NCBI RefSeq assembly: GCF_013315695.1
Contig: NZ_CP054353.1
Reading direction: 5' to 3' (one strand)
DNA: 64,000 nucleotides
Source: Escherichia coli
GTDB taxonomy: Bacteria; Pseudomonadota; Gammaproteobacteria; Enterobacterales; Enterobacteriaceae
Below, piece after piece: positions 1 through 64,000 of the stretch. The notes beneath the pieces were generated by a model. It worked only from the letters and a program-made list of their open reading frames with translations, searched no databases and was not told the DNA's origin. The stretch's first letter is position 1. Every line of letters starts with the position of its first letter. The position numbers were made by a program, and so were the translations under genes.

Positions 1-821
1 CTGCACTTCCAGGGCTTCACGACCGATGAAGTCACGATCTGCCGGTTCCCAGGCGATAGTCCAGCCCATATTGGCGGCTAAAGGAGAGATGGTTTCGTCC
101 ATCTCCTGACTATAAAGATTCATACCCGCTTCCAGACGCAGCGTGTCACGCGCGCCCAGGCCGCATGGCTTAACGCCCGCTTCCACCAGCGCGCGCCAGA
201 AATCCGCCGCTTTTTCATTGGGCAGCGCAATTTCATAGCCCGCTTCACCGGTATAACCAGTGGTGGCAATAAACAGATCGCCCGCCTGCACGCCAAAGAA
301 CGGTTTCATCCCTTCCACCGCCTGACGCTGAGCGTCATTAAACAGTGTGGCAGCTTTTGCCTGCGCATTCGGCCCTTGCACGGCAATCATGGAAAGGTCA
401 TCACGAACGGTAATTTCGATGCCGAAAGGTTCAGCGTGTTGGGTAATCCAGGAGAGGTCTTTTTCGCGGGTGGCGGAGTTAACAACGAGGCGGAAGAAAT
501 CTTCAGTAAAGTAGTAGACGATGAGATCATCTATCACACCGCCAGAGGCATTCAACATCCCCGAGTAAAGGGCTTTGCCGCTTCTGGTGAGTTTCGCCAC
601 ATCGTTCGCCAGCAGATAACGCAGAAACTCCCGGGTGCGGCTGCCGCGAAGATCGACGATGGTCATATGTGACACATCAAACATTCCGGCATCGGTACGT
701 ACCGCATGATGTTCGTCGATTTGCGAACCGTAATGCAGCGGCATCATCCAGCCGTGGAAATCCACCATGCGAGCGCCGCAAAGCGTGTGTTGTTCGTACA
801 AAGGAGTCTGTTGTGCCATCT
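1..821 (-). CDS. gcvT: Glycine cleavage system T protein (aminomethyltransferase), partial; start codon at 821, 3-prime end lies beyond window start
   Basis: Reverse-strand translation from 821 reads [11 protein letters not shown]..., the GcvT N-terminus; ORF runs off the window edge. Confidence 0.9.
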
Positions 822-1266
822 TGTCCTCATTGAATAAGCGGGGCTGACAACTTTTTCATGGTGAAATTATCACCACGAAACCCAGCATCGGAGCCACTCC
901 CGGTCCCCAACGCAATCGTTCTCTTTTGCCTGAACTTACCACCGAAACAGACTGTTAACCATAAGGTAAAATTGATCATCACATTAGCTTATGGTTAAAA
1001 AACGCCAAAATCGCAACAGAATAAAAAACCAAAAAACATACCAGCTTCTATACAAAGATGATGTGATGAGAAAGTTAATTTGAATAAGGCAATATTAAGA
1101 GCTAAAAAAATGTCAAAAAACACTAAATCAAAAAATCATGACATTAGAAAATATAATGCGAAAACGGAGGTGAAATTAGTTTATTTCAAATGAGGAAAAT
1201 CTCCCGGCGAAAAAACCGGGAGATGAAAGTGTGATGGGTATCAAATAAACAACAGAGGAGAAATTT
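822..1266 (-). promoter_or_regulatory. AT-rich gcvTHP upstream control region
   Basis: Long AT-rich non-coding stretch upstream of gcvT start; exact binding sites not resolved by eye. Confidence 0.35.
1193..1223 (-). terminator. Putative intrinsic terminator downstream of ubiI
   Basis: GC hairpin tctcccggcgaaaaaaccgggaga with flanking A/T run just past the ubiI stop. Confidence 0.4.
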
Positions 1267-2469
1267 TTAACGCAGCCATTCAGGCAAATCGTTTAATCCC
1301 ATTGCCTGGCGGATAAGTTGTGGTTTAACGCCAGGAAGCGTGTCGGCCAGTTTCAGACCAATATCACGCAGCAGTTTTTTCGCCGGATTGGTACCGGAAA
1401 ACAGATCGCGAAATCCCTGCATACCAGCCAGCATCAGCGCCGCACTGTGCTTACGGCTACGCTCATAGCGACGCAGGTAAATGTACTGCCCGATGTCTTT
1501 ACCCTGACGATGCAACCGTTTCAGTTCGGCAATCAGCTCTGCAGCATCCATAAAGCCGAGATTTACCCCCTGCCCCGCCAGCGGGTGAATGGTATGCGCG
1601 GCGTCGCCCACCAACGCCAGACGGTGCGCGGCAAATTGGCGCGCATAACGCCCCGTCAGTGGGAACACCTGACGCGCGCTCTCAACCTTGCATAAGCCAA
1701 GGCGATTATCAAAAGCGATATTTAACGCGCGATTAAATTCGTCTTCACTTGCCTGCTGCATCCGCTGCGCTTCCTCTGGCGACAGTGACCAGACAATCGA
1801 GCAAAGATGCGGATCGCTAAGCGGTAAAAAGGCCAGAATGCCTTCGCCATGGAAAACCTGCCGCGCCGCCGCATCATGCGGTTCTTCCGTGCGAATGGTC
1901 GCCACCAGCGCGTGATGCTGATAATCCCAGAAGGTCAGCGGAATATCGGCTTTGTTGCGCAACCAGGAATTAGCGCCGTCCGCGCCAATCACCAGACGCG
2001 CCGTTAACATGCTGCCATCTTTCAGCGTCAGGAAGGTTTCATTTTCTCCCCAGGCGACCTGCTGTAATTCTGCGGGGGCCAACAGAGTGATATCTGACGA
2101 CTGCTGCGCTTTGTTCCACAGCGCGTAGTGAATCACTGAGTTTTCAACGATATGCCCAAGATGGCTATAGCCCATGCTTTGATCGTCAAACGAAATGTGA
2201 CCAAAACTGTCTTTGTCCCACACTTCCATACCGTGATAACAACTGGCCCTACGAGAGAGAATGTCCTGCCAGACGCCAAGACGGGTGAGTAATTTTTCGC
2301 TGGCGGCATTGATAGCCGAAACGCGCAGTTGTGGTGGTGCATCCGCCGCCAGAGGTTCCGGTACGCGCTGCTCCAGTACGGCAACGCGTAAGCCGCTCCC
2401 CTGTAAGCCGCAGGCAACCGCCAGCCCCACCATGCCGCCACCAACAATGGCTACATCAACACTTTGCAT
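1267..2469 (-). CDS. ubiI: FAD-dependent 2-octaprenylphenol hydroxylase (400 aa)
   Basis: ORF product MQSVDVAIVGGGMVGLAVAC... with FAD-binding GGGxxG N-terminus; position upstream of ubiH as in E. coli. Confidence 0.93.
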   Translation of the reverse strand: MQSVDVAIVGGGMVGLAVACGLQGSGLRVAVLEQRVPEPLAADAPPQLRVSAINAASEKLLTRLGVWQDILSRRASCYHGMEVWDKDSFGHISFDDQSMGYSHLGHIVENSVIHYALWNKAQQSSDITLLAPAELQQVAWGENETFLTLKDGSMLTARLVIGADGANSWLRNKADIPLTFWDYQHHALVATIRTEEPHDAAARQVFHGEGILAFLPLSDPHLCSIVWSLSPEEAQRMQQASEDEFNRALNIAFDNRLGLCKVESARQVFPLTGRYARQFAAHRLALVGDAAHTIHPLAGQGVNLGFMDAAELIAELKRLHRQGKDIGQYIYLRRYERSRKHSAALMLAGMQGFRDLFSGTNPAKKLLRDIGLKLADTLPGVKPQLIRQAMGLNDLPEWLR

Positions 2470-2491
2470 TGTTTATTCCTTAAAACCGCCT

Positions 2492-3670
2492 TCAACGCGC
2501 CACCCAACCGAGGGTGCGCTGCGCCAGCACATCGCGTGCCGGGGTAAATAATTCCATCGTCATCAGCCCGATGTTGCGCCCGACAACCAGCGGGGTCCAA
2601 CGGTTGGCAAAAAGATGTACAAGGCTGTCCGTGACGCCGATGGTTGCTTCGCGATCGCTCTGTCGACGCTGCTGATAACGGCACAATACGCCGTAATCAC
2701 CCATGTCTTCTCCGCGCTCCTGCGCCTGAGTCAGGGTTTCTGCAAGGCTCATCACATCACGCATACCGAGGTTGAACCCTTGCCCGGCGATGGGGTGCAG
2801 AGTTTGCGCCGCATTGCCCACCAGCACAGTGCGATGGGTAATCGGTCTGGCGGCGCGGGTTAATGCCAGCGGATAAGCACTGCGTTTACCGGCGTGGGTA
2901 ATTTGCCCCAGTCGCCAGCCAAAGGCAGACTGGAGTTCACGGCAAAACTTCTCGTCGCTCCACGACAGCACCTCTTCGCGCCGTTCCAGTGGATGACACC
3001 AGACCAGCGAACAGCGTCCGTCAGACATCGGCAACATCGCCAGCGGGCCATGTTTCGTGAAGCGTTCAAAAGCGCGGCCTTCGTGCGCAACGGAAGTCGC
3101 AACGTTAGCAATCACAGCCAGTTGTTCGTAAGGCTCCTGCTGCCAGTCAACGCCGCACACAGTGGCTAACGCTGAATGGGTGCCATCAGCGGCTACCAGC
3201 ACGCAGCCCGTCAGCGTCTCGCCGCTCTCCAGCGTCACTTCAACGTGACTCTGAGTACGGGCAACGTTAGCCACGCGATCAGGGCAATGCAGCGTTACGC
3301 CAGGTGCTTTGCGCAGCAATGCAAACAGCCGTTGCCCGACATTATGCAATTCGACAACCTGCCCCAGCGCCGCCAGTTGGTAATCTTCTGCGGCGAGGGT
3401 GACGAATCCGGCATGACCACGATCGCTGACATGCACGCTGGTGATGGCGGTTGCGCAATCAGCCAGAGATTGCCAGACGCCGATGCGCGCCAGTTGCTGA
3501 CAAGTGCCCGCCGCCAGCGCAATAGCCCGTCCATCAAAGCCCGGATGAGCATGTGACTCTGGCGCAGTCGCTTCAATCAAATGTACCGGCAGCGCCCCGT
3601 GACTTAACCGGGAAATAGCCAGCGCCAGCGTCGCGCCCGCCATGCCGCCACCGACGATGATTACGCTCAT
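2492..3670 (-). CDS. ubiH: 2-octaprenyl-6-methoxyphenol hydroxylase (392 aa)
   Basis: ORF product MSVIIVGGGMAGATLALA...; flavin monooxygenase; start overlaps pepP stop. Confidence 0.93.
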   Translation of the reverse strand: MSVIIVGGGMAGATLALAISRLSHGALPVHLIEATAPESHAHPGFDGRAIALAAGTCQQLARIGVWQSLADCATAITSVHVSDRGHAGFVTLAAEDYQLAALGQVVELHNVGQRLFALLRKAPGVTLHCPDRVANVARTQSHVEVTLESGETLTGCVLVAADGTHSALATVCGVDWQQEPYEQLAVIANVATSVAHEGRAFERFTKHGPLAMLPMSDGRCSLVWCHPLERREEVLSWSDEKFCRELQSAFGWRLGQITHAGKRSAYPLALTRAARPITHRTVLVGNAAQTLHPIAGQGFNLGMRDVMSLAETLTQAQERGEDMGDYGVLCRYQQRRQSDREATIGVTDSLVHLFANRWTPLVVGRNIGLMTMELFTPARDVLAQRTLGWVAR

Positions 3671-4992
3671 TGCTTTCTCGCAGCAGCCATCAACGCTTCG
3701 ATTTCTTCCGGCTTTTTCACCACGCTGGCGGTGAGGTTTTCGTTGCCGTTTTCGGTAATCACAATGTCGTCTTCAATACGAATGCCGATACCGCGATATT
3801 GTTCTGGCACATCCGCATCCGGCGCGATATACAGACCAGGCTCTACGGTCAGTACCATCCCCGGTTCCAGAATGCGCGAGCGATCCTGACCATAAACGCC
3901 AACGTCATGGACATCCAGTCCTAACCAGTGGCTAAGGCCGTGCATAAAGAAAGGACGATGGGCGTTCTGAGCGATCAGTTCATCAACATCACCTTTCAGG
4001 ATGCCGAGTTTTACCAGGCCGCTAACCATGATGCGCACCACTTCACCAGTGACTTCCTGCATGGAAGTTCCCGGACGATACAGGCGCAGGCTGGTTTCAA
4101 GAGACTCCAGCACAATGTCGTAGATTTCACGCTGGGCCTGGGTGAATTTGCCGTTGACCGGGAAGGTGCGGGTAATATCGCCCGCGTAACCTTTGTATTC
4201 ACAACCCGCGTCAATCAACACCAGGTCACCGTCGCGCATTTCACACTCGTTTTCGGTGTAGTGCAGAATGCAACCGTTTTCACCGCTGCCGACAATGGTG
4301 TTATAGGAAGGATAGCGCGCACCGTGGCGGTTAAATTCGTGGTGAATTTCGCCTTCCAGATGGTACTCGAACATTCCCGGACGGCATTTTTCCATCGCCC
4401 GGGTATGCGCCAGGGCGGTGATTTCTCCCGCGCGGCGGAGTACGGCAATCTCTTCTGGCGATTTGAACAGGCGCATTTCATGGACCATGGGACGCCAGTC
4501 GATCATCGTTGCTGGCGCGGTGAGATTTTGTCGCGAGCCTTTACGCAGCTTTTCCAGCGCGCTGTTCACGATTTCATCAGCATATGCATATTCGCCCTGG
4601 GCGTGGTAAACCACATCCAGACCATTAAGTAGTTGATAAAGTTGCTGATTAATTTCGCTGAATGCCAGTGCGCGGTCAACGCCCAGTTTCTCTGGCGCGG
4701 CATCCTGGCCTAAGCGACGACCAAACCAGATCTCTGCTGTCAGGTCGCGAACGCGGTTAAACAAAACGCTGTGGTTATGAGTGTCGTCACTTTTAATCAG
4801 CACCAGCACCGCTTCCGGTTCGTTAAAGCCGGTGAAGTACCAGAAGTCACTGTTCTGACGATAGGGGTATTCGCTGTCGGCGCTACGTGTTACTTCTGGT
4901 GCAGCAAAAATCAGCGCGGCGCTGCCGGGTTGCATTTGCTCCACCAGGGCCTGACGGCGACGCTGAAACTCTTGCCGGGATATCTCACTCAT
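3667..4992 (-). CDS. pepP: Xaa-Pro aminopeptidase (441 aa)
   Basis: Internal start MSEISRQEFQRRRQALVEQ... chosen inside the 512-aa ORF; cat at 4990-4992 on plus strand; length matches PepP. Confidence 0.93.
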   Translation of the reverse strand: MSEISRQEFQRRRQALVEQMQPGSAALIFAAPEVTRSADSEYPYRQNSDFWYFTGFNEPEAVLVLIKSDDTHNHSVLFNRVRDLTAEIWFGRRLGQDAAPEKLGVDRALAFSEINQQLYQLLNGLDVVYHAQGEYAYADEIVNSALEKLRKGSRQNLTAPATMIDWRPMVHEMRLFKSPEEIAVLRRAGEITALAHTRAMEKCRPGMFEYHLEGEIHHEFNRHGARYPSYNTIVGSGENGCILHYTENECEMRDGDLVLIDAGCEYKGYAGDITRTFPVNGKFTQAQREIYDIVLESLETSLRLYRPGTSMQEVTGEVVRIMVSGLVKLGILKGDVDELIAQNAHRPFFMHGLSHWLGLDVHDVGVYGQDRSRILEPGMVLTVEPGLYIAPDADVPEQYRGIGIRIEDDIVITENGNENLTASVVKKPEEIEALMAAARKQ

Positions 4993-5017
4993 AACACTCT
5001 CCTTACGTTTTTTGTTT

Positions 5018-5596
5018 TTAGTGTAGAGTCGGTTTTTGTACTTCTGGCGCGGTCGGTTGCGGATGAGTAAAGGTGTCGTGGCATAACAACGCGGCAACAC
5101 GAACGTATTCGATGATCTCTTCAAGCGACATTTCAAGCTCTTCCTGATCTTCGTCTTCGTCGTAGCCCAGCTGCGCGATGTTACGCAGATCGTCGATGGC
5201 TTCACCGGTTTCTCCGGTCACTTTGTCCAGCTTCGGTTGCGTAACGCCAAGACCAAGCAGGAAGTGATTGACCCAACCTGCCAGCGCATCAGCCCGATCG
5301 AAAACGCTGACATCATCGCCATCAGGCAGATAAAGCTGAAAAAGGAAGCCGTCATCCTGCAGGGCATCGCTGGTGGCAGAGTGCATTTTACGCAGTGCCT
5401 GTGCCAGCTCATGACCGAAAGCCATGCCTTCGTTCGTCAGGTCGTGAAGTAGCGGCAGCCATGAGCTGTCATCGTTACCGCCACATATCATCCCACTGAT
5501 TAAACCATGCATCTCAGCAGGGGTCAGACCCGTCCCTTGTTGGTTCAGATACTGGTTCATTTCGTTGTAACCAGGCATTTCGTTCTGTATAGACAT
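5018..5596 (-). CDS. ygfB: UPF0149 family protein YgfB (192 aa)
   Basis: ORF product M(LM)[30 protein letters not shown]...; start taken at MSIQ. Confidence 0.85.
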
Positions 5597-5697
5597 AAGC
5601 ATTCGTCGTCAAAGGGAGGAATATTCATGATATGCTACCACTTTGGGCCCTGGTGGACCAGAAAAGGGCTTGTCTCTTCTCATCAGGGTAGCTATAG

Positions 5698-6093
<396 letters not shown>

Positions 6094-6134
6094 CACTTTT
6101 CGGTTTACTGTGGTAGAGTAACCGTGAAGACAAA

Positions 6135-6318
6135 ATTTCTCTGAGATGTTCGCAAGCGGGCCAGTCCCCTGAGCCGATATTTCATACCACAAGAATGTGG
6201 CGCTCCGCGGTTGGTGAGCATGCTCGGTCCGTCCGAGAAGCCTTAAAACTGCGACGACACATTCACCTTGAACCAAGGGTTCAAGGGTTACAGCCTGCGG
6301 CGGCATCTCGGAGATTCC
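6135..6318 (+). ncRNA. ssrS: 6S RNA
   Basis: Sequence atttctctgagatgttcgcaagcgggccagtcccctgagccgatatttcatacc...ggcatctcggagattccc matches recalled 6S RNA; lies between zapA and fau; 3-prime end approximate. Confidence 0.9.
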
Positions 6319-6392
6319 CTTCTTATCTGGCACCAGCCATGACGCAACTACCAGAACTTCCACTGACATTATCCCGACAAGAAATCCGCAAA

Positions 6393-6941
6393 ATGATTCG
6401 GCAACGTCGTCGTGCGTTAACGCCGGAACAACAGCAGGAAATGGGTCAACAAGCCGCTACCCGGATGATGACTTATCCCCCGGTGGTGATGGCACATACG
6501 GTCGCTGTATTCCTCTCTTTTGATGGCGAACTCGACACCCAGCCACTCATAGAACAACTCTGGCGCGCCGGTAAGCGCGTATATCTTCCAGTTTTGCATC
6601 CCTTTAGTGCCGGTAACTTGCTGTTCCTGAATTACCATCCGCAAAGCGAACTGGTGATGAACAGGTTGAAGATCCATGAGCCAAAACTGGATGTGCGTGA
6701 CGTGCTACCCCTTTCCCGATTAGACGTGTTGATCACACCGCTGGTCGCCTTTGATGAGTACGGCCAGCGCCTGGGAATGGGCGGTGGTTTTTATGATCGG
6801 ACCTTACAAAACTGGCAGCACTATAAAATGCAACCGGTGGGTTATGCGCATGATTGTCAGTTGGTGGAAAAACTCCCCGTTGAAGAGTGGGATATCCCTC
6901 TTCCTGCGGTGGTTACACCGTCGAAAGTCTGGGAGTGGTAA
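6393..6941 (+). CDS. fau: 5-formyltetrahydrofolate cyclo-ligase (182 aa)
   Basis: Internal start MIRQRRRALTPEQQQEMGQQAA... inside longer ORF that overlaps 6S RNA; immediately downstream of ssrS as in the known ssrS-ygfA operon. Confidence 0.85.
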   Translation: MIRQRRRALTPEQQQEMGQQAATRMMTYPPVVMAHTVAVFLSFDGELDTQPLIEQLWRAGKRVYLPVLHPFSAGNLLFLNYHPQSELVMNRLKIHEPKLDVRDVLPLSRLDVLITPLVAFDEYGQRLGMGGGFYDRTLQNWQHYKMQPVGYAHDCQLVEKLPVEEWDIPLPAVVTPSKVWEW

Positions 6942-6997
6942 GGGCGACACACCTGCATCGCCCTGATTGACATCGTTGATTCTTTAACCTAATTTAG

Positions 6998-7140
6998 TGA
7001 GTAAGGGTAAGGGAGGATGACTCCTCCCCTGAGACTGACTGTTAATAAGCTGGGAAACTTATGAGTAACAGTACAATCAGTATGATGACAAGTCGCATCA
7101 TAACCCTTCTCCTTCAAGCCCTCGCTTCGGTGAGGGCTTT
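6998..7140 (+). ncRNA. sibC: SibC antisense sRNA (antitoxin of ibsC); boundaries approximate
   Basis: Plus-strand region fully antisense to ibsC, ending in hairpin gccctcgcttcggtgagggc plus ttt at 7118-7140; locus between fau and serA. Confidence 0.45.
7042..7101 (-). CDS. ibsC: Type I toxin peptide IbsC (19 aa, hydrophobic)
   Basis: Reverse strand reads ATG ATG CGA CTT GTC ATC ATA CTG ATT GTA CTG TTA CTC ATA AGT TTC CCA GCT TAT TAA = MMRLVIILIVLLLISFPAY. Confidence 0.8.
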   Translation of the reverse strand: MMRLVIILIVLLLISFPAY

Positions 7141-7265
7141 ACCGTTACAGCCCCATGCTGCCCTGCCATCGTAAATCCCCATTAAATAAACACAACGCAT
7201 TGATCTGACTTTGATTTATTTTCTGGAGCAGACTCGCAAAGTAGAATGCGCAATGCGGCAACGGT

Positions 7266-7299
7266 GTGGAGAAGGGATAAAAAAATCGGGCAAGTCAGT
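7266..7299 (-). terminator. Intrinsic terminator of serA
   Basis: Hairpin cgggcaagtcagtgacctgcccg with adjacent A-run on plus strand (U-run on serA transcript) just past serA stop. Confidence 0.5.
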
Positions 7300-7330
7300 G
7301 ACCTGCCCGTTGATTTTCAGAGAAGGGGAT

Positions 7331-8563
7331 TTAGTACAGCAGACGGGCGCGAATGGTACCCGGAATAGCTTTCATTGCCTGCAGCGCTTTTTCGGCAACG
7401 TCTTCGTCGGCTTCAATATCAATAACTACATAACCCATCTGGGCGGAAGTTTGCAGATATTGCGCGGCGATGTTGACGCCCTGCTCGGCAAAAATTTTGT
7501 TGAGCGCAGTTAGCACGCCCGGACGGTTTTCGTGGATGTGCATCAGACGACGCCCACCGTGCAGTGGCAGCGAGACTTCCGGGAAGTTCACCGCAGAGAG
7601 CGTTGAGCCATTGTCAGAATACTTGATCAATTTACCCGCAACTTCCAGGCCGATATTCTCCTGCGCTTCCTGAGTCGAACCGCCAATGTGTGGCGTCAGA
7701 AGGACATTGTCAAATTCACACAGCGGAGAGGTAAATGGATCGCTGTTGGTCGCCGGTTCCGTCGGGAATACGTCGATTGCCGCCCCCGCCAGATGTTTGC
7801 TCGCCAGCGCGTCACACAGTGCCGGAATATCCACCACAGTACCGCGCGAAGCATTAATCAGCAGCGAGCCGGGCTTCATTAGTGAAATCTCTTTCGCACC
7901 CATCATATTTTTGGTGGACGGATTCTCTGGCACATGTAGACTCACCACATCGCTCATATTCAGCAGGTCAGAAAGATGCTGTACCTGAGTGGCGTTGCCC
8001 AGCGGCAGTTTGTTTTCAATATCATAAAAGTAAACATACATTCCCAGCGATTCAGCCAGAATGCCCAATTGAGTACCAATATGACCATAGCCGATGATAC
8101 CCAGCTTTTTGCCGCGCGCTTCAAAAGAACCCGCCGCCAGTTTGTTCCACACGCCACGGTGCGCTTTAGCATTGGCTTCCGGCACGCCGCGCAATAGCAG
8201 CAGCAGTTCGCCAATCACCAGCTCCGCAACAGAGCGCGTATTTGAGAACGGTGCGTTAAATACCGGGATACCGCGTTTTGCCGCCGCATCCAGATCAACC
8301 TGGTTTGTTCCGATACAGAAACAGCCAATAGCGACCAGTTTTTCTGCGGCGTTGATCACGTCTTCAGTCAGATGGGTACGGGATCGCAGGCCGATGAAGT
8401 GGGCATCGCGGATGGATTCTTTTAATTGTTCATCATCCAGCGCGCCTTTGTGAAATTCGATGTTGGTGTAACCCGCTGCACGAAGGCTTTCAAGCGCCTT
8501 TTGGTGCACGCCTTCTACCAGCAGAAACTTAATCTTGTCTTTCTCCAGCGATACCTTTGCCAT
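7331..8563 (-). CDS. serA: D-3-phosphoglycerate dehydrogenase (410 aa)
   Basis: ORF product MAKVSLEKDKIKFLLVEGVHQKALESLRAAGYTNIEFHKG... full length. Confidence 0.97.
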   Translation of the reverse strand: MAKVSLEKDKIKFLLVEGVHQKALESLRAAGYTNIEFHKGALDDEQLKESIRDAHFIGLRSRTHLTEDVINAAEKLVAIGCFCIGTNQVDLDAAAKRGIPVFNAPFSNTRSVAELVIGELLLLLRGVPEANAKAHRGVWNKLAAGSFEARGKKLGIIGYGHIGTQLGILAESLGMYVYFYDIENKLPLGNATQVQHLSDLLNMSDVVSLHVPENPSTKNMMGAKEISLMKPGSLLINASRGTVVDIPALCDALASKHLAGAAIDVFPTEPATNSDPFTSPLCEFDNVLLTPHIGGSTQEAQENIGLEVAGKLIKYSDNGSTLSAVNFPEVSLPLHGGRRLMHIHENRPGVLTALNKIFAEQGVNIAAQYLQTSAQMGYVVIDIEADEDVAEKALQAMKAIPGTIRARLLY

Positions 8564-8818
8564 TTACCCAATCCTGTCTTTTGAAATGTTGTGTGCGGAT
8601 TTGCATCCGCCTTTCAACATATCAAAAAATAATATTGCGGCAATATGAACGTTTGCGTCGCGATGTTGAGGAAATATCACGCAAAGGTATTTCTTGGATG
8701 AATATGCTGGTTTAGAGGATTTATTTAGAGCAATCGACAATAGCCAGGTAAAAACGTGACACATGTCACCAAATTTAATGAAGAGAATTTTTTTAACGGG
8801 GGAGGTTCCCCCGTCAGA

Positions 8819-9478
8819 TCATTTCACAATGGTTTTGACACCGTCAGGTGTGCCAATCAGCGCAACGTCCGCGCCACGGTTAGCAAACAAGCCAACAGTC
8901 ACCACGCCAGGAATCGCATTTATGGCGTTTTCCATCGCTATCGGGTCAAGGATTTCCATGCCGTGGACGTCGAGGATCACGTTGCCGTTATCGGTCACCA
9001 CGCCCTGACGGTATTCCGGACGACCGCCCAGTTTCACCAGCTGGCGCGCCACTGCACTACGTGCCATCGGGATAACTTCTACTGGCAGCGGGAATTTGCC
9101 CAGAATATCAACCTGCTTAGAAGCGTCTGCAATACAGATAAATTTTTCCGCAACCGAAGCAATGATTTTTTCACGGGTCAGCGCCGCGCCGCCGCCTTTG
9201 ATCATTTGCATGTGGCCGTTGATTTCATCTGCGCCATCAACGTAGATGCCAAGGCTGTCGACTTCGTTGAGATCAAAAACGTGAATGCCGAGGCTTTTCA
9301 GTTTTTCAGTGGAAGCATCTGAACTGGAAACGGCCCCTTCAATCTGGCCTTTCATTGTACCGAGCGCGTCAATAAAGTGTGCGGCGGTGGAACCTGTACC
9401 TACACCAACAATGGTGCCGGGCTGAACATACTGAAGTGCCGCCCATCCTACTGCTTTTTTCAATTCATCCTGCGTCAT
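8819..9478 (-). CDS. rpiA: Ribose-5-phosphate isomerase A (219 aa)
   Basis: Internal start [35 protein letters not shown]... Confidence 0.95.
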
Positions 9479-9515
9479 GATCGTTTCGCCTGTGGTATGA
9501 AATTTCACACGCATT

Positions 9516-9641
9516 ATACTCTAAATAATTCGAGTTGCAGGAAGGCGATAAGAGAGTGAATCCCCAGGAGCTTACAGAAGTAAGTGACTGGGGTGAGCGA
9601 ACGCAGACGCAGCACATGCAACTTGAAGTATGACGAGTATA
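9516..9641. repeat. ERIC/IRU intergenic repeat, copy 1 (126 bp)
   Basis: Contains gtgaatccccaggagcttacagaagtaagtgactggggtgagcg; near-identical in inverted orientation to 25169-25293. Confidence 0.75.
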
Positions 9642-9655
9642 TACAAAAAAGCGAG

Positions 9656-10552
9656 TCAGACCCCGCTGACAAGTCGCGTGGTTAACTCATCCATAAAATA
9701 TCGTGCTATGGCGGGCATCCCCTTTTGCCCGGCAAATAAAGCATACAACGGTCTGGGTATGCCGCTCCACGGTGCAAACAGGCGCACCAGTTCACCGTTC
9801 GCAAGCCCCTGTTTACAGGCAAATTGAGGCAATAACGCCACGCCATTCCCACCAAGCACTGCCTGCAACATGACACGAATGTTATTTGTCTGCAAACGCG
9901 CCTCAGGCTGCAACGTAATCTCCTGTTCGCCATTAATTAACTGCCACTGGCTCCCGCCATTGTTTGTCAGGCGAAGGATCCCGTCGACGCGGTTAAGATC
10001 GTCAATGGCCTTCACCTGCGGATGGCGGGCCAGCCACTGCGAACTGGCAACTAAAATATCGGCCTGAGTATGTAATTTTTTATAATGCAGCGTCGAGTCC
10101 GCAAGCGCGCCGGAAGCCGTAACCAGCGCAATATCAATGCCTTCAGCGACCATATCCACCGGGCGATTAATTGCCAGCATTTGCACCTTCGCCAGGGGCC
10201 AGCGGGCGATAAATTCACTGACGAACTCACCAAACCATGTTTCAGCCATAAATACCGGCGCGCTGACGCGCAGCATTCCCTGTGGGCTTTCCTGGGCGGC
10301 CATCACCACCGCTCTGGCCCGTTCCCCCTGAGCCACCAGCGCCCGACACTCGACAGCAAACTGTTCCCCTGCCGCCGTCAGGGCCAGACGCCGCGTAGTT
10401 CGCTGAATAAGCCTCACGCCGAGGCGCTCTTCCAGCGCTGCCATTCGACGGCTTAATACCGATTTCGACACACCCGCACGCAGCGCCGCCTGGCTGTAGC
10501 TGCCTTCATCGGCAATCAGGGCAAAGTAGTAGTAATCATTCCAGTCGATCAT
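9656..10552 (-). CDS. LysR-family transcriptional regulator (298 aa), divergent from the downstream reductase operon
   Basis: ORF product with N-terminal HTH (YSQAALRAGVSKSVLSRRMAALEERLGVRLIQRTTR) and LysR substrate-binding region; K-12 has only a LysR-type pseudogene remnant here as I recall. Confidence 0.85.
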   Translation of the reverse strand: MIDWNDYYYFALIADEGSYSQAALRAGVSKSVLSRRMAALEERLGVRLIQRTTRRLALTAAGEQFAVECRALVAQGERARAVVMAAQESPQGMLRVSAPVFMAETWFGEFVSEFIARWPLAKVQMLAINRPVDMVAEGIDIALVTASGALADSTLHYKKLHTQADILVASSQWLARHPQVKAIDDLNRVDGILRLTNNGGSQWQLINGEQEITLQPEARLQTNNIRVMLQAVLGGNGVALLPQFACKQGLANGELVRLFAPWSGIPRPLYALFAGQKGMPAIARYFMDELTTRLVSGV

Positions 10553-10652
10553 GATTGTTCTATTTTCACAACAATGAAGTTCAATTATGACTATTTAATC
10601 ACCATGTCAACAACAGTTAAACTTCTCTCATCGCAGAAATGAGAGCAAACCC

Positions 10653-11282
10653 ATGAAAATTCTCCATATCGACAGCAGTCCAATGCTTAAGCATTCAAGT
10701 TCGCGGAAATTAAGCCAGGCGCTGGTAGAAGCGCTTTGCCAACGTTTCGCGCAAGCCACAATTATTCATCGCGACGTTGGCCTGACGCCCCCACCCCATT
10801 TGCGTGAAGAAACCTTTCTGGCGCTTTGCGGTAAAGCGGAATGCGAGAACGCACAAATTCAGCAGGAGGTGAATGATATCCACGCTGCTATTGATGAACT
10901 GGCATCGTGCGATGTGCTCATTATTGGCGCGCCGATGATTAATCACAGCGTTTCATCTGGCCTCAAAACCTGGATAGATCAGGTCTGTCAGGCTGGTTTA
11001 ACGTTTCGTTTTACTTCCGCTGGTGCCGTTGGGTTACTGACGGATAAACCGACGTTTATTGTCTCGACGCGCGGCGGTATCTATTGCGATGAAGCACATC
11101 TGGCGCTGGATCATCAGGAAAGTTATCTGCAAGCCACACTGAAATTAATGGGCATTACCAATACACATATTTTGCGCGCGGAAGGCGTCGACAAAACCCA
11201 ACCGGGACGCGAACTCGCCGAGCAAAATGCATTAGCGCAAACCCCTGATCTTATTACACAAGTATTTAATCATTATCTTTAA
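10653..11282 (+). CDS. FMN-dependent NADH-azoreductase (AzoR / ACP phosphodiesterase family) homologue (209 aa)
   Basis: MKILHIDSSP...RDVGL...VLIIGAPMINHSVSSGLKTWIDQVCQAGLTFRFT...IVSTRGG pattern parallels AzoR. Confidence 0.8.
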   Translation: MKILHIDSSPMLKHSSSRKLSQALVEALCQRFAQATIIHRDVGLTPPPHLREETFLALCGKAECENAQIQQEVNDIHAAIDELASCDVLIIGAPMINHSVSSGLKTWIDQVCQAGLTFRFTSAGAVGLLTDKPTFIVSTRGGIYCDEAHLALDHQESYLQATLKLMGITNTHILRAEGVDKTQPGRELAEQNALAQTPDLITQVFNHYL

Positions 11283-11298
11283 TATAAAAGGAGTTATT

Positions 11299-11559
11299 AT
11301 GTCTATTAAGCAAAATTTATTTGCCGCATTATTTCTTTGCACTCTCACAGGACACGCATTTGCCGCAACCGAGATACACAAACCGGACAATAATCTTGAA
11401 CAGTTATCAAAAGTGAGCATGTCCACACACAATAGCAATCCAGCGGGCGTTGAAAGCCAAATCAAAGAGAAAGCGGAAGAGTTACAAGCCAGCAATTACT
11501 ACATCAGTTCTTTCTCCGGTAAAAATTATATCCACGCCACTGTAATTTTCTATAAATAG
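11299..11559 (+). CDS. Small secreted DUF1471 (YhcN/BhsA-like) family protein (86 aa)
   Basis: Signal peptide MSIKQNLFAALFLCTLTGHAFA and C-terminal ...NYIHATVIFYK typical of BhsA/YjfY-type stress proteins; RBS aaggag upstream. Confidence 0.7.
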   Translation: MSIKQNLFAALFLCTLTGHAFAATEIHKPDNNLEQLSKVSMSTHNSNPAGVESQIKEKAEELQASNYYISSFSGKNYIHATVIFYK

Positions 11560-11620
11560 CCCCTCTGTTTAACGGAAGCATGGAATTATTCCATGCTCCT
11601 CTGCCAAAATGAAATAAAAA

Positions 11621-12946
11621 ATGAAAAAAGCTAATCTTACAGGTACGTTGGTTTGCTTTGTCGCATGCCTTATTTTTTTGTCGTCCGGTGATATTTTTCG
11701 TGAAAAGCCAATCGCGCTAATATGGTTCCTTCGACAAAACATACTCTTTTTTACGGGAACTCTTGCGTGGTGTCTGATGACGCTGACGATGTGTTTATCG
11801 TTGCGTTCATCATGGCTTAACAAAGTGCTGGGCGGTCTGGATAAAGCATGGCGATTACATAAGTGGGCAGGAATATGCGCCATAGCGTTTGCTTTCGCCC
11901 ACTGGCTGGATGAAAAATTACCCCAGTTATTCGTCGCCTTTGGCTGGCTTACTCACCCTGGTAAAATCGTTGATATTAACCTGACGCCAGTACAAGAAAA
12001 TTGGCTTCATGCGGGACTGTTAGCGGGTGAATGCGCAATGTTTATTATTATAGCGATGGTTTGCGTATCTCTTAGCAAAAGAGTTCCCTATCATTTATTT
12101 CATCTTGTTCACCGTTTGTTCCCCGTCTTTTATCTGGCAATTGCCTTTCATGTGTTTACTGCTTTGTTTAAATCATACTGGTGGGAAACTCCTGCTGCGT
12201 ATTTATTAATTTTAATTACTATTCCGGGCGTCTTTGCGGCTTTCATTTCGCTGCTGAAATTAAACGGTAGTAAAAACAAGCATCAGGCTACCATTAAAAA
12301 CATTGTTAACCATCCAGGACAAATTACCGAAGTCACCCTGGAGCTGGAACATGCCATCGACTATTCTCCGGGGCAGTTTGCATTCTTAACGTTCGCACAC
12401 AGTAAAGAATCTCACCCTTTTACTATCGCTTCATACACCAAAGAGAAGAACACGTTGCGCTTTGCCATCAAAAATTTAGGGGATTATACCTCTACCCTTG
12501 CATCCTCGATAAAAATCGGCCAGTCCGCCTTCGTTGAAGGGCCATGGGGAAAGTTTGATTTTACTCTCCCTTGCTCCCACCAGGTCTGGATAGCAGGAGG
12601 CATCGGCATTACCCCCTTTATCGCCCAGCTTGAGTATCGTAAACATCATGGCGCGTCCTCTGTTCCTGTGGATCTCTGGTATTGCGTCAGCCGAAGCGAG
12701 GATGCCTGGTATGTTGATAAACTGACCTCACTTTGTGCCCAGGCCAGGGTCACACTGCATCTGCTTGATGCGCATAAAGGTGAGCGCCTACAGGCGCACT
12801 ATCTTACTGATAAAATAGCAAATAAAGGTGACACCCATTTCTGGTTTTGCGGCCCACAGAGTTTTGCCAAAGCGCTCAGCAAAGGGTTATATGAAAATGG
12901 GATTGCCAGCCAAAACTTCCATTACGACCGTTTTTGTATGCGTTAA
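11621..12946 (+). CDS. Ferric-reductase-domain membrane flavocytochrome (NOX/FRE-like; TM domain plus FAD- and NAD-binding domains), 441 aa
   Basis: His-containing TM helices ([26 protein letters not shown]), HPFTIAS FAD motif and GGIGITP NAD(P) motif. Confidence 0.8.
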
Positions 12947-13016
12947 ATGCTCTGTACCCAACGCAAAATTGTGTCATAGTGCAGGAAAAAGCATTTACCA
13001 GGAGCAGACAACAGCA

Positions 13017-13910
13017 ATGAAACGCCCGGACTACAGAACATTACAGGCACTGGATGCGGTGATACGTGAACGAGGATTTGAACGCGCGGCACAAAAGCTG
13101 TGCATTACACAATCAGCCGTCTCACAGCGCATTAAGCAACTGGAAAATATGTTCGGGCAGCCGCTGTTGGTGCGTACCGTACCGCCGCGCCCGACAGAAC
13201 AAGGGCAAAAACTGCTGGCACTGCTACGCCAGGTGGAGTTGCTGGAAGAAGAGTGGCTGGGCGATGAACAAACCGGTTCGACTCCGCTGCTGCTTTCACT
13301 GGCGGTCAACGCCGACAGTCTGGCGACGTGGTTGCTTCCGGCGCTGGCTCCTGTGTTAGCTGATTCGCCTATCCGCCTCAACTTGCAGGTAGAAGATGAA
13401 ACCCGCACTCAGGAACGTCTGCGCCGCGGCGAAGTGGTCGGCGCGGTGAGTATTCAACATCAGGCGCTGCCGAGTTGCCTTGTCGATAAGCTCGGTGCGC
13501 TTGACTATCTGTTCGTCAGCTCAAAACCGTTTGCCGAAAAATATTTCCCTAACGGCGTAACGCGTTCGGCATTATTGAAAGCACCTGTGGTCGCCTTTGA
13601 CCATCTTGACGATATGCACCAGGCCTTTTTGCAGCAAAACTTCGATCTGCCCCCAGGCAGCGTACCGTGCCATATCGTTAATTCTTCAGAAGCGTTCGTA
13701 CAACTTGCTCGCCAGGGCACCACCTGCTGTATGATCCCGCACCTACAAATCGAGAAAGAACTGGCCAGCGGTGAACTGATTGACTTAACGCCGGGGCTAT
13801 TTCAACGCCGGATGCTCTACTGGCACCGCTTTGCTCCTGAAAGCCGCATGATGCGTAAAGTCACTGATGCGTTGCTCGATTATGGTCACAAAGTCCTTCG
13901 TCAGGATTAA
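13017..13910 (+). CDS. argP: LysR-family regulator ArgP (IciA), 297 aa
   Basis: Internal start [43 protein letters not shown]... Confidence 0.95.
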
Positions 13911-14113
13911 TCCATCAAATAATGCCTGATAGCACATATCAGGCGTTATCCTCACTTCTTTTTGTATTCCTTGAATCACATCACAAAATAGACAAATCTC
14001 AGGCGGCAAAAAACGACGTCTGAATGCATTTTTTTTGCTGGCGACAAACCCACGTAAAAAGCTCACCGTAAGCGCAAATACCCTCATTTTGATTGCGTTT
14101 TACGGAGCAAATA

Positions 14114-16258
14114 ATGTCTAACGTGCAGGAGTGGCAACAGCTTGCCAACAAGGAATTGAGCCGTCGGGAGAAAACTGTCGACTCGCTGGTTCAGCAAACC
14201 GCGGAAGGGATCGCCATCAAGCCGCTGTATACCGAAGCCGATCTCGATAATCTGGAGGTGACAGGTACCCTTCCTGGTTTGCCCCCCTACGTTCGTGGCC
14301 CGCGTGCCACTATGTATACCGCCCAACCGTGGACCATCCGTCAGTATGCTGGTTTTTCAACAGCAAAAGAGTCCAACGCTTTTTATCGCCGTAACCTAGC
14401 CGCCGGGCAAAAAGGTCTTTCCGTTGCGTTTGACCTTGCCACCCACCGAGGCTACGACTCCGATAACCCGCGCGTGGCGGGCGACGTCGGCAAAGCGGGC
14501 GTTGCTATCGACACCGTGGAAGATATGAAAGTCCTGTTCGACCAGATCCCGCTGGATAAAATGTCGGTTTCGATGACCATGAATGGCGCAGTACTACCAG
14601 TACTGGCGTTTTATATTGTCGCCGCAGAAGAGCAAGGTGTTACACCCGATAAACTGACCGGCACCATTCAAAACGATATCCTCAAAGAGTATCTTTGCCG
14701 CAACACCTATATTTACCCGCCAAAACCGTCAATGCGTATTATCGCAGACATCATCGCCTGGTGTTCCGGCAACATGCCGCGATTTAATACCATCAGTATC
14801 AGCGGTTACCATATGGGTGAAGCGGGTGCCAACTGCGTGCAGCAGGTAGCATTTACGCTCGCTGATGGGATTGAGTACATCAAAGCAGCAATCTCCGCCG
14901 GGCTGAAAATTGATGACTTCGCTCCTCGCCTGTCGTTCTTCTTCGGCATTGGCATGGATCTGTTTATGAACGTCGCCATGTTGCGTGCGGCACGTTATTT
15001 ATGGAGCGAAGCGGTCAGTGGATTTGGCGCACAGGATCCGAAATCACTGGCGCTGCGTACCCACTGCCAGACCTCAGGCTGGAGCCTGACTGAACAGGAT
15101 CCGTATAACAACGTTATCCGCACCACCATTGAAGCACTGGCTGCAACGCTGGGCGGTACTCAGTCACTGCATACCAACGCCTTTGATGAAGCGCTTGGTT
15201 TGCCTACCGATTTCTCAGCCCGCATTGCCCGCAATACCCAGATCATCATTCAGGAAGAATCAGAACTCTGCCGCACCGTCGATCCACTGGCCGGATCCTA
15301 TTACGTTGAATCGCTGACCGATCAAATCGTCAAACAAGCCAGAGCCATTATCCAACAGATCGACGAAGCCGGTGGCATGGCGAAAGCGATCGAAGCAGGT
15401 CTGCCAAAACGAATGATCGAAGAGGCCTCTGCGCGCGAACAGTCGCTGATCGACCAGGGCAAGCGTGTCATCGTTGGTGTCAACAAGTACAAACTGGATC
15501 ACGAAGACGAAACCGATGTACTTGAGATCGACAACGTGATGGTGCGTAACGAGCAGATTGCTTCACTGGAACGCATTCGCGCCACCCGTGATGATGCTGC
15601 CGTAACCGCCACGTTGAACGCCCTGACTCACGCCGCACAGCATAACGAAAACCTGCTGGCTGCCGCTGTTAATGCCGCTCGCGTTCGCGCAACGCTTGGT
15701 GAAATTTCCGATGCGCTGGAAGCGGCATTTGACCGTTATCTGGTGCCAAGCCAGTGTGTTACCGGCGTGATTGCGCAAAGCTATCATCAGTCTGAGAAAT
15801 CGGCCTCCGAGTTCGATGCCATTGTTGCGCAAACGGAGCTGTTCCTTGCCGACAATGGTCGTCGCCCGCGCATTCTGATCGCTAAAATGGGCCAGGATGG
15901 GCACGATCGCGGCGCGAAAGTGATCGCCAGCGCTTATTCCGATCTCGGTTTCGACGTAGATTTAAGCCCGATGTTCTCTACACCTGAAGAGATCGCCCGC
16001 CTGGCAGTAGAAAACGACGTTCACGTAGTGGGCGCATCTTCACTGGCTGCCGGTCATAAAACGCTGATCCCGGAACTGGTCGAAGCGCTGAAAAAATGGG
16101 GACGCGAAGATATCTGCGTGGTCGCGGGTGGCGTCATTCCGCCGCAGGATTACGCCTTCCTGCAGGAGCGCGGCGTGGCGGCGATTTATGGTCCAGGTAC
16201 GCCTATGCTCGACAGCGTGCGCGACGTACTGAATCTGATAAGCCAGCATCATGATTAA
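14114..16258 (+). CDS. scpA: Methylmalonyl-CoA mutase (714 aa)
   Basis: Start [21 protein letters not shown]...; B12-dependent mutase; first gene of sbm-argK-ygfG-ygfH cluster. Confidence 0.95.
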
Positions 16259-17246
16259 TGAAGCCACGCTGGCAGAAAGTATTCGCCGCTTACGTCAGGG
16301 TGAGCGTGCCACGCTCGCCCAAGCCATGACGCTGGTGGAAAGCCGTCACCCGCGTCATCAGGCGCTAAGTACGCAACTGCTTGATGCCATTATGCCGTTC
16401 TGTGGTAACGCCCTGCGACTGGGTGTTACCGGCACACCCGGCGCGGGGAAAAGTACCTTTCTTGAAGCCTTTGGCATGTTGTTGATTCGTGAGGGACTAA
16501 AGGTTGCGGTTATTGCGGTCGATCCCAGCAGCCCGGTCACTGGCGGTAGCATTCTCGGAGATAAAACCCGCATGAATGATCTGGCGCGTGCCGAGGCGGC
16601 GTTTATTCGCCCGGTACCCTCCTCCGGCCATCTGGGCGGTGCCAGTCAGCGAGCGCGGGAATTAATGCTGTTATGCGAAGCGGCGGGTTATGACGTAGTG
16701 ATTGTCGAAACGGTTGGCGTCGGGCAGTCAGAAACGGAAGTCGCCCGCATGGTGGACTGTTTTATCTCGTTGCAAATTGCCGGTGGCGGCGATGATCTGC
16801 AGGGCATTAAAAAGGGGCTAATGGAAGTGGCAGATCTGATCGTTATCAACAAAGACGATGGCGATAACCATACCAATGTCGCCATTGCCCGGCATATGTA
16901 CGAGAGTGCCCTGCATATTCTGCGACGTAAATACGACGAATGGCAGCCACGGGTTCTGACTTGTAGCGCACTGGAAAAACGTGGAATCGATGAGATCTGG
17001 CACGCCATCATCGACTTCAAAACCGCGCTAACTGCCAGTGGTCGATTACAACAAGTGCGGCAACAACAATCGGTGGAATGGCTGCGTAAACAAACCGAAG
17101 AAGAAGTACTGAATCACCTGTTCGCGAATGAAGATTTCGATCGCTATTACCGCCAGACGCTTTTAGCGGTCAAAAACAATACGCTCTCACCGCGCACCGG
17201 CCTGCGACAGCTCAGTGAATTTATCCAGACGCAATATTTTGATTAA
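16251..17246 (+). CDS. argK: MeaB-like GTPase (331 aa)
   Basis: P-loop GTPGAGKST; product [33 protein letters not shown]... Confidence 0.95.
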
Positions 17247-17256
17247 AGGAATTTTT

Positions 17257-18042
17257 ATGTCTTATCAGTATGTGAACGTTGTCACTATCAACAAAGTGGC
17301 GGTCATTGAGTTTAACTATGGCCGAAAACTTAATGCCTTAAGTAAAGTCTTTATTGATGATCTTATGCAGGCATTAAGCGATCTCAACCGGCCGGAAATT
17401 CGCTGTATCATTTTGCGCGCGCCGAGTGGATCCAAAGTCTTCTCCGCAGGTCACGATATTCACGAACTGCCGTCTGGCGGTCGCGATCCGCTCTCCTATG
17501 ATGATCCGTTGCGTCAAATCACCCGCATGATCCAAAAATTCCCGAAACCGATCATTTCGATGGTGGAAGGTAGTGTTTGGGGTGGCGCATTTGAAATGAT
17601 CATGAGTTCCGATCTGATTATCGCCGCCAGTACCTCAACCTTCTCAATGACACCTGTAAACCTCGGTGTCCCGTATAACCTGGTCGGCATTCACAATCTG
17701 ACCCGCGACGCGGGCTTCCACATTGTCAAAGAGCTGATTTTTACCGCTTCGCCAATCACCGCCCAGCGCGCGCTGGCTGTCGGCATCCTCAACCATGTTG
17801 TGGAAGTGGAAGAACTGGAAGATTTCACCTTACAAATGGCGCACCACATCTCTGAGAAAGCGCCGTTAGCCATTGCCGTTATCAAAGAAGAGCTGCGTGT
17901 ACTGGGCGAAGCGCACACCATGAACTCCGATGAATTTGAACGTATTCAGGGGATGCGCCGCGCGGTTTATGACAGCGAAGACTACCAGGAAGGGATGAAC
18001 GCTTTCCTCGAAAAACGTAAACCTAATTTCGTTGGTCATTAA
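17257..18042 (+). CDS. scpB: Methylmalonyl-CoA decarboxylase (crotonase family), 261 aa
   Basis: Start MSYQYVNVVTINKVAVIEFNYGRKLNALSK... Confidence 0.95.
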   Translation: MSYQYVNVVTINKVAVIEFNYGRKLNALSKVFIDDLMQALSDLNRPEIRCIILRAPSGSKVFSAGHDIHELPSGGRDPLSYDDPLRQITRMIQKFPKPIISMVEGSVWGGAFEMIMSSDLIIAASTSTFSMTPVNLGVPYNLVGIHNLTRDAGFHIVKELIFTASPITAQRALAVGILNHVVEVEELEDFTLQMAHHISEKAPLAIAVIKEELRVLGEAHTMNSDEFERIQGMRRAVYDSEDYQEGMNAFLEKRKPNFVGH

Positions 18043-18065
18043 TCCCTGCGAACGAAGGAGTTAAA

Positions 18066-19544
18066 ATGGAAACTCAGTGGACAAGGATGACCGCCGATGA
18101 AGCGGCAGAAATTATCCAGCATAACGACATGGTGGCATTTAGCGGCTTTACCCCAGCGGGTTCGCCGAAAGCCTTACCCACCGCGATTGCCCGCAGAGCT
18201 AACGAACAGCATGAGGCCAAAAAGCCGTATCAAATTCGCCTGCTGACGGGGGCGTCAATCAGCGCCGCCGCTGACGATGTACTTTCTGACGCCGATGCTG
18301 TTTCCTGGCGTGCGCCATATCAAACATCGTCCGGTTTACGTAAAAAGATCAATCAGGGCGCGGTGAGTTTCGTTGACCTGCATTTGAGCGAAGTGGCGCA
18401 AATGGTCAATTACGGTTTCTTCGGCGACATTGATGTTGCCGTCATTGAAGCATCGGCACTGGCACCGGATGGTCGAGTCTGGTTAACCAGCGGGATCGGT
18501 AATGCGCCGACCTGGCTGCTGCGAGCGAAGAAAGTGATCATTGAACTTAATCACTATCACGATCCGCGCGTTGCAGAACTGGCAGATATTGTGATTCCTG
18601 GCGCGCCACCGCGGCGCAATAGCGTGTCGATCTTCCATGCAATGGATCGCGTCGGTACCCGCTATGTGCAAATCGATCCGAAAAAGATTGTCGCCGTCGT
18701 GGAAACCAACTTGCCTGACGCCGGTAATATGCTGGATAAGCAAAATCCCATGTGCCAGCAGATTGCCGATAACGTGGTCACGTTCTTGTTGCAGGAAATG
18801 GCGCATGGGCGTATTCCGCCGGAATTTCTGCCGCTGCAAAGTGGCGTGGGCAATATCAATAATGCAGTCATGGCGCGACTAGGGGAAAACCCGGAAATTC
18901 CTCCGTTCATGATGTATTCGGAAGTGCTACAGGAATCGGTGGTGCATTTACTGGAAACGGGCAAAATCAGCGGGGCCAGCGCCTCCAGCCTGACTATCTC
19001 GGCCGATTCCCTGCGCAAGATTTACGACAATATGGATTACTTTGCCAGCCGCATTGTGTTGCGTCCGCAGGAAATTTCCAATAACCCGGAAATCATCCGT
19101 CGTCTGGGCGTCATCGCTCTGAACGTCGGCCTGGAGTTTGATATTTACGGGCATGCCAACTCAACGCACGTAGCCGGGGTCGATCTGATGAACGGCATCG
19201 GTGGCAGCGGTGATTTTGAACGCAACGCGTATTTGTCGATCTTTATGGCCCCGTCGATTGCTAAAGAAGGCAAGATCTCAACCGTCGTGCCAATGTGCAG
19301 CCATGTTGATCACAGCGAACACAGCGTCAAAGTGATCATCACCGAACAAGGGATCGCCGATCTGCGTGGTCTTTCCCCGCTTCAACGCGCCCGCACCATC
19401 ATTGATAATTGTGCACATCCTATGTATCGGGATTATCTGCATCGCTATCTGGAAAATGCGCCCGGCGGACATATTCACCACGATCTTAGCCACGTCTTTG
19501 ATTTACACCGTAATTTAATTGCAACCGGCTCGATGCTGGGTTAA
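18066..19544 (+). CDS. scpC: Propionyl-CoA:succinate CoA transferase (492 aa)
   Basis: ORF product METQWTRMTADEAAEIIQHNDMVAFSGFTPAGSPKALP... Confidence 0.95.
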   Translation: METQWTRMTADEAAEIIQHNDMVAFSGFTPAGSPKALPTAIARRANEQHEAKKPYQIRLLTGASISAAADDVLSDADAVSWRAPYQTSSGLRKKINQGAVSFVDLHLSEVAQMVNYGFFGDIDVAVIEASALAPDGRVWLTSGIGNAPTWLLRAKKVIIELNHYHDPRVAELADIVIPGAPPRRNSVSIFHAMDRVGTRYVQIDPKKIVAVVETNLPDAGNMLDKQNPMCQQIADNVVTFLLQEMAHGRIPPEFLPLQSGVGNINNAVMARLGENPEIPPFMMYSEVLQESVVHLLETGKISGASASSLTISADSLRKIYDNMDYFASRIVLRPQEISNNPEIIRRLGVIALNVGLEFDIYGHANSTHVAGVDLMNGIGGSGDFERNAYLSIFMAPSIAKEGKISTVVPMCSHVDHSEHSVKVIITEQGIADLRGLSPLQRARTIIDNCAHPMYRDYLHRYLENAPGGHIHHDLSHVFDLHRNLIATGSMLG

Positions 19545-20460
19545 TGACTCGTCCCGTCACGATCTTCAGCAATATGCTGAAGCATCGTGGCGGTATAACG
19601 ATGATTTCTGATTGAATAAAGATATTCCTGCATATACATCGGCCTGTGCGGCGCATCAAAATATTTCAGCGTTGCCGGATTCACCAGTCGCCAGGCAAAA
19701 TGCGGGATCACCGTCAGAAAATGTCCGCGCTCCACGGCGCTGATTTTGGCCATAAAACTGTAGGGACGATAAATAATGGTGGGATTGATCCCACAAGGAC
19801 GCATATTCGCATCAATCATTGCTTCGAAGTTAGCCCGGTTCTGAAAGCGCATTTGTAGCCAGGGTAGCTCCTGAAGCAGCTCTTGCTCTTGTCGCTCTTC
19901 ATAACGACGAGAAACGAGAAAGCCCAATCGCAGCGGCGGTAGTTCACTGATAGTCAGGTTTTCCAGTTCCTGAACTCGTGCAGACACATGCTGTGGGGAG
20001 ATTATAAAATCTAACTGACGGTCAAAAAGATTATCGATAACGCCGTTTTCGCTGAACTCAACTGGCTGGGCGGTCACGCCTTCATACTTATCTCCGAGAC
20101 TAATCAACTGATCGAAAATAATTGTCGGATAAGTATTATCTATGCCAATCACAATTTCTCGTGAACGACGCCCTGAGTTATGGATTTCATTATCAATCGC
20201 AGAAAGTCGTTGATAAACCGGGAACAGTTTTTGATACAGTTCCTGTCCGGCTTTATTGAGGCTGATATTATTATCTTTGCGGGTAAATAGCGTATAGCCA
20301 ATTTGTTCTTCCAGCGCGGCAATGCTTTTACCAAATGGCGAAGCCGTCATATACCAAATGGCGAAGCCGTCATATGGATTTTTTCTGCCGCCCGGGCAAT
20401 ATTATTGGTTTGCGCTAATAAAATGAAATTGCGCATCTTTTTCGAAATAAAAATGTCCAT
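19541..20460 (-). pseudogene. ygfI: LysR-family regulator ygfI, reading frame broken by a 23-bp tandem duplication
   Basis: N-terminal HTH frame MDIFISKKMRNFILLAQTNNIARAAEKIHMTASPFGI* terminates; downstream frame restarts MTASPFGKSIAALEEQ... (269-aa ORF 19541-20350). Confidence 0.75.
20331..20376. repeat. Direct tandem duplication of 23 bp (ccaaatggcgaagccgtcatat[a/g]) inside ygfI
   Basis: Two adjacent copies read directly at 20331-20353 and 20354-20376. Confidence 0.85.
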
Positions 20461-20627
20461 ACCCCCTCCCCCGCATCCTTGTCCGCTTAACCGTTTCAGT
20501 CAGCCTATCCTTGATGAAACCGCGAGCAAAGATAGGTGATTACGTCATGGTTTTACAGAAAATTACAGAAAAAGGAGGCAATATCGGGTAAAGGCATTAG
20601 CCCGACGAATACGTCGGGCTACAAATA

Positions 20628-21368
20628 TTATTGTGCTGCCGGTGTTTTAGCGGGTTGTTGATCCACAGGTTCTAACTGGAAGACCACATCGACCTGATCA
20701 TCAAACTGAATAGCGGCCTGCTCGTAAGTTTCCTGGGCGGACACCGGCGCGGCATCGGCTTTCATCATCCGCACCATTGGGCTGGGCTGATAGTTGGAAA
20801 CATGGTAGCGCACGCTATATACCGGCCCCAGTTTACGATGAAAGCCGTTCGCCAGTTCCTGCGCCTGATGAATCGCGTTATCAATCGCTGCCTTACGCGC
20901 TTTGTCTTTATAGGCATCCGGCTGCGCCACGCCCAGCGACACAGAACGAATTTCGTTAAGACCCGCCTTCAGCGCGCCATCCAGCAAGGAATTCAGTTTG
21001 TCTAACTGACGGAGCGTGACTTCCACCGTTCTCACAGCACGGTAGCCTTTCAGGATACTTTTACCATCCTGATAATCATAATCTGGCTGGGTGCGTAAGT
21101 TCGCTGAGCTGATATCTTTTTTCGCGATCTGATTGAGTTCAAGGAAGGAAATGTATTGTGCGACGCGCTCATCCGCCTGTTTCTTGGCAGTAGCGGCATC
21201 CTTCGCGGCCACGTTGACTTCAATCGCAAGAGTGGCAATGTCTGGCACCGCATCCACGCTTGCCGTACCGGAGGTGACAATATGCGGTCCATCCGGCAAT
21301 TCGTTAGCCTGCGCTGCCATCCCGCTAATACCCATTAATGCCGCCAGGGCGATAACTTTGAACTTCAC
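20628..21368 (-). CDS. yggE: Periplasmic DUF541/SIMPL-like protein YggE (246 aa)
   Basis: ORF product MKFKVIALAALMGISGMAAQANELPDGPHIVTSGTASVDAVPD... Confidence 0.93.
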   Translation of the reverse strand: MKFKVIALAALMGISGMAAQANELPDGPHIVTSGTASVDAVPDIATLAIEVNVAAKDAATAKKQADERVAQYISFLELNQIAKKDISSANLRTQPDYDYQDGKSILKGYRAVRTVEVTLRQLDKLNSLLDGALKAGLNEIRSVSLGVAQPDAYKDKARKAAIDNAIHQAQELANGFHRKLGPVYSVRYHVSNYQPSPMVRMMKADAAPVSAQETYEQAAIQFDDQVDVVFQLEPVDQQPAKTPAAQ

Positions 21369-21952
21369 GTTAGTCTCTCCGTGTTAATTGACTTGCCTAA
21401 AATTCAGGACCTCTGGAGGCAAGCTTAGCGCCTCTGTTTTATTTTTCCATCAGATAGCGCCTAACTGAACAAGGCTTGTGCATGAGCAATACCGTCTCTC
21501 GCCAGCTGCAAGGCAATAAACCACATAACACATCCCACTACCAGATTGATAATGCGTTGTGATTTTGCCGTGCGCAGGCGCGGTGCCAGCCAGGCTGCGA
21601 GAATAGCCAGACCAAAGAACCACAGGAAAGAGGCGCTAATTGTCCCGAGCGCAAACCAACGTTTTGGTTCCACATCAAGTTGCCCACCAAGGCTGCCCAG
21701 TACAACAAAAGTATCCAGGTAAACATGCGGATTCAGCCAGGTCACTGCCAGCATGGTGGCGATAATTTTCCATCTGCCTTGCTTCAGGACTTCGGCACTG
21801 GCTAACTCAATATTGCTGCTCATCGCTGTTTTAAAAGCGCCAAAACCATACCACAGCAAGAAGGCTACGCCGCCCCAGGTGACCAGCGCCAGCAACCACG
21901 GCGACTGCATCAATAACGCGCTGCCACCAAAAATCCCGGCGCAAATCAGGAC

Positions 21953-21961
21953 CAAATCGCT
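21953..21961. repeat. 9-bp target-site duplication (caaatcgct), left flank of IS1 copy 1
   Basis: Identical 9-mer at 22730-22738 immediately after the IS1 right end. Confidence 0.9.
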
Positions 21962-22016
21962 GGTGATGCTGCCAACTTACTGATTTAGTGTATGATGGTG
22001 TTTTTGAGGTGCTCCA

Positions 22017-22292
22017 GTGGCTTCTGTTTCTATCAGCTGTCCCTCCTGTTCAGCTACTGACGGGGTGGTGCGTAACGGCAAAAGCACCGCCGGACATCAG
22101 CGCTATCTCTGCTCTCACTGCCGTAAAACATGGCAACTGCAGTTCACTTACACCGCTTCTCAACCCGGTACGCACCAGAAAATCATTGATATGGCCATGA
22201 ATGGCGTTGGATGCCGGGCAACAGCCCGCATTATGGGCGTTGGCCTCAACACGATTTTACGTCACTTAAAAAACTCAGGCCGCAGTCGGTAA
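22017..22292 (+). CDS. insA: IS1 InsA (91 aa)
   Basis: GTG start; [43 protein letters not shown]... Confidence 0.95.
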
Positions 22293-22714
22293 CCTCGCGC
22301 ATACAGCCGGGCAGTGACGTCATCGTCTGCGCGGAAATGGACGAACAGTGGGGCTATGTCGGGGCTAAATCGCGCCAGCGCTGGCTGTTTTACGCGTATG
22401 ACAGGCTCCGGAAGACGGTTGTTGCGCACGTATTCGGTGAACGCACTATGGCGACGCTGGGGCGTCTTATGAGCCTGCTGTCACCCTTTGACGTGGTGAT
22501 ATGGATGACGGATGGCTGGCCGCTGTATGAATCCCGCCTGAAGGGAAAGCTGCACGTAATCAGCAAGCGATATACGCAGCGAATTGAGCGGCATAACCTG
22601 AATCTGAGGCAGCACCTGGCACGGCTGGGACGGAAGTCGCTGTCGTTCTCAAAATCGGTGGAGCTGCATGACAAAGTCATCGGGCATTATCTGAACATAA
22701 AACACTATCAATAA
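22211..22714 (+). CDS. insB: IS1 InsB reading frame (167 aa; expressed as InsAB fusion by -1 frameshift)
   Basis: Product ...[50 protein letters not shown]... Confidence 0.9.
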
Positions 22715-22729
22715 GTTGGAGTCATTACC

Positions 22730-22738
22730 CAAATCGCT
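22730..22738. repeat. 9-bp target-site duplication (caaatcgct), right flank of IS1 copy 1
   Basis: Matches 21953-21961. Confidence 0.9.
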
Positions 22739-22975
22739 GATAGCGCAAAGTAAGGCAATCATAATGTGGTACTGACGACGAATGCCCTGATTCATCACAA
22801 AAGCATTTTGTGGACCGAGCGGTAGGATCATAGCTGCGCCAAGCGCAAGACCTTGAAAGTAATAAGAAAACACGTTGGATATTCCGAATTAAGTATCTGA
22901 TGCAGAGACTATATCGCGGGATTGTTATTAGCGGAAATTGATAATATTAATTGGCAATCAGAAAAACTAATAAGA

Positions 22976-23000
22976 GAGAGGCCAGAGAGTATTATCTGGC
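22976..23000 (-). terminator. Putative terminator downstream of mscS
   Basis: Hairpin aggccagagagtattatctggcct near mscS stop, followed on the minus strand by a T-rich stretch. Confidence 0.4.
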
Positions 23001-23011
23001 CTCAGCGTTGA

Positions 23012-23872
<861 letters not shown>

Positions 23873-24010
23873 TCAATATTCCTTTTCAACTGACCCAAAA
23901 TGGAGAAATACACTCCGCCGCCTTATGACGGGCAGTCTGACAAGGGTAAACAATAAAGCATAATTTTGCCAAATAGATCACAGATTTCTCATCTGTATCA
24001 CCTTGCTTTT

Positions 24011-24040
24011 GGCGAAAAAAAGACCCGCAGAGCGGGCCTT
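24011..24040 (-). terminator. Intrinsic terminator of fbaA
   Basis: Hairpin gacccgcagagcgggcc preceded on plus strand by A7 run (U-run after hairpin on fbaA transcript). Confidence 0.55.
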
Positions 24041-24062
24041 GAGATAAGCAGAAAGGAATGGC

Positions 24063-25142
24063 TTACAGAACGTCGATCGCGTTCAGTTCCTGGAATGCTT
24101 TTTCCAGACGAGCGATCATAGAAGTCTGACCGGCACGCAGCCATACGCGCGGATCGTAGTATTTCTTGTTCGGCTGATCTTCGCCTTTCGGGTTACCCAG
24201 CTGACCCTGCAGGTAAGCTTCGTTCGCTTTGTAGTAGTTCAGAACGCCTTCCCAGGTTGCCCATTGGGTATCGGTATCGATGTTCATTTTCACTACGCCG
24301 TAGCTTACGGAGTCTTTGATTTCCTGAGCAGTAGAACCGGAACCACCGTGGAATACGAAGTTCAGGCTGTTGTGCGGCAGGTTGTGTTTCTTAGAAACAT
24401 ATTCCTGAGAATCACGCAGGATGGTCGGAGTCAGAACCACGTTACCCGGCTTGTAAACACCGTGTACGTTACCGAAGGACGCTGCGATGGTGAAACGTGG
24501 GCTGATTTTGCTCAGCTCGGTGTATGCGTAATCAACGTCTTCCGGCTGGGTGTACAGTGCAGAAGCGTCCATGTGGCTGTTGTCCACGCCGTCTTCTTCA
24601 CCACCGGTGCAACCCAGTTCGATTTCCAGAGTCATGCCGATTTTGGACATGCGCTCCAGGTATTTAGAGCAGATTTCGATGTTCTCTTGCAGAGATTCTT
24701 CAGACAGGTCGATCATGTGAGAAGAGAACAGCGGCTTGCCGGTAGCTGCGAAGTGTTTTTCACCCGCGTCCAGCAGACCGTCGATCCACGGCAGCAGTTT
24801 CTTCGCGCAGTGGTCGGTGTGCAGGATAACCGGAACACCATAATGTTCAGCCATCTGGTGAACGTGATGCGCACCAGAGATCGCGCCCAGGATAGCAGCA
24901 CCCTGCGGAACGTCAGATTTCACGCCTTTACCAGCGATAAAGGAAGCACCACCGTTGGAGAACTGAACGATAACCGGCGCTTTAACTTTAGCAGCGGTTT
25001 CCAGCACGGCGTTGATGGAGTCAGTACCGACGCAGTTTACTGCTGGCAGTGCGAAGTTGTTTTCTTTTGCTACCTGGAAAACTTTCTGTACGTCATCACC
25101 AGTGATTACGCCAGGTTTTACGAAATCAAAAATCTTAGACAT
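24063..25142 (-). CDS. fbaA: Fructose-bisphosphate aldolase class II (359 aa)
   Basis: Internal start MSKIFDFVKPGVITGDDVQKVFQVAKENNFALPAVNCVGT... Confidence 0.97.
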   Translation of the reverse strand: MSKIFDFVKPGVITGDDVQKVFQVAKENNFALPAVNCVGTDSINAVLETAAKVKAPVIVQFSNGGASFIAGKGVKSDVPQGAAILGAISGAHHVHQMAEHYGVPVILHTDHCAKKLLPWIDGLLDAGEKHFAATGKPLFSSHMIDLSEESLQENIEICSKYLERMSKIGMTLEIELGCTGGEEDGVDNSHMDASALYTQPEDVDYAYTELSKISPRFTIAASFGNVHGVYKPGNVVLTPTILRDSQEYVSKKHNLPHNSLNFVFHGGSGSTAQEIKDSVSYGVVKMNIDTDTQWATWEGVLNYYKANEAYLQGQLGNPKGEDQPNKKYYDPRVWLRAGQTSMIARLEKAFQELNAIDVL

Positions 25143-25168
25143 GTCTCTTGTCCTGTATCGTCGGGCCT

Positions 25169-25293
25169 TATACTCGTCATACTTCAAGTTGCATGTACTG
25201 CGTCTGCGTTCGCTCACCCCAGTCACTTACTTATGTAAGCTCATGGGATTCACTCTCTTGTCGCCTTCCTGCAACTCGAATTATTTAGAGTAT
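25169..25293. repeat. ERIC/IRU intergenic repeat, copy 2 (inverted relative to copy 1)
   Basis: cgctcaccccagtcacttacttatgtaagctcatgggattcac core; reverse complement aligns with 9516-9641 with a handful of mismatches. Confidence 0.75.
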
Positions 25294-25356
25294 GAAAAAG
25301 TGCGTGCTTTAAAAGCGCGCTGCAACAAGGGCAGGTTTCCCTGCCCTGTGATTTTT

Positions 25357-26520
25357 TTACTTCTTAGCGCGCTCTTCGAGCATCGCTACTGCAGGCAGTA
25401 CTTTACCTTCCACGAATTCGAGGAATGCACCGCCGCCAGTGGAGATGTAGGAGATTTTGTCAGCAATGCCGAACAGGTCGATTGCTGCCAGAGTGTCGCC
25501 GCCGCCAGCGATGGAGAACGCTTCGCTGTCTGCGATAGCGTTAGCCACGATTTCAGTACCTTTGCGGAAGTTCGGGAATTCGAACACGCCAACCGGACCG
25601 TTCCACAGAATGGTTTTCGCATTCTTCAGGATTTCAGCCAGTTCCTGAGCGGAAGCATCACCGATATCCAGGATCTGCTCGTCAGCTTTCACATCGTTAA
25701 CAGATTTCAGGGTAGCCGGTGCAGTTTCAGAGAACTCAGTTGCTACGCGAACATCAGACGGAACCGGAATGTTGCAGGTGGTCAGCAGACGTTTTGCTTC
25801 ATCAACCAGGTCAGCTTCGTACAGGGATTTACCCACATCGTGGCCTTGTGCCGCGATAAAGGTGTTAGCGATACCACCACCCACGATCAGCTGGTCAGCG
25901 ATTTTGGACAGGGAATCCAGAACGGTCAGTTTGGTAGATACTTTAGAACCACCAACGATAGCCACCATCGGGCGAGCAGGTTCTTTCAGTGCTTTACCCA
26001 GCGCGTCCAGTTCAGCTGCCAGCAGCGGGCCTGCGCACGCAACGTCAGCGAATTTACCGATACCGTGAGTAGAAGCCTGCGCGCGGTGAGCAGTACCGAA
26101 TGCGTCCATTACGAACACGTCACACAGTGCAGCGTATTTTTTGGACAGGGTTTCGTCGTCTTTCTTCTCGCCTTTGTTGAAGCGAACGTTTTCCAGAACA
26201 ACCAGTTCACCTTCAGCAACGTCAACGCCGTCGAGGTAATCTTTAACCAGACGAACCGGGTTAGACAGTTTGTCTTTCAGGTAGTTAACAACCGGCAGCA
26301 GAGAGAATTCTTCGTTGTACTCGCCTTCGGTAGGACGACCCAGGTGGGAAGTTACCATCACTTTTGCGCCTTGTTTCAGGGCCAGTTCGATGGTCGGCAG
26401 AGAAGCACGGATACGCGCATCGCTGGTTACTTTCCCGTCTTTTACTGGTACGTTCAGATCCGCACGGATAAATACACGTTTCCCAGCAAGATCCAGATCG
26501 GTCATCTTAATTACAGACAT
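25357..26520 (-). CDS. pgk: Phosphoglycerate kinase (387 aa)
   Basis: Internal start [37 protein letters not shown]... Confidence 0.97.
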
Positions 26521-26569
26521 GGTGAATCCTCTCGTTGATTCTAAAAGTTTTGCAGACGCTGCTTGCGTC

Positions 26570-27589
26570 TTACCTGAAAGCAACAGTAGCCATAGCTAAC
26601 GTCGTGTCGAGCATTCGGTTAGCAAAGCCCCATTCGTTATCGCACCAGACCAACGTTTTGATCAGGTGTGCGCCACTGACCCGGGTTTGGGTGCCATCGA
26701 CAATGGCACTGTGCGGATCGTGGTTAAAATCTACAGAGACCAACGGCAATTCCGTATAGTCAACTATACCATGAAATGCACCTTGTGCTGCTTTTTGCAG
26801 CAACAGGTTGACTTCATTGGCTTTTACAGGTTTCTTCACCGTCACGCTTAAATCGATTGCCGTCACATTTATGGTTGGCACACGTACCGCAATCGCTTCA
26901 AAGCGATCGTTAAATTGCGGAAAAAATCGTGTGATACCGGCGGCCAGTTTAGTATCGACCGGAATGATCGACTGGCTGGCTGCCCGGGTGCGACGCAGGT
27001 CAGGATGGTATGCATCAATAACCTGTTGATCGTGCATGGCGGAGTGAATTGTGGTCACAGTGCCAGACTCAATACCGTACGCATCATCTAACAATTTGAT
27101 GACGGGAATTATGCAATTCGTGGTACAGGAAGCGTTAGAAACGATGCGGTGTTCCGCACGAAGTTGATCCTGATTGACGCCGTAAACAACGGTCGCGTCG
27201 AGATCGTTACTGCCAGGATGTGAAAAGAGCACTTTTTTGGCCCCGGCGGCAATATGCGCTTCGCCATGCTCGCGGGAGCCATATACGCCGGTGCAGTCGA
27301 GGACTACATCAACGCCAAGTTCACGCCAGGGGAGCGATTGTAGTGAACGTTCATGCAATACACGGATGGCGTCATCACCAACAAAAAGTTGATCGCGTTC
27401 CTGTCGTACTTCCCATGCAAAACGGCCATGGCTGGTGTCATATTTCAACAAATGCGCCATGCCCGCAGCATCCGCCAGTTCGTTGATTGCCACCACGGTA
27501 ATTTCCGCCCGGCGTCCGGATTCATACAAAGCACGAACCACATTACGCCCGATGCGACCGAAGCCATTTATCGCTACGCGTACGGTCAT
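26570..27589 (-). CDS. epd: D-erythrose-4-phosphate dehydrogenase (339 aa)
   Basis: Internal start [43 protein letters not shown]... Confidence 0.95.
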
Positions 27590-27816
27590 AGATCTCCTGC
27601 AAGGTTTTCCCTGAGCAAATTTGCCAGACAGAGTAATCCAGCAAATCGTCCGGGGAAACCTTACCTGTCGCAAACTGCGACTGATTGGTTAATTGTCGAA
27701 CATTTAATCGACTGAAACGCTTCAGCTAGGATAAGCGAAACGTGGAATAAAAGGAATGATTGTCCAGTCAAAGAAGACAATTATCTGACTTACGTCACGT
27801 TTTCAGCCCCGCCCCT

Positions 27817-27832
27817 GTGGAATTTATTCCAC
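27817..27832. promoter_or_regulatory. Near-perfect 16-bp palindrome gtggaatttattccac (candidate operator) in the epd / island intergenic region
   Basis: Inverted repeat read directly; a related half-site cgtggaataaaa occurs about 75 bp upstream. Confidence 0.3.
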
Positions 27833-27960
27833 TTTGCAGAATCACGAATAAGCGTAGCAAAATCTTTTCGTTGTGCCGTCACAAACCCTGACTTATATCA
27901 GAATATGACTGATGCAGCGTCGATATTATCCGCAATACGTCCGAGTTTCGGAGTACTCCA

Positions 27961-28392
27961 ATGATGACATTGCCCTACCCATATTCTTCCTCCGCACGTT
28001 TTTACGCGCTGCGCCTGCTCCCCGGGCAGGAAGTTCTCTCCCAATTACGCGCCTTCGCGCAGCAACAACAACTTCACGCCGCGTGGATTGCAGGTTGTAC
28101 CGGCAGTCTGACTGACGTCGCCTTACACTATGCCGGGCAAGAAAACACGACCCTACTAAGCGGTAAGTTCGAAGTCATCGCATTGAACGGCACGCTGGAA
28201 CAGAGTGGTGAACATCTTCATCTCTGCGTTTCCGATCCACACGGCACGATGCTTGGCGGTCATATGATGCCCGGCTGTACCGTGCGGACCACGCTTGAAC
28301 TGGTGATCGGCTGCCTTGAGGAACTGGCGTTTAGCCGCCAGCCTTGCGCGCTTTCTGGTTACGACGAGTTGCATATTTCCCCCGTTAACTAA
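27961..28392 (+). CDS. Small DUF296 / PCC-domain-like protein (143 aa), first gene of accessory operon
   Basis: Product MMTLPYPYSSSARFYALRLLPGQEVL...HLHLCVSDPHGTMLGGHMMPGCTV...; RBS ggag 7 nt upstream; family assignment from recalled features only. Confidence 0.6.
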   Translation: MMTLPYPYSSSARFYALRLLPGQEVLSQLRAFAQQQQLHAAWIAGCTGSLTDVALHYAGQENTTLLSGKFEVIALNGTLEQSGEHLHLCVSDPHGTMLGGHMMPGCTVRTTLELVIGCLEELAFSRQPCALSGYDELHISPVN

Positions 28393-28414
28393 CTATTTTC
28401 AGAGAGGTTTTCTT

Positions 28415-28993
28415 ATGGCGCGTCGCCACTTTTCCAGTCAGGCGCTGGTGTTGATCGTTATATCTATCGCCATCAATATGATCGGCGGGCAACTGGCCAG
28501 CATGGTCAAATTACCTATATTTCTCGACTCCGTCGGCACACTTATTAGCGCAGTACTGCTTGGTCCGGTGATCGGGATGCTGACCGGCTTACTGACCAAT
28601 TTACTCTGGGGATTGCTGACCGACCCGATCGCCGCCGCATTTGCGCCCGTCGCGATGGTCATCGGCCTGGTCACCGGTTGGCTGGCGCGAGCGGGTTGGT
28701 TACGCACCCTGCCAAAAGTCGTTGTTAGCGGCGTGATTATTACGCTTGCGGTAACGGTCGTCGCTGTACCGCTGCGTACTGCGCTGTTCGGCGGTGTCAC
28801 CGGTAGCGGAGCCGATTTGTTCGTTGCCTGGATGCACTCTATGGGGCAAAACCTGGTGGAGTCGGTGGCGATTACGGTGATAGGCGCGAACCTGGTCGAT
28901 AAAATTCTCACGGCGGTGATTGTCTGGCTTTTACTGCGCCAGTTGCCGATTCGCACCACACGACATTTCCCGGCAATGGCTGCCGTGCGCTAA
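28415..28993 (+). CDS. ECF-type transporter substrate-capture (S) component, small multi-helix membrane protein (192 aa)
   Basis: Highly hydrophobic product MARRHFSSQALVLIVISIAINMIGGQLASMVKLPIFLDSVGTLISAVLLGP...; stop directly abuts the T-component start. Confidence 0.6.
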   Translation: MARRHFSSQALVLIVISIAINMIGGQLASMVKLPIFLDSVGTLISAVLLGPVIGMLTGLLTNLLWGLLTDPIAAAFAPVAMVIGLVTGWLARAGWLRTLPKVVVSGVIITLAVTVVAVPLRTALFGGVTGSGADLFVAWMHSMGQNLVESVAITVIGANLVDKILTAVIVWLLLRQLPIRTTRHFPAMAAVR

Positions 28994-29701
28994 ATGCATC
29001 CGTTTACATCCTTAACGCTGTGGACGCTGGCGGCCTGCACCACGCTTATCCTGCCCACACAGACAATACTGCCAGTCTATAGCGCGGCGACCTTTTTCTG
29101 CCTTATTGCGCTGAAGGCCACGCGGCGGCGGGCAAAATATGTTGTCTGGCTGATGTTCTCGCTGGGGGCTGGACTGTGGCTGGTACACGGTGGCTGGCTG
29201 ACAGAATGGCTAAGCGGCACGCCACGCTCGCCAGAACGGTGGACGCATGCTATTACGCTCTGGTTGCGGATTCTGGCGATTGTTTCAACCTCGCAGTTGT
29301 GGATGCAATTCGTCCCCGTGCAACGTTTTATCCGCGCTTTGTTTGCTTCTCGCCTGCCGCCGGGCGTCGCTTATCTGTTCGCCGGGCCGTTGTTGGTCGT
29401 TGAGCAGTTAAAACGGCAATTAGCGATTATTCATGAAGCGCAGCGCGCCCGCGGCGTACCGCTGGATGAGGGCTGGTATCAGCGTTTACGTGCGATGCCC
29501 GCGCTAATTATTCCGCTAACACACAATGCGCTAAACGATCTGGCTATCCGTGGTGCGGCGTTGGACATGCGGGCATTTCGGATCCACAACCGGCGCACTA
29601 CGTTATGGGCACCGCCTGACAGTAACCTGGAAAAAGTGGCACGTTACGCCATGATCTTGCTGATGCTGGCAGAATTCGGAGCGTGGATATGGTTACGTTA
29701 G
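28994..29701 (+). CDS. ECF transporter transmembrane (T) component, EcfT/CbiQ-like (235 aa)
   Basis: Membrane protein with Arg-containing coupling motifs (EAQRARGV, AIRGAALDMRAF); start codon immediately follows the upstream TAA. Confidence 0.65.
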   Translation: MHPFTSLTLWTLAACTTLILPTQTILPVYSAATFFCLIALKATRRRAKYVVWLMFSLGAGLWLVHGGWLTEWLSGTPRSPERWTHAITLWLRILAIVSTSQLWMQFVPVQRFIRALFASRLPPGVAYLFAGPLLVVEQLKRQLAIIHEAQRARGVPLDEGWYQRLRAMPALIIPLTHNALNDLAIRGAALDMRAFRIHNRRTTLWAPPDSNLEKVARYAMILLMLAEFGAWIWLR

Positions 29702-30366
29702 AACAGTTTAGCTATTGCCCGACACACTCAACGCATCCTCCGTTCTGTTATGACTTTCACTATGTCAAACCGGGGATAGTCGCCATCTTTGGTGACAACG
29801 GCAGTGGCAAAAGTACGCTGGCGCAACTGATGGCAGGCTGGTATCCGGACTTTCTGCCAGGAGAGATAACCGGCACGGGGACGCTTCTCGGTACGCCCAT
29901 TGGGCATATCCCGCTTAATGAACAATCCGCCACCATCCAGCTCGTTCAGCAATCGCCCTATTTGCAGCTCTCCGGCTGTACCTTTAGCGTGGAAGAAGAA
30001 GTTGCCTTTGGGCCAGAAAATCTGTGTCTTGCTGAAGAGGAGATTATGGCGCGGATTGATGCCGCCCTGACTCTGACCGAGTGCCAGCCGTTGCGCCATC
30101 GTCACCCGGCAACACTCTCCGGTGGAGAGACACAGCGTGTGGTCATCGCCTGCGCCATCGCGATGCAGCCAAAGCTCTTAATTCTTGATGAAGCCTTTAG
30201 CCGCCTGACGCCGCAGGCCTGCGAAATGCTGTTGCAGCGCTTACAACACTGGGCGCTTGAACGTGGTTCGCTGATTATTCTTTTTGAACGTCATCGTACA
30301 CCTTTCCTGAACTACTGCCAGCAAGCGTGGCAATTGCAAAACGGAGCGCTCCAGCCACTATGTTAA
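29683..30366 (+). CDS. ABC ATPase, EcfA-like (227 aa)
   Basis: Walker A GDNGSGKST, signature LSGGETQRV, Walker B LLILDEA. Confidence 0.85.
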   Translation: MDMVTLEQFSYCPTHSTHPPFCYDFHYVKPGIVAIFGDNGSGKSTLAQLMAGWYPDFLPGEITGTGTLLGTPIGHIPLNEQSATIQLVQQSPYLQLSGCTFSVEEEVAFGPENLCLAEEEIMARIDAALTLTECQPLRHRHPATLSGGETQRVVIACAIAMQPKLLILDEAFSRLTPQACEMLLQRLQHWALERGSLIILFERHRTPFLNYCQQAWQLQNGALQPLC

Positions 30367-31037
30367 CGTTAAATCAGATAACTTATCGCTGGCCTGACGC
30401 GGCAACGGATTGTCTTTGCGACATTTCTCTGCAACTCAAACAAGGTGAATGGTTGGCGCTGACCGGCGACAATGGCGCGGGAAAATCGACGCTGTTACGA
30501 GTAATGGCAGGTCTTCTTACGCCCACAGCCGGTACGGTTATGCTGCAACAACAGGCGATGAAAAACCTGAAAAACCGCCAGCGCGCGGCAAAGATTGGCG
30601 TACTGTTTCAGGAAGCGGAAAACCAGCTTTTTCACAGCACCGTCGCTGACGAGATCGCATTTGGTTTGAAACTGCAAAAATGCCCGGCGGATGAAATCAC
30701 TCAACGTACCAATGCTGCCCTGCAATGCTGTCAGTTAGCAGACACTGCCAGCGCGCATCCGCTGGATCTGCATAGTGCGCAGCGACGGATGGTCGCCGTC
30801 GCCTGCCTGGAAGCACTCTCTCCGCCGCTATTGCTGCTGGACGAGCCGAGTCGGGATTTTGACGAAAATTGGATGAGCGTGTTTGAAAGTTGGCTGGAAA
30901 AGTGCCGCCAGCGAGGCACGAGCGTCGTAGCAATCAGTCATGACGCCGCATTTACCCGGCGTCATTTCTCTCGTGTGGTGCGACTGGAAGATGGTGTAAT
31001 CAGGAACGTTAATCCATCAGACGATATTCACCCGTAG
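30360..31037 (+). CDS. Second ABC ATPase, EcfA-prime-like, with degenerate signature motif (225 aa)
   Basis: Walker A GDNGAGKST, Walker B LLLLDEP, H-loop SHD; LSGGQ replaced by LHSAQ; start overlaps upstream stop as ATGTTAA. Confidence 0.8.
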   Translation: MLTLNQITYRWPDAATDCLCDISLQLKQGEWLALTGDNGAGKSTLLRVMAGLLTPTAGTVMLQQQAMKNLKNRQRAAKIGVLFQEAENQLFHSTVADEIAFGLKLQKCPADEITQRTNAALQCCQLADTASAHPLDLHSAQRRMVAVACLEALSPPLLLLDEPSRDFDENWMSVFESWLEKCRQRGTSVVAISHDAAFTRRHFSRVVRLEDGVIRNVNPSDDIHP

Positions 31038-31722
31038 CGGTCATCATTAAGGTCAAATTTGCAGGCAGACTCTCTTCCAGCACCCGGCGAACATTCGGCC
31101 CGTCGGTACGGTCATAAAAGGCTTCTGCGTCTGCCAGCGATAACCCTCCCGCCAGCTTGCGCCCCACCAGACGCTCCCGCAACGCAGATGCGGGAGCTTT
31201 GATAAAGATCGAGAAATCACAAAATTGCGCAAGCTGGCGCCACTTCTCGTCGTCCAGCAACAACCAGTTTCCTTCGACGATGACGAGTGGTGCGGTAACG
31301 TGCAACGCATCTTCAACAGGATCATGCTTTTGTCGATCGTACTGCGGCCACGTACAATCCCCTTCCACCACCTGGCGCAGATTTTCCGCCAGTTTCGCAA
31401 CGTCAAATGTCTCTGGTGCGCCTTTGAAGGGGCGCAATTGATGCGCGTCCAGCCAGCTATTGTAATGGTGAAAACCATCCATCGGGAGCGTCTGAATAGC
31501 GGGCAGCTCCGGGTCTTGTTGCGCGAGATATTCCCAGAAGGTGGTTAGGGTAGATTTACCCGTCCCCGGCGGAGCGCAAAGAAAAACCACCGTACGCCGC
31601 TGCGGATTTACCGTCTGTAAGGCCGCCAGCATACGCAGCAACGGTTTATGCACGCGTTCTATCTCTTCATCATGGTACTGTGCCTGTATCTTCAGCCCAT
31701 TCACCGTTAATTCAATTTTCAC
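31009..31722 (-). CDS. yggC: P-loop nucleoside/nucleotide kinase family protein YggC (237 aa)
   Basis: Product with P-loop CAPPGTGKSTL; position between epd and yggD. Confidence 0.9.
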   Translation of the reverse strand: MKIELTVNGLKIQAQYHDEEIERVHKPLLRMLAALQTVNPQRRTVVFLCAPPGTGKSTLTTFWEYLAQQDPELPAIQTLPMDGFHHYNSWLDAHQLRPFKGAPETFDVAKLAENLRQVVEGDCTWPQYDRQKHDPVEDALHVTAPLVIVEGNWLLLDDEKWRQLAQFCDFSIFIKAPASALRERLVGRKLAGGLSLADAEAFYDRTDGPNVRRVLEESLPANLTLMMTATGEYRLMD

Positions 31723-32228
31723 GGCGTTAATTCCTTTAAGGTGGTCGTTACTGCCAGCGTCAGCGCCGTTTTGACCATCCCGCTAAAACGCGCCTCTGAC
31801 CAGACGGCGAAATCGGCGAACTTCATCGCTTTCAACGCGTCATAGAGCGTCGCATTGCGGGTTATGCTATTGACGTTGCTGATAAAATCCCAGGTCATAT
31901 CATCAGCAAATCCGGGCGTTTCATCCTGTTCGTTCAGGTAATGCCAGAACTGGGAAAAATGCGTGATATCGGCGTACAGCCATTTATCCATTTTCCCCAG
32001 CGCATAAATCAAACGCAGTGCAACATCAATATCGTCAAGCGGGCCGCTTTGGGCGAGTAACGGCTTCACTGCATATTCGACGATCTCTTCATCGTTATCG
32101 ACAAACAGCGACGGCAGAAACTGGCGTATCCCCTGGAGCAAAATAGAATGCGCAGTATTCATAAATGAAAATAAATTGTCCTGTGCATCCAGTTGCTCAA
32201 GCACATCATCTTCTGTCAGCGTCGCCAT
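31719..32228 (-). CDS. yggD: MtlR/FumE-family protein YggD (169 aa)
   Basis: ORF product MATLTEDDVLEQLDAQDNLFSFMNTAHSILLQGIRQF... Confidence 0.9.
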   Translation of the reverse strand: MATLTEDDVLEQLDAQDNLFSFMNTAHSILLQGIRQFLPSLFVDNDEEIVEYAVKPLLAQSGPLDDIDVALRLIYALGKMDKWLYADITHFSQFWHYLNEQDETPGFADDMTWDFISNVNSITRNATLYDALKAMKFADFAVWSEARFSGMVKTALTLAVTTTLKELTP

Positions 32229-32249
32229 TGGTCTTCCGATAGATCACCA

Positions 32250-33215
32250 TCAATGCAGGGAGTCTATTATATTACACGTTTGGTCCGCGCCGCCGATCAG
32301 TAATGTCTGCGTCCGCACCCCATTCGCCGTCTGTTGGATACCGTTCACCAACTCGCCGCCCGTCACGCCCGTAGCGCTAAAGAGGATATCGTTCCCCCTC
32401 ACCAGTTCATCGAGCGAGTACACACGGTTAACGTCAACGCCCATTGCCTTACAACGCTTGCGCTCCTGCTCTGCAATCTGCCGATTTTCCGTGTAATCCC
32501 CTTTAGCCTGACAAAAGTCAATCAGCTGGGCCTGCATATCCCCGCCTAATGCTTTAACGGCACAGGCAGAAATCACGCCTTCTGGCGCACCGCCGATGGT
32601 GTACATCACATCGTAAGGATTATCCTGCCAGCAGGTCAGCACGCTGGCGGCGACATCGCCATCCGGCAGAGCGAAAACCTTCACGCCCAGCTGTGTTGCT
32701 TCTTCAATCGCGGCACTCAGGCGCGGTTTATCCAGCGTAACCATGCGCAGCTTGTCCAGCGGTTTGCCTAACGCTTTCGCCACGTTGCGCAGGTTGTCCA
32801 CCAGGGGCAAAGACAGATCAATCGCGCCCGCCGCCAGCCGATTAACAACCAGTTTTTTCATATACATATCGGGAGCGTGTAGCAGGCTGCCTCGTGGGGC
32901 GAAGGCCATGACTGCCAGCGCATTGCTCTGTCCCATCGCCACCATCCGCGTACCTTCAATGGGATCAACCGCGATATCGACTTCTGGCCCATCGCCTTTG
33001 CCCACCTCTTCGCCAATCCACAGCATCGGCGCATGGTCAATCTCTCCCTCGCCGATAACCACTCGCCCACGAAAAGCGACGTCGTTTAATGCCTGGCGCA
33101 TCGCGGTGACCGCCAGGCCATCAATTTTATTTTTGTCGCCACATCCGATTTGCGGCCAGGCAGCCAACGCTGCCTGTTCCGTAACGCGAAATAATGGCCA
33201 CGCCAGGGACATCAT
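32250..33215 (-). CDS. yggF: Fructose-1,6-bisphosphatase class II, GlpX paralogue (321 aa)
   Basis: ORF product MMSLAWPLFRVTEQAALAAWPQIGCGDKNKIDGLAVTAMRQAL... Confidence 0.9.
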   Translation of the reverse strand: MMSLAWPLFRVTEQAALAAWPQIGCGDKNKIDGLAVTAMRQALNDVAFRGRVVIGEGEIDHAPMLWIGEEVGKGDGPEVDIAVDPIEGTRMVAMGQSNALAVMAFAPRGSLLHAPDMYMKKLVVNRLAAGAIDLSLPLVDNLRNVAKALGKPLDKLRMVTLDKPRLSAAIEEATQLGVKVFALPDGDVAASVLTCWQDNPYDVMYTIGGAPEGVISACAVKALGGDMQAQLIDFCQAKGDYTENRQIAEQERKRCKAMGVDVNRVYSLDELVRGNDILFSATGVTGGELVNGIQQTANGVRTQTLLIGGADQTCNIIDSLH

Positions 33216-34489
33216 TGCGCGGCCTCCCCGATATCAACGCCAAATTGCGCCAGCAGATATTTCTCGGCCTGCTCATTCCAGATGCCGTGCGTTTCCTCAA
33301 CCAGCCGCGCCAACTCTTTAAACAGCGGATCGGTTTTGCCTTTTTCGGCAAAATCGGCAATGGCAGTGAGCGGCATGGTCACGCCGTTATAAATGAGTTT
33401 TTTACCGCCTGGGATATCCGGCAGATTGAGCACGGTTTCTGGCACCGCATCAAGGCCACCAATATGGGTCACCATAAACGACGGCTGTAACTGTCCCGTG
33501 GCGCTAAGGGTAATCGCCTCTTTCATGTCGTCCGTTGAACCGCCGGATGTACCGACGACGTGCGTGCTGTTGTAATGGACGTTGTAGAAATTAAACGGCA
33601 CTTTGAAGTTTTTATCCGTCGGCCCGGCAAAGAAGTTCAGGCAGCCATCTTCCGCCAGTAATTCGTCAGCCATCTCAACGACAGCAGGCATCGCCGCATA
33701 AACAAAAATGTCATCGAACCCGGCATCTCCTGTCAGCGCCCGCAGCATCTGTACCGGATCGCTCATCCCTTTGGTATTCACATACACCAGCTCAATGCCT
33801 TTACTGGCCGCCAGTTCCACCGGCAGCAGCTTCTCTACCTGCGCCAGGCGTTTGTCGTCGATATCGACCACCACCACCCGCGACGGTTGTATGCCGCCGT
33901 TAATGGCGTAATCGATAGCGCCAATGCCCATTGGGCCAGCACACGCCAGCAGTGCAATATTGCCGCCAGGTTTGACGCCCATGCGATGCTCATAAACATA
34001 TTGCGTGGTGTGATAATTGGCATGATAAGCGCCAATAATGCAGCACATAGGCTCTGCCAGCGACGCCGCAGCAAAATAAGAGCCGTGATAGGGTAATACG
34101 CAGCTCAGGTTAATGGCGATCTCGGGAATAATCATATAGGTGGCGTTACCGCCAAAATATTCGTAGCTGTATCCCGCAGAATACCCGCTTGGTAGCCCCA
34201 TCGCCGGTTGCAATACAAAACGTTGGCCTTTTTTATATTTGTCGGTGAGATTTTTCCCCACTTCAACAATAATCCCGGCACATTCATGCCCGGTAATGAC
34301 CGGATGATTTTCTAAATCGTCGGGCACCCGTTTATGTTCGCTACCGAGTAACGCCGCTTTCCAGGTCGATAAACACACACTGTCAGAAATTACACTCACC
34401 AGCAGTTCATTATCGGTAATTTCTGGCAGTTCAAATTCGCGCAGACGGACATCCCGCTTGCCATAAATAGCAGCAACTTTGGTTTTCAT
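33212..34489 (-). CDS. yggP: Zn-dependent polyol/sugar-phosphate dehydrogenase YggP (425 aa)
   Basis: MDR-family product MKTKVAAIYGKRDVRLREFELPEITDNELLVSVISDSVCLSTWK... Confidence 0.9.
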   Translation of the reverse strand: MKTKVAAIYGKRDVRLREFELPEITDNELLVSVISDSVCLSTWKAALLGSEHKRVPDDLENHPVITGHECAGIIVEVGKNLTDKYKKGQRFVLQPAMGLPSGYSAGYSYEYFGGNATYMIIPEIAINLSCVLPYHGSYFAAASLAEPMCCIIGAYHANYHTTQYVYEHRMGVKPGGNIALLACAGPMGIGAIDYAINGGIQPSRVVVVDIDDKRLAQVEKLLPVELAASKGIELVYVNTKGMSDPVQMLRALTGDAGFDDIFVYAAMPAVVEMADELLAEDGCLNFFAGPTDKNFKVPFNFYNVHYNSTHVVGTSGGSTDDMKEAITLSATGQLQPSFMVTHIGGLDAVPETVLNLPDIPGGKKLIYNGVTMPLTAIADFAEKGKTDPLFKELARLVEETHGIWNEQAEKYLLAQFGVDIGEAAQ

Positions 34490-34503
34490 TTTTACCTCTG
34501 TAA

Positions 34504-35892
34504 TCAGTGTTTATGTTCGGCGGTTAATTGATTAAATAAAGTGTCGAGTTTTGGATCGCCAATATAGTTATTAATCAATATCAGTGATTTATCCGTCACA
34601 CGTTTCACGCGCCCTTCCAGACTGGCATGAGTAACGACGATATCCGCATCCGCAGGCACGTTTTCTATCGCGTAATGTTTTACTTCAATTGGCAGCCCCG
34701 CTTTTTCCAGACGTTTACGGAAGGTGGTTGCGCCCATCGCGCTGGAGCCCATCCCCGCATCGCAAACAAAGGCGATACGCTTAACCCGGCTTAACGAGAA
34801 TGCACCCTCTTGTTTCATCGCCTTAACCGCATTGGCTGACTGAGCAAACTCATCTTCGTTCTCCGTTTCCACCGTTTTTTCCATCTTCAGTATCAGCGAA
34901 GTGATAGCAAAGGACACCAGGGTACCTACCGTAACACCAGCAATTGTCGCCAGGAATGAGCCTTTCGGCGTCAGCGCCAGGTAAGCAAAGATAGACCCCG
35001 GACTTGGGCCAGCCACCAGACCACCGTCCAGTAAGTTAAACATCCAGGTGCCAGACATACCGCCCGCAATCATGGCAATAATGGTCAGCGGCTTCATCAG
35101 CACATATGGGAAATACAGTTCGTGGATCCCACCGAGGAAGTGAATAATCATCGCACCAGGTGCAGAGCGCTTACTCATCCCTTTACCAAACAGAGTGAAT
35201 GCCAGCAACAGTCCTAAGCCAGGCCCTGGATTGGATGCCACCATAAAGAAGATGGATTTGCCGTTAACTGATGCCTGTTGCATTCCCAGCGGATAATAGA
35301 CGCCCTGATCGATCGCATTATTAAGGAAAAGCACTTTCGCCGGTTCATTGATGACTGACAGCAGAGGCAGATAACCCGCATGTACCAGCGCCTCAATACA
35401 CTCTTTGACGAAAGTATTGGCAATTAACACCGCCGGGCCGATCACTTCAAAACCCAGCAGACAAAGGAGCATCCCCGCGATACCTAATGAGAAGTTATTG
35501 ATAACCATCTCAAAACCGGCAGGTATGCGTTTTTCCAGTGCCTTATCGACATATTTTATGACCAGCCCACCTAACGGTCCCATAATCATTGAACCAAGGA
35601 ACATCGGGATTTCTGCGCCGACGATTACACCAATTGACCCTATTCCGCCCATGACTGCGCCGCGTTTACCGCCGACTAAATGGCCACCGGTAGAACCAAT
35701 CATCACGGGCAATAAATAGGTAATCATCGGGCCGACAATTTTGGCGAAATGTTCGTTAGGCAGCCAACCGGTGGGAATAAATAACGCTGTAATAAAACCC
35801 CAGGCAATAAAAGCACCAATATTGGGGATGACCATTGCAGTCAAAAAGCCCCCAAAAGCCTGGACCTTTGCACGAGCAGACTTGTTTTCCAT
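34504..35892 (-). CDS. cmtA: PTS mannitol-family EIICB component (462 aa)
   Basis: ORF product MENKSARAKVQAFGGFLTAMVIPNIGAFIAWGFITALFIPTGW... Confidence 0.95.
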   Translation of the reverse strand: MENKSARAKVQAFGGFLTAMVIPNIGAFIAWGFITALFIPTGWLPNEHFAKIVGPMITYLLPVMIGSTGGHLVGGKRGAVMGGIGSIGVIVGAEIPMFLGSMIMGPLGGLVIKYVDKALEKRIPAGFEMVINNFSLGIAGMLLCLLGFEVIGPAVLIANTFVKECIEALVHAGYLPLLSVINEPAKVLFLNNAIDQGVYYPLGMQQASVNGKSIFFMVASNPGPGLGLLLAFTLFGKGMSKRSAPGAMIIHFLGGIHELYFPYVLMKPLTIIAMIAGGMSGTWMFNLLDGGLVAGPSPGSIFAYLALTPKGSFLATIAGVTVGTLVSFAITSLILKMEKTVETENEDEFAQSANAVKAMKQEGAFSLSRVKRIAFVCDAGMGSSAMGATTFRKRLEKAGLPIEVKHYAIENVPADADIVVTHASLEGRVKRVTDKSLILINNYIGDPKLDTLFNQLTAEHKH

Positions 35893-36243
35893 AATATTAT
35901 CCTGTAGAGGAGAGAGTAATTATCCGCGGCTGATAATGTCCGCTAATTGTTTTTCTGATGATGCTGTTAAGAGTTGTTCGAGTATTTCTTCTTCGCACAG
36001 TAATTCACTTAACGCCTGAATAGCGCCAATGTGCGAATCGGCATCGGCAGCAGAGAGTCCGATGAGTAATTTAATTGGTTCGTCATTCCCCTGAAAATAA
36101 ACACCTTGTTCAAGTAATGTCAAAGACATCCCGGTTTTAAGCGCCCCACATTCCGGTCGCGCATGAGGCATTGCCACGCCTGGTGCGAGAATATAATAAG
36201 GGCCATTGTTAATGGTGGAATCTTTAATTGCCTGAATGTAATT

Positions 36244-36252
36244 CTCGCTGAT
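36244..36252. repeat. 9-bp target-site duplication (ctcgctgat), left flank of IS1 copy 2
   Basis: Identical 9-mer at 37021-37029. Confidence 0.9.
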
Positions 36253-36307
36253 GGTGATGCTGCCAACTTACTGATTTAGTGTATGATGGTGTTTTTGAGG
36301 TGCTCCA

Positions 36308-36583
36308 GTGGCTTCTGTTTCTATCAGCTGTCCCTCCTGTTCAGCTACTGACGGGGTGGTGCGTAACGGCAAAAGCACCGCCGGACATCAGCGCTATCTC
36401 TGCTCTCACTGCCGTAAAACATGGCAACTGCAGTTCACTTACACCGCTTCTCAACCCGGTACGCACCAGAAAATCATTGATATGGCCATGAATGGCGTTG
36501 GATGCCGGGCAACAGCCCGCATTATGGGCGTTGGCCTCAACACGATTTTACGTCACTTAAAAAACTCAGGCCGCAGTCGGTAA
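36308..36583 (+). CDS. insA: IS1 InsA (91 aa)
   Basis: Translation identical to the 22017-22292 product. Confidence 0.95.
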
Positions 36584-37005
36584 CCTCGCGCATACAGCCG
36601 GGCAGTGACGTCATCGTCTGCGCGGAAATGGACGAACAGTGGGGCTATGTCGGGGCTAAATCGCGCCAGCGCTGGCTGTTTTACGCGTATGACAGGCTCC
36701 GGAAGACGGTTGTTGCGCACGTATTCGGTGAACGCACTATGGCGACGCTGGGGCGTCTTATGAGCCTGCTGTCACCCTTTGACGTGGTGATATGGATGAC
36801 GGATGGCTGGCCGCTGTATGAATCCCGCCTGAAGGGAAAGCTGCACGTAATCAGCAAGCGATATACGCAGCGAATTGAGCGGCATAACCTGAATCTGAGG
36901 CAGCACCTGGCACGGCTGGGACGGAAGTCGCTGTCGTTCTCAAAATCGGTGGAGCTGCATGACAAAGTCATCGGGCATTATCTGAACATAAAACACTATC
37001 AATAA
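36502..37005 (+). CDS. insB: IS1 InsB reading frame (167 aa)
   Basis: Translation identical to the 22211-22714 product. Confidence 0.9.
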
Positions 37006-37020
37006 GTTGGAGTCATTACC

Positions 37021-37029
37021 CTCGCTGAT
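37021..37029. repeat. 9-bp target-site duplication (ctcgctgat), right flank of IS1 copy 2
   Basis: Matches 36244-36252. Confidence 0.9.
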
Positions 37030-37140
37030 ATAGTTTTTATCCAGCAATGATACCATCGAGAAATCGATAGCTTCCTGCCAATCTTTTGCTGAATGTATAA
37101 CTGAGATTGATGATTTTGGAAAATAATCACTAAGCCGCAT

Positions 37141-37517
37141 AAATTATCCTTATTTTATTTTTAGGGTACAGTCCGGCGGTAAAAATAAAATACTCGTGCG
37201 GTTTAATGAAAGCAATTGGGTACGCGAGAAGAAAAACCCCATGAACAAAAATAATAAAACCTTAAATAACAACAACATGAAATTGATATTTTTAAAGTCA
37301 ACTTTGTATTTGTTACGTTTATCACAAAATCAACATTTTGATTGTTGTTGTATTTGTGATGCATATCGCCATTTATTTATTGAATGTCCGAAAACATACT
37401 TTTTTAAAGCAATGTTTTTTCGCTATACCCCTTTATAGATTCTGAATTCTCACCTGTCGGCTGTTTTCTCCTCATCTCATGTGACATATTCCCACACTTT
37501 ACTCAAGGAAGATTGTC
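37141..37517. other. Strongly AT-rich non-coding leader upstream of the SPFH gene
   Basis: Visibly A/T-dominated sequence with runs such as aaaaataaaatac and ataataaaaccttaaataacaacaac; contrasts with flanking core DNA. Confidence 0.6.
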
Positions 37518-38426
37518 ATGAAAGCACCTGTTTCATTAACCTCATTTCGCCCACAAAAATCTCTTGCTATCGCCATTGGCGTGCTTGCCGTGGTTGTGCT
37601 GCCATTTCTCTCGTATTACACCGTTAATGAAGGTGAACGCGGCATTTTGCTGCGCTACGGAAAAATCGTAAAAGTTGCCGAGCCGGGTCTGGGTTTTAAG
37701 ATCCCGTTTATGGAAAGCGTGGAGAAAATTTCCACGCGTAATCAGGCTGTGGTCTATCAGGGATTACAGGCCTACAGCCGCGACCAGCAACCGGCACAAA
37801 TGACAGTATCAGTCAGCTTCCACATTAAACCTTCAGAAGCAGGCGCGGTTTATACCACCTACAACACCATTGAAGCATTAAAAGATCGTCTGATTGTCCG
37901 TCAGTTGCCAACTCAACTGGAGAACGTTTTCGGCCAATATACCGCCATCAGCGCTGTACAGGATCGTACAAAACTGGTTCAGGATCTGCAAAATGCCATG
38001 CGCAAAGCCGTTGTTGGGCCAGTGGTAATTGACGGGGTCCAGATTGAAAATATTGATTTTTCTGACGCTTATGAAAAGTCGATTGAAGACCGAATGAAAG
38101 CAGAAGTCGCCATTGCCACGCGTAAGCAAAATCTGGAAACAGAGAAAATCCAGGCGCAAATAGCGGTAACTCAGGCCCAGGCAGAAGCAGACAGTAAACT
38201 GGCGGCAGCTAAAGCAGAAGCGGAAACTATTCGCGTAAGAGGCGCGGCAGAGGCTGAAACTATTCGTTTAAAAAGTGCGGCTGAAGCAGAAGCGATCCGC
38301 CTGCGCGGTGAAGCTCTGCGGGATAATCCCGGACTTGTAGCCCTCACCACTGCCGAACGTTGGGACGGTAAACTGCCCGATACCATGATCCCCGGCAGCA
38401 CAGTTCCGTTTATCTCTACTAAGTAA
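37518..38426 (+). CDS. SPFH/band-7 (HflC-like) membrane protein with C-terminal Ala/Glu-rich repeat region (302 aa)
   Basis: N-terminal TM helix then YTVNEGERGILLRYGKIVKVAEPGLGFKIPFMESVEKISTRNQ, paralleling the HflC N-terminal SPFH signature. Confidence 0.8.
   Translation: MKAPVSLTSFRPQKSLAIAIGVLAVVVLPFLSYYTVNEGERGILLRYGKIVKVAEPGLGFKIPFMESVEKISTRNQAVVYQGLQAYSRDQQPAQMTVSVSFHIKPSEAGAVYTTYNTIEALKDRLIVRQLPTQLENVFGQYTAISAVQDRTKLVQDLQNAMRKAVVGPVVIDGVQIENIDFSDAYEKSIEDRMKAEVAIATRKQNLETEKIQAQIAVTQAQAEADSKLAAAKAEAETIRVRGAAEAETIRLKSAAEAEAIRLRGEALRDNPGLVALTTAERWDGKLPDTMIPGSTVPFISTK
38214..38312 (+). repeat. Three imperfect tandem 33-nt repeats inside the SPFH gene
   Basis: Units encode AEAETIRVRGA / AEAETIRLKSA / AEAEAIRLRGE. 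Confidence 0.7.
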
Positions 38427-38451
38427 AAAAAGGGCCGCTTTCGCGGCCCTT
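38424..38451 (-). terminator. Intrinsic terminator of tktA (hairpin shared with the 3-prime end of the SPFH gene)
   Basis: Hairpin agggccgctttcgcggccct with A7 on plus strand (U7 after hairpin on tktA transcript). Confidence 0.6.
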
Positions 38452-38471
38452 CTCACAAAGCATCTTACCGA

Positions 38472-40463
38472 TTACAGCAGTTCTTTTGCTTTCGCAACAA
38501 CGTTGTCAACGGTGAAGCCGAACTCTTCAAACAGCAGCTCTGCCGGAGCAGATTCACCGAAGGTGGTCATGCCGACGATAGCACCGTTCAGGCCAACATA
38601 CTTGTACCAGTAGTCAGCAATACCCGCTTCTACCGCAACGCGTGCAGTAACCGCTTTCGGCAGGACGGATTCACGGTAAGCCGCATCCTGCTTGTCGAAT
38701 GCATCGGTAGACGGCATGGAAACCACGCGCGCCTTCACGCCTTCGGCAGTCAGTTTTTCGTAGGCAGCAACCGCCAGTTCAACTTCCGAACCGGTCGCGA
38801 TGAAGATCAGTTCCGGCTGACCGGCACAGTCTTTCAGCACATAACCACCGCGCGCGATGTTTGCCAGCTGCTCTTCAGTACGCTCCTGCTGCGCCAGGTT
38901 CTGACGGGAGAGGATAAGCGCAGTCGGGCCGTCCTGACGCTCAACACCGTATTTCCATGCCACTGCAGATTCAACCTGGTCACATGGACGCCATGTAGAC
39001 ATGTTCGGGGTCACGCGCAGAGAAGCAACCTGCTCTACCGGCTGGTGAGTCGGGCCATCTTCGCCCAGACCGATGGAGTCATGGGTGTAAACCATAACCT
39101 GACGCTGTTTCATCAGCGCAGCCATACGTACGGCGTTACGTGCGTATTCCACGAACATCAGGAAGGTGGAGGTGTACGGCAGGAAACCACCGTGCAAGGA
39201 GATACCGTTAGCAATCGCGGTCATACCGAACTCGCGAACACCGTAGTGGATGTAGTTACCCGCAGCATCTTCGTTGATTGCTTTAGAACCAGACCACAGG
39301 GTCAGGTTAGACGGTGCCAGGTCAGCAGAGCCGCCGAGGAATTCCGGCAACAGCGGGCCGAACGCTTCAATCGCATTCTGAGACGCTTTACGGCTGGCGA
39401 TTTTCGCCGGGTTAGCCTGCAGTTTAGCGATGAACTCTTTCGCTTTGGCGTCGAAGTCAGACGGCATTTCGCCTTTCATACGGCGGGTAAATTCAGCGGC
39501 TTCCTGCGGATAAGCTTTCGCGTAAGCAGCGAATTTCTCGTTCCATGCGGATTCTTTCGCCTGGCCTGCTTCTTTCGCATCCCACTGAGCATAGATTTCA
39601 GACGGGATTTCGAACGGTGCATATTTCCAGCCCAGCTGTTCGCGGGTCAGGGCAATTTCAGCGTCGCCCAGCGGCGCACCGTGGGAGTCGTGCGTACCGG
39701 CTTTGTTCGGGGAACCGAAACCGATGATGGTTTTGCACATCAGCAGGGACGGTTTGTCGGTCACTGCGCGCGCTTCTTCTACTGCGCGTTTGATGGATGC
39801 TGCGTCATGACCGTCGATGCCGCGAATAACGTGCCAGCCGTAAGCTTCGAAACGCATTGCGGTGTCGTCGGTGAACCAGCCTTCAACGTGACCATCGATA
39901 GAGATACCGTTGTCATCGTAGAACGCAATCAGTTTACCCAGCTTCAGCGTACCCGCCAGAGAACAAACTTCGTGGGAGATGCCTTCCATCATGCAGCCGT
40001 CGCCCATGAAGGCGTAGGTGTAGTGGTCGACGATGTCGTGGCCCGGACGGTTAAACTGCGCCGCCAGCGTTTTTTCTGCAATCGCCATACCGACTGCGTT
40101 GGCAATACCCTGACCCAGCGGACCTGTAGTGGTTTCCACGCCAGCGGTGTAACCCACTTCCGGGTGGCCCGGAGTTTTAGAGTGCAGCTGACGGAAGTTT
40201 TTCAGTTCTTCCATCGGCAGATCGTAACCGGTGAGGTGCAGCAGGCTGTAGATCAGCATGGAGCCGTGGCCGTTGGACAGCACGAAGCGGTCACGGTCAG
40301 CCCAGGACGGATTCTGCGGGTTGTGTTTCAGGAAATCACGCCACAGGACTTCGGCAATGTCAGCCATACCCATAGGGGCACCCGGGTGACCGGATTTGGC
40401 TTTCTGTACTGCGTCCATGCTCAGCGCACGAATAGCATTGGCAAGCTCTTTACGTGAGGACAT
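38472..40463 (-). CDS. tktA: Transketolase 1 (663 aa)
   Basis: Internal start [41 protein letters not shown]... Confidence 0.97.
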
Positions 40464-40739
40464 TTTGACTCCAGATCGGATGATGAAGGGCACGCCCTTA
40501 ACGACTTGACGACAGCGCGTTTTGGGCTACGCCGGAAAATTTGCCAACAATTTACCGCAAGCCGCGCGTCATGTACATGGAACATCCTTTTGCCGCTTCA
40601 GAAATCTCTGGATCATGCTCGCATGTTGCGCAATCTGCTCGCCCGTCCGCTGCGCTTTTCCTTATACTGAGACTGAGCGTCGATTCACCTGCAAACGGCG
40701 CATTTTAGAATAATCCTGACCTTGTGCGGAAGAGAAAAC

Positions 40740-41498
40740 ATGAAAATTCGCGCCTTATTGGTAGCAATGAGCGTGGCAACGGTACTGACCGGTTGCCAGA
40801 ATATGGACTCCAACGGACTGCTCTCATCAGGAGCGGAAGCTTTTCAGGCTTACAGTTTGAGTGATGCGCAGGTGAAAACCCTGAGCGATCAGGCATGTCA
40901 GGAGATGGACAGCAAGGCGACGATTGCGCCAACCAATAGCGAATACGCTAAACGTCTGACAACTATTGCCAATGCGCTAGGCAACAATATCAACGGTCAG
41001 CCGGTGAATTACAAAGTGTATATGGCGAAGGATGTGAACGCCTTTGCAATGGCTAACGGCTGTATCCGCGTCTATAGCGGGCTGATGGATATGATGACAG
41101 ATAACGAAGTCGAAGCGGTGATCGGTCACGAGATGGGGCACGTAGCGTTAGGCCATGTGAAGAAAGGGATGCAGGTGGCACTTGGTACAAATGCCGTACG
41201 AGTAGCTGCGGCCTCTGCGGGCGGGATTGTCGGCAGTTTATCTCAATCACAACTCGGTGATCTGGGCGAGAAATTAGTTAATTCGCAATTCTCCCAGCGC
41301 CAGGAAGCAGAAGCCGATGATTATTCTTACGATCTTCTGCGCCAACGCGGCATCAGCCCGGCAGGTCTTGCCACCAGCTTTGAAAAACTGGCAAAACTGG
41401 AAGGAGGCCGTCAAAGCTCAATGTTTGACGACCATCCAGCATCCGCCGAACGCGCCCAGCATATTCGCGATCGTATGAGCGCGGATGGGATAAAGTAA
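40740..41498 (+). CDS. loiP: Outer-membrane metalloprotease lipoprotein LoiP/YggG (252 aa)
   Basis: Start MKIRALLVAMSVATVLTGCQNMD...; HEMGH zinc motif. Confidence 0.95.
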   Translation: MKIRALLVAMSVATVLTGCQNMDSNGLLSSGAEAFQAYSLSDAQVKTLSDQACQEMDSKATIAPTNSEYAKRLTTIANALGNNINGQPVNYKVYMAKDVNAFAMANGCIRVYSGLMDMMTDNEVEAVIGHEMGHVALGHVKKGMQVALGTNAVRVAAASAGGIVGSLSQSQLGDLGEKLVNSQFSQRQEAEADDYSYDLLRQRGISPAGLATSFEKLAKLEGGRQSSMFDDHPASAERAQHIRDRMSADGIK

Positions 41499-41507
41499 GT
41501 CAGACAT

Positions 41508-41536
41508 ACCGATCTACAACATAATTGTAGGTCGGT
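41508..41536. terminator. Hairpin between convergent loiP and the aldolase gene (possible bidirectional terminator, no clear U-tract)
   Basis: Inverted repeat accgatctacaa cataa ttgtaggtcggt. Confidence 0.3.
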
Positions 41537-41553
41537 AACGCCTGAATCCCCGA

Positions 41554-42306
41554 TCAGAGTAGTGATTTCACTTTATTTAGCAAAACGGCTACATCATCCG
41601 GTCGGGTATATCCCGTATCAGGGTCTATAATCGAGCTGTAAACATGTGGCATAATGCGCGGCACCCCCGCCTCCAGACAAGTTTTCAGAATCACACTGAA
41701 GTTATCCAAATCAATCCCGCCAGTCGGCTCAATCAGCGTCATACCATTGCGCGCCGCCGTGGTCGCCAGCGCGTATAGCTCCGGAAGCGACCTCTCGCCG
41801 CCCATCGGAAAGAACTTCGCCGCGTGTGCGCCCATATCTAGCATCATTCGCACCGCCGTATCGCAGGAGACGCGGGCTGGCGTACCCTGGCTGCTGCTAA
41901 CGCCGGTGGAAATCAGCACTTCGCCCGGCGTCCCCGTCGGGCTAACCAGCGCGTTGACATGGGTCTGCTCACCGCCCGTAGCCGCAAGCGCGCCTGCCGC
42001 GAACCCACAACCGGTAAAGGTCTGGTTAACGTGTGCTGGATGAATCTGCGCCGCAATCATCGCAGCTTTGTAATACTGCGCCGGGTCACCCGCCCCCAGA
42101 CCTACTGAAATGGACGGTATTTCCGCCATCCAACGTTTAACTTCCTGGATCCCCTCATCCACCGAGGAGAACTGCGCGGAAAGCACGCCAATCACTGCGT
42201 GGCCTTCGGCGGCGTCAAAGATTTCACGGGCATTGGCGATATCTTTCGCCAGCACATTAATTGCCACACGATTACGATAGAAATTAATCTTTTGCATGAT
42301 CTGCAA
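41554..42306 (-). CDS. KDPG-aldolase-family protein, DgaF-like (250 aa)
   Basis: Eda-like active-site context GAHAAKFFPMGG; last gene of the PTS operon. Confidence 0.75.
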   Translation of the reverse strand: MQIMQKINFYRNRVAINVLAKDIANAREIFDAAEGHAVIGVLSAQFSSVDEGIQEVKRWMAEIPSISVGLGAGDPAQYYKAAMIAAQIHPAHVNQTFTGCGFAAGALAATGGEQTHVNALVSPTGTPGEVLISTGVSSSQGTPARVSCDTAVRMMLDMGAHAAKFFPMGGERSLPELYALATTAARNGMTLIEPTGGIDLDNFSVILKTCLEAGVPRIMPHVYSSIIDPDTGYTRPDDVAVLLNKVKSLL

Positions 42307-43393
42307 TCTCCTTCAGTCGCGCCACGATAAGTGCCATTTCCCCTTCCGCCACCGTACGCGGATCAAGGCTAAAAACGCCCTGGTGGAGGTTATACCGCCG
42401 TGCATAAATCGCGATATCGCCACCACGCAGTTGCGCTTCGACGACGCGAGCGTCAACTCCCAATTCCTGCGCATTTACTCGAATACGAATACGCCAGATT
42501 GCACGCCCGGCTTCATCCTGCTCAATATCAGCCGTTAACCCGTGAATCGCAGAAATCGCTTCAACCACTGGCTGGAGCTGTTCCGCGGTGATGACTGCCT
42601 GCCCCTGGTGATAATTCTCCAGCGCGTAAACCAGCCCAACCATGTTCTCCTTGCCGATTTTCATCGCCTTGGCAATGCCGTGATGCTGCGCTTTGCAGGC
42701 TGCAATCCAGATTTTTTTACCAGTGATAAACCCGGAGGTCGGCGCGTTAAAGGCTTTTGCGCCGCTGTAGACCACCATATCCGCTCCACTCACCACCCAG
42801 GCACGTAAATCCTCTTCGGCGGCGGCATCGACAATCAGCGGCAGGTTGTACATCTGCGCGACATGTGCGAAGTCCTCGATGTTCAACATTCCCTTCTGCA
42901 CGCAGTGATGCGACTTCACATACAGCAGCGCGGCGGTCGCGTCGGTAATGGCACTCTCCAGCTGCCAGAGAGCCGCCAGGTTACTTGAACCCACCTCCAC
43001 AACGCGCCCGCCACCTAAGCGGATCGCGCTGAGGATCGATGCGCCGTAATCGACGTTATGGCCGCGCAGCATCACCACTTCATTGGCCATGCCGGAGCTA
43101 TCCGGCATGAGCGCCACCCGGGCCTTGTCGCCGCGGGTAATGGCGGCGGCGACAGCGATGGCGATCCCTGCTGAGGCACAGGAGGTAACGTAGCTATCCT
43201 CCGCCCCGGTAAAGCGAGAGACCAGCTCGCCGGTTTTGTCCACCAGCTGGTCAATCTCCACGAAAGAGGATGCCGCGCGCGCGGTGGCCTGCATCACCTC
43301 CAGCGCGACGCTGGAGACGCCGAGAATCGTCATCTTGCCGCAGGCGTTAATCACCTGTTTCAGTCCCAGTTGTTGATAGATATTCTGCGTCAT
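42284..43393 (-). CDS. SelA-like PLP-dependent enzyme, DgaE-like (369 aa)
   Basis: Product MTQNIYQQLGLKQVINACGKMTILGVSSVALEVMQA... resembles the SelA/DgaE fold family. Confidence 0.75.
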   Translation of the reverse strand: MTQNIYQQLGLKQVINACGKMTILGVSSVALEVMQATARAASSFVEIDQLVDKTGELVSRFTGAEDSYVTSCASAGIAIAVAAAITRGDKARVALMPDSSGMANEVVMLRGHNVDYGASILSAIRLGGGRVVEVGSSNLAALWQLESAITDATAALLYVKSHHCVQKGMLNIEDFAHVAQMYNLPLIVDAAAEEDLRAWVVSGADMVVYSGAKAFNAPTSGFITGKKIWIAACKAQHHGIAKAMKIGKENMVGLVYALENYHQGQAVITAEQLQPVVEAISAIHGLTADIEQDEAGRAIWRIRIRVNAQELGVDARVVEAQLRGGDIAIYARRYNLHQGVFSLDPRTVAEGEMALIVARLKEIADHAKD

Positions 43394-43396
43394 GGC

Positions 43397-44254
43397 TTAC
43401 AGCACTCCCAGCAGCGAGCAGACCACGCTCAACGCCACAATCGACAGCAGAATCGTGGTGTAACGCGGACCCTTTTTCACCAAATAGAAGTAGATGGCGA
43501 ACACTGCCGCCAGCGGCAGCAGGCCGGGCGCGATGGAGTCCAGAATCTGCTGTACCACCACTTCAGAGCCTTTCAGTGCGCTAATTTTTAAAGGTGAGGT
43601 TATCTTGACAAAGCTCGCGGATAGCGCGCCCATCATGATAAGCCCCAGTACATTAGCGCCGTAGATAAGCTCCTTGATGCGCCCCCCCTGCAGCAGGCTG
43701 ATAATCGAATCGCGCCCCAGCGTATAGCCCTTGTGCACCATGCCGTAGCTGATTGCCAGCGTAATCGCCGGGTAGAGAATCAGCGGCAAAATACCGCCCA
43801 TCGCGCTGCCATTGGCGGCGAACGGGATAAAAATAGCAATCAACAGCGGCATCACGGCCGCCCAGATGATGGAGTCGCCCATTCCGGCCAGCGGCCCCAT
43901 CAGGCCGGTTTTAATCCCGGTGATAGAGGCATCGTTAATCGCCTCGCCGCGGGTCTTTTGCTCTTCCATGGCGATGGAGATCCCTTGGATCACCGCGCCA
44001 AACGTCTGCTCTGAGTTGAAGAAGTTCAGATGGCGTTTTAACGCCTCCACCTGCTCCTCCTTTTGCGGATAGAGCTTTTTAATAATCGGCGTCATCGAGG
44101 CGCAGAAAATCAGGCTCTGTAAACGCTCATATGAGCTGGAAACTTCCGCGCCAAGCCAGTAGATAAACCACGCTTTGGTGATATCCGCTTTGGTCAGCGC
44201 CCCGGACTCCCGCGCGCGCTCCACCAGTTCATGCTGCATTACGTCGCCGCTCAT
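43397..44254 (-). CDS. PTS mannose-family EIID component (285 aa)
   Basis: Membrane protein typical of ManZ-type IID. Confidence 0.85.
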   Translation of the reverse strand: MSGDVMQHELVERARESGALTKADITKAWFIYWLGAEVSSSYERLQSLIFCASMTPIIKKLYPQKEEQVEALKRHLNFFNSEQTFGAVIQGISIAMEEQKTRGEAINDASITGIKTGLMGPLAGMGDSIIWAAVMPLLIAIFIPFAANGSAMGGILPLILYPAITLAISYGMVHKGYTLGRDSIISLLQGGRIKELIYGANVLGLIMMGALSASFVKITSPLKISALKGSEVVVQQILDSIAPGLLPLAAVFAIYFYLVKKGPRYTTILLSIVALSVVCSLLGVL

Positions 44255-45003
44255 TATGCCGCTCCTTCATTTTTCGCCAGGCCTTTAATCAGGAAGGCCA
44301 CGCAGGTGCCGAAAATCGCCATCGCCATGATGTCCACCTTGAGGTACAGCACCGCGAAGAATCCGCCGATAAACCACGGCAGTAGGCTCTTTTTACCAAT
44401 CACCATAATGGTGATGGCGAAGCCCAGCGCCGGGAGAATCCCGCCCATGATTTCAAACGAGTGGGTCAGCCAGTGCGGCATCAGCTTGAGGAAACTTTCC
44501 ACTACGTTCTGGCCGAAGTAGTTGGCGGCGAACACCACTGGGAAACGTAGCACCAGCCCCAGCAGCGCCGGGTAGAGAAAGGCGCAGCGCATAATGGCTG
44601 ATATATTGGCCGTTTCCGCGTGTTTATCGGCCATATGCACCCAGGCCGCATTTAGCGTGCGACGCAACTGGTCGAGGAATACGCCGATAACGCCAAATGG
44701 AATCGCCAGTGCAATCGCCAGGTTCGGGTCCATATTGGCCTTAACGGCGATAGGAATGGCGATACAGGCCGCCAGCGCCGGGTCTGACGGCACATTGCCG
44801 CCTGGCGTTGAGGTCACACCCAGATATACCAACTGCATCCCCGCGCCGATAATCATCGCCGCAGGCATGTTGCCGAGCAGCAGGCCGACAAAGACTGCCA
44901 CCACCACTGGCTGTAACAGCATGGCGGAGAAGGTATAGCCAAGGCGCAACCGGGCAAACCAGTAATACAGCCCCATCAGGCTTGCAAAAAGTAAGGTATC
45001 CAT
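44254..45003 (-). CDS. PTS mannose-family EIIC component (249 aa)
   Basis: Polytopic membrane protein MDTLLFASLMGLYYWFARLRLGYTF... Confidence 0.85.
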   Translation of the reverse strand: MDTLLFASLMGLYYWFARLRLGYTFSAMLLQPVVVAVFVGLLLGNMPAAMIIGAGMQLVYLGVTSTPGGNVPSDPALAACIAIPIAVKANMDPNLAIALAIPFGVIGVFLDQLRRTLNAAWVHMADKHAETANISAIMRCAFLYPALLGLVLRFPVVFAANYFGQNVVESFLKLMPHWLTHSFEIMGGILPALGFAITIMVIGKKSLLPWFIGGFFAVLYLKVDIMAMAIFGTCVAFLIKGLAKNEGAA

Positions 45004-45028
45004 AATTTGTTATCCCATGTTCAGAGGG

Positions 45029-45514
45029 TCAGAATTTTTTCAGGATATCGTCCAGCGACTGCGGCTTATCTTCCGGGATGGTCTGGAAAACAGCCTTAAT
45101 GCCGCGACTTTTCAAATCGTTAAGAATGCCAACGTCTTTTTCATCCAGAGTTATGTTCTGGAACACCGCTTTACGGTTTGGCCCGCCGCCTAAGCCGCCA
45201 ACCTGAATATCAGCCACGTCAAAGCCCTGCTGCACCGCTTCCTGAATCGCCGCCAGCGACGGGAACAGCACCAGCACGTTGCCGTCGCCCAGCTGGTTCT
45301 CTTTCCACGCGGCCGCGAAGCTCTGGTTGCTGAAGCAGTCCACTTTGATATTCGGCGGCGCGGCCATCAGGTAGATATTTTTCATAAACGGATCGGCGTC
45401 CAGCTCGTCGCTGACCACCGCAATACGGTTGGCCTGGGATTGCCCCACCCACTTCGTCACCACCTGTCCGTGGATAAGACGGCTGTCAATGCGACATAAC
45501 ACGATGTTTGCCAT
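45029..45514 (-). CDS. PTS mannose-family EIIB component (161 aa)
   Basis: MANIVLCRIDSRLIHGQVVTKWVG..., the ManX IIB-domain signature with phosphorylatable His. Confidence 0.85.
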   Translation of the reverse strand: MANIVLCRIDSRLIHGQVVTKWVGQSQANRIAVVSDELDADPFMKNIYLMAAPPNIKVDCFSNQSFAAAWKENQLGDGNVLVLFPSLAAIQEAVQQGFDVADIQVGGLGGGPNRKAVFQNITLDEKDVGILNDLKSRGIKAVFQTIPEDKPQSLDDILKKF

Positions 45515-45524
45515 ACGATTTTCC

Positions 45525-45953
45525 TTACTGTTGTAATTGACGAATATGGGAGACGACGTCCAGGCAACTGTTGCGCCCAGCTTCCACCAGATCGGCCACG
45601 CAGGCGGTCAGTGGGCCATGTTCGCGCTTGTCCAGCGCCTCCAGCAGCAGCGAGGCATTAAGCCCGGAGATCACCGCCACCGGATAATCGGCGCTCAGCC
45701 GCGCCGCCACGTTAGAGGTGGTGCCGCCGATAAAATCGGTCACGATAAGAGAACCTTCTGGCATGGTTTTCACCACGGCTTCGACGCGCTGGTAAAACTC
45801 GCCCAGCGTATCGACAGGCATCAGCGCGATTTCCGTCACGCCTTCGATTTCGCCCATCACCATGCGCAGACTGTTGCAGAGCTGCAGCCCCCAGCCGCCG
45901 TGAGTTAGCAGCAGAATTTCAGGTAACGGATGAATAGGTACAGTTGTGGTCAA
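45525..45953 (-). CDS. PTS mannose-family EIIA component (142 aa), TTG start
   Basis: Product MTTTVPIHPLPEILLLTHGGWG...; RBS aaggagg 5 nt upstream of TTG. Confidence 0.8.
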   Translation of the reverse strand: MTTTVPIHPLPEILLLTHGGWGLQLCNSLRMVMGEIEGVTEIALMPVDTLGEFYQRVEAVVKTMPEGSLIVTDFIGGTTSNVAARLSADYPVAVISGLNASLLLEALDKREHGPLTACVADLVEAGRNSCLDVVSHIRQLQQ

Positions 45954-45992
45954 AATAGCCTCCTTTGCTCCAGTGTTTACATTTCATCAGGA

Positions 45993-46007
45993 GCAAAGGA
46001 CGTGCCA
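45993..46007 (-). promoter_or_regulatory. Sigma-54 (RpoN) -24/-12 promoter driving the PTS operon
   Basis: Minus strand reads TGGCAC-GTCCT-TTGC (perfect GG-N10-GC spacing) about 40 bp upstream of the EIIA start, downstream of the sigma-54 activator gene. Confidence 0.7.
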
Positions 46008-46071
46008 GAATTTGTGTCACGCACAGAGGAAATGAGATTGGATGGGGCGTTAAGCCCCGTAAACCAGGGGA

Positions 46072-48870
46072 TCAGCTGTAGAGCAGTTCGTAGATATAAA
46101 AATATTCTGCGTCCGATAAACGGATAGCGTAAGCCTCTTCAATCGGCAAAAAGGAGGATTTGATGACGCTAAAGGCACGAGCGTCCAGATCAAGCCGGTT
46201 TTCTAGCGCCATCTGTAACGGTTTGCGGTTAATCACGATACGCTCGACCATGCAGCAGCAGTGGATCAGAAAACGTAGTGTCACCTGGCGGCTCGGTTTC
46301 AGGGAGAGCGTGTTGGTTAAGTGGTTCAGAACGTCCTCGATCTCTTTCAGAATTCGCTGCGGGTTGAGCACCGAAATATGGTTGATGATGCTCTCCATGG
46401 TCAGCGCGCTGATAAAACGCATGGCGCTGCGCTCCATCTCCAGTCGGCGCTCGCTGCTTGAGAGATCCGGCGTCAGCAGGCTGAGCACCAGCTCTGGCCC
46501 TTGCTCGGAAAACAGTTCCTCCAGCGAGATAAACGGTATATCCGGCAGTCCCGGCTGGAAGGTGCCGACGATCCCTGCCAGCCGTTCACTGGCATTAAGC
46601 GCCTGCTGAATACGCTCCAGGCTGCGCACCTCGTTATAGTCGAGAATCACCATACGCGTGTCCTGCGACATCAGCTCGCCAAAGCTCTCCTCCAGCACCT
46701 TTTTGATCTTTTCCGCCGTCCCCATTCCGGTTATACATGAGATAACCAGCACTTTGCCACCGCTCTCTTGCTGCGGCGTGCAGAGCCGACAAGGGATATT
46801 TTTACTCTGCATAAGCACAGCCAATTGCGATAGATCGCCAGTTTCGTAGCTTAAATCCAGCCCCACCTCCAGCAGGCTGGTCAGAGTGATATTTGGCAAC
46901 AACAGAACGTCAATCTGGAACAGCTTGCTGATGGTGCTGCCAAAATGGACCAGCGATCCGATATCCACCATCAGTATCAGCCGCTGCCAGCACCGGTCCT
47001 GAATCATCCGGGTCAGGGTTTCCAGGGTGTCATGCACCGACTGCTCAAATGGCATATCAATTGCGTAGAACAGATCGCGCTCCAGCACCCGATTCACATA
47101 TTGCGCCTGGCTCGTTGCGGTGGTCGCACCGTGAGCGATTAGAATCACGCCGCAATCCGGGCTGGTGTCGATGCGCTGGCGGTAGTGGCGACACTCTTTC
47201 AGGAACAGGCACAGCCAGACCACCTCCGTCGCCGGGCACTGAATATGCAACAACTCATTGATTTTGCGGCACAGAAGTGTCGCATTGTCATACTCATCTT
47301 TACAGCGATCCAGAATCAGGCTGGATGAATAGAGTTGAGGTATAAGCCCTCGCCGCACATAGCCAATCAGCGCAAGAAAGTGTTTACGTAACGGGTTCGC
47401 CAGGTTTTCTGGCAATGTAAATCCTAATACCTGCTCCACGTAACCGATCAGCAGCGTCACACGCTCCTCAATTTGATCGCCATAGCGCGGTGGATGCGCC
47501 GCACTATGGCGGCTATAAAGACCATATTCAAAAATCGAACTGAGTTTGTTTTTCAGGATAGCCAGCGTTTCTGCGGGCGGCACGTTACTGTTGCGCAGAT
47601 TGACATATTCACGAGTCAGGAAACTGTAAAACAGGTCGCTCTCTTCTATTTCCGCGCTGGTCGCCAACGAATTTTTTAACGCGGGCAACGTACGCGCATC
47701 CACGTTCAGACGATCTTTACCACCAAACAACGCATCGACCAGCAGACGCTGCTCTGGCGTGGTATTAAACGACATCTCCGCCAGTCGTTTATCTAACTCT
47801 AGCGTATCATTACGCTCGGTCATTCCCGACGCCCACGCCTGCGCGCACAAGAACTGAATATCACTTTTAAGCTGGCCGATATTGCCTTCCAGGGATTTAC
47901 TTAACAACCAATGCAAGAGCGTTTTATCAAGGCTTATGGTACGTTCAATTTTACGACTTTCACGCTGAAAGAAGCTTACAATCAATTCGAGCTGCTCCTC
48001 GACCGAACGCTGGCGAATACCCGGTAAGTCAATACATACCTGGATACGCCGCTGGAAGGTACGCAATAGTGCCGAGTTGACCGACTCTGTAGTGGCGCAA
48101 ATAAGGCGCACCGAAATTGAATATGTTGGCCCACTTGAACCAAGTGGGCGGTATTCACCTTTATCGAGAATAGAAAAGAGCTTCTCTTGTCCTTCGTACG
48201 GGAGGCGATGCACTTCATCCAGAAGTAAATAGCCTCCGTCAGCTTGCTCCACCAATCCCGTTTTATTCTCACTTGCCCCGGTAAATGCCCCCTTATGGTG
48301 ACCAAACAGATGTGAGGAAAGCAACTCCGGATTATGAGCATATTCGGCACAGTTAAAGTAAACCAACGGAGGTAGCGAACCTATGGTGTGCTTGCAAGCG
48401 AAGCAATGCATTAACTCAGCAAAGAATGTTTTGCCAACACCAGATGCCCCGGTTAACAGCACATGTAGTCCGTGGGGATAGAGCACCGCTGCGCGGCCTT
48501 TTTCTACCGCATCACGGAGACTACGGTCGTATCCGATAAGTCCGGAAAACGGATCATCATCTGTATATTTTTCTTTCTTTGGCAATAAACTAGCCACTGA
48601 ATGAACTATGCATTCGCAATCATCCAGTTTTCGATTAATGAGCAATTCTAGTGCGTGACGATGTAGAAAAAAAACAGGACGTCCCTGACTTTTTACCACC
48701 AGGCCTTCATTCCATAATTGATTAAGATCTTTACTAACCGAGTTGCGTGCCAGCCCAAGGTTAAAACCAATCGCCTCAGCAGTAAATGCTTTCTCCTTCG
48801 CTAAATCAGACAGTTCCAGCCCATACGTCAGCCGCTCCAGCTCCTTGTGAATAACATCAATCCGTCTCAT
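46072..48870 (-). CDS. Sigma-54-dependent LevR/DgaR-like activator with AAA+ and PRD/EIIA-type regulatory domains (about 932 aa)
   Basis: Walker A GASGVGKT, GAFTGA motif (HHKGAFTGAS); first ATG (MRRIDVIHKE...) chosen, GTG 14 codons upstream also possible. Confidence 0.85.
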   Translation of the reverse strand: MRRIDVIHKELERLTYGLELSDLAKEKAFTAEAIGFNLGLARNSVSKDLNQLWNEGLVVKSQGRPVFFLHRHALELLINRKLDDCECIVHSVASLLPKKEKYTDDDPFSGLIGYDRSLRDAVEKGRAAVLYPHGLHVLLTGASGVGKTFFAELMHCFACKHTIGSLPPLVYFNCAEYAHNPELLSSHLFGHHKGAFTGASENKTGLVEQADGGYLLLDEVHRLPYEGQEKLFSILDKGEYRPLGSSGPTYSISVRLICATTESVNSALLRTFQRRIQVCIDLPGIRQRSVEEQLELIVSFFQRESRKIERTISLDKTLLHWLLSKSLEGNIGQLKSDIQFLCAQAWASGMTERNDTLELDKRLAEMSFNTTPEQRLLVDALFGGKDRLNVDARTLPALKNSLATSAEIEESDLFYSFLTREYVNLRNSNVPPAETLAILKNKLSSIFEYGLYSRHSAAHPPRYGDQIEERVTLLIGYVEQVLGFTLPENLANPLRKHFLALIGYVRRGLIPQLYSSSLILDRCKDEYDNATLLCRKINELLHIQCPATEVVWLCLFLKECRHYRQRIDTSPDCGVILIAHGATTATSQAQYVNRVLERDLFYAIDMPFEQSVHDTLETLTRMIQDRCWQRLILMVDIGSLVHFGSTISKLFQIDVLLLPNITLTSLLEVGLDLSYETGDLSQLAVLMQSKNIPCRLCTPQQESGGKVLVISCITGMGTAEKIKKVLEESFGELMSQDTRMVILDYNEVRSLERIQQALNASERLAGIVGTFQPGLPDIPFISLEELFSEQGPELVLSLLTPDLSSSERRLEMERSAMRFISALTMESIINHISVLNPQRILKEIEDVLNHLTNTLSLKPSRQVTLRFLIHCCCMVERIVINRKPLQMALENRLDLDARAFSVIKSSFLPIEEAYAIRLSDAEYFYIYELLYS

Positions 48871-49087
48871 TTCTTTACCGCTTAAAAAACAATAGTTGTT
48901 CAGAACATACACTATTTGTAAACGTAAGAATGAGAACTACCGGGAAGAATTAATGTTCCTTGTGGCAATCTGGTTTCTGAATATTCGTGTTTTAAATATT
49001 ACTTATGGTCTGAAACAACCAGGCAGGTGAACAGAGCTAAGAAAAAGTCGCGTAGAAATATAAAAACATATATCGCACTGATGAATG

Positions 49088-49116
49088 TTTCCCGGCATGA
49101 CATACACACCGGGAAA
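49088..49116 (-). terminator. Hairpin downstream of speB (possible terminator, weak U-tract)
   Basis: tttcccgg catgacatacaca ccgggaaa inverted repeat just past speB stop. Confidence 0.3.
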
Positions 49117-49127
49117 TATTTAGTAAA

Positions 49128-50048
49128 TTACTCGCCCTTTTTCGCCGCCTGAATATACAGCATTTCCAGCGCCAGCGTCGCCGCAGCCAGAGCGGTGATT
49201 TCCGACTGATCGTATGCCGGAGCCACTTCCACTACGTCCATCCCAACAATGTTGAGATCTTTCAGGCCGCGTACCAGTTTAATAGCGCGATCGGAGGTCA
49301 GGCCGCCAATTACTGGCGTACCGGTTCCCGGCGCGAAAGCAGGATCCAGGCAGTCGATATCAAAGGTCAGGTAAACCGGCATATCACCTACAATCTGTTT
49401 CACCTGAGCGATAACGTCATCCACGCTGCGATCGTTCACCTGGCAGGCGTCCAGCACGGTAAAACCGTTGTCTTTATCAAACTCGGTACGAATACCAATC
49501 TGCACGGAATGATTCGGGTCGATCAGACCTTCTTTCGGCGCGGTATAGAACATGGTGCCGTGGTCAAATTCACAACCGTTCGCATAGGTGTCGGTGTGGG
49601 CGTCAAAGTGTACCAGCGCCATTTTGCCGAAATGCTTCGCATGAGCACGCAGCAGCGGCAGCGTAACAAAGTGGTCACCACCGAAGGAGAGCATACGCTT
49701 ACCGGCAGCCAGCAGCTTCTCGGCGTGCGCCTGCAGCTTCTCGCTCATCTCACGGGCATCGCCGAAGGCATATACCAGATCGCCGCAGTCCACGACGTTC
49801 AGGCGCTCACGCATGTCGAAATTCCACGGGAAGCGATTGTGTTCCCAGGCCAGATTCGTCGAAACCTGACGGATCGCTGCCGGACCGTGGCGACCACCCG
49901 CACGACCAGAAGTGGCCATATCGAACGGCACGCCAGTAATCACCCAGTCAGCATCGCTGTCATATGGCTGGAAGTTCATCGGCAGGCGTAAAAAACCAAA
50001 GGCGTTGGAAACCAGTGAGTTATCGTATTGATGACCTAAGGTGCTCAT
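49128..50048 (-). CDS. speB: Agmatinase (306 aa)
   Basis: ORF product [45 protein letters not shown]... Confidence 0.97.
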
Positions 50049-50069
50049 GGATGGACTCCTATTACAAAG

Positions 50070-50115
50070 TCGATATAAAAAAACCCTTCCGCGTCGTTAG
50101 GCCCGACGAGGAAGG
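50070..50115 (-). terminator. Intrinsic terminator downstream of the lipoprotein gene
   Basis: Hairpin cccttccgcgtcg ttaggc ccgacgaggaaggg preceded on plus strand by A7 (U7 on minus transcript). Confidence 0.55.
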
Positions 50116-50183
50116 GTTGGATTTGCGAAACACAAGTTTGCGCTAATTATCGCCTTAAATGGACGAGGCATCAAGCGAGGTTG

Positions 50184-50915
50184 CTATTTCCGACACGGTG
50201 GCGGCGCATAGCCATTGTTGTCCGCCGGAAAGGCTTGTCCAGAGCACGGCGGCAGCGCGTTTTGCGCCGGGCCTTGTAATTCAAAGGCGGCAAAGCCGAT
50301 TACACCGGTATTACGCACATCGCCTTGCGCCGAATTGGCTGCGTAGGAATCAGCAACGTTGGCGAACTGAAAAGCCGCTTCGGTATGTTTATCTTTGCGG
50401 AATCCTTTAATCGCTAACGAATCTCCGGCATTCACAATATAGCCGTTGTTATTCAGCGAACCTTGCTTGCCGTTCAGCACATCCAGGCCATCAACCGTAG
50501 CAACGATCTCGTAGTTGGTATTACGACTGTAATTGCGGACATATAATTGATAATTCATTCCTACTCTGGCATGGACAATATAGCGTGGTTCATTATTGGA
50601 TGAATCATAAACCCGCGTAATAGGTAGAGAATTAAAATTACCATCGCGAATAGCATATTCCAGTTCGTTAATACGAATGCTATAAACGCGGTCGTAGCCC
50701 GAAGGAACAGTAGTCGAATAACTAATAACGATCATCTCTGCCGGATCGCGCCAGGCTCGCTCAGCAGATACGCCCTGAACCGATGAGTGCACATCCCCAC
50801 CCCAGGCGGTGCCGACATTGCCCGATGTACTGCTATTATACTGCGCATTACTGGAACAACCGGCCAGCAGCACGGCTAATGCTATCAACGCGCTACGTAC
50901 TTTCCATTTTTTCAT
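50184..50915 (-). CDS. Lipoprotein of unknown function (243 aa) between speB and speA
   Basis: Signal peptide plus lipobox MKKWKVRSALIALAVLLAGCSS; no family recognised by eye. Confidence 0.7.
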   Translation of the reverse strand: MKKWKVRSALIALAVLLAGCSSNAQYNSSTSGNVGTAWGGDVHSSVQGVSAERAWRDPAEMIVISYSTTVPSGYDRVYSIRINELEYAIRDGNFNSLPITRVYDSSNNEPRYIVHARVGMNYQLYVRNYSRNTNYEIVATVDGLDVLNGKQGSLNNNGYIVNAGDSLAIKGFRKDKHTEAAFQFANVADSYAANSAQGDVRNTGVIGFAAFELQGPAQNALPPCSGQAFPADNNGYAPPPCRK

Positions 50916-51000
50916 AACCGTTCCCTCTGCATTTAATTAATGCAGCGATTGTAGGGGGATTATTTAATAAGAAAAGCAGCTAAATTATTTTTAAGAATAT

Positions 51001-51043
51001 ATAAAAAGAAAGCGGGCCGATTTACGTAAATAAATCGACCCGC
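51001..51043 (-). terminator. Intrinsic terminator of speA
   Basis: Hairpin gcgggccgatttacgtaaataaatcgacccgc with flanking A-rich run on plus strand. Confidence 0.5.
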
Positions 51044-51060
51044 CAGCGGAATAATCTTAA

Positions 51061-53037
51061 TTATTCATCTTCAAGATAGGTATAACCGTACAAACCTGCC
51101 TCGAACTCTTCAAGGAACTGTTGTTGCAGTTCAGCATCAAGATCGGTTTTCTTCACTTGATCACGGAACTGGGTTAACAACGTTTTCGGATCGAGCTGTA
51201 CATATTGCAGCATATCCGCCACGGTATCGCCTTCGTCAGACAGTTCTACTTCTACGCTGCCGTCAGGGAAGACGAACACGTCAACCGCTTCGGTATCACC
51301 GAACAGGTTGTGCATGTTGCCGAGGATCTCCTGATATGCGCCGACCATGAAGAAACCGAGCATCGGCGGATTCTCTGGATCGTACTCCGGCATTGGCATT
51401 GTCGTGGCAATACCATCACCATCAATATAGTGATCAATAGCACCGTCAGAGTCACAGGTAATATCCAGCAGCACAGCGCGGCGTTCCGGCACTTGATCCA
51501 ACCCTTCCAGCGGCAGAACCGGGAACAACTGGTCGATCCCCCACGCATCCGGCATCGACTGGAACAGCGAGAAGTTGACGTACATTTTGTCCGCCATACG
51601 TTCCTGCAGCTCGTCGATAATCGGACGATGAGCACGGTTTTGCGGATCCAGCTGCTTTTGCACTTCATGGCACATGCTCAAATAAAGCTGCTCAGCCCAT
51701 GCGCGTTCTTGCAGGCTAAAGGTGCCGGAAGAGTAGCCGATATGAATATCGTGCAGATCCATCTGGCTGTCGTGTAACCATTCACGCAGAGAACGGCGAG
51801 TTCCCGGTTCGTGCATCTCCTGCCAGGTTTCCCACATGCTTTGCAGGGCGCGCGGTGCGTCTTCTGCAGGCGCGGTCGGCACCGTGTATTCGTTACGTTC
51901 CACGCCGATGATATTCGACACCAGCACGGTGTGATGCGCAGTCACCGCACGACCCGACTCGGTGATTACCGTCGGATGTGGCAGACCATTTTCTTCACAC
52001 GCATCACCAATCGCCCAGATGATGTTGTTGGCGTATTCATTGAGGCCGTAGTTCACCGAACAGTCGGACTGCGAACGGGTGCCTTCATAGTCCACGCCCA
52101 GACCGCCGCCGACGTCGAAGCACTGAATATTGACGCCCAGCTTGTGCAGCTCAACATAGAAACGCGCGGATTCACGAACGCCTGTCGCGATATCGCGAAT
52201 ATTCGCCATCTGCGAACCGAGGTGGAAGTGCAGCAGTTGCAGGCTGTCGAGACGCCCGGCTTCACGCAGCGTTTCAACCAGTTGCAGTACCTGAGTCGCC
52301 GCCAGGCCAAACTTCGATTTTTCCCCGCCGGAGGACTGCCATTTACCCGAGCCCTGCGAAGCCAGACGTGCACGCACGCCCAGACGAGGAACGACATTCA
52401 GACGTTCTGCTTCATCCAGCACAATGGCAATTTCTGACATCTTCTCAATGACCAGATAGACCTTGTGGCCCATCTTCTCGCCAATTAATGCCAGGCGGAT
52501 ATATTCGCGGTCCTTATAACCGTTGCAGACGATGACGCTACGGGTCATGCCAGCATGTGCCAGCACTGCCATCAACTCCGCTTTGGAACCGGCTTCCAGA
52601 CCCAGCGGTTCGCCCGAATGAATCAGGGACTCAATCACGCGACGGTGCTGGTTAACTTTGATCGGATAAACAAGGAAGTAATCGCCGTTATAGCCGTAGG
52701 ATTCCCGCGCACGTTTGAACGCGGCGTTAATGGAACGCAAACGGTGCTGCAGGATCTGTGGGAAACAGAACAGTGCAGGCAGACGCTGACCCTGTGCTTC
52801 GCGAGTTTTCACTAACTGCGCGAGATCGACGCGAGCTTCCGGGACGTCCGGGTCCGGGCACACGCTAATGTGGCCCAGCTCGTTAACGTCATAGTAGTTA
52901 TTGCCCCACCAGGCAATATTGTAAGTACGCAGCATCTTGCTGGCTTCCTGGGAGCTCATTGCAACCTCCTGCATGGAGCGTAGTACACCGTGTTCGCCCG
53001 CTGACGAAGGCAAACCCATAGACATGTCGTCAGACAT
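51061..53037 (-). CDS. speA: Biosynthetic arginine decarboxylase (658 aa)
   Basis: Internal start [45 protein letters not shown]... Confidence 0.97.
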
Positions 53038-53045
53038 AGCGAACC

Positions 53046-64000: not shown

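What the first reader, a model, noticed from the sequence alone, without database searches (positions are those of the whole stretch)
41554..48912. Sigma-54/LevR-controlled mannose-family PTS locus resembling Salmonella dgaABCDEF, inserted between loiP and speB
The seven minus-strand genes are a LevR-type activator (GAFTGA motif), EIIA-EIIB-EIIC-EIID, a SelA-like PLP enzyme and a KDPG-aldolase-like enzyme (KFFP active-site context). This organisation matches the D-glucosaminate utilisation system described in Salmonella and is absent from K-12 at this position as I recall. Substrate identity here is inferred, not shown.
Basis: partly seen in the sequence, partly recalled or inferred. Interest (0 to 1): 0.55.

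Follow-up and report, generated by a model that had tools for sequence, protein, structure and literature searches.

The report
Known D-glucosaminate utilisation operon (dgaR-dgaABCDEF)
This is the E. coli copy of the Salmonella gene cluster for importing and breaking down the amino-sugar acid D-glucosaminate; about one in ten complete E. coli genomes carry it and standard genome annotation already names it, so it is real but ordinary.

Summary
Seven intact minus-strand genes fill the gap between loiP and speB, which in K-12 is a 205-bp spacer of REP-like repeats.

The interpretation also holds:
- The seven proteins are 84-97% identical to Salmonella DgaR and DgaA-F, in the same order.
- DagR, DgaE and DagF score above NCBI's curated equivalog cut-offs.
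- The DgaE catalytic residues H162, H163 and K213 are present.
- DgaR has the GAFTGA motif and a LevR-type layout.
- A perfect sigma-54 promoter, TGGCACGTCCTTTGCT, lies 38 nt upstream of dgaA. It is the only zero-mismatch hit in the 64-kb window and is conserved in every enterobacterial locus examined.

The locus is not new. PGAP already labels dagR, dgaE and dagF in a record 100% identical over the queried 7.7 kb. 562 of 5,426 complete E. coli genomes carry it as a single chromosomal copy. Published pathway surveys list D-glucosaminate degradation as a marker of the E. coli STc95 lineage.

Small corrections: dgaR most likely starts at 48870, not 48912, and dgaF at 42297.

Substrate use in E. 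coli remains inferred. The E. coli type strain is reported positive for D-glucosaminic acid on Biolog plates yet lacks the locus.

One side observation may be new. An invariant GTGACAC motif occurs twice upstream of the promoter, once inside the 3' end of dgaR, and could be the unidentified DgaR enhancer.

The parts
46072..48870 (-). dgaR (dagR): LevR-type sigma-54 enhancer-binding activator, 932 aa
   Evidence: NCBIfam DagR equivalog scores 1523 bits against a cut-off of 1400. It is 88% identical to Salmonella DgaR. Pfam finds Sigma54_activat at residues 112-270 and PRD domains at 475-558 (weak) and 846-930. Residues 572-667 match the EIIA-Man-like domains of PDB 3gx1 and 3gdw. Walker A GASGVGKT is at 141, GAFTGA at 194, and ILIAHG begins at residue 576.
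45992..46007 (-). sigma-54 promoter TGGCACGTCCTTTGCT (-24 GG / -12 GC), 38 nt upstream of the dgaA TTG start
   Evidence: It is the only zero-mismatch match to TGGCAC-N5-TTGCW in the 64-kb window. The element is present in all 22 enterobacterial loci examined.
45525..45953 (-). dgaA: PTS EIIA, mannose family, 142 aa, TTG start after an AGGAGG ribosome-binding site
   Evidence: TIGR00824 EIIA-man hit at E 5.7e-16, below the curated cut-off. 84% identical to Salmonella DgaA, with the TTG start conserved. A THGG motif carries His18.
45029..45514 (-). dgaB: PTS EIIB, mannose family, 161 aa
   Evidence: TIGR00854 hit at E 3.4e-32. 92% identical to Salmonella DgaB. Its single histidine, His15, sits in RLIHGQV.
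44254..45003 (-). dgaC: PTS EIIC membrane subunit, 249 aa
   Evidence: EII-Sor and AgaW family hits at about E 4e-38. 96.4% identical to Salmonella DgaC.
43397..44254 (-). dgaD: PTS EIID membrane subunit, 285 aa from the ATG at 44254 (PGAP starts one codon earlier, at 44257, which is ATA here)
   Evidence: TIGR00828 EIID-AGA hit at E 2.4e-65. 96.9% identical to Salmonella DgaD.
42284..43393 (-). [quoted passage not shown]
   Evidence: NCBIfam DgaE equivalog scores 686.5 bits against a cut-off of 600. It aligns full-length to the Salmonella DGL crystal structure 7lc0 at E 1e-206 and is 86% identical. H162, H163 and K213 are invariant in 25 orthologues. The role of His-163 is taken from PMC9529869.
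41554..42297 (-). dgaF (dagF): 2-keto-3-deoxy-6-phosphogluconate aldolase, 247 aa
   Evidence: NCBIfam DagF equivalog scores 350.6 bits against a cut-off of 300. 85% identical to Salmonella DgaF. PDB relatives such as 3nzr hit at about E 4e-68. KFFP is at residues 161-164.
41499..41553 (.). dgaF-loiP spacer containing a strong hairpin, probably a two-way terminator for the convergent genes
   Evidence: RNA fold of -25.8 kcal/mol, z-score -5.1, with 0 of 200 shuffles folding as well. The spacer is 100% identical in Escherichia sp. L024.
46044..46058 (-). GC-rich hairpin GGGGCTTAACGCCCC just after the dgaR stop codon
   Evidence: Read directly from the sequence. The aligned orthologous loci have a GC-rich inverted repeat of differing sequence at the same place. 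Its function was not tested.
46014..46020 (-). Promoter-proximal GTGACAC motif, ending 6 nt upstream of the -24 box
   Evidence: Present in 21 of 22 enterobacterial loci at 11-12 nt upstream of the TGGCAC box. It lies in otherwise poorly conserved non-coding DNA.
46278..46284 (-). Distal GTGACAC motif inside dgaR codons 863-865, 264 nt upstream of the proximal copy; candidate enhancer half
   Evidence: TGACAC is present in 22 of 22 loci (full GTGACAC in all) at 274-288 nt upstream of TGGCAC. It falls in the region of lowest synonymous-site variation in the whole gene, codons 860-889; 0.65% of permutations gave a minimum as low.
48871..49127 (.). speB-dgaR spacer, presumed to hold the dgaR promoter
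   Evidence: It has no counterpart in K-12. It is 97.7% identical in Escherichia sp. L024. No strong sigma-70 match was found there.

Best explanation
The segment 41499-49127 is the E. coli orthologue of the Salmonella dgaR-dgaABCDEF system.

Inferred mechanism, by orthology with the Salmonella work summarised in PMC4987338 and PMC9529869:
1. DgaA, B, C and D form a mannose-family PTS permease. It takes up D-glucosaminate and phosphorylates it to D-glucosaminate-6-phosphate, with phosphate passing through His18 of DgaA and His15 of DgaB.
2. DgaE, a PLP-dependent enzyme, removes ammonia from this product to give 2-keto-3-deoxy-6-phosphogluconate.
3. DgaF splits that compound into pyruvate and glyceraldehyde-3-phosphate.
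4. Transcription of dgaABCDEF starts at a sigma-54 promoter and needs ATP hydrolysis by DgaR.
5. DgaR is switched on through phosphorylation by HPr. It is switched off through phosphorylation by the permease when no substrate is flowing.

What is shown here: the genes, their orthology, the catalytic and phosphorylation motifs, the promoter and the conserved gene order. What is inferred: the substrate, sigma-54 (rpoN) dependence and the phosphorylation logic in E. coli.
For: All seven ORFs are intact, in Salmonella order, and 84-97% identical to the Salmonella proteins. The membrane subunits that bind the substrate are the most conserved, at 96-97%.

The equivalog models for DagR, DgaE and DagF are passed. 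DgaE aligns end to end with the crystallised Salmonella enzyme and keeps H162, H163 and K213.

The sigma-54 promoter is perfect and is conserved in all 22 enterobacterial loci. DgaR has Walker A, GAFTGA, two PRD domains and an EIIA-like domain with a conserved AHG histidine.

PGAP independently names the genes in the record that is 100% identical over the queried 7.7 kb. D-glucosaminate degradation (PWY-7310) is already predicted in E. coli STc95 (PMC13001218).
Against: I found no experiment on this locus in E. coli.

The E. coli type strain is reported Biolog-positive for D-glucosaminic acid (PMC4334874) but has no dga genes. That phenotype is therefore not a clean readout of this locus.

The four PTS subunits score below NCBIfam's curated cut-offs for the generic mannose-family models, so they are divergent members of that family.

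DgaE residue 226 is Lys here and Arg in Salmonella, where docking placed it near the substrate carboxylate. The position varies among orthologues, and Lys is the commonest residue there.
Confidence: 0.9

Rival explanations
1. The architecture is the same but the substrate differs: the permease and lyase act on another 2-amino-2-deoxy sugar acid or a related amino sugar, not D-glucosaminate.
For: The substrate was not tested. The PTS subunits fall below the curated cut-offs of the generic mannose-family models. DgaE differs from Salmonella at residue 226, K instead of R. The Biolog D-glucosaminic acid phenotype does not track the locus in the type strain.
Against: The substrate-binding subunits DgaC and DgaD are 96-97% identical to the Salmonella ones. 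The DgaE and DagF equivalog cut-offs are exceeded. Residue 226 varies among clear orthologues.
Confidence: 0.04
2. The locus is present but silent or decaying in E. coli, a remnant that no longer gives a phenotype.
For: ETEC strain B7A carries the cluster with an internal stop in dagR. 90% of complete E. coli genomes do without it.
Against: In this window all seven reading frames are full length, with motifs, ribosome-binding site and promoter intact. 558 of the 562 carriers are at least 99% identical over dgaEF. That similarity is compatible with purifying selection or with recent spread and does not separate the two.
Confidence: 0.06
3. On origin only: the cluster was not inserted into this strain. 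The speB/loiP slot is an old residence of the cluster, most E. coli lineages including K-12 lost it, and REP elements now fill the gap.
For: Cedecea neteri has the cluster in the same slot. It is collinear through both junctions at about 80% DNA identity, close to the 83-85% of the neighbouring speA and speB. Escherichia sp. MOD1-EC7003 also has it there. All four E. coli carriers inspected use the same slot (and H2).
Against: G+C is 53-60% across most of the cluster, against 50-53% in adjoining loiP. The dga genes are less diverged between the window and Escherichia sp. (1.6-2.7%) than the flanking core genes (3.7-5.4%), which fits later exchange. Salmonella, Citrobacter, Klebsiella and the other genera lack loiP or speB next to the cluster; in Salmonella it lies beside mgtCB.
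Confidence: 0.4

Closest known systems
Salmonella enterica serovar Typhimurium dgaR-dgaABCDEF (STM3773-STM3766), D-glucosaminate PTS and catabolic operon (Miller et al. 2013, as summarised in PMC4987338)
   Same: Seven genes in the same order and on the same strand. Proteins are 84-97% identical. The sigma-54 promoter, the dgaA TTG start and ribosome-binding site, and the overlapping dgaC/D and dgaE/F junctions are all shared.
   Different: The chromosomal site differs: loiP/speB here, next to mgtCB in Salmonella. The window lacks the REP-like insert of about 95 bp between promoter and dgaA, and the 145-bp dgaB-dgaC spacer, both seen in Salmonella. Function in E. coli is untested.
Salmonella DGL (DgaE), PDB 7lc0/7lce
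   Same: 369 aa, aligned end to end, 86% identical, with H162, H163 and K213 conserved.
   Different: 51 substitutions, including R226K.
LevR-type PRD-containing sigma-54 activators (Bacillus subtilis LevR; Salmonella GfrR)
   Same: A sigma-54 AAA+ core with GAFTGA is followed by PRD1, an EIIA-Man-like domain and a C-terminal PRD2. The regulator controls a mannose-family PTS operon.
   Different: DgaR is proteobacterial and only distantly related in sequence. I did not demonstrate the EIIB-Gat-like domain here. The enhancer sequence is unknown; it is listed as NK in PMC4987338.
E. coli aga and man mannose-family PTS systems
   Same: A four-subunit IIA/IIB/IIC/IID permease of the same superfamily.
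   Different: Scores are far below the equivalog cut-offs for the Aga and Man proteins, for example AgaW at 131 bits against a cut-off of 300. The partner enzymes and the regulator also differ.

Membership tests
Dga D-glucosaminate utilisation system (Salmonella dgaR-dgaABCDEF) | Seven genes R-A-B-C-D-E-F, co-directional and contiguous | tested here: met
   The order is identical in the window, in Salmonella L081 and in most of the roughly 35 other enterobacterial loci; a few are cut or lack one gene hit.
Dga D-glucosaminate utilisation system (Salmonella dgaR-dgaABCDEF) | Each protein is orthologous to its Salmonella counterpart | tested here: met
   Global identities are R 88.0, A 84.0, B 91.9, C 96.4, D 96.9, E 86.2 and F 84.6%.
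Dga D-glucosaminate utilisation system (Salmonella dgaR-dgaABCDEF) | NCBIfam equivalog models DagR, DgaE and DagF above their curated cut-offs | tested here: met
   1523 bits (cut-off 1400), 686.5 (cut-off 600) and 350.6 (cut-off 300).
Dga D-glucosaminate utilisation system (Salmonella dgaR-dgaABCDEF) | DGL active-site residues: the PLP lysine and His-162/His-163 | tested here: met
   K213, H162 and H163 are invariant in 25 aligned orthologues, including the window. The role of His-163 comes from PMC9529869.
Dga D-glucosaminate utilisation system (Salmonella dgaR-dgaABCDEF) | Sigma-54 promoter in front of dgaA | tested here: met
   TGGCACGTCCTTTGCT at 45992-46007(-) is the only perfect match in 64 kb and is conserved in all loci examined.
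Dga D-glucosaminate utilisation system (Salmonella dgaR-dgaABCDEF) | Growth on D-glucosaminate that depends on the operon, on rpoN and on dgaR | not testable with these tools
   I found no E. coli experiment in the held literature. The type strain's Biolog result conflicts with its genotype.
LevR-type sigma-54 enhancer-binding proteins | Central sigma-54 AAA+ domain with Walker A and GAFTGA | tested here: met
   PF00158 at E 3.7e-40 over residues 112-270. GASGVGKT at 141 and GAFTGA at 194.
LevR-type sigma-54 enhancer-binding proteins | Two PRD domains C-terminal to the AAA+ domain | tested here: met
   PRD at 846-930 with E 4.4e-8, and PRD at 475-558 with E 0.005, which is weak.
LevR-type sigma-54 enhancer-binding proteins | EIIA-Man-like domain with a phosphorylatable histidine between the PRDs | tested here: met
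   Residues 572-667 match PDB 3gx1 (E 6.8e-5) and 3gdw (E 8e-4). The ILIAHG motif beginning at residue 576 is identical in Salmonella. Phosphorylation itself was not tested.
LevR-type sigma-54 enhancer-binding proteins | EIIB-Gat-like domain | not tested
   No Pfam or PDB hit covers residues of about 670-845. I made no structure prediction.
LevR-type sigma-54 enhancer-binding proteins | N-terminal DNA-binding helix-turn-helix domain | tested here: inconclusive
   Only weak Pfam hits: TrmB at 22-68 (E 0.0086) and HTH_Crp_2 at 29-75 (E 0.015).
Mannose-family PTS permease | Separate IIA, IIB, IIC and IID subunits with the family's IIA and IIB histidines | tested here: met
   TIGR00824, TIGR00854, TIGR00822 and TIGR00828 hit at E 6e-16 to 2e-65, but all below their curated cut-offs. 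The Salmonella orthologues carry PF03610, PF03830, PF03609 and PF03613. His18 lies in THGG of DgaA and His15 in RLIHGQ of DgaB.

The most novel reading that the evidence does not exclude
The DgaR enhancer, listed as unknown in the 2016 review of the Salmonella RpoN regulon, may be a pair of invariant GTGACAC elements. One ends 6 nt upstream of the -24 box. The other lies about 264 nt further upstream, inside the last 70 codons of dgaR itself. That part of the gene has the lowest synonymous-site variation of the whole gene across 21 Enterobacterales. If so, the activator gene would carry its own target site in its coding sequence.
Probability: 0.25. Interest if true: 0.3.

Novelty: already known. 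Interest (0 to 1): 0.12.

Why it matters
The finding matters little beyond correct annotation. The locus is a variable metabolic island that lets some E. coli lineages use an amino-sugar acid as carbon and nitrogen source, and published work already lists the pathway as a marker of the extraintestinal pathogenic lineage STc95 (PMC13001218).

Three small points remain of value. Nobody seems to have shown experimentally that the E. coli copy works, at least in the literature I could search. The type strain's reported D-glucosaminic acid phenotype is not explained by this locus. The conserved GTGACAC pair gives a testable candidate for the unknown DgaR binding site.

Tried and rejected
- **Mobile-element scars.** I looked for flanking direct repeats, inverted repeats, an integrase or a tRNA at the borders. 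Only short chance-level repeats turned up.
- **Promoter and terminator scans.** Sigma-70 promoter-like and terminator-like sites were no more frequent than in shuffled sequence.
- **Structured RNAs.** Rfam found nothing between 40500 and 50200.
- **Salmonella locus from the genome scan.** The genome-contig scan did not return Salmonella enterica among its 80 loci. I recovered the locus instead through the exact PDB 7lc0 sequence.
- **Miller et al. 2013.** PMC3754740 is not held in the library, so I took its content second-hand from PMC4987338 and PMC9529869.
- **Phenotype support from the type strain.** I hoped its Biolog result would support the link to the locus. Its genome lacks the locus, so this counts against a simple link, not for it.
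- **Divergent second dga copy.** A sensitive blastn search for one in E. coli found none.
- **CRP site.** I considered the promoter-proximal GTGACAC as a CRP site. The second half-site is missing (read), so I rejected this.
- **Divergence in the flanks.** Window versus K-12 gives about 2-3% next to the island, which is not informative.
Full report
**Observation.** Listing the ORFs shows seven co-directional minus-strand reading frames between loiP (40722-41498, +) and speB (49128-50048, -). NCBIfam gives unambiguous hits for all seven. Three curated equivalog models are exceeded: DagR at 1523 bits (cut-off 1400), DgaE at 686.5 (cut-off 600) and DagF at 350.6 (cut-off 300). The other four proteins hit the IIA, IIB, IIC and IID subfamily models of the mannose PTS family at E 6e-16 to 2e-65, though below those models' curated cut-offs. 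The DagR model begins at residue 15 of the longest ORF, and all orthologues start MRRI/MKRI. dgaR therefore most likely starts at the ATG at 48870, giving 932 aa. dgaF starts at the ATG at 42297, giving 247 aa, in agreement with PGAP. The quoted motifs are present: GAFTGA at DgaR 194-199 and KFFP at DgaF 161-164.

**Absence from K-12 and borders.** In the K-12-type strain J53, loiP and speB are 205 bp apart, and the spacer consists of REP-like repeats. In the window that spacer is replaced, from the base after the loiP stop to the base before the speB stop (41499-49127), by the seven genes. I found no integrase, tRNA, IS element or flanking direct repeat. G+C is 53-60% over most of the cluster and about 50-53% in adjoining loiP. 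The 55-bp dgaF-loiP spacer folds into a strong hairpin of -25.8 kcal/mol with z -5.1. It is probably a shared terminator for the two convergent genes.

[quoted passage not shown] I used that exact sequence to fetch a Salmonella-type locus, L081. It carries the same seven genes with the same Pfam families, next to mgtCB. Global identities are DgaR 88.0%, DgaA 84.0%, DgaB 91.9%, DgaC 96.4%, DgaD 96.9%, DgaE 86.2% and DgaF 84.6%. DNA identity is 79-83%. The residues H162, H163 and K213 of the lyase are invariant in 25 orthologues, including distant Firmicutes and Actinobacteria. PMC9529869 establishes His-163 as the stereospecific proton donor. Residue 226 is Arg in Salmonella, where docking placed it near the substrate carboxylate, and Lys here. 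The position varies, and Lys is the commonest residue among orthologues.

**Regulation.** The 118-bp dgaR-dgaA spacer contains TGGCACGTCCTTTGCT at 45992-46007 on the minus strand. This is the only perfect match to the sigma-54 consensus in the 64-kb window. At up to two mismatches the window as a whole shows no excess, with 40 matches against 44 expected. The element sits 38 nt upstream of a TTG start that follows an AGGAGG ribosome-binding site. Promoter, ribosome-binding site and TTG start are conserved in every enterobacterial locus aligned. DgaR has the sigma-54 AAA+ domain (PF00158, E 4e-40) and a strong C-terminal PRD at 846-930. It also has a weaker PRD at 475-558 and, between the two, a stretch at 572-667 that matches the EIIA-Man-like domains of PDB 3gx1 and 3gdw. 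An ILIAHG histidine motif there is identical in Salmonella. This is the LevR-type layout described for DgaR in PMC4987338. In that account HPr phosphorylation activates DgaR and permease phosphorylation inhibits it. I did not demonstrate the EIIB-Gat-like domain, and the N-terminal helix-turn-helix gets only weak hits.

**Is it known?** Yes.
- A megablast of the region finds an E. coli chromosome (MSB1_4I, a human rectal swab isolate) that is 100% identical over the queried 7.7 kb. [quoted passage not shown]
- 562 of 5,426 complete E. coli genomes (10.4%) carry dgaEF. The copy is always single and chromosomal, and 558 of them are at least 99% identical. A sensitive blastn finds no divergent extra copies.
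- Carriers include O111 strains, O91:H21 and ETEC B7A. The four carriers I inspected use the same loiP/speB slot. In B7A dagR has an internal stop.
- A 2026 pathway survey lists D-glucosaminate degradation (PWY-7310) in 100% of STc95, 0% of STc73, STc131 and STc14, and 26% of other B2 strains (PMC13001218).
- A veterinary study counts the D-glucosaminate PTS among E. coli isolates (PMC12115863).

The finding is therefore a correct reading of an already catalogued accessory locus.

**Wider distribution and origin.** A scan of species-representative genomes, followed by tblastn of all seven proteins, finds the full R-A-B-C-D-E-F cluster in many genera. These are Citrobacter, Klebsiella michiganensis, Cedecea, Superficieibacter, Enterobacter, Pantoea, Erwinia, Trabulsiella, Yokenella, Hafnia, Serratia and Rahnella. 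Gut Firmicutes and Actinobacteria have dgaE-dgaF, with or without dgaABCD, and no DgaR. Only Cedecea neteri (L007) and Escherichia sp. MOD1-EC7003 (L024) have the cluster between speB and loiP. Cedecea is collinear with the window through both junctions at about 80% DNA identity, close to the 83-85% of speA and speB. Against Escherichia sp., the dga genes are 97.3-98.4% identical. The flanking speA, loiP and tkt are 94.6-95.0% and speB is 96.3%. These facts do not settle whether the slot is old with repeated loss or whether the cluster moves by recombination in the conserved flanks. 'Inserted' is therefore the one word of the title I would soften.

**Evidence against, and limits.** I found no experiment on the E. 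coli locus. The primary Salmonella paper is not held. The type strain DSM 30083T is reported positive for D-glucosaminic acid on Biolog PM-01, and K-12 negative (PMC4334874). I checked the type strain's complete genome: speB and loiP are 203 bp apart with no dga genes, and no E. coli genome holds a second or divergent copy. Dye reduction on that substrate is thus not a reliable proxy for this locus, or another route exists. This does not weaken the orthology, but it means the substrate claim for E. coli remains inferred.

**Side observation.** The DgaR enhancer is listed as not known (PMC4987338). In the alignment of dgaR-dgaA regions, a GTGACAC motif lies just upstream of the -24 box in 21 of 22 loci, within otherwise variable non-coding DNA. 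A second GTGACAC lies 263-276 nt further upstream, 264 nt in most loci, in 22 of 22. This copy falls inside dgaR codons 863-865, where the Val (GTG) and Thr (ACA) codons never vary. An inverted copy, GTGTCAT, lies between the two in 14 of 22 loci but not in the window.

I measured synonymous-codon entropy across 21 orthologues, corrected per amino acid. It reaches its two lowest values in the whole 932-codon gene at codons 860-871 and 876-889. Only 0.65% of permutations gave a minimum as low as the observed one. In the window GTGACAC occurs 8 times in 64 kb, which is close to chance, but two of those copies fall in this 270-bp stretch. This fits an enhancer partly embedded in the 3' end of dgaR. 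An RNA structure or another overlapping signal could equally explain the constraint. It is a lead only.

**Verdict.** This is a known kind of system, already annotated in this species. Interest is low.

Noticed in passing
window 46014-46020 and 46278-46284 (minus strand); loci L003-L081: An invariant GTGACAC motif occurs twice upstream of the dga sigma-54 promoter, just upstream of the -24 box and about 264 nt further up. The distal copy is inside dgaR codons 863-865. Codons 860-889 have the lowest synonymous variation of the whole gene across 21 orthologues. This could be the unidentified DgaR enhancer.
   Followed up: partly
E. coli type strain NZ_CP033092.2 900378-902260 (locus L086 15378-17260): The type strain ATCC 11775 / DSM 30083T is reported Biolog-positive for D-glucosaminic acid (PMC4334874). 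Yet it has no dga genes: speB and loiP are 203 bp apart. The phenotype is not explained by this locus.
   Followed up: partly
window 50184-50915 (minus strand): A 243-aa predicted lipoprotein gene sits between speB and speA. K-12 lacks it, but the type strain, B7A, EC42405 and Escherichia sp. L024 all have it. It matches no NCBIfam family above threshold, and PGAP calls it hypothetical.
   Followed up: partly
window about 36308-37005 and about 22017-22714: Two IS1A copies interrupt cmtB (remnant at 35920-36252) and argO (pieces within 21461-22873). This comes from the PGAP annotation of NZ_LR898874.1, which is 100% identical over the queried 7.7 kb; window coordinates outside that stretch were extrapolated, not checked. 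The IS1-internal sequence TGGGACGGAAGTCGCT appears at 22626 and 36917.
   Followed up: no
window 31719-32228: fumE is annotated as a pseudogene with an internal stop in the matching record NZ_LR898874.1.
   Followed up: no
window 37518-38426 (plus strand): A prohibitin/HflC-like gene of 302 aa lies between tkt and cmtB. K-12 and B7A lack it. The type strain and EC42405 have it.
   Followed up: no
window 41499-41553: The 55-bp spacer between convergent dgaF and loiP folds into a very stable hairpin (-25.8 kcal/mol, z -5.1). It is 100% conserved in Escherichia sp. L024, although the neighbouring genes differ by 2-5%.
   Followed up: partly
L081 7106-7323 and 8246-8390; L003, L004, L014, L042: Salmonella, Citrobacter, Superficieibacter and Enterobacter carry a REP-like insert of about 95 bp between the sigma-54 promoter and the dgaA ribosome-binding site. 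Salmonella also has a 145-bp dgaB-dgaC spacer. E. coli, Cedecea and Klebsiella michiganensis lack the promoter-proximal insert.
   Followed up: no
L089 12519-15317 (E. coli B7A): In ETEC strain B7A dagR is annotated as a pseudogene with an internal stop, while dgaA-F are intact. This points to lineage-specific decay of the regulator.
   Followed up: no
window 44254-44257: PGAP starts the EIID gene at 44257, where the codon in this sequence is ATA (Salmonella has ATG ATG). The next codon, ATG at 44254, overlaps the dgaC stop and is the more plausible start.
   Followed up: no

What the first reader, a model, noticed from the sequence alone, without database searches (positions are those of the whole stretch)
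45993..46007. Textbook sigma-54 promoter (TGGCAC-N5-TTGC) upstream of the PTS EIIA gene
The minus strand reads TGGCACGTCCTTTGC with exact -24 GG / -12 GC spacing, positioned between the activator gene and EIIA. It overlaps a 10-bp inverted repeat (tcctttgctc ... gagcaaagga) that includes the RBS region.
Basis: seen in the sequence. Interest (0 to 1): 0.45.

Follow-up and report, generated by a model that had tools for sequence, protein, structure and literature searches.

The report
Known sigma-54 promoter of dga operon
This is the E. coli copy of a sigma-54 promoter already characterised in Salmonella, which switches on genes for using the sugar acid D-glucosaminate; the call is correct but ordinary, and the only new items are candidate activator-binding boxes around it.

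Summary
TGGCACGTCCTTTGC lies at 46007..45993 on the minus strand, between a LevR-type activator gene and a mannose-family PTS EIIA gene. The inverted repeat is also real and is 11 bp, not 10. The window is E. coli, and the locus is dgaR(dagR)-dgaABCDEF, the D-glucosaminate PTS/catabolic operon. The Salmonella orthologue, TGGCACAACCTTTGCTCT, matches the window's site at 15 of 18 bases and is already shown to bind sigma-54 and to be rpoN-dependent. All 43 orthologous loci keep the GG/GC elements while the spacer drifts. Three extras emerged. (1) An invariant GTGACAC box lies 6 bp upstream of the -24 element and is conserved as far as Firmicutes. Related boxes sit inside the 3' end of dgaR, where rare codons are frozen. 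Their core matches the UAS predicted for clostridial LevR, so they are candidate DgaR sites, which a 2016 review lists as not known. (2) The inverted repeat is Escherichia-specific. Its 5' arm lies upstream of the predicted start site, so it can only fold in read-through RNA, where it buries the ribosome-binding site. This is the anti-SD "insulator" type already described for sigma-54 promoters. (3) The terminator-like hairpin after dgaR is weak in Escherichia.

The parts
46072..48870 (-). dgaR (dagR): LevR-type sigma-54 enhancer-binding protein, 932 aa
   Evidence: NCBIfam equivalog DagR scores 1523 bits against a cutoff of 1400. Pfam finds Sigma54_activat and PRD domains. GAFTGA is at residue 194 and Walker A at 141. 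RefSeq annotation agrees.
46210..46293 (-). Stretch of dgaR (about 28 codons, PRD2 region) with the strongest suppression of synonymous change in the whole gene
   Evidence: The two lowest 12-codon windows have obs/exp 0.40 and 0.56, against a gene mean of 1.01 and SD of 0.14.
46278..46284 (-). Candidate DgaR box 1, GTGACAC (about -303..-297 from the predicted start site), inside dgaR codons Val-Thr
   Evidence: GTG-ACA is invariant in all proteobacterial loci. This includes genomes with GC3 of 0.9, where ACA makes up 2-5% of Thr codons.
46213..46219 (-). Candidate DgaR box 2, GTTACAG (about -238..-232), inside dgaR codons Pro-Leu-Gln
   Evidence: The rare Leu codon TTA (CTA in two beta-proteobacteria) is invariant. 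The sequence is 9/10 identical to the non-coding Jeongeupia box GTGACAGATG.
46163..46169 (+). Degenerate box 3: sense strand GCGTCAT where relatives have GTGTCAT, so the motif lies on the antisense strand
   Evidence: The box is present at -162 in nearly all Enterobacterales but carries one mismatch in Escherichia.
46044..46058 (-). Weak GC stem-loop GGGGC-TTAAC-GCCCC just after the dgaR stop codon; terminator-like but without a T-run
   Evidence: A hairpin sits at this position in nearly all orthologues, with different stem sequences (dG -12 to -23 kcal/mol). It is a canonical terminator in the Firmicutes loci. Within Escherichia, stem substitutions are uncompensated.
46021..46043 (-). Pyrimidine-rich tract between the hairpin and the proximal box
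   Evidence: The sequence drifts between species, but C+T content stays at 0.6-0.96 in the 25 nt after the hairpin across Enterobacterales.
46014..46020 (-). Promoter-proximal box GTGACAC (-39..-33), 6 bp upstream of TGG
   Evidence: The box is present in 18 of 19 aligned Enterobacterales and absent or degenerate only in two Serratia and the Gilliamella loci. It is also present 4-6 bp from TGG in Chitiniphilus, Jeongeupia (TGACAG), Maledivibacter and Lucifera.
45990..46007 (-). Sigma-54 promoter PdgaA, TGGCACGTCCTTTGCTCC (GG 46006..46005, GC 45994..45993)
   Evidence: It matches Salmonella PdgaA at 15 of 18 positions. It is conserved in all orthologous loci.
45980..45982 (-). Predicted transcription start (inferred from -12/-24 geometry, not measured)
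   Evidence: This is inference from the GG/GC positions. The conserved TGTAAAC sequence begins here in many orthologues.
45990..46000 (-). 5' arm of the 11-bp inverted repeat, TCCTTTGCTCC; it acts as an anti-SD and lies upstream of the predicted start site
45961..45971 (-). 3' arm of the inverted repeat, GGAGCAAAGGA, overlapping the SD AAGGAGG (45965..45959)
   Evidence: P(SD unpaired) is 0.40 in the sigma-54 RNA and 0.05 in read-through RNA.
45525..45953 (-). dgaA, PTS EIIA (mannose family), TTG start
   Evidence: Pfam EIIA-man. The RefSeq CDS has the same coordinates.
41554..45514 (-). dgaB, dgaC, dgaD (EIIB/C/D), dgaE (D-glucosaminate-6-phosphate ammonia lyase) and dgaF (KDPG aldolase)
   Evidence: Pfam. 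NCBIfam equivalogs DgaE (686 bits, cutoff 600) and DagF (351 bits, cutoff 300). RefSeq annotation.

Best explanation
The site is PdgaA, the sigma-54 (RpoN) -24/-12 promoter of the dgaABCDEF operon, which encodes a D-glucosaminate PTS permease, an ammonia lyase and a KDPG aldolase. The locus is an accessory island carried by about 10% of E. coli. RNA polymerase with sigma-54 forms a closed complex on GG (46006..46005) and GC (45994..45993). The LevR-type activator DgaR, encoded immediately upstream, uses ATP to open the complex, and transcription starts near 45981. By analogy with Salmonella DgaR and B. subtilis LevR, HPr~P phosphorylation activates DgaR. EIIB(Dga)~P phosphorylation of PRD2 inhibits it when no substrate is being transported. 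What is shown here: the sequence, its genomic context, its orthology to the Salmonella promoter and its conservation. What is shown in Salmonella by others: sigma-54 binding, rpoN dependence and DgaR dependence. What is inferred: the start-site position, the phospho-control in E. coli, and that DgaR binds the RTKACAS boxes at about -300, -235 and -36, with a fourth at about -185 in relatives. A secondary, Escherichia-specific layer also exists. The CT-rich -12 region is complementary to the dgaA ribosome-binding site. Transcripts reading through from dgaR would therefore fold a -22.5 kcal/mol hairpin that hides the RBS. Sigma-54-initiated transcripts lack the 5' arm and stay open.
For: Sequence and position. 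PSSM rank 1 for the 16-nt core. DagR, DgaE and DagF NCBIfam equivalogs above cutoff, plus EIIABCD. RefSeq annotation of identical E. coli loci. Salmonella dgaA site TGGCACAACCTTTGCTCT with ChIP-chip enrichment, 39-fold sigma-54-dependent induction of STM3772-66 and STM3773 (DgaR) as the activator (PMC3844500; PMC4987338). The -24/-12 elements are retained in all 43 orthologous loci from Enterobacterales, Orbales, Neisseriales and Firmicutes while the spacer varies. In the intergenic alignment, the only blocks invariant or nearly so across all 19 sequences are the TGACAC box, TGGCA, TTGC and the SD. GAFTGA and Walker motifs are present in DgaR. For the boxes: 18-fold enrichment upstream of the promoter; frozen rare codons; non-coding copies in beta-proteobacteria (P = 0.0005-0.004); the same GTGTCA/GTGTAA cores in predicted clostridial LevR UAS sites (PMC6615313 Table S3). 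For the hairpin: and the mechanism described in bioRxiv 10.1101/086108.
Against: There are no transcription data for E. coli itself. The bare 15-mer pattern is not significant by chance alone (19 of 100 shuffles). The 18-mer PSSM score (13.7) is below every training site because of CC at positions 17-18, so the E. coli promoter may be weaker than the Salmonella one. I defined the box motif post hoc on related sequences. The coding boxes lie in a fully conserved protein segment and persist in beta-proteobacteria even though these also have separate non-coding boxes. E. coli has lost the -162 box. A bEBP site at -36 is atypical. The hairpin is not conserved outside Escherichia and one Gilliamella. 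It beats the composition-matched control only marginally (7% of shuffles do as well).
Confidence: 0.92

Rival explanations
1. The inverted repeat is only a by-product. A CT-rich spacer and -12 region (CCTTTGCTCC) is inherently partly complementary to a strong SD (GGAG...AAGGAGG). On this view the 11-bp match in Escherichia arose by drift and has no regulatory role.
For: The repeat is absent from Citrobacter, Klebsiella, Pantoea, Erwinia, Trabulsiella and others, which have GAGCCAGGAGG at the RBS. SD accessibility in read-through RNA differs from shuffled-upstream controls in only a few lineages. All E. coli carriers are nearly identical, so there is no within-species test.
Against: The hairpin is far more stable than shuffles (z = -3.77, 0 of 200). 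A comparable 11-bp repeat with different outer bases arose independently in Gilliamella L044. In three Escherichia lineages the loop changed but the arms did not. Escherichia also has the weakest post-dgaR hairpin, which is where insulation would matter most. The mechanism is experimentally documented for glnKp.
Confidence: 0.5
2. The TGACAC-type boxes are not DgaR sites. The promoter-proximal box would be bound by another factor or be an extended promoter element. The coding boxes would be frozen for reasons unrelated to transcription, such as mRNA structure or translation of the PRD2 phosphorylation segment.
For: A bEBP site centred at -36 is unusual. The coding boxes fall in the 100% conserved IHCCCM / KPLQM segment. 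They persist in beta-proteobacteria, 100-240 bp further from the promoter, alongside non-coding boxes. The 2016 review gives no DgaR site.
Against: DgaR is the only regulator shared by these loci from Firmicutes to Proteobacteria. The box core equals the predicted LevR UAS core. The frozen codons are rare ones (ACA, TTA), which argues against codon-optimality selection. The proximal box spacing varies from 4 to 6 bp, which argues against a rigid sigma-54 contact.
Confidence: 0.35
3. dgaA-F are expressed mainly by read-through from the dgaR promoter or from a sigma-70 promoter, and the -24/-12 match is a non-productive sigma-54 binding site.
For: The E. coli post-dgaR hairpin is weak and lacks a T-run. 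Salmonella has many non-productive sigma-54 sites. The flanking CC lowers the 18-mer score.
Against: No sigma-70-like promoter is found in the spacer. The site is intergenic, correctly oriented and universally conserved. The Salmonella orthologue drives 39-fold sigma-54-dependent expression. Read-through RNA is predicted to have a buried RBS.
Confidence: 0.04
4. The match is a chance occurrence of the pattern with no function.
For: 19% of shuffled windows contain at least one exact match.
Against: Context, orthology to a validated promoter, and retention in 43 of 43 loci despite spacer turnover.
Confidence: 0.01

Closest known systems
Salmonella enterica Typhimurium PdgaA / DgaR-dgaABCDEF (STM3773, STM3772-3766; Miller et al. 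2013; Samuels et al. 2013)
   Same: The gene order is the same: dgaR, EIIA, EIIB, EIIC, EIID, dgaE, dgaF. NCBIfam equivalog matches hold for DagR, DgaE and DagF. The promoter 18-mer is identical at 15 of 18 positions (TGGCACGTCCTTTGCTCC versus TGGCACAACCTTTGCTCT). It sits in the same place between dgaR and dgaA.
   Different: The chromosomal site differs: here the island lies between speB and loiP. The two spacer bases and the last flanking base differ. The T-to-C change at position 18 completes an 11-bp inverted repeat with the RBS that close relatives such as Citrobacter lack. The E. coli promoter has not been tested experimentally.
Bacillus subtilis LevR / levanase operon and clostridial LevR and CelR systems
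   Same: [quoted passage not shown] It controls a mannose-family PTS operon from a -24/-12 promoter. Several short UAS boxes are present. The core GTGTCA/GTGTAA is shared with predicted clostridial LevR sites (PMC6615313 Table S3).
   Different: In those systems the UAS lies in non-coding DNA about 65-160 bp upstream of the promoter. In the dga system most boxes are inside the activator's own coding sequence, and one box abuts the -24 element.
Anti-SD 'insulator' encoded in sigma-54 promoters (glnKp; Levy et al., bioRxiv 10.1101/086108)
   Same: A CT-rich segment inside the promoter, upstream of its own start site, is complementary to the downstream SD. It can therefore silence translation only on read-through transcripts.
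   Different: Here the pairing is a long perfect 11-bp stem (16 pairs in the MFE structure) rather than 3-5 nt motifs. It is restricted to Escherichia and has not been tested.
NtrC 'governor' low-affinity sites near glnAp2
   Same: It would be a precedent for bEBP sites lying between the enhancer and the promoter that modulate rather than drive activation.
   Different: No evidence here shows that the dga proximal box is inhibitory. Its conservation across phyla suggests a core role.

Membership tests
Sigma-54 (RpoN) -24/-12 promoter | GG and GC dinucleotides separated by exactly 10 bp within TGGCAC-N5-TTGC | tested here: met
   TGGCACGTCCTTTGC at 46007..45993.
Sigma-54 (RpoN) -24/-12 promoter | Weight-matrix score within the range of experimentally supported promoters | tested here: inconclusive
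   The 16-nt core scores 18-19, above 21 of 28 training sites and rank 1 in the window. The 18-mer scores 13.7, below all training sites, because of the CC flank.
Sigma-54 (RpoN) -24/-12 promoter | Intergenic position, oriented toward the regulated operon, with a linked enhancer-binding protein carrying GAFTGA | tested here: met
   The site lies 65 bp after dgaR and 39 bp before dgaA on the same strand. GAFTGA is at DgaR residue 194.
Sigma-54 (RpoN) -24/-12 promoter | Conservation of the -24/-12 elements in orthologous loci | tested here: met
   Present in 43 of 43 loci; the spacer is variable.
Sigma-54 (RpoN) -24/-12 promoter | rpoN- and activator-dependent transcription starting about 12 nt downstream of GC | not testable with these tools
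   Sigma-54 binding and rpoN dependence are shown only for the Salmonella orthologue (PMC3844500). I found no E. coli data.
dga (D-glucosaminate) operon / DgaR regulon | DgaR, mannose-family EIIABCD, DgaE ammonia lyase and DgaF aldolase in one cluster | tested here: met
   NCBIfam equivalogs above cutoff: DagR 1523 (cutoff 1400), DgaE 686 (cutoff 600), DagF 351 (cutoff 300). Pfam finds the EII domains.
dga (D-glucosaminate) operon / DgaR regulon | Growth on and induction by D-glucosaminate | not testable with these tools
   Known for Salmonella (PMC4987338).
LevR-type UAS | Several copies of a short conserved box upstream of the promoter, matching the family's core | tested here: met
   RTKACAS boxes occur at 3.75 versus 0.21 per 320 bp. 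The cores GTGTCA/GTGTAA equal predicted clostridial LevR sites. The motif was defined post hoc.
LevR-type UAS | Physical binding by the activator and requirement for activation | not testable with these tools
   The DgaR UAS is listed as 'NK' in the 2016 review.
Sigma-54-promoter-encoded anti-SD insulator | CT-rich segment upstream of the promoter's own start site, complementary to the downstream SD, sequestering it only in read-through RNA | tested here: met
   11-bp perfect complement. Hairpin of -22.5 kcal/mol with z = -3.77, versus an unstructured sigma-54 leader. P(SD unpaired) 0.05 versus 0.40. In silico only.
Sigma-54-promoter-encoded anti-SD insulator | Evolutionary conservation of the pairing in orthologues | tested here: not met
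   Found only in Escherichia and one Gilliamella locus.

The most novel reading that the evidence does not exclude
The enhancer of DgaR may be built unusually. Two or three LevR-type boxes lie inside the 3' end of the activator's own gene, freezing rare codons from Enterobacterales to Neisseriales. A further box abuts the -24 element (-39..-33) and is conserved from Firmicutes to Proteobacteria. If DgaR occupies the proximal box, this would be a promoter-adjacent bEBP site that tethers or gates the activator next to the sigma-54 holoenzyme, rather than acting by long-range looping. In addition, Escherichia may have evolved a full anti-SD hairpin to compensate for a decaying dgaR terminator.
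Probability: 0.3. Interest if true: 0.5.

Novelty: already known. Interest (0 to 1): 0.22.

Why it matters
The promoter call adds little. It confirms that an accessory E. coli island, present in about 10% of complete genomes, carries the same sigma-54/DgaR-controlled D-glucosaminate system as Salmonella. E. coli is usually said to lack LevR-type activators, so this matters only for strain-level descriptions of the RpoN regulon. The candidate DgaR boxes are modestly useful. They give a concrete, testable proposal for a binding site that the literature lists as unknown. They are also an example of regulatory DNA constraining synonymous sites of the regulator's own gene. The Escherichia hairpin is a natural, unusually strong candidate for testing the read-through insulation idea.

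Tried and rejected
1. Miller et al. 2013 (PMC3754740), the primary dga paper, is not held. I therefore could not check whether it maps a start site or discusses a UAS.
2. One literature search with gene names was swamped by journal DOIs containing 'dgae' and gave nothing usable.
3. My first PSSM, with a tiny pseudocount, gave a misleadingly low score of 12.4. I re-ran it with several pseudocounts and motif lengths and report both outcomes.
4. My first synonymous-site statistic was not normalised for codon degeneracy. I redid it per amino acid.
5. A first regex for the KPLQ codons hit the wrong site in many loci. I re-anchored it.
6. I considered the proximal TGACAC box as a sigma-70 -35 element (TTGACA-like). 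I rejected this because there is no acceptable -10 hexamer at 16-18 bp, and the promoter scan finds nothing there.
7. I considered a CRP or IHF site in the spacer. By eye, no conserved match to either consensus appears in the alignment; I ran no formal scan.
8. The antisense sigma-54-like site inside dgaR (47050-47067) is not conserved outside Escherichia, so I treat it as incidental.
9. I did not fetch paralogous LevR-type loci such as gfr to ask whether a promoter-abutting box is general.

Full report
OBSERVATION. It is the only exact TGGCAC-N5-TTGC match in the window. The bare pattern is expected 0.23 times by chance, and 19 of 100 shuffles contain at least one match, so the pattern alone proves little. 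Allowing one mismatch gives 9 matches against 7.2 expected.

I left dgaA out. The 16-nt core TGGCACGTCCTTTGCT ranks first in the window. It scores above 21 of 28 training sites, and only 4% of random 64-kb windows reach that score. When the two flanking positions are included, the score drops to 13.7, below all training sites, because the site ends in CC where validated promoters have A or T. I report both outcomes. The sequence is a good core match with an atypical downstream flank.

The inverted repeat is also real and is 11 bp long: TCCTTTGCTCC (46000..45990) and GGAGCAAAGGA (45971..45961). It overlaps the AAGGAGG ribosome-binding site, which lies 5 nt before the TTG start of the EIIA gene at 45953.

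WHAT THE LOCUS IS. The genes on the minus strand, in order, are:
- a 932-aa protein with a sigma-54 interaction domain and a PRD domain;
- mannose-family EIIA, EIIB, EIIC and EIID;
- a SelA-like PLP enzyme;
- a KDGP aldolase.

NCBIfam equivalog models identify three of them above their curated cutoffs: DagR (1523 bits, cutoff 1400), D-glucosaminate-6-phosphate ammonia lyase DgaE (686, cutoff 600) and the aldolase DagF (351, cutoff 300). The 7.5-kb region is at least 99% identical in 560 of the 562 complete E. coli genomes that carry it, out of 5,426 in total. It is always chromosomal and is annotated dagR/dgaE/dagF. It lies between speB and loiP. The window is therefore E. coli, and the locus is the dgaR-dgaABCDEF island.

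ALREADY KNOWN IN SALMONELLA. Samuels et al. list the dgaA (STM3772) sigma-54 site as TGGCACAACCTTTGCTCT. It has a ChIP-chip ratio of 3.6 (wild type versus rpoN deletion) and a PSSM score of 20.3. The STM3772-66 operon is induced 39-fold in a sigma-54-dependent manner, and STM3773 (DgaR) is named as its activator. The review by Hartman et al. (PMC4987338) summarises the control logic. HPr~P activates DgaR. EII~P inhibits it when D-glucosaminate is absent. The review lists the DgaR binding site as 'NK'. The E. coli site is identical to the Salmonella site at 15 of 18 positions.

CONSERVATION. A scan of one genome per species returned 43 loci encoding DgaR relatives. They come from Citrobacter, Klebsiella, Pantoea, Erwinia, Trabulsiella, Hafnia, Serratia, Gilliamella, Jeongeupia, Chitiniphilus and two Firmicutes. 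Every locus has a TGG[CT]A[CT]-N5-[TC]TGC element between dgaR and dgaA. In Enterobacterales it begins at a nearly fixed 67-82 bp after the end of the dgaR match. The five spacer bases vary freely. In a 19-species alignment, the only blocks of the intergenic region that are invariant or nearly so are a TGACAC box, TGGCA, TTGC and the GGAG ribosome-binding site. DgaR carries the GAFTGA sigma-54 contact loop at residue 194, plus Walker A and B motifs.

MECHANISM. Steps shown here: the promoter sequence, its geometry, its linkage to a LevR-type activator and its conservation. Steps shown by others in Salmonella: sigma-54 binding, and rpoN and DgaR dependence. Steps inferred: a start site near 45981 (12 nt after the C of GC), and PTS phospho-control of DgaR in E. 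coli.

CANDIDATE ACTIVATOR SITES. This goes beyond the original finding. A GTGACAC box (46020..46014) sits 6 bp upstream of TGG. It is present in 18 of the 19 aligned Enterobacterales, absent or degenerate only in two Serratia and the Gilliamella loci. It is also present 4-6 bp from TGG in Chitiniphilus, in Jeongeupia (as TGACAG) and in both Firmicutes. In the Firmicutes it is the only sequence between the dgaR terminator and the -24 element.

In beta-proteobacteria the spacer is long and entirely non-coding. It contains three boxes per locus (P = 0.0005-0.004 against shuffles). In two species the upstream pair is inverted and 41 bp apart, despite different intervening sequence.

In Enterobacterales the corresponding upstream DNA is the 3' end of dgaR itself. 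After normalising per amino acid, the two lowest synonymous-variation windows of the whole gene both lie in its last ~75 codons. Their obs/exp values are 0.40 and 0.56, against a gene mean of 1.01 and SD of 0.14. Each window contains a box. GTG-ACA (Val-Thr) is invariant in every proteobacterial locus, even at GC3 of 0.9, where ACA makes up 2-5% of Thr codons. CCG-TTA-CAG uses a rare Leu codon that is equally frozen.

With the motif RTKACAS, the Enterobacterales map is fixed at -277(+), -212(+), -162(-) and -13(+) relative to the T of TGG. Density is 3.75 per 320 bp upstream of the promoter, against 0.21 elsewhere in the same loci. I defined this motif post hoc on related sequences, so that statistic is descriptive rather than a clean test.

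Independent support comes from Nie et al. (PMC6615313, Table S3). Their predicted clostridial LevR UAS sites are repeats of (T/A)GTGTCAAA and TGTGTGTAAA. These are the same GTGTCA and GTGTAA cores. The LevR-type activator CelR uses three UAS sites, and LevR binds near -125 (PMC10864463).

I therefore propose that these boxes are DgaR sites, with a probability of roughly 0.6. Points against are as follows:
- A site centred at -36 is atypical for a bEBP.
- The coding boxes lie in a fully conserved PRD2 segment.
- The coding boxes persist in beta-proteobacteria that also have non-coding boxes.
- E. coli itself has lost the -162 box (GCGTCAT).

THE INVERTED REPEAT. The 5' arm (46000..45990) lies upstream of the predicted start site, so it is absent from sigma-54-initiated mRNA. 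In an RNA that reads through from dgaR, the arms form a hairpin of -22.5 kcal/mol (z = -3.77; 0 of 200 shuffles are as stable), and this hairpin buries the ribosome-binding site. The sigma-54 leader is unstructured (-6.2 kcal/mol, z = +1.3). The predicted probability that the SD is unpaired is 0.40 in the sigma-54 RNA and 0.05 in read-through RNA. With a shuffled upstream segment it is 0.21, and 7% of shuffles do as well as the real sequence.

Levy et al. (bioRxiv 10.1101/086108) describe this mechanism experimentally for glnKp. CT-rich anti-SD motifs inside sigma-54 promoters silence translation only on read-through transcripts.

The repeat is not a conserved part of the dga system, however. 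Citrobacter, Klebsiella, Pantoea and the others have GAGCCAGGAGG at the RBS and no repeat. Only Escherichia and, independently, one Gilliamella locus have it.

A GC-rich hairpin follows the dgaR stop codon in almost all orthologues. Its stem sequence differs between lineages. It is a canonical terminator in the Firmicutes but usually lacks a T-run in Enterobacterales, where a pyrimidine-rich tract follows it. Escherichia has one of the weakest versions, and its stem substitutions are uncompensated. The promoter, the boxes and the repeat arms are unchanged across three Escherichia lineages. The idea that the full anti-SD hairpin compensates for a leaky terminator is plausible but speculative. 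I put functional insulation and by-product at about even odds.

VERDICT. The element is the E. coli orthologue of the known Salmonella PdgaA promoter, so it is already known and of low interest. What is new is a testable proposal for the DgaR enhancer, including a box that abuts the -24 element and is conserved across phyla, and a natural candidate for read-through insulation.

LIMITS. There are no E. coli expression data. The primary 2013 paper was not available. Box binding is untested.

Noticed in passing
window 47050-47067 (+), antisense inside dgaR: Second-best sigma-54-like site in the window, TGGCATATCAATTGCGTA (score 14-16). It is present only in Escherichia (window and L023) and not in other orthologues. 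It is probably an incidental intragenic site of the kind common in Salmonella.
   Followed up: partly
L004, L006, L009, L015, L035, L041, about 25-80 nt downstream of the promoter: A REP-like palindromic element (gccggatggcggcgtaaacgccttatccggcctac) is inserted between PdgaA and dgaA in several Citrobacter, Superficieibacter and Enterobacter loci. It lengthens the 5' UTR.
   Followed up: no
L024 versus L020: The assembly labelled 'Chryseobacterium sp. 18061' carries a dga locus nearly identical to that of 'Citrobacter sp. 18056' from the same study. This is probably contamination or mislabelling of the assembly.
   Followed up: no
window 50184-50915 (-): A 243-aa ORF between speA and speB has no Pfam match and is annotated as a hypothetical protein in RefSeq.
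   Followed up: no
window 41554-48870 and flanks 40722-41498, 49128-50048: The whole dga cluster is an accessory island between loiP and speB. It is present in 562 of 5,426 complete E. coli genomes, always once and always chromosomal. Published statements that E. coli has no orthologue of DgaR therefore do not hold for about 10% of complete E. coli genomes.
   Followed up: partly
window 45972-45981 (-) and orthologues: A TGTAAAC(G) motif at the predicted transcript 5' end is conserved in many Enterobacterales (tgtaaacgtaa). Its meaning is unknown. It resembles the GTGTAA/TTACA box variant.
   Followed up: no
window 46077-46110 (-), last 11 codons of dgaR: The AT-rich stretch GAATATTTTTATATCTACGAA also shows reduced synonymous change (obs/exp 0.73; TTT, TAT and TAC codons nearly invariant). 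It lies about -100 to -125 from the predicted start site, where LevR-type UAS or bending sites usually sit. It is unexplained.
   Followed up: partly

Follow-up and report, generated by a model that had tools for sequence, protein, structure and literature searches.

The closest described counterparts of the protein considered here are the stand-alone, Lol-sorted outer-membrane lipoproteins of the Enterobacteriaceae, of which YfeY, YbaY and LpoB are examples. In the Enterobacteriaceae, Lol sorting follows an established rule, by which Asp at position +2 acts as a signal for retention in the inner membrane. Two other groups of envelope proteins invite comparison. The Braun lipoprotein Lpp is attached to the peptidoglycan through its C-terminal Lys, and many immunity proteins are stand-alone lipoproteins with a beta-sandwich fold.

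In the Escherichia coli genome studied here, a gene for a lipoprotein lies between speA and speB. The first-pass annotation of the window (the whole stretch of 64,000 nucleotides that was analysed, whose coordinates are used throughout) described this gene as inserted between two genes that are adjacent in K-12. The position of the gene, on the same strand as its neighbours, and the adjacency of speA and speB in K-12 were both correctly recognized. The insertion is not borne out. The gene-bearing order turns out to be widespread in the Enterobacteriaceae, so that the direction of the event is reversed. We consider it probable that this is a vertically inherited, dispensable accessory gene and not an insertion, and that its product is a binding lipoprotein.

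The lipoprotein, its family and its predicted fold

The ORF occupies positions 50184-50915 (minus strand), runs from ATG to TAG and encodes a lipoprotein precursor of 243 aa belonging to an uncharacterised family. It is flanked on the same strand by speB (49128-50048) and speA (51061-53037). The translated protein begins with MKKWKVRSALIALAVLLAGC and its C-terminus reads PPCSGQAFPADNNGYAPPPCRK. The signal peptide, encoded at 50856-50915 (minus strand), consists of a basic n-region, MKKWKVR, and a hydrophobic stretch, SALIALAVLLAG, and leads into a lipobox L-A-G-C in which the Cys is residue 20 and is followed by Ser at +2. The translation agrees with the lipobox LLAGC read by the first-pass annotation, and also with the Cys/Pro-rich C-terminus that it noticed: the tail contains two Cys and its final residues are LPPCSGQAFPADNNGYAPPPCRK. 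In RefSeq and other public records the protein is named only 'hypothetical protein', 'lipoprotein', 'outer membrane lipoprotein' or 'membrane protein', and a literature search, of incomplete coverage, found no published study of the gene.

The family is large. A phmmer search of 1.84 billion cluster representatives (50% identity clusters) gave 2911 matches with E values of at most 1e-3, of which 883 reached 1e-10, and 290 homologs were word-indexed. Members occur in gamma-, beta- and alphaproteobacteria, and structural matches at 26-30% identity extend the range to Myxococcota. One homolog, 63% identical and clearly of the enterobacterial type, comes from a record labelled Chryseobacterium sp. 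18061 (L021); it probably reflects contamination or mislabelling of that assembly. Among the 104 aligned members, 93 have a lipobox, and Cys20 is conserved in at least 90%. Residue +2 is S, A or T throughout the family and never Asp, and on this basis the lipoprotein is predicted to be located in the outer membrane. Six residues are invariant (Y122, G143, G171, R173, F182 and G204). Nearly so are W38, R53, N128, E136, D142, D145, Y159, Y191, N202 and a tail motif, AFP...YAPPP.

The protein could not be assigned to a family by eye, and database searches led to the same result. Pfam-A produced no match either for the query, even at E 10, or for 127 homologs scanned singly (the 104 aligned members and 23 longer ones). 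The longer homologs contain no extra Pfam domains and thus offer no clue from fusions. NCBIfam matches were confined to the signal peptide (the one to ActS, at E 0.003, spans just residues 2-45), and PADLOC and PHROGs likewise contained nothing matching the family beyond the signal peptide. A sequence profile search of PDB returned no match to the lipoprotein.

An AlphaFold2 model built on the 104-sequence alignment (mean pLDDT 91, pTM 0.80) is all-beta. It shows a signal helix (residues 3-18) and a low-confidence tether at about 21-32; residues 33-213 contain some 14 beta strands, and the tail is of lower confidence. A comparison of the N-terminal with the C-terminal half was negative for internal duplication (hhalign probability 0.4%). 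Foldseek against AFDB50 found family members only. In a fold search of a sample of AFDB the closest proteins were uncharacterised, including fungal DUF7918, and a fold search of PDB returned generic sandwiches only, headed by the MATH domains of USP7, SPOP and TRAF and by a de novo Ig domain.

Taken together, the sequence features suggest the following for the protein. After export through Sec, it would receive its lipid at Cys20 and be passed on by Lol to the outer membrane, where a flexible tether of about 12 residues would carry the compact all-beta body (33-213) and the Pro-rich tail AFP...YAPPP. In enteric members this tail is probably stapled by a disulfide between Cys219 and Cys241. A non-enzymatic binding module is suggested by the conserved polar and aromatic residues Y122, N128, E136, D142, D145, Y159, R173, Y191 and N202 together with the beta-sandwich fold, as well as by the lack of a Cys/His/Ser catalytic signature and of a conserved partner gene. 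The ligand of such a module would be either exogenous or a conserved component of the envelope, and the module might be useful in some niches and expendable in others. From these features, and from strong purifying selection on a gene that is nevertheless lost time and again, our best guess is a binding protein that is anchored in the outer membrane and dispensable. It is just as conceivable that the conserved acidic residues mark an enzyme or a metal site.

Gene neighbourhoods outside the Enterobacteriaceae vary, and clustering of ORFs from 80 loci revealed no recurrent partner outside lineage-specific housekeeping flanks. The gene order is metB-metJ-[gene]-priA in Providencia, yggS-uppP-thioesterase-[two tandem paralogs]-dnaE in Acinetobacter and hisG-hisD-[gene]-small secreted protein-hisC in Variovorax; the homolog adjoins mltG in Neisseria and recO in Gilliamella. 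The tandem paralogs of Acinetobacter are often followed by a small secreted protein of 132 aa (L057, L058, L078, L083 and L087, at about 5200-6800). In Variovorax (L008:6001-7881 and L009:6001-7171) the small secreted protein has a faint match to Rap1a in Pfam and L008 also encodes a SUFU-like protein, so that non-biosynthetic genes are lodged in the core his operon.

These two Variovorax neighbours, the faintly Rap1a-like and the SUFU-like protein, are the only hint of an immunity-type role, and they bear on the first of the alternatives to be weighed. The lipoprotein might be an orphan periplasmic immunity protein or inhibitor that counters either a host enzyme or a toxin arriving from outside as a type VI or contact-dependent effector. 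Besides the genes wedged into the his operon of Variovorax, the tandem paralogs of Acinetobacter, the patchy distribution of the gene and its recurrent loss would fit this idea. It is opposed by a sequence that is too conserved for such a role, and by the neighbourhoods themselves: no T6SS or CDI effector was found beside the homologs in the 80 loci. Moreover, the lipoprotein has no similarity, in sequence or in fold, to any known immunity family. We therefore regard the immunity explanation as rather unlikely, although it fares better than the other alternatives, and continue to favour a binding lipoprotein.

Transcription signals and the relation to speA and speB

Directly past the speA stop, at 51001-51044 (minus strand), there is an intrinsic-terminator-like hairpin with a stem of 15 pairs (51011-51044) and a T-run next to it. 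Folding of 51000-51060 gave -23.4 kcal/mol (z -4.54), and 0 of 200 shuffles were as good. The stem of this speA terminator is kept across genera through compensatory changes, and the hairpin is missing in K-12. A second hairpin, an inverted repeat with a T-run, precedes speB at 50075-50118 (minus strand); its stem (50082-50118) is followed by T7, the fold of 50060-50125 has -24.5 kcal/mol (z -4.85), and again none of 200 shuffles did as well. Its stem also shows compensatory changes between genera.

The first-pass annotation had the gene bracketed by hairpins at 50070-50115 and 51001-51043. Both hairpins are real and fold better than shuffled sequence, but the speB-side one is not specific to the lipoprotein gene, since an identical hairpin is found between speA and speB in K-12. 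It is proposed to be the terminator of the upstream gene, a leader structure of speB, or both.

Upstream of the lipoprotein gene, a reading of the sequence located a -10-like hexamer, TACAAT, at 50948-50953 (minus strand), about 35-45 nt before the start codon; ahead of it the sequence is AT-rich and the -35 is poor. It reads TACAAT in Escherichia and Salmonella and TACTAT, TACACT or TAAGCT elsewhere, and the position of the TA...T hexamer is constant in Escherichia, Salmonella, Citrobacter, Klebsiella, Phytobacter and Kosakonia. The hexamer was not called by a consensus promoter scan, and that the gene has its own promoter there is something we only infer. Between this hexamer and the gene lies a perfect 7-bp inverted repeat, CTGCATT-AATTA-AATGCAG (50927-50945, minus strand), which abuts the ribosome-binding site of the lipoprotein gene on its upstream side. 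Its fold has -11.6 kcal/mol (z -2.0), and its conservation is confined to Escherichia. It might serve as an operator or form a hairpin in the 5'-UTR.

On the other side of the gene, between its stop codon and the speB-side hairpin, the consensus scan called a promoter-like element, TTGATG-17-GATAAT (50146-50174, minus strand), which is probably the promoter of speB. A multi-species alignment from the lipoprotein stop to speB shows a conserved block, CTTGA(N17)GATAAT, followed by the hairpin and the ribosome-binding site of speB. The block is kept in Escherichia, Citrobacter and Klebsiella, in the 60-bp spacer of K-12 and in gene-less Citrobacter-like contigs. In the window, the stretch 50075-50174 (minus strand) leads from the promoter-like block over about 25 nt to the strong hairpin with its T-run, and the speB ribosome-binding site comes next. 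As the promoter would read straight into a terminator-like hairpin, the arrangement looks like a leader or attenuator of speB. A search of Rfam gave no match within 48900-53900.

According to these signals the lipoprotein gene would be transcribed independently: TACAAT lies upstream, a terminator-like hairpin stands on either side, and the unit would end at the hairpin that is common to K-12. For speB a separate promoter would be used. Whether or not the lipoprotein gene is there would then matter little for the expression of speB, because speB has a putative promoter of its own and is preceded by the same block and hairpin either way. That speB is not beside speA at all in Salmonella points in the same direction. 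For the same reason, namely that the promoter-like element and hairpin before speB are alike with or without the gene, the effect on the biology of speA and speB as a whole is probably small.

The placement beside speA could reflect a functional link to polyamine metabolism. For example, the lipoprotein might sense or bind agmatine or putrescine in the envelope and be regulated together with speA and speB. Its placement between these genes is invariant in gene-carrying Enterobacteriaceae (in Salmonella it is after speA), and the conserved acidic patch of D142, D145 and E136 could bind polyamine cations. Three observations argue against the link. First, it is kept within the Enterobacteriaceae only: the gene contexts in Providencia, Proteus, Acinetobacter, Neisseria, Variovorax and Gilliamella are unrelated to the spe genes. 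Second, the terminator-like hairpins part the gene from both neighbours. Third, a third of E. coli genomes are without the gene and yet have speA and speB. A role in polyamine metabolism is accordingly improbable, and a binding module for an envelope component or an external ligand remains the preferred reading.

Insertion versus loss

The lipoprotein gene is found directly after speA in at least nine enterobacterial genera: Escherichia, Salmonella, Citrobacter, Kluyvera, Klebsiella, Intestinirhabdus, Phytobacter, Kosakonia and Entomohabitans. The full order metK-speA-[gene]-speB is seen in cryptic-clade isolates of Escherichia sp., in E. whittamii, in several Citrobacter species and in Kluyvera, as well as in Klebsiella (K. 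aerogenes and K. spallanzanii), Intestinirhabdus, Phytobacter, Kosakonia and Entomohabitans. In E. albertii the gene is followed by speB; the end of the contig cuts the gene copy, and speA falls outside the contig. In Salmonella the gene lies directly 3' of speA and another island separates it from speB. E. fergusonii also carries the gene.

Protein identity to the window copy is 94-95% in other Escherichia, 75% in Salmonella, 72% in Citrobacter and 58% in Kosakonia, and the length stays at 240-245 aa across genera. When orthologs are compared pairwise with the window copy, dN/dS lies at 0.07-0.18; outside Escherichia, dS is saturated. The tracking of taxonomic distance by identity, the low dN/dS and the saturated dS together indicate vertical inheritance under purifying selection. 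On the evidence of these sequence comparisons the gene is real and protein-coding, and it was present in the speA-speB spacer of the common ancestor of many Enterobacteriaceae.

The competing explanation, implied by the word 'inserted' in the first-pass annotation, is a horizontally acquired islet that entered an ancestral speAB operon in the lineage of this strain. It has in its favour the absence of the gene from K-12 and a difference in composition: the gene has 49% GC (GC3 48%) compared with 55% (GC3 62%) for speA plus speB, and the spacer upstream of it has 34.5% GC. Low GC is the sole island-like trait of the gene. At the window copy there are no flanking repeats beyond the terminator T-runs, and no IS, integrase, tRNA or mobility gene. 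An islet of this lineage is also at odds with the presence of the gene at this very place in at least nine genera, with identity that follows species distance, and with dS saturated against Salmonella and Citrobacter, as vertical descent expects. Finally, the gene-less state in E. coli is a single, near-clonal haplotype. An islet is thus very unlikely. The shared synteny, the falloff of identity and the lack of mobility marks argue instead that the K-12 arrangement is the derived state, produced by loss.

The gene-bearing form is present in 3550 of 5426 complete E. coli genomes (at least 80% coverage, 97-100% identity), including O157:H7 and O169:H41. The K-12 junction was found at full length in 1865 of the same genomes, always with at least 99.7% identity, so that this gene-less form amounts to one nearly invariant haplotype; K-12, B strains and derivatives of BL21(DE3) have it. 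The two forms cover nearly all of the 5426 genomes.

K-12 J53 has a spacer of only 137 bp between speA and speB, and no gene is annotated in it. Only 77 bases of the window interval, 50049-50125, are common to K-12, and these include the speB-side hairpin. The remaining segment of 935 bp (50126-51060, no strand assigned) is replaced by 60 bp in genomes of the K-12 type. This 60-bp spacer aligns to the promoter-like block 3' of the lipoprotein stop (in a restricted test, 9 of 1000 shuffles reached the score of the local alignment). It follows that K-12 is without the speA terminator, the upstream region of the gene and its CDS; what it retains is the hairpin together with the putative promoter of speB. 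These comparisons use local and multi-species alignments, as global alignment with cheap gaps scattered the spacer meaninglessly.

The K-12 spacer (L001:3078-3137) differs from window positions 50126-50183 at about a third of positions (~35%), whereas the speA and speB flanks show only 2-3 differences per 100 nt, the same as between O157 and the window. A simple recent deletion is insufficient to explain this difference. The promoter block of the K-12 spacer looks nearer to the Klebsiella and Citrobacter versions. These comparisons suggest that the gene-less allele is old, or that it was imported from another enterobacterium.

Gene-less alleles are also found outside E. coli. In a pattern scan, Citrobacter-like metagenome contigs (L095-L102) were found to have speA and speB about 140 bp apart, in the order speA stop, about 20 nt, promoter-like block, hairpin and speB. 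Their SpeA is 95-98% and their SpeB 98% identical to the E. coli proteins. Other Citrobacter genomes (L016-L018) carry the gene, and the polymorphism therefore extends beyond E. coli. The occurrence of the same clean outline in these contigs shows that loss is recurrent. The gene has been lost repeatedly, each loss removing the speA terminator, the upstream region and the CDS and sparing the promoter-like element and the hairpin before speB; one such loss gave the single gene-less haplotype that is shared by K-12, by B and by roughly one in three sequenced E. coli.

Several gene-bearing strains show other kinds of damage. MS 21-1 (L092:12868-13789) has an IS1 in the spacer that separates speA from the gene; apart from this, its gene copy matches that of the window with 100% identity. 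In 23CRST038 (L093:3136-4322) the gene copy is truncated by IS1; actS and tRNA-Gly stand downstream in place of speA, which indicates a rearrangement. In Shigella dysenteriae the protein occurs as fragments, a further case of decay. The IS1 hits, truncations and fragments are signs of dispensability.

The other side of speB is polymorphic as well. Near speB the window contains dagR (46072-48912), a 946-aa ORF for a sigma-54 type PTS regulator, and the cluster region continues to about 38000. The near-identical strain MS 21-1 has the rest of the D-glucosaminate PTS/dgaE/dagF cluster between speB and loiP. In K-12 J53, loiP comes directly after speB, and this is a second presence/absence polymorphism beside the lipoprotein gene.

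Significance and comparison with known systems

With its C-terminal ...CRK the E. coli protein recalls the ...YRK of Lpp, as do some Variovorax homologs with ...RYRK, and this raises the idea of an Lpp-like tether linked covalently to the peptidoglycan through the C-terminal Arg-Lys. Both would be outer-membrane lipoproteins with an Arg-Lys C-terminus in E. coli. The resemblance goes no further: Lpp is a coiled coil of 58 residues, the present protein a beta protein of 223 residues, and a terminal Lys is found in only 12 of 104 members, with close enteric orthologs ending in CRR, CQK or CQR. We consider such a tether highly improbable. A spurious ORF or decaying pseudogene, as the lack of functional annotation anywhere and the IS-disrupted or truncated copies of some strains might suggest, can practically be discounted in view of the low dN/dS, the constant length, the thousands of homologs and the confident model.

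The preferred explanation, a dispensable accessory gene of vertical descent, points to no unusual mechanism. This is an ordinary accessory gene, and its interest lies in the size of the family, its obscurity and the bias introduced by the reference strain. The lipoprotein is encoded in Salmonella, in Citrobacter and in two thirds of the complete genomes of E. coli, and it belongs to a large family with neither a domain model nor a solved structure. K-12 misleads as the reference here, as an apparent extra gene is in fact the ancestral state and it is the laboratory strains that lost it. The gene would be a reasonable target to look up in knock-out or Tn-seq collections. There is also some small chance that it is the founder of a large outer-membrane lipoprotein family with a new envelope role, for example in recognition of a conserved component of the cell wall or outer membrane or in neutralisation of a widespread toxin that acts in the periplasm. 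Such a role would have escaped study because K-12 and B strains have deleted the gene.

Among known folds, the fungal DUF7918 proteins resemble the model, but these eukaryotic proteins are no lipoproteins, their identity to it is only 12-17%, and the lipoprotein does not match the Pfam profile of DUF7918. With MATH/TRAF-like and Ig-like domains the modelled protein has an antiparallel beta-sandwich topology in common. The named lipoprotein families have no relationship to it in sequence or fold, and K-12 is without a copy of the gene. In its general design, the lipoprotein is most like YfeY, YbaY and LpoB: it shares with them the signal peptidase II signal, the lipobox and a +2 residue other than Asp, as well as a short disordered tether, a small globular domain and the probable organization as a single-gene unit with its own terminator.
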